A stretch of DNA of 64,000 nt from Eledone cirrhosa (Eukaryota): assembly GCA_964016885.1 (NCBI GenBank), contig OZ024741.1, positions 205,344,001-205,408,000 on the forward strand, written 5' to 3'. Below, one piece after another: positions 1 through 64,000 of the stretch. The notes under the pieces were generated by a model that saw nothing but the letters and a program-made list of their open reading frames with translations, did not search any database and had not been told where the DNA came from. The position numbers were made by a program, and so were the translations under genes. Within the stretch, counting starts at the first letter, position 1; each line of letters opens with the position of its first letter.

Positions 1-31013: not shown

Positions 31014-31373
31014 TACCAGGGTGCTGAAAAATTCCTGGCTTTGGGTAAAAGAAAATACAGGAGGATCAGTTATGATTTTATTCAGCATATTCACACACTT
31101 ATTGCAGTGGTCCTACCTCTCCTGTAGAGTTAACAGCTCTACCCTTTCACGATACCCTTAACCCTTTATACATTACTCTATATTTACTATTGTATTTTCA
31201 CAGTAAAGGCTTTACCTCATATAATATTGAATCTATGAGATTTTGATATTTATTTTGAGAACAATACCGTAATATGAGTGGCCAGTTTGAACAGAAAGGT
31301 GAGAGAATTCTGCCCAGATATGGCCAGTTTAAATAATATAGGATTAAGCCAGGAACTTTTCAGCACCCTGGTA
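31014..31373. mobile_element. Tc1/mariner-type MITE (TA TSD) with a nested piggyBac-type MITE at 31158-31347
   Basis: TA-CCAGGGTGCTGAAAAATTCCTGGCTT ... AAGCCAGGAACTTTTCAGCACCCTGG-TA. Confidence 0.8.
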
Positions 31374-31985
31374 AAGTGTAAGCTATAAGAAATGTCACAA
31401 AATAGTTATAGCAGCCACTAAGGATATGTGTTGAAAGGAAAATCCAGCGGGCTATCCAAAATTGCCAGATATTTTCAAAAGGCGCTCAAAAAGACAGTGC
31501 ACTGCTGTTGTTTGTTATACAGAAAAGGAGTAGGAAGAAACAACATACACTGTAAACTAGAATAGAACAAAATATGTAGTGGTGTATGTATATATATATA
31601 TATGTTATACTTTGGGAAGGTCATGCTCCCAATAAAAACACATGCACCTGTTGGTTTTCCCTTCAATTTATTATAAATTTCCTGTTGGTTGGTTCAATAA
31701 CCAGATGGTTGTTTATATATTGTCAAAGCTCTTTCGTCAAACATACTGTGACCTCCTCAGTGACTGATTTCTTACTTTGTGTCTCTCCTTTCTGTCCTAC
31801 ACCATCTTGTTTTTGTGTGTTGTGTGCTGTTTTATTGAACCAACCAACTGGAAATTTATAATAAATGGAAGTGAAAACCAACAGGTGCATGAAACTCCCA
31901 AAGTATAACAATATCTGTTTCAACACACGTTTTCAGATAAGAAATCTTGCAAAACAAATTAAAAAACGAAGTATATATATATATA

Positions 31986-32667
31986 TATATAATGTAAAAA
32001 ATAATTTGTTTTAAGAAGGCTAAGGTAACTCAAAATGGACTGTAAAATTTAGTTTAAATGAAGGCAACGAAGAAGCTTGTGTGTTATCTCATATTTATTT
32101 TTTTTATTTTTTTCCATCCTAATATTTTGAGATTTAAAAATCCTTTCCTCAGAGTGTAGGGAACTCTCAGAGTAAAACATTCTGGCCTTGTCACTTTGAT
32201 ATTTGTTCCAAATTTAAAATTTAAAAATAACTTTTAAGTGTTGTGTTCTGACATTTACTGTAGTATCTGTGAGAAGCAGGAGGATGACGTCGATTGCCAT
32301 ATATAGAATCAAAGTGAAGTAAATTGCTTGTGTTAATTGTTGTGTTTAGGCTGTGAGTGTAACCTTTTATGTGAAGTATTCTGTGCTGAGTTCCAACCTG
32401 TTGTTGATCTGTGGATATAAGCAATGCTTCTTTTATTCTCAAGTTGCCACATTTCTCTCTCTAGTTATGACTGTTATGTTTTTGTTAGTGTTTTTGCATT
32501 TGTCAATGTGTTTTTTGAATGAGGATGTGTGTATGCTGAATTGTTCTTTAATGTGGGTAAACATACAGGTAACAAACTTCTTTGTTGCCTTCATTTAAAC
32601 TAAATTTTACAATCCATTTCACATTGTCTTTAGCCTTCTTAAAACAAATCATTTTCTACATTATACT
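31986..32667 (-). mobile_element. Penelope-like remnant: GIY-YIG C-terminal fragment between ~100 bp inverted repeats
   Basis: Minus strand HIKEQF..TSSFKKHIDKC..ITVITRERNVA.LRIKEALLI (frameshifted). 31986-32095 is inverted relative to 32572-32667. Confidence 0.65.
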
Positions 32668-32714
32668 CTATACACAATGCTTCAAGAAAACTACAACATT
32701 CTATTATATATATA

Positions 32715-34235
32715 TGGGACAGATTCAGTGGAGTTCACGGTGGCTATGGCTATGGCTCACGGAATGAAGAGGGATTGGAGCTCCTGGAATACTGTGATGC
32801 AAACAAACTAAACATTTGCAACACAAATTTCAGGAAACCTGCTAACCATCTGATCTCATATCAATCAGACAAACACACAAGCCAAATTGATTACTTACTT
32901 GCAAGACAAGCTAAATGGACTAATAAATACTAAGGCCTTCCCGTCCAACACAAGGTAGTTATTAGGGACATCAAAGAAACACAAGACATGCAGGAAAATA
33001 TGGAGATGGAGGGTTTAGAAGCTACAGGACCTTTCGGTTATTTATAGGTTTAGTAAAGCCCTACAGGATGCATTTCATGAGAAGGATGAGAGCAGTGCAA
33101 GCCATGTACAGAGTAGCTGTCAGTAAAGTGACGAGGTACAGGTAGGAGTTCATCAAGGTTTGGTTCTTAGCCCACTGCTGCTCAACATAGTTCTACATGA
33201 CTTAATAGAGGAGTTTAAAATGTGCTGTCCATGGGAGCTTCTCTATGCAGGTGATTTGGTCCTTATAGTTAACCCTTTAGCATTTACATTGCTCTATATA
33301 TACTATTATATCTACTATTGGATTTTCACAGTAAAGGCTTTACCTCACATAATATCGAATCTTTGAGATTTTGATATTATTTATTTTGAGAACAATGCCT
33401 TAACATCAGTATGAGTGGCCAGTTACAGCTGGTTTGAACAGAAAGAGGTGAGAGAATTCTGGCCGGTTTAAATGTTAAAGGGTTAAACCCATAAAAGAAC
33501 TAGAAAATAAGTTCTGATTATGGAAACAAGATTTGGAACCAAAAGGTCTGAGAGTAAACTTAGACAAAACTAGCAAAACTAGCTCTGAGTAGGAGAGGAG
33601 ACAGGATCCAAATTCCTTCAGAAAAGGAATAGGCATAAACTCCATATGATGAACACAATGTAGTTGGATAACAAGTAGACTTAAGGGAAGGGAGGACTTT
33701 GTATGTAGAAGATTCACAGGAGTAATCAAGAGGAAGAGTTCCAGTGATATAAACCTTTTCCAGTCACAAGAAGGGCCCATAAAAGTGGTTGATAGCGTCT
33801 GCTATCTAAGGTGACTTAATTAGCTGCAGAGGAAGGTGCGCCAAGAGTATAATAAGAATGGGATAGAAGACGTTTAGAGAGCTACTCGCACTGTTGACAA
33901 CAAAAGGACGACTGTGCAAATTGTGATGCTGTTGGTAGTAAAACATGGGCTGTGACTACAGTGAGCATGCATAGACTGGAGAGAAATGAAGTAACCATGT
34001 TTTGTTGGATGTGCAATGTAAGTGTGAGAGAAAGGCAGAGCTTGGAAAATCTGTGTTTAAGAGGAATCCGAGGTGGTGTGCAGGACAGTAGGCGGCATTA
34101 GTATGGACATGTGATACACATGGACAATGACTGATGGGTGAAGTAATGCTGAGAAATCCCAGTGAAAGGAAACCACATTACAGGTAGTCCAAGAAAGACC
34201 TGTGCAGAGGTTGTGAGAGCTGACCTCAAATTGTG
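32715..34235 (+). mobile_element. Degraded RTE LINE (endonuclease and RT fragments) with a piggyBac-type MITE at 33269-33486
   Basis: LLEYCDANKLNICNTNFRKP..SQIDY and VGVHQGLVLSPLL..PWELLYAGDLVL. The MITE is flanked by TTAA. Confidence 0.8.
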
Positions 34236-34249
34236 AAAACTATTGCATT

Positions 34250-34345
34250 GGACTATTACATCGATGTAATAGTCCAATGGATTCAGGTCTAGAGAGCAAG
34301 GAGACCATATGTTTGGGGTGACGTGATCATGGAGATTGTAACTCA
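34250..34345 (-). mobile_element. Tc1/mariner transposase fragment
   Basis: TPNIWSPCSLDLNPLDY resembles the WPPxSPDLNPxD catalytic motif. Confidence 0.6.
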
Positions 34346-35332
34346 TCTATTCTTGAGTGTTAGGTATAGAGTCTTCCTTTCCTCGTTGTCTATCTACAAA
34401 GCTTCCCAACCCTCTCCAACACCATATATTAGGCAACATTGGCCCTTCAGCCTTGAGGAAGTACGTGAAGGGGCATGACATCTTCCTTGCTGCTCTCAAC
34501 TCTCAGAAGCCTTGTGTGCCTGACCGTATATAGAGATTTCTGTGACTGTGTGTTCTAGGTTTAAGAAATGATATGTGTGAATCCGCAAACGCACGCACAC
34601 ATAATTCTATGCGGATTCACACATCATTTCTTAAACCTAGAACACACAGTCACAGAAATCTCTATATATTCTACCCAATGACACCTCCTCACCCCAATAT
34701 ACACCACAGAGAAGCATGACAAACTTCTTGAATTTTAAATTTGGCGCCAGCAGTTGAATACCAAAGCTGACCCAGAAAGGTCGGCCTATCTACCAAGAAA
34801 GTCCCCAGAAAGATCGGCCTATCTACCAAAAGAAATATCACAGATTGATAATTTTATACAAGAACCTTACATTAAATTTTTAGCTGTCGTAAATCAAAGC
34901 GGCTGATCTTTAACTTAGTAATTTGACACCTTAGTCTAGCGACTTAACACAACCAGTTAATACCACAGAGAAGTATCTTCCATCTCTTGCCCCTGCTTGC
35001 CTACAGACACCGTTTTGTACATCATATGCTCACATGGGGTATGAGGTTCGGTTCTGTCGGATATTTCGAGTTTTTTAACTATGCTAAGACCTTCTTTATG
35101 CTAGTGAGTGTAGATTCATTTGTTTTTTTTTTGTATTTTTTGTGTAGTTCATGTCGAATGAAATTATTGTATGTATTAAGGTCCATAGTATATACGTTGT
35201 ATGTATTAAGGTCTATAGTATATACATTGAATGTGAAAGCTGCACAGAGTATATATATATATATATATGAAAAATATGGGGAGAAGAATACTGCCTGGTT
35301 GCACATGGATTACATGTTATAAAATGAGTCCC

Positions 35333-35424
35333 TCATCAGTGATTTGCCAACGATCATTGGTATTTCATCGCATTAAAAATCATATACCTCACGTTGGTGC
35401 GATAATAACTAAAATAAGTTATTA
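35333..35424 (-). ncRNA. Structured RNA motif (kink-turn plus pseudoknot) ending in CTGATGA, copy 1
   Basis: Homologous to 57709-57812 with compensatory changes in three helices (see findings). Confidence 0.55.
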
Positions 35425-36531
35425 GGACAATTGAAACGCGTAAAGCGAGTGAGACGAGTAAACAACACAGGGGAAAGCTAACCAAAGATAGAAAGAAACA
35501 CAAACAACATGGTTATTCTGTCAGTATAAGCTGGATGAATACATGTGCGAGTGAGACACATACCTTCCGCTAGTGAATCCGATGTAAGAAAGAAGGAAAA
35601 TCGTTTTCGTAGCGAACGGGAGGAAGTAAGAAGGGGAGAAACAGAGAGTGAATGAGTGGAAGTGCGAGGAAGAGGTCAGTAGAGAGAAAGTGTTAACTGA
35701 CATGACAGAGGGGACGAAAGAAAGTAAGAGAAACAGAGAGAACGGGGGAGGAGAAAGAGAGAAACACAGAATCGCAGTTTAGGTAAATATATGTGAAAAA
35801 TATGGGGAGAAGAATACTGCATGGTTGCACATGGATTACATGTTATATGGCGATATCCAATTTTAGCGGCCTAAATGCCGCTTACTTGCTGTAGTAGCTG
35901 CTTACTTCAATGTATGAGGCTATTCCAACAAATTTACATTCCCCTTTTTTTAGCCGTTAAAAGGAATATAGATTTATTTATTGTTTTTTTTTTTGCGATT
36001 TATTTGCCACTGGGGCATAGATTTCTTTATTTGCCCCTTTTTTGTTTGTTTGTTTTTTGGCGATATATTAGCCTTTTGGGGTCACACACACCCCCGTAGA
36101 AAGTGTGCGACCTTTCTGCCAGGGAGAACAGAGGGAGGGGGTGCTCCCTTCTTCTCTTACCTGTACAAGCCGATATAGAGAGATGGCTCACTTACACGGG
36201 CCATTATTGCTACTTTCACCCATCTTTCATGGAATTGGCTGGGACTGAGTGCCTTTTTCTCCACAGAAGTTGGTATGTCACCCAAAGTTCGCTTTGTATG
36301 TTCCCGAATAGCAGTGAATTTTGATAAAACTGTTCTAATTCCTTCTCCAAATATCCATGTGTAGTTGAAGAGGATAAGTATGAAAGAACAGTCATTTAAA
36401 TTTACAGATGGACAGATGTGGTGTTTGGCAGGGTTTGAGATATATAGAAAAATAATTATTTACAGAAAAAGAAAATAATAATAAAGAATTATTATAATTT
36501 TTTTTAAGATTTATATCTTTTCGGACTACAC

Positions 36532-36667
36532 ATGGATATTTGTCTTAAAGTGGAGAAGAAATTAGAAACAGTTTTATCAAAATTCACTGCTATTCGGGAA
36601 CATACAAAGCGAACTTTGGGTGAGATACCAACTTCTGTTGATAATATAAGGAAAGAAATCAGTGAAG
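36532..36667 (+). pseudogene. RMND5: RMND5/GID2 (CTLH E3 ligase subunit) first coding exon fragment
   Basis: MDICLKVEKKLETVLSKFTAIREHTKRTLGEI...IRKEISE resembles the RMND5 N-terminus as recalled (MDxCxxVExExxKVLxKF). There is an upstream acceptor TTTTTTTAAG and a phase-1 donor GAAG|GTATTT. No further exons were seen. Confidence 0.68.
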
Positions 36668-36721
36668 GTATTTATTACATTTTGATTGCATTTTTATTAC
36701 AACCACTAATACTTACTATTA

Positions 36722-37145
36722 TACCGAGGGGCCCTGCCCGTTCGGGAAAGGCTCTACAGACACGGATTCCGGGACGGAAACCCCTTGGAAAAGAAATGTC
36801 CCAGATGCGTTTGCAACGAGGAAACTGTGGGGATATGTCGCCGGCCAACAAATGGTCCTCTTCTTCTGATACCACTTCGAAAGAAGGATCAAGGTGGAGA
36901 AAAAGGCACTCAGTCCCAGCCAATTCCATGAAAGATGGGTGAAAGTAGCAATAATGGCCCGTGTAAGTGGGCCATCTCTCTATATCGGCTTGTACAGGTA
37001 AGAGAAGAAGGGAGCACCCCCTCTCTCTGTGCTCCCTGGCAGAAAGGTCGCACACTTTCTACGGGGTTGTGTGTGACCCCAAAAGGCTAATAAATCGCCA
37101 AAAAACAAACAAACAAAAAAGGGGCAAATAAAGAAATCTATGCCC
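36722..37145 (+). mobile_element. Tx1/L1 LINE 3' end (zf-RVT, C-terminus, 3' UTR)
   Basis: YRGALPVRERLYRHG..KCPRCVCNEETV and FERRIKVEKKALSPSQFHERW. Ends AATAAAGAAATCTA like the 41-42 kb copies. Confidence 0.8.
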
Positions 37146-37302
37146 CAGTGGCAAATAAATCGCAAAAAAAAACTAAATAAATCTATATTCCTTTTAACGG
37201 CTAAAAAAAGGGGAATGTAAATTTGTTTGAATAGCCTCATACATTGAAGTAAGCAGCAACCACAGCAAGTAAGCGGCATTTAGGCCGCTAAAATTGGATA
37301 TC

Positions 37303-37337
<35 letters not shown>

Positions 37338-37339
<2 letters not shown>

Positions 37340-37655
37340 GATAACAAAATATCGTTATAGGTAATCCAGTTAGAGGTTGTGAATAGTTCTTATTATGGAT
37401 AGTTTTAGCGTACGGCGTTGTTTGACTCAACAAGAGGTTTACGTAGATGACGAGTTTATGATTTCACTTGTATTCCTATGTAAGTTAATCTTGGAGTAAT
37501 AAAATTGAAAAAGTAGAGAATAACATGGTCAACAGTACAAAAAAGGGGATTTATTTACAGTCTAACAATTGTTTCTCTGATAAAGTTGTCTAAAAATTGC
37601 TGAACACTCAATTTCAAATACAATGCTAGCTCGATCAGACATTCAGAAACTGTTA
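37338..37655 (-). mobile_element. Penelope-like pLTR with a degenerate extended-stem-II hammerhead (37557-37653)
   Basis: Minus strand ACAGTTT-CTGAATG-TCTGAT...ATCAGA-GAAA-CAATTG-TT-AGACTGT. Homologous to 29230-29564. Confidence 0.65.
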
Positions 37656-38636
37656 TAAAAAAAATATATATATACGGCAAATTTACAAATTCGAATTACA
37701 TCATCAATAATGATATTAATAATAAAGATATAGGGAGAGAAAGAGAAAGAAAGGGAGATAGACACAGGAGAGAAAGAAAGGAAAAGGAAAAAGAAAAAGA
37801 AAAAAGAGAAAAAGAAAAAGAGAAAGAAGAGGAAAAAGGTGAAATGAATACAGAGAAAAATATAGAGAGAAGAAAATATATGGAAAAATGATGGTAGAAA
37901 GAGGAGAGAAAAACATAAGGAGAAATAACATAGGAGAGAAAGAAAAATAGAGGGGAAAATAATGATATCAGTAATAAATGAATAAACGTTAATACATAGA
38001 TAAATGTAAATAAAAATAAAAATAAAAATAATAATAAATAAATAAATAAATAATATCTAATATTATAAAATGGTATAAAACGTGAAAAACGAAAAATGAA
38101 AATATTTAAAAAAATGAAAATATTAAAATATTAAAATAAATAAGTAAAAAAGTAAAAATATGCGAAAAAAATTTAAACATATTAAGATTATTGAGAGTGG
38201 TTTTTGAGAATGGTTACAATATAGAGATATACACAGAGATACATGAAGGTATAAATATGATAATGTTAAATATATGTGTGTATTGGTTATTTTAATAAAT
38301 AAATAAATTAATTATATGATAAAATAAAATGCCAGAGATGAAATAAATTTAGGGAAAGAAATATAAAGATAGAGAGAGAAAGATAGAGATATATAAAATA
38401 AGAATGTAAATATAAGAGGTTTTGATGTTGTTCATTGATAGATGATGACAATTATAATAATAATTGTTTCTACTTTTGGCACAAGGCCAGCAATTATCCC
38501 AGTGTATTACTGAAACTTTATTTTATCGACCCCGACAATTATAATAATAATAATAATGATGATGATGATGATGATGATGTGATATTATAACAGATCTAAG
38601 TGGTACAATTTGAGTTATGGAATAGATAAGATGAAA

Positions 38637-39660
38637 TTAAGCTGGTCTAAAGTTCTCAAATTTGGTGGCCGATTTATGCCGACAGAAAATAGTTCTTTCA
38701 ATTTTACTGTTAAGAAGCATTTTGTTGTAATTTAAAATTTGGAAAAGTTCCATATTACAGAGACCGCAGTGGGACATACCAACTTGATAGGCCGTTGCTT
38801 TTGATAGCTTCGTCCAGCTGATTTTATATTCCATGTTTGCATCCTTAAGTTGCCAGATTTTATTGGCGAGAGTCGTGTTTAAGAGGTTCCTGTTAATCAT
38901 AGAGTGTCTGTGGACGTACCACCTTTTCTTAAACTCCCCAACTGTGGAGCCAATGTAATGCCATGCTAAGCTACCTGAATTTATAGTACATAGGTATACT
39001 ATATTTGTCTCTAGGCATCTATTTTGTAAAGGGCATTTGTCAGGTAGATGGCAGTTACATTTAGATGCTTTTCTATGTGCCGGTTCTTCGATATGGGTTT
39101 GTAGGTTGCTATGTATGGGCTGAGTATTGGGTTTGTATTGTAAAGGTGATGTGTTCTGGCGTGTGTTTGGTTGTGATGATGTTATATGCTTATGATTTGT
39201 ATTTGGTGTTATGGTACTTATTTGCGAGCTACTTGTATTATAAATTTTTTTATAGTTAATTTTATGTATGTGCGATTCTATGTTGTTGGCAGTGGAGTAT
39301 GATAGTTTGATAGTTTTTCTATTAAAGATTTTATGATATTTATGAATTTTAGGGAAGTGTTTGTCAACCAATTTGAAGAAAGTGTAAGGTAGTTTTGTTT
39401 TTATAGAGGAGTTAAACATTGGATTGAACCATAAGTAGTTTCTATTTCTGCATCTTCTATAGTTATTAGTGGTCTTTATATTAGTATTCTGTTCATTTAA
39501 TTTGTGTGCCTGTTGCCAATTTCTATGTTTAGTCCTAGCTTTGTTGCTTCTATAGGTGTGGATAGTGTTATTTATATTAAGTGTGTTGTTATTTTTCGTA
39601 TCTGGTATGTATTTGAGTCTCTCTTTATGGTCTGCCTTAAGTAAAGCTATGTTGTATACC
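38637..39660 (-). mobile_element. Penelope-like retroelement ORF C-terminus (linker, Cys-rich motif, GIY-YIG endonuclease)
   Basis: WFNPMF..KHFP...KIFNRKTIKLSYS, CNC..KCPLQNRCL, IVY...HYIGST..FKKRW..H, CGLCNME and LLN..CRHK. Confidence 0.9.
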
Positions 39661-39780
39661 TATGCTGTACCTATACGATTTGGGGAAACATTTATCTAGT
39701 GTATTGAAAAAAAATCGAGTGATTCTAGTTTTTAGCCCTGATAAGTGGTCTTGTTATACCAAAGGACAGTACGAGACCGG
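39661..39780 (-). mobile_element. Second, divergent Penelope linker fragment
   Basis: WYN...LKTRITRFFFNTLDKCFPKSYRYSI parallels WFN...IKTKLPYTFFKLVDKHFPKIHKYHKI of the adjacent element. Confidence 0.5.
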
Positions 39781-41356
39781 GTCTTGTTCCGTCGTGCCTT
39801 GCTTCATTAGATTTTATATAGTTAGTGAGTGGGTTGGGGGACTTTATGTGTGCACTAAAGGATGTTGAGGGGCGTTTAATTTCCCATTGTGACTAGCAAT
39901 AGTGGGGTTATGGCGCCTATGGGTTGTGGTTATTTTACTATAGGTGGAGTCTGCTAAGTTGGTGCTAGACGTGTTCGAAACTATGGCGAGCATATTAAAA
40001 ACAAAAAAAACATAAATATTACACATTAATGCCTGTCTGATGACCACCTCAAATGATTATTATACAATCACTTTGATGCACATAACAGATAAAATGTTTA
40101 CATAAAACCATCTGTCTTTTTTAAAATATTGACACTCCGTCTAATACCTTATAGTTTACAACTGCAATCGGTCGATTAATTGATCAACCAACGTTTCTTT
40201 ACAATGAATTATATATATATATATACAAATCAATTATCGAGAATCGGAATCTCGGCCCACGAAATAATGAAACACAATCTTCGAAATGCGTGGCAAAGGG
40301 CTCAATAGTTTGGATAAACCAGAGCTATAACTATCGTTTAAATACCAACACATAGAGACAATGCTTAAAATCATTCGCACAGCCGAAAAAACGACCAGGA
40401 AAATTCGGGTCATACAAATAAATTAAATGAATGAAAAATCTTACCCGGACCCGCTAGAAGGATGTTAAATTCTAGCTTTTTGGTTTCTGCGGTTCCTAAA
40501 TCAGTTACCGTCAGCCTACATAAAAAATATCTGACTTCTGGCAAAAAGATGAACGAGGAAACCACTTTCTCAACAGGCATTTCGTTCAAAAATACAAAGG
40601 CATCCGTTACTAAATCCACGTGGGGTCTAGCAAGGGAGGGAACCCCTATATTAGGCGAATGAATTCAGTAGTGTATATATTTGTAAAAATACAAAATATC
40701 ACATATCGAATTAGAGTTCTCAACAGACGGGTTAAAATTAACAAGAGCTATTCATCAGTCAATAAGATCAACTAAAAAATCAATAAAATTAACTGGTCAA
40801 TAGCTAAAGACTGGAGATAAATAGAAATAAATTATCGAGAATATGTGTGTGTGTGTGTGTGTATACACACACATACATACATATATATATATGTATGTAT
40901 GTATATATAAACGTAAGGAAATTAACAAAGAAAGAACAAGACAACGAACGAAAAACAATTTTTTGAAGGGAAACCTTAAAAATAAAAATACAAACGAAGG
41001 ACACAGAACTCTAGGGTCATCGGCCGTTGAGAGAGAGAGATAAAGAGGGAGAGAGAAACAGAAATAGACAGGAGATAGGTAAATAGTTAGATAGATGGAA
41101 AGAAGCAGAGATAGATTGAGGGGGAGAACGAGAGAGAAAGGGAACGATAGAGAGGGTGAAATAATGGCGTAGAACAATTTCAGGGGAAATAACTCATTAA
41201 TAGAAAAGAATTTTAAGCAGGGGAGCAAACTCAGTAGTTAAATGTTTTAAACAAAATCCAGAAGATGAGACAATTAGATTCGCGCAGACACACAAACACA
41301 CACACACTCACACACACACACACACGCACACACACACATACATATATATATACAGC

Positions 41357-42219
41357 GATAGATAGATAGATATATTTCTTTATTTGCCACAAGGGCGCAC
41401 AAGAAAAGGGGACAATACAAAGACATATGCCGGGGATTTTACATACAATCGTGTAAAAAATTCTAACACAAATTCAACAATCGAAATCCCCAATCGAAAT
41501 ACTCGAAAGCAGTTGTTCCGCGTAGTTCCACAGGTCGGTTACGCCCAGGCAGTGTACAATTGCGTGCAGGGCGGTTTCAATGTCCCGCTCGCATCTTGGA
41601 CACGTCCTCTTGGAAGGATCCCTGCCGGGGGGCCCGTGCCTGTAGTTCTTATCGCGTACTGGTAGAGCTCCTCGGTAGCACTGCCAGGTCAGGGACCTTT
41701 GCAAGTTGTCCATAGGTCCCGGGCGGAAAGTCTTACCGAACAGACTCGTGAGCTTCTTCGACGTCCAGAGTCTCTCCAAGCACGTCGTCGCACTTGCAAC
41801 GTATTATCCCTCTACAGAATGTCGAAGTGGAGTCACCACTGATTGCTGTGCCCGCCTGACAGAAGTCTGTGAGCGCCTGAGCGCATTCAATATGCCAGGG
41901 GCCCATTTTATTCGGTCTCCGTTTGACCCAGGACTGCAGCTCCGTCAGCGAGACCAGTTAGGGAAAGGCTTGTCTCACAAACGGGGCCCACACCGGCTGG
42001 TCGGTGAGGAATACCTGGAGATGCCATAGCCCCAGAGCGTGTTTGTGCATCATCAGCCACGGCATTCCCAGCCCTCCGTTGGAAGGGTGCTGGCAGCAGA
42101 CGGATCTCCTCATGGTAGTAGATGACGGACTGTATGACAGTGTTCGCCACCTTCGCTCGACCTTTCAAGGATAGTTTGCACTCTGCCCACTTCTGGGTGA
42201 ACGCAAATACCTTGGCCGT

Positions 42220-42220
<1 letters not shown>
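41357..42220 (-). mobile_element. Truncated, internally deleted Tx1/L1 copy with a (TATC)n tail
   Basis: KGRAKVANTVI, LTWQCYRGALPVRDK and TCPRCERDIETALHAIVHC. The 3' end matches that of the element at 42290. Confidence 0.88.
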
Positions 42221-42280
<60 letters not shown>

Positions 42281-43257
42281 GTAGATAGATTTCTTTATTA
42301 GTCACAAGGGCGCACAAGAAAAGGGCACAAAACAAAGACATGCCGGGGATTTTACATACAATCGTATAAAAAAATATAAAACAAACAATTATAACAATCG
42401 AAATCCCAATAGTGGTGAGGCGCCACAAATGGGTTGTTAAATACCCCGTCGATAGGACAACCCTCAACTTCAGGAGCGTGTTGTGTAAGTGCTCCTTTCT
42501 TCCTTTTGCTCTCTTCTTCAACCTACAGGTTTATATACAGAGAAGGCCCAATCACTCGGGCCATTTTTCCACATTCACCCTCCTTTCAGTAAATTTACTG
42601 GGGTGCAGTGCCTCTCTCTCCACTCTGATTCTCCTTATAAAGTGATACTTAAAGAAGGGAATGAGTTGTTGTCCGGAGAGAAAGACATCTGTCCTCAGTC
42701 CTCTCAATCTCGTCCACCATATAACCTCTTTCACCATAGCCAGTATACAGAGGAAAGCCGCCTCTCTTTCGTTTTTGAAAGAAGTTGGCGGTTTGATGCT
42801 TACTATGGACTCGGCAGTCAACTGGATTTGTCCCATACGCGACAGCGGTTGTTCCGCGTAGTTCCACAGGTCGGTTACGCCCGGGCAGTTTCAATGTCCT
42901 GCGCGCATCTTGGACACGTCCTCGTGGAAGGATCCCTGCCAGGGCGTGCGTGCCTGTAGATCTTGTCACAAACTGGTAGAGACCCCTAGGGTAAAAAAAG
43001 AGAATTAATTAGAGTTACTTCCCGTAGGCATTATAAATAGATGAGACTTGTGTTTCTCAGGCTCTTATTCGCTGCCGGCCTCGTTCTGACGAGCAGCTCT
43101 CTATACTCTTGCGACTACTTCGGAACTGAACACTATATGTACAGAGCATATCACCTCTATCTTGCATGCCCGGGTTTCTTTCTCTTTATTACTCAAGTGG
43201 TTGGTTACCAGCGGTATCTTCCGGAGAAGATTAAACCAATAAACCAATTCACTAAAC

Positions 43258-43269
43258 TGGTGACCCCGA
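43258..43269 (+). promoter_or_regulatory. Primer-binding site, tRNA-Trp type (inverted copy near 45219-45230)
   Basis: TGGTGACCCCGA, directly after the LTR-like segment with AATAAA and upstream of gag. Confidence 0.75.
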
Positions 43270-43505
43270 AAAAAGAACAACCGCTAAAATTGGACTCCTT
43301 CGTTTTGAACACGATATTTTTCTGAAAATTATCTCTCGTATCTGTTGTTCGACCAAGCTTTCGTTTTGAAGTCGCCATCTTTGTGACACATCTTTGCTTG
43401 TTCGGTGTTACTTTTACTTAAGTTATCCATGGTACTACCACGTGTGCGGTAGTTGAAAAAAAAAACGACGAAGCAATTTCTCGTTCAGCGTCCACTGTAT
43501 CAATT

Positions 43506-44114
43506 ATGAGCAACTCATCGTTACCGGAATTTTCTGGCGACGCTAAATTGTGGTTTGCCCAGTTGGATTCATATTTTGCCGCCAACGAGGTTCAAGCGGC
43601 ACAACAGAAACTACACGTGCTAGTTAGTGGAATTCCCGCTTCACTGGCAACCACGGTTAAGGACATCATTACAGATCCTCCAAAAGGCACCTCTTGCGAC
43701 TCCTTAAAAGCAGAAGTGATCCCTAGGAACAGTCGGTCGTCTGAAAGTAGATTTCGTTCGTTGTTAGATGAAAATTTGGGCGACAGAACTCATGAGATTT
43801 TACAGCATATCCGGGAACTTAGCCATTCAACCACCGAGGATAATTCCTTCGTAAAGAAGCTATTCTTCTCTCGTTTGCCAAACAATGTGCAGACCATATT
43901 GGCGAATATGGTCGACACCAGTTCCTTAGAACAGATTGCTGCCTCTGCGGACCGAATTATGGAATTTTCTAGAGAACCTACCTCGGCGGATTCGGTCGTC
44001 GCTTCTTCTGACTTTAAAAACCAGCCTGTCTCACCTCGTGAGGATGCCATGTTGAGAGCCATTGACGCGTTAACACGTCAAGTGGCTAAACTATGTCGGG
44101 ATCGAACGTCATGA
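43506..44114 (+). pseudogene. gag: Gypsy gag (N-terminal part)
   Basis: LPEF..DAKLWFAQLDSYF, VKDIITDPP, LGDRT and LFFSRLPNNVQTIL. Confidence 0.85.
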
Positions 44115-44375
44115 ACGTCATGAACGTCATGAACGGCGTTCATGAAGGCGGTCTTCTTCTTCTTCTTCTTCTTCTTCTTCTTCTTCTTCTAATTGGTTTA
44201 CAATGTAAGCCTACCTGAATTAAACACAAACAACTATAAGGTGGGAGAGAGAGAATATTATTTGATAGAGAATGAAGGAGAAATAATTTAAATAACACCT
44301 TTTAGTTGTAGAGTATGCCAGATCAGGTGACAGTTGGAATACCTTTGATCATAAATCTGTTCAGGACTAAATAAC

Positions 44376-44561
44376 TGTTTCTACTTTAGGCACAAGGCCA
44401 GCAATTACCAGTGCATTACTGGTACTTTATTTTATCGACCCCGTAAGGATGAAAGGCAAAGTCAACCTCGGCGGGATTTGAACTCAGATGGTAAAGGGAC
44501 GTAACTATGCTGGAAAGCATGGCGTCCGACCCTCTACCGATACTGCCAATCCACCGCCCTC
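44376..44561 (-). mobile_element. Full-length SINE family A with a 19 bp TSD
   Basis: TSD CTGTTCAGGACTAAATAAC at 44357-44375 and 44562-44580. Confidence 0.9.
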
Positions 44562-44737
44562 CTGTTCAGGACTAAATAACAGTAAAAATTTGTGATACTA
44601 GCCAATGAAGAAAGCTCTATCTGGATATTCCACCTTCTAGAAATAGCAGTCAAATCTCTCTGAAATCACACCCACTTCTCATCGTCGCGCCAACTCCCCC
44701 GCCAATAATTCATCTTTATGCTGGTACCACGAGCGTT

Positions 44738-45145
44738 TTGCTGAGACGCGAACCACTGTATACAGCCTTGTTCATTCGTGAAGTCGGGAAACGCCAGAGA
44801 GGTTCGCTGAGGGCGGCAGTTGACCTCAGCGTAAAGCCCCCAAACCGCCACTTCTTCATTAGTGACCTCCTGTCTGGAAGATCCTTCCTCGTGGATACAG
44901 GAGCCTCCTGTAGTATTTGGCCGGTCCATTGCATGAAGGATACCCCTGTTGAATCATCCATTACTCTGCAGGCCGTTAACCACTCGCCTATAAAGACGTA
45001 CGGACAAATCTCGCTTCTCCTCAAATTCCCAAATCTTCGTAGATTGACTGTAGATGTCCGAGGCCAACGTCTGGTGGATGACATCACCGGTTTCTTAATT
45101 CGCGGCCGAAAAGCCAGTGCTCCAACGATCAACCCAATATTCTAG
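44738..45145 (+). pseudogene. Gypsy aspartic protease (internally deleted)
   Basis: FFISDLLSGRSFLVDTGASCSI..LQAVNHSPIKTYG. The missing ILGADFL segment is on the minus strand at about 45520-45595. Confidence 0.85.
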
Positions 45146-46455
45146 ACACGAGAGATAATTTTCAGAAAAATATCGTGTTCAAAACGAAGGAGTCCAGTTT
45201 TAGCGTTTGTTCTTTTTTCGGGGTCACCAGTTTAGTGAATTGGTTTATTGGTTTAATCTTCTCCGGAAGATACCGCTGGTAACCAACCACTTGAGAAATA
45301 AAGATAAAGTAATCCGGGCATGCAAGATAGAGGTGATATGCTCTGTACATATAGTGTCAAGCGGGCACGGCAATCAGTGGAGGCTCCACTTCGACATTCT
45401 ATAGAGGGTTAGTACGTCACAAGGGCGACGATGTGCTCGGAGAGACTCTAGGCGTCGAAGACGACGAACTCACCAGTGATGTCATCCACCAGACGTTGGC
45501 CTCGGACATCTACAGTCAAGGAGAAATTGTGGAGGAAATCTGCTCCCAAGATTGGATATGGCAAGTCAGCGACCGTAAAAATCCATTTAAAATCTCTACG
45601 AAGATTTTGGAATTTGAGTTCCGAAGTAGTCGCAAGAGTATAGAGAGCTGCTCGTCAGAACGAGGCCGGCAGCGAATAAAAGCTTGAGAAACACAAGTCT
45701 CGTCTATTTATAAAACTCTAATTAATTCTCTTTTTTGACCCTAGAGATCGCTACAATTTTTTTTACAATTTGCTTGTTCGATGTTACCAGAGCTCCTTGG
45801 AAGCACTGCCAGGGACCTCTGGAAATTGTCCATAGGTTCCGGGCGGAAAGTATTACCAAACAGACTGGTGAGTTCGTCGTCTTCGACGCCTAGAGTCTCT
45901 CCGAGCACATCGTCGCCCTTGTGACGTACTAACCCTCTATAGAATGTCGAAGTGGAGCCTCCACTGATTGCCGTGCCCGCTTGACAGAGGACTGTGAGCG
46001 CCTGAGCGCATTCAATGTGCCAGGCTCCCATCTTCTTCGGTAGCGAGACAAGTTGCGGGAAGGCCTGTCTCACAAACGGTGCCCACACCGGTTGGGGGTC
46101 GGTGAGGAATACTGTAGATGCCGTAGCCGCTTGCGCATCATCAGCCACAGCATTCCCAGCCCTCCGTTGGAAGGGTGCTGACAGCAGACGGATCTCCTCA
46201 CCAATGGAGCCTGCTTCTTCCAAAGGAACTGGAAGAGCATGCGTTCCATCTTGGTGAGGTGTTCACAGGGACAAGGCACGACGGTCAAGCGGTAGTAGAT
46301 GACGGACGCTATGAAAGTGTTCGCCACCTCCGCTCGACCTTTCAAGGATAGTTTGCACTCTGTCCATTTCTGGGTGAGCACAAATACCTTGGCCGTGACC
46401 TTGTTCCATTTTTTTTCCACCTGGAGATCCGGACCGAACCCGACCCCGGGCAATT

Positions 46456-47622
46456 TCACCGGTCCGTCCGTCCAGCGTCCGACGACGCTGTCGGACGGCC
46501 TCGGTTTTCCTCTCCCCGTTCCGAGCTGCAAACCGACAGACGTGGGTGATCGGCAACTTGCTGCAGTCTTTCCGCAGTCCCCGGTTCCAAGGGAATGCCC
46601 TGCAACAGCTCCAGCTTCCGCAGTAGTGGCTCTAGAGTCAGTACGTACAGAATGGAGGAGAGAGGGCATCCCCGTCGGATGGAACGCGTGATTGCGAACG
46701 GCTCCGATAGGTAGCCATTCACCTTGACCATCGAGCAGATGTTGGTGTGCATTGTGGCGATCCAGCCTCTGAAGACGGGTCCGAAACAGGCCGCCTTGAG
46801 AACCGCTTCCAAGTATCGATGGTCGTCCCTATCGAACGCCTTAGACTGATCTAAATTGATCAGAGCCCCACCAAAGCCGCGTTTACACCCCACCCTCTCT
46901 ATGATGTATTGCATGAGGTGGAGGTTGTCGTGTATGGACCTGGTCCGGGTTGCACACGTTTGCGCTTTCCCTATCAGGTACTCAACGACAAGCGTCAACC
47001 TCGTTGCCAACACCTTGGCCAAAATCTTTAACTCTGTGTTGAGCAGAGTTATGGGCCTAAAGTTGCTTAGTTCATCCCCCTTGTTCTCGTCTTTCTTGAT
47101 CAGCGTTACTACGCCCCTGCCTGCAGAACTGGGAATTCTTCCGTTCTGCTGCCAGTTGCAGTAGACGGTCTCGAGGACGCCAGAGAACAAGTCCGGCATG
47201 CCTTTGTAAAACTCATAGGGTAGACGATCTAGACCGGGTGATTTGCGTTTCCCGCAGCGGCCCAGAGCGTCCCGTATCTCAGTGGCTGTGATCGGTCTTT
47301 CGCAGAACTCGGCGTCCATGCTCGAGAGACGCGGCAAGCCGTCGAGGTTTGAATCGAAGTCCATTACCCCGTTCGACGCAACGCCACTCTTCTCGAACAG
47401 TTGCGCAAAGTGCCGCTGAAAGGCCGCGCACATCCGCTTGGGGTCACTTAGCACGCGTCCGTTTTGGTCTTTCAAAGACCGAATCGTGGACTTGTTGCCA
47501 CTTTTCGCCTCTGCCACTCGGGCCCAGCTAACAGCTTTCGCTCCCTCGTTTCTTAGAGCATGTGATTTACTTCTGACCACGCAGCCTTCGTGTTTCGCGT
47601 CGAAGAACTGGTCCAGTGCCAC
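46456..47622 (-). pseudogene. Tx1 ORF2 reverse transcriptase (frameshifted, YADD region deleted)
   Basis: KSPGLD.LPYEFY, NFRPITLLNTELKILAK, LDQSKAFDR and IRRGCPLS. Confidence 0.9.
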
Positions 47623-47654
47623 TCCTAAGCGCCTCTTCTACCTTGGCTACTAGT

Positions 47655-48583
47655 TCAATTTCTGTTGTTTCTCTCTAAGGTTAACTCTCTGCTAAAGTCT
47701 ATCGACTCTACTCTAATTGCTTTCTTGAGGGAGTACCACCATCTGTTGTTGCCGATGGCTCCCGTCAATTGTTGCTTAACTAATCTACTTATCCGTTCAC
47801 TGTAGGCTTTACGTGTCGGTAGCGACACGTTCAGCTTCCAGTATCCGGGTCGTTGTCTATGTATTCTATCACGGTTGACTATGCAGATGACTAGTTTGTG
47901 ATCTGAATAGGCAACCATGTGCATTTGTGGACAGCTTAACGTCTTGTGCTTCTCTCTAATGAAAAACCTATCTAAATACGATCTAGATGTCCCGCTGCGG
48001 TTTGCCCACGTCCACTGTGGTACAGTCGGGAAATCTAGTCGATATCTATCGGCCAGTTGGAATTGGCCGATTAGATTTTTGAGGCTGTTGCACCCCCCTC
48101 TACTGGGACATGCTCCCACATAGTCCCATCGTGCATCTAGGATATCATTCCAGTCCCCCACTAAAAGTAAGGGGCGAGACGTTCCCAGAAAAGACTCTAG
48201 ACGCTTAAAGAAGTCTGGCCGCGATTGCGATTGCCCGGTCGGGGCATTCACGGCCACCAGTCTGAAGGCTCCACCTCCAATACTGGTCACGTCTAGGACT
48301 ACAAGTCTACCCTCCGGGTCCAAGTGTACTTGCTGTACTTCGATGTCCAGGTTTTTCCGAAACATGACAGCCACTCCCCCCCCCCACCTCCTGGCTGACA
48401 GAGAGATGCGTAGATCTCAAAGTCATTGAAGATGGGGGTTAGTTGCTGCCTGTTGTGGGTCCTGGACTCGGTGATAGCTATCACATCCATACCGTGTGAC
48501 CTAAGGTCGTTTAAAAGTTGGCCCTGTTTCCAGGGCATCCCTAGGCCACGCACATTCACGCTTCCAACTCGTAAACTAGCCAT
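47655..48583 (-). pseudogene. Tx1 ORF2 APE endonuclease (frameshift in a G run near 48375-48387)
   Basis: MASLRVGSVNVRGL, DVIAITES, LLVGDWN, SYLDRFF and SDHKLV. Confidence 0.9.
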
Positions 48584-49101
48584 GTTGGTGAAGAAGAGTT
48601 GGAGATAAAGGACGAAATGGTGCACTTACCTTTTCGTTTCCTGGAGATAGGGTTGTTCAATCTCCATTTGGGTGCTGGAGGGGGTGTTGGGTGGGGTGGG
48701 GAAACATTTTGCCCACGTCCTGCGAAAATTTATTCTTCAGGTTACTATAGGTCTCCATAGAAACCCTTATAAGTTTAAGGTGTGGAGACGATTCTACTTT
48801 AACGAAAGTTTTGCCCTCCGTCTCCACCTTGGGGTTTTGGGAGATAACCTCCATCAAACTCTTGTTTTTTTGTATTTTTGTTGTGTTGTTTTAGTTTGCT
48901 GTTCGTCCGGAAGTTTTCTTTTTATGGTGGGTGCTTGTGTTTGGGGTGGTGTTGGTGTTGGTTTTGCTGGTAGGGGGAAGTTTGACTGTGGTGTTGTTTG
49001 TGTCTGTGGTTGTGTGTTGGTGTTGGTGATTGGAGTTTTGTGGGTTTTGTGGTGTCTCTTTTTTTGTTTTTTGGATTTGAGAGGCTCTCCTTCTTTTTCA
49101 C

Positions 49102-49839
49102 TTAAAGAAGGAGAAGCAGCCTCATCTGTTTATGAATAATCATCGTCAGGAATGTGGGGTAGGGGTATGTTGTGTGGTGGTGGTGTTTCGGTGTGTGTTT
49201 GTGGTAGTGTTTGATGAAGTGGGATGGGGTGGGGCTGTGTTCTTCTGGGGTGTTGTTTGTGTTTTTTTCTGTTGTTGTTGGTTGAGTGGCTGTTTGTTTC
49301 GTATGTTGTTGTGGTGGTGGTGGTTGTTTTGGTGTTGGTGTTGGTAACAGTATTTTCTTTTGGATCGTTTTATTTGAGCGTGTTTGTAAAGGACAGGAGG
49401 CCTTTAGATGTGTGGTGCTATTACAACGAAAGCAATGTGGTTTTCGTCCCTCAACCGAAATGTTAATGTAGTTGTTGTTGTCGACTAGGACCTTTTCGGG
49501 TATTTTGGAGATTCTCTCCGGCCTCATCTGCACCAGAATCTCCAAATTGGTACCCGCCCACCTTTGTCTGGTCGACTTCCTGACCGAAAGAATTACATCA
49601 TTTTCTGGCTCCACGAACCCCGCCAAAATCCATCAGATGTTGATGTTTGGTGGTATACTATTTATTTTTATTTTTTGTGTTCTTTTTCCCATGTAAGTAG
49701 GGAAAAAGGTATGTATTATCGAAATGATTAGCAGCACAGAATGCTTCTGTGCGAGGGCCTCGCTTTTAAAAAGTACCGAAATACTTCCATAAAGTCTGCC
49801 CCTTTGCAGAAAATCGATGTTTTCCAAACGATCCTTCAA
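49102..49839 (-). pseudogene. Tx1 ORF1 (gag-like, zinc knuckle), frameshifted
   Basis: VEGRKPHCFRCNSTTHLKASCP followed by a low-complexity P/T/Q tail. Confidence 0.8.
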
Positions 49840-50149
49840 GGTGGCTTCAATTTCCCATTGACTAAGGAAAACTGGTTTTCTTGTATTATTCGAGACAGTT
49901 CTGAAGGCTACCGTCCCGTTTCGTGTTTAATTTCCAAGGATGAGTTTATTTGAAACCCACCCTTTTCTTCAAATGTTATAAATTGTCTCGCATCAGACAA
50001 CATCTGTTTTGAATTGCTGATGTCCAACTCTTTATATTCCGTTTTTTTTTTATTACAGTCTGTGCGAATGTTGTTTTTTCAGTTTTGTTTTGTTGCTTTT
50101 TTCGTGTGTAGTTGTTCTTTATTAGGTAGAAATATAGATAGATCATCAA

Positions 50150-51160
50150 TATCACCATCATGTCGATTTTCTTCAGACTATGTTGATAATTATACTTCTC
50201 AACTTGTCCTTATCCAGCGTGGCTTCCACGAGTCCATTTTTTCTAAGATTCATGTCTTTACAAACCTGCTCGAGAAATGTAGCATGAGGCCAACCTCTTG
50301 TTCTTCTACCATGTGTAGGTTCTCATATCAGTAACTGGTGTAATGCCTCTACCTGATCCCTTCGCCATACATGACCTATGAGACCGAGTCTTCTAGCCTA
50401 TATGACATATGTAATCCGTCTCAGGTTACTGTATAGAGACTTGTTTGTCCTTTGCTCCCTGCAAGATATATTTTGTGCTTTCCTCAATAGTCTTGTATAG
50501 TCTTGTATACGTGCCATCTAACTGACTTTCCATATCTTTTGTGAGTGTCCAATACTCTGCTCAAACAAAAGCACATTTTCAACTGTTGATCGAAAGAACT
50601 TAACCTTTAGTTTGGTGTTCAAGTTTGATTCCAAATGACATTCATTTTGTTTGCAGCTGTCCAGGCTAAGTTAATTCTAGTGCGCATGTCTTTTTCTGAA
50701 TAAAATACCCGAAATCCTCAACTCTTTTTAGGTAATTTCCTCTTTATGGTTATATGCAATATATTCCATCTTTTTCTCATCTATGTGAAGTCCAATTGTT
50801 TCAGCAGCCCATTCCACCCTCTGTAACAACAGCTGTGCTATTACACAGGTGTCTGATAAGAGTGTGATATCATCTGCAAAATCGGCATCCGTTATTGTTA
50901 TTTCAGGTTGTCTAGTGCTACGTTGAGGATGTAGTGTGAATCCTGTTTGATGAGGATGATATGTAGCATTGTCCAGTGTTAATATGAAGAGGAACGGAGC
51001 TAGTATATCTCCCTGGAGAACACCCGTATTCGGTTTGAAGAAGTCCGTTTCACTATCAGGGGACAGTTCTTTTGCTTCTGTGCCATTGTCGAGAGCATCT
51101 ACTGCTATCACGTTTTGCAACGGAATTCCATGCACTTCCATTATTTGTTTGAGTTAATGG
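50150..51160 (-). mobile_element. Degraded RTE LINE RT fragment
   Basis: GVLQGDILAPFLFIL, DADFADDITLLS and IGLHIDEKK.EY. Confidence 0.85.
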
Positions 51161-52062
51161 CTCTTATAGTTCTCGGATTTATTGACTCTATGTTACAGAT
51201 AGCTTTAAGGACAGAGTAAGCCCAACACCTCTTATTTTTGTGTTGTTATTTGCTTTTTCAGCAGATGACGTGATAAGCATCTAACCTTTTCCTATGTTAA
51301 TAGGGTGAATGTTGGTTCCATCGTGATATATCCTTTAATTTCTTGCTTTTCTGCGTTTGATGTTAATTCAGTCATTTTCATTTCGGAATTTAGAGTATTG
51401 ACATTGAAGGTGGAAACTTTCTGGTTTTACATTTAATAAAGTCGGTCTGTTTTGGTTTTCTAGTAACAGACATTTCAATCACTACAGCTTTGTCTTCCAC
51501 TGTGTCGCGTTCCATTTTCACCCATGCAACGAGCGATGTGGCATGAGGCTTCATTTTGTGTGGTATTTATCATCGTTGTCTTTCTGTTTGTCACAGTAAC
51601 GTTGTCATTGTAGTCGACCGTGTCTCAGACCTGTCAACTCTCTTCTTGTGAAAATGGGTAAAGCTTTCATTATGTAAAATCTCCTCATTTTGCCTCATTT
51701 CTCCTCGTTTTGAGGGCACTTTTTTTCATGGTACACCCCGTTTGGATTTTTAGAGGTTGGCAGGTATGGTGTCTGTCTTCTGCCACCGATATCTGTGAAT
51801 ATGTCAATAACCGCCACATTTACTTCTAGTGCCCTGCTCCCAACACTGATTTAAAGGTTTACTCCTATGAGATACCATGACTCTGGTGGGAGTGGCTAGC
51901 GGGTATCAAGCCTTGCCGGCACTGCTTATTCTGTATATTTGCAGTTAACTTCTATATCTAGAGGCGGTTCCCTTATCCACAACCTGGGGAGCGGTTGGAG
52001 AGTAATATATCAGAGTTATAAAATAAAATAATGATGTATAATAAAATGATAATATAATATAA

Positions 52063-52403
52063 TAATGGTTTCTGATTTAGGCACAAGGCCAACAATTTGG
52101 GGGAGGTGAAAGTCAATTAAATCGACCCCAGTACGTTACTGGTGCTTTATGTTATCGACCCTGTGAGGATGAAAGGCAAAGCTAGCCTCGACGAGACTTA
52201 AAATCAGTACGAGTCTCGCCGAGATTAGCTTTGTATAATAATTGTTTCTACTTTTGGCACAAGGCCAGCAATTACCCAGTGTATTACTGGTACTTTATTT
52301 TATCGACCCGTAAGGATGAAAGGCAAAGTTAACCTCGGCGGGATTTGAACTCAGAATGGCAAGGGCCGTAACTCTATGCGTCAAAGCATGGCGTCCGACC
52401 CTC
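52063..52403 (-). mobile_element. Two SINE family A copies, with a small fold-back at 52178-52232
   Basis: Reverse complement of the family A core. Confidence 0.82.
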
Positions 52404-52523
52404 AATAATAAAACGCTAAAAGTATAAAAGTTCAAAAGCTAAAAAAATAAAATATTTCATTTACAATTTCACACACACACATAAATATGTACATGCTAAT
52501 GGATGACTGTTGACTCGCATTAT

Positions 52524-52682
52524 GTCTGGTCGCTTCCGAGCGGTACTGGTAACACGTAGCCCAGTATAATCTGTTGTATGGGCGGGTCGTCGGCGACTAA
52601 ACCAGCAACCCCATCTAGCTTGCTTGGTGAGGAGGGTGGTTATTGAACATCCTGCGGGACGAAAAGCAATACCCGGGTGGAA
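52524..52682 (+). mobile_element. Diverged RTE 5' end, homologous to 1041-1195
   Basis: GGTCG..GGCGACTAAAC..GCAACCCC...GGTGAGGAGGGTG. Confidence 0.7.
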
Positions 52683-52734
52683 GATAGATAGATAAATGAA
52701 TAGATACATAGCTGGATGAACAGATCGATAGATA

Positions 52735-53966
52735 TATATATATAATTCTTGTCTGTCTGTTCCTATGCATTATCAAACGGCTCGACCAAATCAAATTAAA
52801 TTTTACCAGGTAATAGTATTAGACCTCGGGAGTGTCAACATGTAATTTTTATTTTCATTTGGCTTAAAACAATATAACATTTTGTCTAAAACAATATTTC
52901 TATAGTCAACTATAGTAAACCACTACCACAACGACGTCACATCTTGTATATGAGTGTGTATGTGTCTGGGAGTGTGTGTGTTTGCAAGTTCGTTACGTAC
53001 ATTAGGCCTCAGATAATTAAACATACACACATATCTACACATACATATAAATATGTGTTGACAGACAAGTAATAGGTGTGCGTGAATATATGTCTGTGTG
53101 TGTCTGTCTTAGTATATGTATGTGAGAGTGTATGTATGTGTGAGTGTATGTGTGTGAGTGTATGTGTGATAATTTTTATTTTAACGTTAGGTCTCAGAGA
53201 ATTAACCCCACCCCCACCCCACCCCACACACACATCTACACATACATATAGCCTTAGTAAGTTGCATACACATTATCTTCACACACAGACAATTAACACA
53301 CACACACATCTACTCATACAGATACATATGTGGTGACTGACAAGTAATAGGTGTGCGTGAATGTAGTTCTGTGTGTGTCTGTCTTAGTATATGTATGTGA
53401 GTGTATGTGAAAGTGTATGAGTGTATGTGTGTGTGAGTGTTTGTGTGATAACTTTTATTTTCATTTGGATTAAAACAATAGAAAAGAACACAATGACGTC
53501 ACATTTTGTATATGTGTATGTGTCTGTGACTGTGTATGTGCGCGTTCATTTGATGCATTATTAAATACACACACACATCTTCACATACATATACATATGT
53601 GGCGACTGACAAAAGAAATGAAGTGAAAAGCTATGCATTTGTCTGCGTGAATGTATGTCTGTGTGTGTCTTGTCTTAGTATATGTATGTGAGTGTATGTG
53701 AGAGTGTGTGAGTGTGTAGCAACAATTTATTCATTTGGACACCAACAAAAAATTACACAACGAATATTGTTTACCCTAAGATGCTGCAAGATTGACAGAT
53801 TTTCATTTTTAAATTCTATTATCATTGCAATTTTGAGATTTAAAAAAAATAAAATATAGATATTTTGAAATAATTATTAGAAAAAAAAAACATATCTTCA
53901 TATTTATTGTTTACTAACCTGAATAAGAACAACAGTAACCCGGGCAACGCCGGGTAATTCAGCTAG
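52735..53966 (+). mobile_element. Non-autonomous Helitron-like element with internal ~270-290 bp tandem repeats
   Basis: 3' hairpin ACCCGG-GCAACG-CCGGGT followed 7 nt later by CTAG|T. There are three internal GTCTTAGTATATGTATGTGAG units. Confidence 0.7.
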
Positions 53967-54769
53967 TATATATATAAAATAGTAAAAAAGAAAAAAAAAA
54001 CAGTAGCAAATGTAGAAAATAACATGAAAACATTTATTTACGAAACAGGAATTTCCGCATTATTTGTACCGATTTCAGCTTATACGCTTTTAAATTGCAT
54101 TATACACTCCCGTCGTGTGAAAAAGCGTATAAGCTGAAACCGGTACAAATAATGCGGAAATCCCTATTTCGTAAATAAATGTTTTGATGTTATTCTGAGA
54201 GAAAATCCCTTTAGCATTTTCCTCGTTTTTTTTCTTTTTTACTATTTTTTAAATAGTTAGATAGATAGAAAGAAGGACAGATATTTAGATTGAAAGAGAG
54301 AGCGTGAGTGAGGGGGAGATAAATATATAGAAGAACATCAAGGGAAATATTTCATAAGTAAAAGAATTGTCACTAGGGGAGGGACGTCAACGGTTAAATA
54401 TTCTAAACAATATCCAGTAGGCGAGATAACTCAGGGAACAACTTCAGTTGCTGGCCTCATTCCTAGTATGTGTAGTGGTACGAATAGTTTGATATCAGAC
54501 TGCCACTTTCTCCTCAAAAATTTAAACTATTCCATTTTGAAGTTTTGAAAGAGTTAGAGAAGACAATAAACTTTGGAGAGGGCCTCAAAGCACATTCCGC
54601 AAGGGAAGATTTATATGACCTTGACAGCACTTGCCTGGTCTTTTGCTGGAACCGATGAGAGTTTTTAGCAAACCACAATTGGTGTAAATGTGCAAAATTG
54701 GTCAAAACTTACCCCCCGAGTGATCCAGCGTGTGTCACCACTACGCAGCGATTTATTGTCATTATTATC

Positions 54770-55800
54770 ATTATGGTAGGGCATCCTGCTCGAACTGGGA
54801 TTCAGAAAGGCTGTGTTGGCTTATGCAGATGACATCACCGTGATGGTGTCGGACACCTCGGAAAGCGAGGTGGTCGGCACCTTATTGGAGGAACATGAAA
54901 GGTTGACGGGAGCGAAACTTAACCTGGAAAAGTCGGTGGGCTTGCAGCTCAGCACCTAGAGAGGAAAGTCCATGCCATCCAACAGTGTCGTGGGGCTCTG
55001 GACGGACGGACCGGTAAAGTTGCTCAGGGTTTGGTTTGGACCAGACCTCCAGGTGGATAAGACTCGGGACGAGGTGACGAGCAGGGTAGCCAGTCTCATT
55101 CATAAATGGGCAATGAGGAAGCTATCACTGATTGTGCCTTGCTCCCATCTATGCCCTGCCAAGTTGGAATGGCTCCTCTTCACATTCTTGTGGAGGGACA
55201 GGTTCCGTTGGTGCGGCGGTCCATCTGCTGCCAGCACCCTCTACGCGGAGGGCTGGGCATGCCATGACTAATGAGGCGCAGACATGCACTGGGGCTGCGG
55301 CATCTCCAGATATTCTGCCTAAGCGGTGAACAGGTGTGGTCGCCGTTAGTTAGACGGGCTTTTCCGCAGCTCGTCTCGTTGACTGAGCTGCAGTCCTGGG
55401 TCAAGAAGAGACTGAGACTGGGTGACTAGCATCTGGAATATTGCCAAGCACTCACTGCCCTCTACTAGGCAAGCAATGAGGTCAGTGGAACTTCCTTTCT
55501 TGAGTTCTATAGAGAATTAGTGGTGGGCAAGTGCGACGACGCACTCGGAGAGGCTAAGAACGTTGACGAAATCAAACTGACCAGTCTGTTCCGGGGGACT
55601 TTCAAGCCAGGGATGATGGATAACTTCCAATAATCCCTCACCTAACAGTGCTACCGGGAGACACTGCCAGTTCGAGATAAACTCTACAAGCATGGAAGTG
55701 CTGTCAGACAGACCTGCCCGAGATGCATGCAGAACGGTTTCGTCACTCTGCATGCATCTCGGGCAGGTCTGTGCATTACTAACTTGTGGAGTTATGTCGA
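54770..55800 (+). mobile_element. Degraded Tx1/L1 ORF2 fragment (second family)
   Basis: AYADDITV, GAKLNLEKS, PVKLLRVWFG and TCPRC, with multiple stops. Confidence 0.85.
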
Positions 55801-56657
55801 ACTACCATGATGAAAATATATCCTATGATGGAATGTGTAACAAGGAATGAGTAACCAAGGAATATAACACCTGGATAAGAAAAATGTGGTATTTGGAACT
55901 CTCCATGCACAATAACAATATGTTTGCTATATCTGTACTAACACCAACATTTGGACTACTTGACTGGACGTTAGATGAGATCTGTGTTCTTATTTACCTG
56001 GAGTGACTCTCTGGTTTCCGATCTATGCACTTTATCGAGTAACGTTACTCCAAAGACCCTTCGGAGGAACCCCATTTCAGCTGCTTTTATTTACAATCGT
56101 ATTCTTTTGGTCATTACCCAAGATTCATGACCATAGGTAAGGGTTGAGATCTGTGTTATTGATGTTAATACTAGACAAGTTCTAACCGACACTGAAAATT
56201 TCCCCATTAACAAGTTACATAGATGCCCTCTACCTAAAATGTAAATAGGGAGGCAGAGACTTAACACAAATCCAAACAGCATTTGAATGTCACATTATAT
56301 CCCTTTGACAACATCTACAAGTATCTATAGAACAAATCTGTCTACATGAAGCAAATAAGAACACGACTGGTCAGTTTGATTTCGTCAACGTTCTTAGCCT
56401 CTCCGAGTGCGTCGTCGCACTTGCCCACCACTAATTCTCTATAGAACTCAAGAAAGGAAGTTCCACTGACCTCATTGCTTGCCTAGTAGAGGGCAGTGAG
56501 TGCTTGGCAATATTCCAGATGCTAGTCACCCATGAATGATGACTCAAAACTCACACACAGGGAAATTGCACAGCAACACCGTACTAAATCCATGGATGAA
56601 AAGCTGCATGCTTATCATGCATGGCTATGGTGTGTGCGTGCGTGCGTGCGTGCGCGC

Positions 56658-56711
<54 letters not shown>

Positions 56712-57708
56712 GTGCGTGCGTGTGCGTGCGCACTTCTTTTTATTAACCTGCCACCTACCTAAAAATAGCACCGCATTCTCTGTAGTAAGTACCGCTGAAA
56801 ACATTTAAAAAACAATATTATAGAAATATGAACAAATAACAATAGAATTGAATCAAAGTCTATAAAATTGAAATAGACAGATAACTTAGATTTAAAAAAA
56901 TGGATTTTATTGTTTTTCACAAAATATTTATGATAATTTTTTTAAATTTCTCATCCAGCAGGAAATCGTTTCATATTTGATGTGTGTAATTTATATGAAA
57001 CATTTTTATATGGAATTTTAGCAGCAGTTTCTGGCATGATTTGACCACAATATCAATGATCTTACTATTACTATCTGATTTATCAGGTTTTAGTGGTAAG
57101 CCATGGTGGTAACTTTGAGTTCAACAACTAAATATATAAATAAATCAATAAGTTTATGAAGACGTTTTTACAAGTTTGAAAATTTGAAACTTATTTGCTT
57201 TTTTTTTTTTGCCTCCAACTTATTTGACTATTTTATAGTTAATATAAGAATTGTGGCTGCTTCTCACAATAAAAGCAAACATATCTGACAAGTTTGAAAA
57301 TTTAAATATGTTTTTGCCTGTTGAGTTCTCAATACATCTTTTGTTCAGCTTTTTATTATCAATTTTTGATTAATGATTCTTTGCACGTAGCAAATAGTTT
57401 TATAGATTCATAAATCTTTACTGAATTGTTTTCAAGATTTCTGAAGACAAAGTAGTATATATTAGTGGGTGGGTTTGATGAAATGATTTCAATGCAAGTT
57501 GAATTGATGGTAAAACGTTTATATATATATATAACAAAGAAGGTGTGGTAAGATACCAGGTGGACCATAACACACCAGAGTACTTGATACTTAGGGTAGT
57601 AGAGTGGGTCCTGACTCTTTTCATATATATATATATGGTGCCTCAGCATGGCCTCACCATTCGTGTTTGTTTACCTGTCTCTCTTTCTCCACCCAACTCT
57701 TTTTATCC

Positions 57709-57812
57709 CAATAACTTAATTTAGTTATTGTATCACCCTAGCTTGAGGAATATGGTCTGTAATGCGAAGAAATACCTATGATGGCTAGTAGACCACTGAT
57801 GACGGATATTCC
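57709..57812 (+). ncRNA. Structured RNA motif (kink-turn plus pseudoknot) ending in CTGATGA, copy 2
   Basis: Homologous to 35333-35424 (minus strand) with covariation. Confidence 0.55.
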
Positions 57813-57880
57813 TGGCTTCTATTTCTAATTCTTCATTTATTATATATATCATATTTGCAACAACACAGCTCGCTATTTTT

Positions 57881-57926
<46 letters not shown>

Positions 57927-58799
57927 GAGAGTGTGTGTGTGAGAGAGAGACAGTCAGAGAATATGTGGTGCTGAGATCGAGGAGACTACTAATCCTGGGA
58001 GTACTAAATACATGGGGAGATGCAGAGTTGGGATTTTACATATCTATCTATATCTATATCTTAACTATAATAAAGAAAGGAGTGTGTCCAGAATATATTA
58101 TTTTATCCCGTTTGTAAAATAAGTTGGATTACTTTGAATAAATAATTGTTTCTACTTTAGGCACAAGGCCAGCAATTACCCAGTGCATTACTGGTACTTT
58201 ATTTTATCGACCCCGTAAGGATGAAAGGCAATTGAATAAATAATGAATGAATATTACATAATTTATGTTCTAAATTTCGTAACTCTTGATTAAATATAAA
58301 TAATTTTATTGCTTATTTAAAGATTCACTTCTTTAAAATTTTCAAATGTCAACACTTCCGGTTAGCGCACGTTATATTATAACACTTATAAAAATATCGC
58401 ATATATTTCCGTCCTAATTTTCAAATAATGCAGTTTATATATAATATCTTCTTTTTTAAATGTATCATGGATTACTTTACCGATTACAGTAGAGAGTGTA
58501 ACACAGATTCTCTTCAATTTCTGTGTATATTGTCAATTACGATTTTATTTGACATATCATATCTACATGCATATATATTTGCGTATAATATCAATATGCA
58601 CACTACACACCGAAGGGTGGTTTTTCTGCTAGTATATAGCACAAACAAAAATCAAAACAAAATCCCCATTAAAATATTTTCTATGATGCCATTTTTTAAA
58701 TAGTTTTCTTAAATGTCTTTATTTTGTCCATTTCGAGTAAAAGGACTTGGTTCTGTATATATAAATAAATGCATAAAAGCATTCAAAATAATGTTTTCT

Positions 58800-59915
58800 T
58801 CAAACTGATTTTTGAACACCGATTTCTGTACATTTTTGATAAGGTGGCAATGTGTTAGGGTCACTTTCAGGGAAAAGACTATCATAAGATGGTGGTCTTG
58901 TGGAGTTCATATATTCAATCACTGACAATGTGCTGGTGCTTTCTTCACTTTCTTCTAATTCTTCATTAAAATCGCTATTTACCATCTTTTCAACAATAAG
59001 AGAAAATAACATCCCCAGAGAAAATGGCAGAATAAGAAAGAATATGACAAACATATAATTTCTAGAATTGTATGTTATTTTTAACTTGACAAAATTCCAT
59101 TGTTTGGAAAGATATTGCAACAAAATATATTCGGTTGATCGCATTGCCACTGGAATTTGTGAACAACCATTAGGCTTTTTAACTAAAACATTACGCCCAG
59201 AAATTTTATATGATGTTCTTTTCAGAGAAATATTTGCTGTAATAAATGAAGTGTTTATTTCATTTCTGAAGACAATGTAGTATGTATAAGCATGTGGTTC
59301 TGATGAATTAATTTTAATGCAAGTTGAACTGATGAGAAATTGTTTTATACAATGAGTACATCTTTTATCGGATTTCCATTTCTCAAAGTTTTCTTTGCTG
59401 GTTATTATACCGAGCTGTGATGGTCCTTTGCTACACAATCTCATTGATAAGGATGAATTTGGTAATAAATGAATTGGCCATATTTTCTCATGGTCTTTGG
59501 TTAGATTGAAACTGCTTGTAAAGTTGTATTCAACTTTGGTTTTGTTAAGTTTGGGTTTTTTGGTTGAAACATAAGCCTTAATTTTGTTTCCATTGTAGCA
59601 AATTGATATACTGGCACAGAAAAAAGGTACAATTGGGTCTACAATAGCCATATCAGATGGCGAGAGAATTATAGATCTTTTCTGGAAAACATGGCATCGT
59701 AAATAAAGTCCACCAAACAGCGAGAGTAAAATTATCCAAATCCAAATAACATGTTTTCGTTCAGTTGAAGACATTTTCCCAAGGAAAAACAAACGGCGAA
59801 GAGGGTTTATGAAAAGAATGTAAAAACAAGTAATCTGCCATCTGGATTGTGAAATTCTTTCCAAAGTGTTGGTTCTATCATTGGGGGGTGACTCATTCTC
59901 ACTGATAGTGTTTTC
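58800..59915 (-). CDS. Two-TM membrane protein with an APD1-4-like (DUF4792/DUF4793) ectodomain and C-terminal PY motifs; terminal coding exon
   Basis: An open frame of more than 1 kb in AT-rich DNA. TM1 IWIWIILLSLFGG, then SPSD..FFC, W.IHLLPNS, FEKW, YYIVF and LKRTSY, TM2 YMFVIFFLILPFSLGMLFSLIV, and PPSY plus LPPY. An acceptor AACAG|GAA lies at 59915, with an alternative in-frame ATG at 59774. AATAAA at 58718-58723. The start is uncertain. Confidence 0.75.
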   Translation of the reverse strand, partial: ENTISENESPPNDRTNTLERISQSRWQITCFYILFINPLRRLFFLGKMSSTERKHVIWIWIILLSLFGGLYLRCHVFQKRSIILSPSDMAIVDPIVPFFCASISICYNGNKIKAYVSTKKPKLNKTKVEYNFTSSFNLTKDHEKIWPIHLLPNSSLSMRLCSKGPSQLGIITSKENFEKWKSDKRCTHCIKQFLISSTCIKINSSEPHAYTYYIVFRNEINTSFITANISLKRTSYKISGRNVLVKKPNGCSQIPVAMRSTEYILLQYLSKQWNFVKLKITYNSRNYMFVIFFLILPFSLGMLFSLIVEKMVNSDFNEELEESEESTSTLSVIEYMNSTRPPSYDSLFPESDPNTLPPYQKCTEIGVQKSV

Positions 59916-60339
59916 CTGTTATAAATAGAAATTAAAGATCATAATATTATTAGGAATATTAGTATAATTAAATAAAGAGATTTTCAGCTGAATCTGGAAA
60001 GGGAAACAGTCTAGGGACATGGTTCCCCTGCAGATTTATTTATCACAACACAAGACATCCATATTACTGTATGTACGTATGTTCGTATGTTTGTAGGTAT
60101 GTATGTACTTATGTATTTAGTTCGTAAAAGTCAAAATCGATAAAGTACTTTACCCGTTGCATCTGTGACAGAAATTTTTTCAGGGTGCCTGAGCAGTTTC
60201 CTTATCCAAGCAATGGAATGAAATATGGAGATAAATTCGGCGAAATAAAACCAAAAAGACAGACATAAACTCCCGATGATATAACAGCATGTAGCTCAAA
60301 CACTCATACATACATACACATGCTTTCCATGATTGTGAC

Positions 60340-61655
60340 AGAGGCATTCTCTTATGGTTCAGAACTACTGGAAAGGTTTTCAACTTAAGGTTTAATGCCA
60401 AGACAAAAACTGATGACGCTGACTTCCTAACACACACAGAAGCTACATGCAACACATTATGGACCGTTTCTCATCCTCATGTACAGTATTTGGGCTTACA
60501 ATCAGCCTTAAAAAGACCAAAGCAATGTTTACCCCTGCTCCTGGAGAACAATATACTGAACCCAATATCATGGTTGATGGAACCAGGTTGGGAGTAGTAG
60601 ATAAATTTGTTTACTTGGGTAGCACACTGTCAAATGATGGCTCCTTGGATGCTGAAATACATCTGCACACCCAGAAGGCCTCTGTTTCCTTTGGAAAATT
60701 GGAAAAGAGAGTTTGGGCAAATCGCAACATTACCAACAATACCAAAGTGTGTGTGAATACACACATGTGTTCTGTCTGCTCTTTTTTACTCCGCCGAAAC
60801 CTGGACATTATTCCACAAACACACCAAATTGCTTGAGCGTTTTCAGCAGAAATGTTTAAGCCGCATATTCAACATCAAGTGGCAAGACAGAACTCTTAAC
60901 ATCCATGTCCTTATCAAAGCAGAATGTCCACGCATTGAGTCTCAAGTAACATCTTCTCAAATGCGCTGGACAGGACATATCGTCTGCATGAAAGAAAGCA
61001 GGATCCCGAAGCAACTATTTTACGGTGAGCTCCATTTTGGAAAAAAGCCTCAACACAAACTGAAAATGAGGTACAAGGAAAGCATCACAAACAACCTCAA
61101 GGAGCTGGCATTTGACATGGAGGAGATAGCTCTAAATAGGGCTGAGTGGACAGTGTGCATAAGGGGCAGTTGCAAAGCTTTTGAAGAATGTCGTTTAGAA
61201 CATAAACAACTGAAGTGTCAGCTCTGGAAGGGCTGTGCTCACAGTCTTGATGAAGTCATCAGTAGTTGGACATGGAAATTCTGTCAGCGTGTACCCCTCA
61301 CAAAGGCTGGTTATGTTAATCACCTGAAGTCACATGAAAGGATAACCACCTGCAACACCACTCAACAAAGACCTGGCGACACAACGTGCATGATATGAAA
61401 CAAAGTGTGCAGAACTAGTTCCGGACTAAAAAAAACACATGGTAGTACATAAAGATTGTGTCTCACAGGGTGACCCCACCAGTCCTGGGGAAAGCACAAC
61501 TCTCTTCTGTCACCTGTGTCATAAACCATGCAGATCTACAGCTGGTCTACAAAGTCATCTACGAAGTCATGGGCGCAGATGGCATGATAATGAAGAATCA
61601 ATAAGAGATGGCAATCGTCTGTGAAGACGCTGCAATCCTCATGTATGTATGTATA
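60340..61655 (+). mobile_element. 5'-truncated RTE LINE with C-terminal C2H2 fingers and an (ATGT)n tail
   Basis: FGLTISLKKTK, FVYLGSTLS, QMRWTGHI..M..SRIPKQLFYGEL and CHLCHKPCRSTAGLQSHLRSH. Confidence 0.9.
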
Positions 61656-61869
61656 AAGCCGTAAATCCTGCTAGAGTCGTATGGGCACTGTAGTGAGATA
61701 GAGCATTTCTTGGGCATTTTAAACCTGGCAGAGCCTAACCCTCTCCAGGGTGCACTCAGCTGATTTCTTCCAGAGAAGGGGAGAAAGTGATAGAGAGGAA
61801 GTGAGAAAGATATATAGAGAAAGAATCGCCCCCAGTACTGGACTGGTACTTTTTTTTTTAATATAAATT

Positions 61870-62170
61870 CAGTAATGGAGGAAATTCTACAGAAGTAGCA
61901 TTGCTTCATACCATTCGTCTGGAACTTTGCTTTGCCTGAGACATTCATTAGAAAAGCTGGTGAGTTTCTCATAGACTAGTTTTCCTGCTGCCTCAATGAG
62001 ATCTATGGTGATATTGTCGGGTCCGGGCACTTTTCCTTTCTTTGATTGTTCGACTGCAAGCTTAATTTCCCGGTCTTTGATTTTTGAAAAGCCTTCAAAC
62101 TGTTGGTGAACTTCAGCCTCCCGGTCTCCAAGCTCTGCTTCCACCCGGAGAAAGACTATCCTTATTTAAA
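61870..62170 (-). mobile_element. RTE LINE RT N-terminal fragment
   Basis: EIKLAV..KKGKVPGPDNIT...KVPDEWYEA. Confidence 0.75.
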
Positions 62171-62373
62171 AAAGATTCAAGCACAGTCATCGCTTGATAT
62201 GAGACATTTTTTGTGATGCATGGAATGCTGGCCATAGGCAAGTCCCTAGCAGTCACATCCATGATGCTCATGCTTAAGTATCAAGTGATGGCATTACTCG
62301 AAATCGAGTTGTAGCCATCATGTTTGTATGTATGTATGTATGTATGTATGTATGTATGTATGTATGTATGTAT

Positions 62374-62982
62374 GTCAGGTCACCAGTTGGTGCTACTGGT
62401 AACATGTATCCCAGTACAACCTGTCTCATGGTCGGGTCGTTGGCGACTAAACTGGCAACCCCACCAAGGTTTCTTGGTGAGGAGGGTGACTTTAGACATC
62501 CTGCAGGACTAAAAACAAAACCTGTCAAAGGGCAAAGGAGCTCTTAAGAGTCAATGGCCATCCAAAATCACCGGGAGAGATGACCCCTTAGCCTTTGTCA
62601 AGGCAGAATTCTAGGAGAAGGAAAACTCTGATATAACACCTGCAACCCTGATGGTATCCAATGATGTTGACTTGTTCTTCTTTTTGGTAAATATCATCTT
62701 GGTTAAGAGAGTGGGACTGGCTTTGTGCAGTGCTTTTGCTCACTATAAAAGCTTCAGGACACAGGCATTGCTTTATATCTGGAGATCTCTCAGCACTTGT
62801 CGTCACATGGTGCCATGGGCCCGGCACTGTGTGTCAGTAATTGTCACAAGTGTAGTGTTTGTACTGGAGTTTTCGGGTCGCTGGCTGGACTAAAAAGTCA
62901 CACTCGTTCAGCGCATCGGCAGGGGTTCTCCTACATGGATATAAAGTAGTGGCCGTACTCGAAAACGAGTTGGCAGCCACCA
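62374..62982 (+). mobile_element. Second full copy of the bipartite RTE-derived retroposon
   Basis: Colinear with 1041-1650 and flanked by (TATG)n on both sides. Confidence 0.85.
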
Positions 62983-63023
62983 TGTATGTATGTATGTATG
63001 TATGTATGTATGTATGTATGTAT

Positions 63024-63580
63024 GTCGGGTCACTCTTGAGTGCTACTAGTAACATGTAACCCAGTACAACCTGTCGCATGGTCGGGTCGTCGGCGACTAA
63101 ACCGGCAACCCCACCAAGTTTACTTGATTAGGAGGGTGATTTTGGACATCCTGCAGGACAAAAAACAAAACCTGACAAAGGGCGGAAGAACTCATAAGAG
63201 TCAACGGCCATCCAAAAGTGTGTAAATATGTATATACACATGTACATATGTATGTATATGTATATGTGTATATACATGAATATATACATGTACATGTGTA
63301 TGTATATACGCGGAGACATAGAAAGAGTCGGGCTGGACACCTGATCGCGCGGTTAAACCACTGGGAGTGAAGGACCCCTAGCCTTTCTCAGGGCATTCTT
63401 CTAGGAGAAAGCAACTCATGAAACTGGGATAACTCCGATATAAAACCTGCAGCTCAGTAGTTAACGATGATGTTGATCTTTTCTTCTTTTCGGGTTATAG
63501 CTACTGTCGCTCAGAGAGTGGGATTGGCTCAGTGCACAGTCTTTCCTCACTTTAAAAAATATCTTCACGCACAGGCATTG
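63024..63580 (+). mobile_element. Related RTE 5' region subfamily, interrupted by a microsatellite
   Basis: Colinear diverged match to about 1041-1440. Confidence 0.75.
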
Positions 63581-63665
63581 CACGATAAAATTAATTGATA
63601 ATTATTAATAATGTTATATCGTGCAATGGCCATACTCGATAACGATAACGATAACACACACACAC

Positions 63666-63706
<41 letters not shown>

Positions 63707-64000
63707 ACGAGTGTAGTGCCTATAGTCTTTGAAGTCCTTCCCAACCTGGTGAGATCGATGTCATTGGTATATCCCCCCCCCCCCCCCCCCCCAATTCCCA
63801 TCAAACTTCTGTAGATGGATTCCTAAAAGAAAACACGATAAATTCGTTATTTAGTCCCAGGTCAGCCTTGATCAAGTAGATTTTTGATCAAAGAATTCCA
63901 GCCATGACAAAGATAATTCAACATAGTTGTTCTCAAATAACATTACATCAATATTAAATTGGAAATAGGGCAGCGGATTGGCAGTATCGGTAGAGAATCG

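Follow-up and report, generated by a model that had tools for sequence, protein, structure and literature searches.

Canonical hammerhead ribozymes of types I, II and III carry their core blocks in the circular order C-G-S, whereas a short segment of the Eledone cirrhosa genome presents them as S-G-C. We asked what RNA this segment could encode, how its strands would pair and what kind of element carries it. The window analysed is a stretch of 64,000 nucleotides (contig OZ024741.1, positions 205,344,001 to 205,408,000), in which the initial annotation had proposed a pseudoknotted hammerhead variant with a kink-turn at 57709..57812 (+) and in a homologue at 35424-35333 (-). All strands named there for the two segments, including the hairpin, helices A, B and C and CTGATGA, were found in place.

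Strand order and helices of the module

Read 5' to 3', the segment begins with an 8-bp hairpin (57709-57716/57723-57730) directly 5' of the predicted ribozyme fold; its pairs show no significant covariation, and by eye the hairpin is also present in HERO-like, L412 and octopus Naiad examples. There follow a strand that we assign to the 5' side of stem II (57733..57737, nucleotides 10.2-10.6), the 5' strand of helix A (57738-57743/57783-57788), a U-G-A that by its sequence would be the non-bulged strand of a kink-turn (57744..57746), and block S (57747..57758), made up of the 5' strand of stem III (57747-57751, with U16.1 at 57751), H17 (57752) and a strand of stem I (57753-57758). The next part (57759..57776) comprises a 4-nt linker, which is TTAA in 34 of the 48 copies aligned below, the 3' strand of stem II (57763-57768) and block G, with GAAA at 57769-57772 and the 3' strand of stem III at 57772-57776. 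After the putative kink-turn bulge with its G-A-U (57777-57782) and the 3' strand of helix A (57783-57788) comes block C (57790..57803), which holds the 3' strand of stem I (57790-57795), CUGAUGA (57796-57802) and nucleotide 10.1 (57803). A small GGA-n3-TCC hairpin after the core (57804..57812) is weakly kept across families, as judged by eye.

The module can thus be written as stem II 5' strand, helix A, UGA, stem III, H17, stem I, UUAA, stem II 3' strand, GAAA, stem III, bulge, GA, helix A, N, stem I, CUGANGA and N10.1. Helix B (57747-57751/57772-57776) corresponds to stem III and helix C (57753-57758/57790-57795) to stem I, which supports the proposed pseudoknotted hammerhead in a non-canonical, S-G-C order. 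The accompanying caveat that stem II cannot form is answered by a proposed fifth helix that had been overlooked, in which 57733-57737 pairs with 57763-57767. From hammerhead numbering, cleavage is predicted between 57752 and 57753 (+) and, in the second module, between 35383 and 35382 (-).

The second module (35332..35424, -) has every helix intact, with the 5' strand of stem II at 35403-35398, helix A at 35397-35392/35352-35347, stem III at 35388-35384/35363-35359, stem I at 35382-35377/35345-35340, GAAA at 35366-35363 and CUGAUGA at 35339-35333. The 57709 copy has two helix-breaking changes and is probably impaired. Its helix B mismatch, as annotated, is real and is a private T>A at 57749 in stem III (1 of 30 family copies); the other change, an A for G at 57735 that breaks one stem II pair, is shared by 5 of 30 family copies. 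At the 10.1-11.1 pair the 57709 family has C opposite A11.1, and 34 of the 48 aligned copies (71%) have a standard pair. Minimum-free-energy z-scores of five segments all lay between -1.7 and +0.2, so that thermodynamic folding does not single the module out, which is to be expected of a double pseudoknot with non-canonical pairs.

Genome-wide copies and covariation

A core pattern with fixed spacing matched the genome 15,997 times (7908+8089), compared with 0+0 matches for the reversed pattern. Pattern searches that left out both window families returned 347, 120 and 12 matches, with 0, 3 and 0 in their respective controls. Placed in fixed register were 180 distinct segments, of which 144 satisfied the requirements set for U16.1 and for stems I and III. 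For covariation we used an alignment of 48 rows, comprising 38 cluster representatives with intact upstream sequence and 10 small-indel rows; 10 of 48 cluster representatives were left out as 5'-truncated or deleted, as were 26 of the 36 filter failures, and 10 failures were restored. Invariance of GAAA, GA and CUGANGA in this alignment is forced by the search patterns, which also required H at position 17.

Over 23 pairs in the 48 copies, 87.0% of cells were paired, compared with 66.3% after shuffling (0/500) and 32-44% when the strands were slid, and two-sided change was seen in 21 of the 23. Stems I and III were paired in 89% and 92% of cells, values that include pre-filtering of 38 of the 48 rows on these same stems, and the UH core and stems are in register as for a hammerhead. 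The new stem II helix was 82% paired, with two-sided change at four of its five pairs. Fourteen hand-picked lineages, among them two metagenome loci and one HERO copy, were 92.9% paired overall and 88.6% in stem II. The helix formed with the upstream strand is thus 82-89% paired with two-sided changes, and none of its pairs is individually significant in a tree-aware test.

When 6216 column pairs were scanned de novo with the tree-aware method, seven of the best nine were proposed pairs. Against the tree-aware null only two pairs reached E<0.05, both in helix A with E=0.007; no pair of stem I (best E=0.13) or stem II (best E=29) did so. The covariation originally claimed from two sequences is significant in the larger alignment for two helix A pairs. 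A stem II made instead from the linker and the sequence after CUGANGA was absent from the top covarying pairs. N7 was U, A, G or C in 31, 8, 6 and 3 of the 48 copies, and H17 was A, C or U in 33, 12 and 3 and never G, as the pattern requires, a tolerance like that of hammerheads. The nucleotide following CUGANGA is frequently paired to the one that precedes GAAA.

Other identities were considered for the segment. An Rfam search with the 57709 segment gave no hammerhead match at E<=10 and three weak snoRNA/U6 matches (E 1-4), so that no Rfam family matches it. Neither a canonical hammerhead with a downstream GAAA nor the annotated alternative of a switch controlling stem I of a Penelope hammerhead agrees with the families examined, in which no GAAA and stem II follow CUGANGA. 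Box C/D snoRNA, SECIS, HDV-like and twister readings were rejected on inspection, since their strand order is wrong. We take the module to be a real, conserved RNA fold.

A candidate kink-turn between helix A and stem III

The predicted kink-turn lies between helix A and stem III, a position that is kept in HERO-like and metagenome examples. Its sequence has the 3-nt bulge and the tandem G.A/A.G that separate a canonical from a non-canonical stem in kink-turns. An NGA strand is present in 41 of the 48 rows opposite a bulge of three, with the GA of the bulged strand required by the pattern. The kink-turn of the initial annotation holds up in sequence and position; the U.U pair at 3b.3n, on which its box C/D-type label depends, is the commonest state, yet varies among families. 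Kink-turns with U.U at 3b.3n need protein to fold. The L079 family, with a few hundred copies, has U rather than G in the non-bulged strand.

The modules lie in young, non-coding retroelement families

A covariance model trained on relatives, both window families included, found only two strong matches in the window, at 113 and 101 bits, with the next best at 16. The 57709 and 35424 segments belong to two separate young repeat families, whose best 40 genome matches are 96-100% and 99-100% identical, respectively; a first look at the 3.0-Gb genome, which contains many (TA)n tracts, gave 2016 and 2410 candidates. The two modules share a fold, as had been annotated, but as members of two young families rather than as two old diverged copies. 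The repeat was present in three runs of unspecified kind from one sample.

The family 1 copy (57651..57886, +; BLAST extent against 29 relatives) is a 5'-truncated copy of a non-coding retroelement unit that ends at a microsatellite; the unit measures 558 nt in locus L004. The family 2 element (35258..35847, -) spans about 1.1 units, with a 64-nt terminal duplication and a period of 526 nt. Both copies had been described as truncated after CTGATGA-N-GGA. This was wrong, as in 30 of 30 relatives of each family shared sequence continues for ~45-100 nt past CTGATGA to (TA)n; no GAAA occurs after CTGATGA in this shared stretch in any of them.

Of 60 loci, 56 had (TA)4 within 140 nt, 10 had a second module on the same strand, in a head-to-tail partial tandem, and 12 had an inverted copy. 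Twenty-five distinct dimers had unit periods of 445-654 nt and were 59-71% pyrimidine on the module strand; their longest ATG frames (30-162 aa) were not common to the units, which we regard as non-coding. Non-coding head-to-tail units with one predicted ribozyme module each are a feature of non-LTR retrozymes. The elements resemble the non-LTR retrozymes and Penelope pLTR hammerheads of bioRxiv 10.64898/2026.07.22.740005 in their non-coding tandem units, single predicted ribozyme per unit and likely Penelope-like origin, and the architecture in the window is that described for Penelope-like elements and non-LTR retrozymes. Non-LTR retrozymes as reported there carry type I hammerheads, whereas the module is S-G-C; they were found with type I descriptors, which are unable to match an S-G-C fold.

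The same fold in HERO-like elements and metagenomes

With the same spacing pattern, a metagenome collection yielded 117 loci from 11 of its 64 parts, 115 of them distinct and scorable. Three of these had 20-22 of 22 pairs, the other 112 had at most 16, and the mean of all was 9.3. Helix sequences of the three well-paired loci are entirely different, including the upstream stem II strand, and their modules sit just 3' of the end of an RT-RLE ORF. This ORF has relatives among fish RT proteins of 1100 aa that carry a restriction-like nuclease at the C terminus; we take this clade of RT plus restriction-like nuclease elements to be HERO. In viral contigs, none of 22 scored matches exceeded 12 pairs (29 were found, of which 7 were duplicates or near an end).

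A search of the E. cirrhosa genome with the RLE peptide found 24 loci, 14 of which carry the fold about 100 nt past the stop codon with 17-20 of 20 pairs. Because the query was a protein, the pattern did not dictate the core sequences of these loci. HERO-like RT-RLE elements of this genome thus have the fold in their 3' UTR, built from other helix sequences; L443 holds a complete RT-nuclease element, interrupted by frameshifts, whose module occupies this position. All six HERO-like copies checked end 37-39 nt past the core. Rfam gave no relevant match for the metagenome loci or the HERO 3' UTR. In a second, older HERO-like family (L419, L421, L426, L429, L439) the fold appears decayed by eye, and its stem II strands are the inverse of those of the first family.

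Naiad elements and the likely mobiliser

We judged by eye 43 Naiad 3' ends in the consensus file of Craig et al., 2021 (PMC8557442), and 7 of them parse as S-G-C; the other 36 do not, within the visible stretch. In Naiad_Obim and Naiad_Ovul we see the full split fold, the kink-turn and the upstream hairpin, so that the octopus ends have the same hairpin, helices and kink-turn as the module. Naiad-2_Movir and the coral entry listed before Naiad-1_Movir have the split fold with a bulge in place of the kink-turn; the coral example has a long stem III, with which a fully paired monomer looks geometrically hard. Naiad_Esco is S-G-C with helix A and an upstream strand that is not clear, and the spider elements Naiad_Ptep and Naiad_Smim have an unsplit S-G-C fold with a downstream interaction helix. 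In the parts of that paper available, Naiads are described as lacking canonical hammerheads, and eight are marked 'HHR_half_core' without a fold (Craig et al., 2021, PMC8557442). As described there, Naiads also share with the window elements (TA)n targets, partial tandems and inverted 5'-truncated copies; unlike Naiads, the window elements encode no protein.

From this architecture and the by-eye likeness to the consensus ends, Penelope-like (Naiad) proteins are the likely mobiliser of the non-coding elements. A Naiad ORF was not found in this genome: a motif search gave 3 matches compared with 2 in the control, and the best 150 matches of a Naiad protein search were all C-terminal or short, none with the N-terminal nuclease (8 inspected). 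Penelope/Neptune ORFs near modules in L111 and L116 were rejected as the source, as they lie on the opposite strand and have hammerhead-like ends of their own. L148:6326 and L147:7740 hold a Neptune-like ORF of 768 aa and a Penelope-like ORF of 748 aa, both full-length and both followed downstream by short hammerhead-like cores of their own. Several bivalve and hemichordate Naiads and Naiad-1_Movir have, at their 3' ends, what we take to be twister-like motifs where others have hammerhead cores, and Naiads may swap ribozyme classes. Nematode Naiads have a C-before-G core with long stems in the part of the supplement seen (PMC8557442).

Relation to known hammerheads

In the available text and supplement of Eckert et al., 2023 (PMC10085705), six block orders are defined and type SGC is validated by cleavage and compensatory mutants; it is reported only from metatranscriptomes, with none in genomes of known organisms. 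It cleaves in vitro, also with its interaction helix directly on stem III, a junction noted there as a geometric puzzle. The module shares with this type the 5'-to-3' order S, G, C, the short linker between stems I and II and a fourth helix bridging them, here helix A with its two pairs at E=0.007. Helix lengths in SGC-3 (III 5, I 6, II 5, fourth 7) are near those of the module, and a UUA(A/U) linker appears in the variant alignment seen (PMC10085705).

The two differ in how block C is built. In type SGC, as described there, the 5' strand of stem II and the interaction strand follow CUGANGA and block C is taken as indivisible, whereas in the module both strands lie 5' of the whole core and block C is split, so that at most one stem II pair comes from after the core and the rest from upstream. 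Spider Naiads do keep an intact block C, as in type SGC, judging by eye from the consensus ends seen. The interaction helix of the module would moreover be closed onto stem III by a kink-turn, and the words 'kink' and 'k-turn' are absent from the text and supplement of PMC10085705 as available. Finally, type SGC comes from metatranscriptomes in the parts of that paper seen and the module lies in animal retrotransposon DNA. Read from strand order and pairing, helix A is in our assignment the equivalent of the I-II interaction helix, and the module a type-SGC ribozyme in which a kink-turn closes this helix onto stem III and the chain is opened anew immediately after A9/10.1.

The stem II proposed here, consisting of A9.G12 and one 10.1-11.1 pair and continued by a helix with a foreign strand, has a counterpart in the pseudoknot hammerhead, where the combination of a 1-bp 10.1-11.1 stem and a substitute helix is active and its structure has been solved (Zhan et al., 2024, PMC11300833). 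That ribozyme has Pistol-like connectivity, a helix IV stem-loop and an A-minor triplex, is not S-G-C, and in the parts seen has no kink-turn described. We found no paper on a split S-G-C fold in retrotransposons in a search whose coverage stopped short of most subscription journals.

Proposed mechanism and alternatives

The module is most likely an active split-SGC self-cleaving hammerhead with a kink-turn, carried by a tandem non-coding retroelement, a reading from sequence that we hold with reasonable confidence. Stem II would be assembled from the strand upstream of the whole core, the kink-turn would bend the RNA back on itself, and a standard hammerhead core would fold, with G12 as the base and the 2'-OH of G8 as the acid and cleavage after H17. 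Two tandem units would release a monomer of 450-650 nt able to circularise, and the circle or an uncut multimer would be copied into the genome, which would explain why genomic copies extend across the cut site and stop 45-100 nt beyond the core. Naiad and HERO-like elements, which are autonomous, would use the same module in the 3' UTR.

By analogy, the same pairing might give a strained, slow monomer that cleaves only when gated by a kink-turn protein (15.5K/Snu13) or as a domain-swapped tandem dimer, as minimal Penelope hammerheads do. Both strands tie helix A to stem III, more tightly than in SGC-3, and the commonest 3b.3n state is the protein-dependent U.U pair; the HERO-like ends 37-39 nt past the core (6/6) imply a template that keeps the part 3' of the cut, and the second same-strand module in 10 of 60 loci also fits. 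However, the fixed 16/7/14 spacing in the 15,997 matches and in unrelated elements suggests a rigid intramolecular fold, and SGC-3, with near-identical helix lengths, cleaves alone in the available text (PMC10085705), so we consider obligatory gating unlikely.

Copy ends bear on whether the module cleaves at all. In a pre-set test on 53 new modules, 0 of 5 non-TA 5' junctions fell at the cut site, and three TA-adjacent junctions that did so are explained by microhomology. Corrected by eye, 7 of ~19 junctions in the discovery set had been at the cut site, and in a further 100 rows, also by eye, 1 of 7 non-TA junctions was. At L221/L222 (G000:C1:29085123-29085216), which counts among the discovery-set cases, two copies form a perfect fold-back palindrome with its centre exactly at the predicted cut site; one arm of L205 likewise begins there. 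The lack of a robust pile-up of ends in the 53 new modules would suit a hammerhead relic that has lost catalysis and persists as a structured 3' element, either recognised by the retrotransposon RT or stabilising the RNA, as would the 3' UTR position in every host element and the amplification of family 1 with C.A at 10.1-11.1 and of family 6 with U for a kink-turn G. A relic would be expected to lose core nucleotides, whereas in the window copies, HERO loci and Naiad ends, which were not found by the core pattern, the core is kept across unrelated classes of element and N7 and H17 alone vary; we think this explanation quite improbable. Chance complementarity within one AT-rich repeat family of a single ancestor accords with the non-significant minimum-free-energy z-scores and with the relatedness of most own-genome rows, but not with complete helix replacement in the HERO-like, metagenome and Naiad examples, nor with the average of 9 of 22 pairs in chance matches to the pattern. 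The metagenome and HERO-like examples already largely refute it, and we give it almost no weight.

For the active split-SGC hammerhead, a broader interpretation is tentative, our confidence falling a little short of even. The module may represent a seventh topology among natural hammerheads, one not covered by the six-permutation scheme, with a kink-turn that possibly lets 15.5K switch cleavage on; it may be the standard, overlooked 3' ribozyme of two unrelated superfamilies, the Naiad Penelope-like and HERO-like RLE elements, from corals to fish, and connect the retroelements of animals with the SGC ribozymes known from viroid-like RNAs. If so, non-circularly permuted hammerheads would turn from a metatranscriptome rarity into a high-copy feature of animal genomes, and stem II could no longer be assumed to be inseparable from the CUGANGA block. 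A natural kink-turn would be one answer to the geometric puzzle of Eckert et al., the 'missing' and 'half-core' ribozymes of Naiads would be accounted for, HERO-like elements would gain a ribozyme, and the scrambled order would account for retrotransposon groups seemingly without one.

Other features of the window

Positions 1-7400 are a TA/TG microsatellite field of great length, which overwhelms scans for repeats and Rfam families, and the whole-window Rfam scan was swamped by microsatellite miRNA matches. A long inverted repeat at ~5090-5310 has CTGATGA on both arms and a weak MIR529 match below the gathering score; it is probably a MITE-like element. Three stretches on the minus strand (38637-39659, 20462-21094 and 46456-48416) are presumably fragments of a Penelope-type element, a restriction-like nuclease and a LINE, and 17702-19096 (+) resembles what we take to be a WAVE/SCAR exon.
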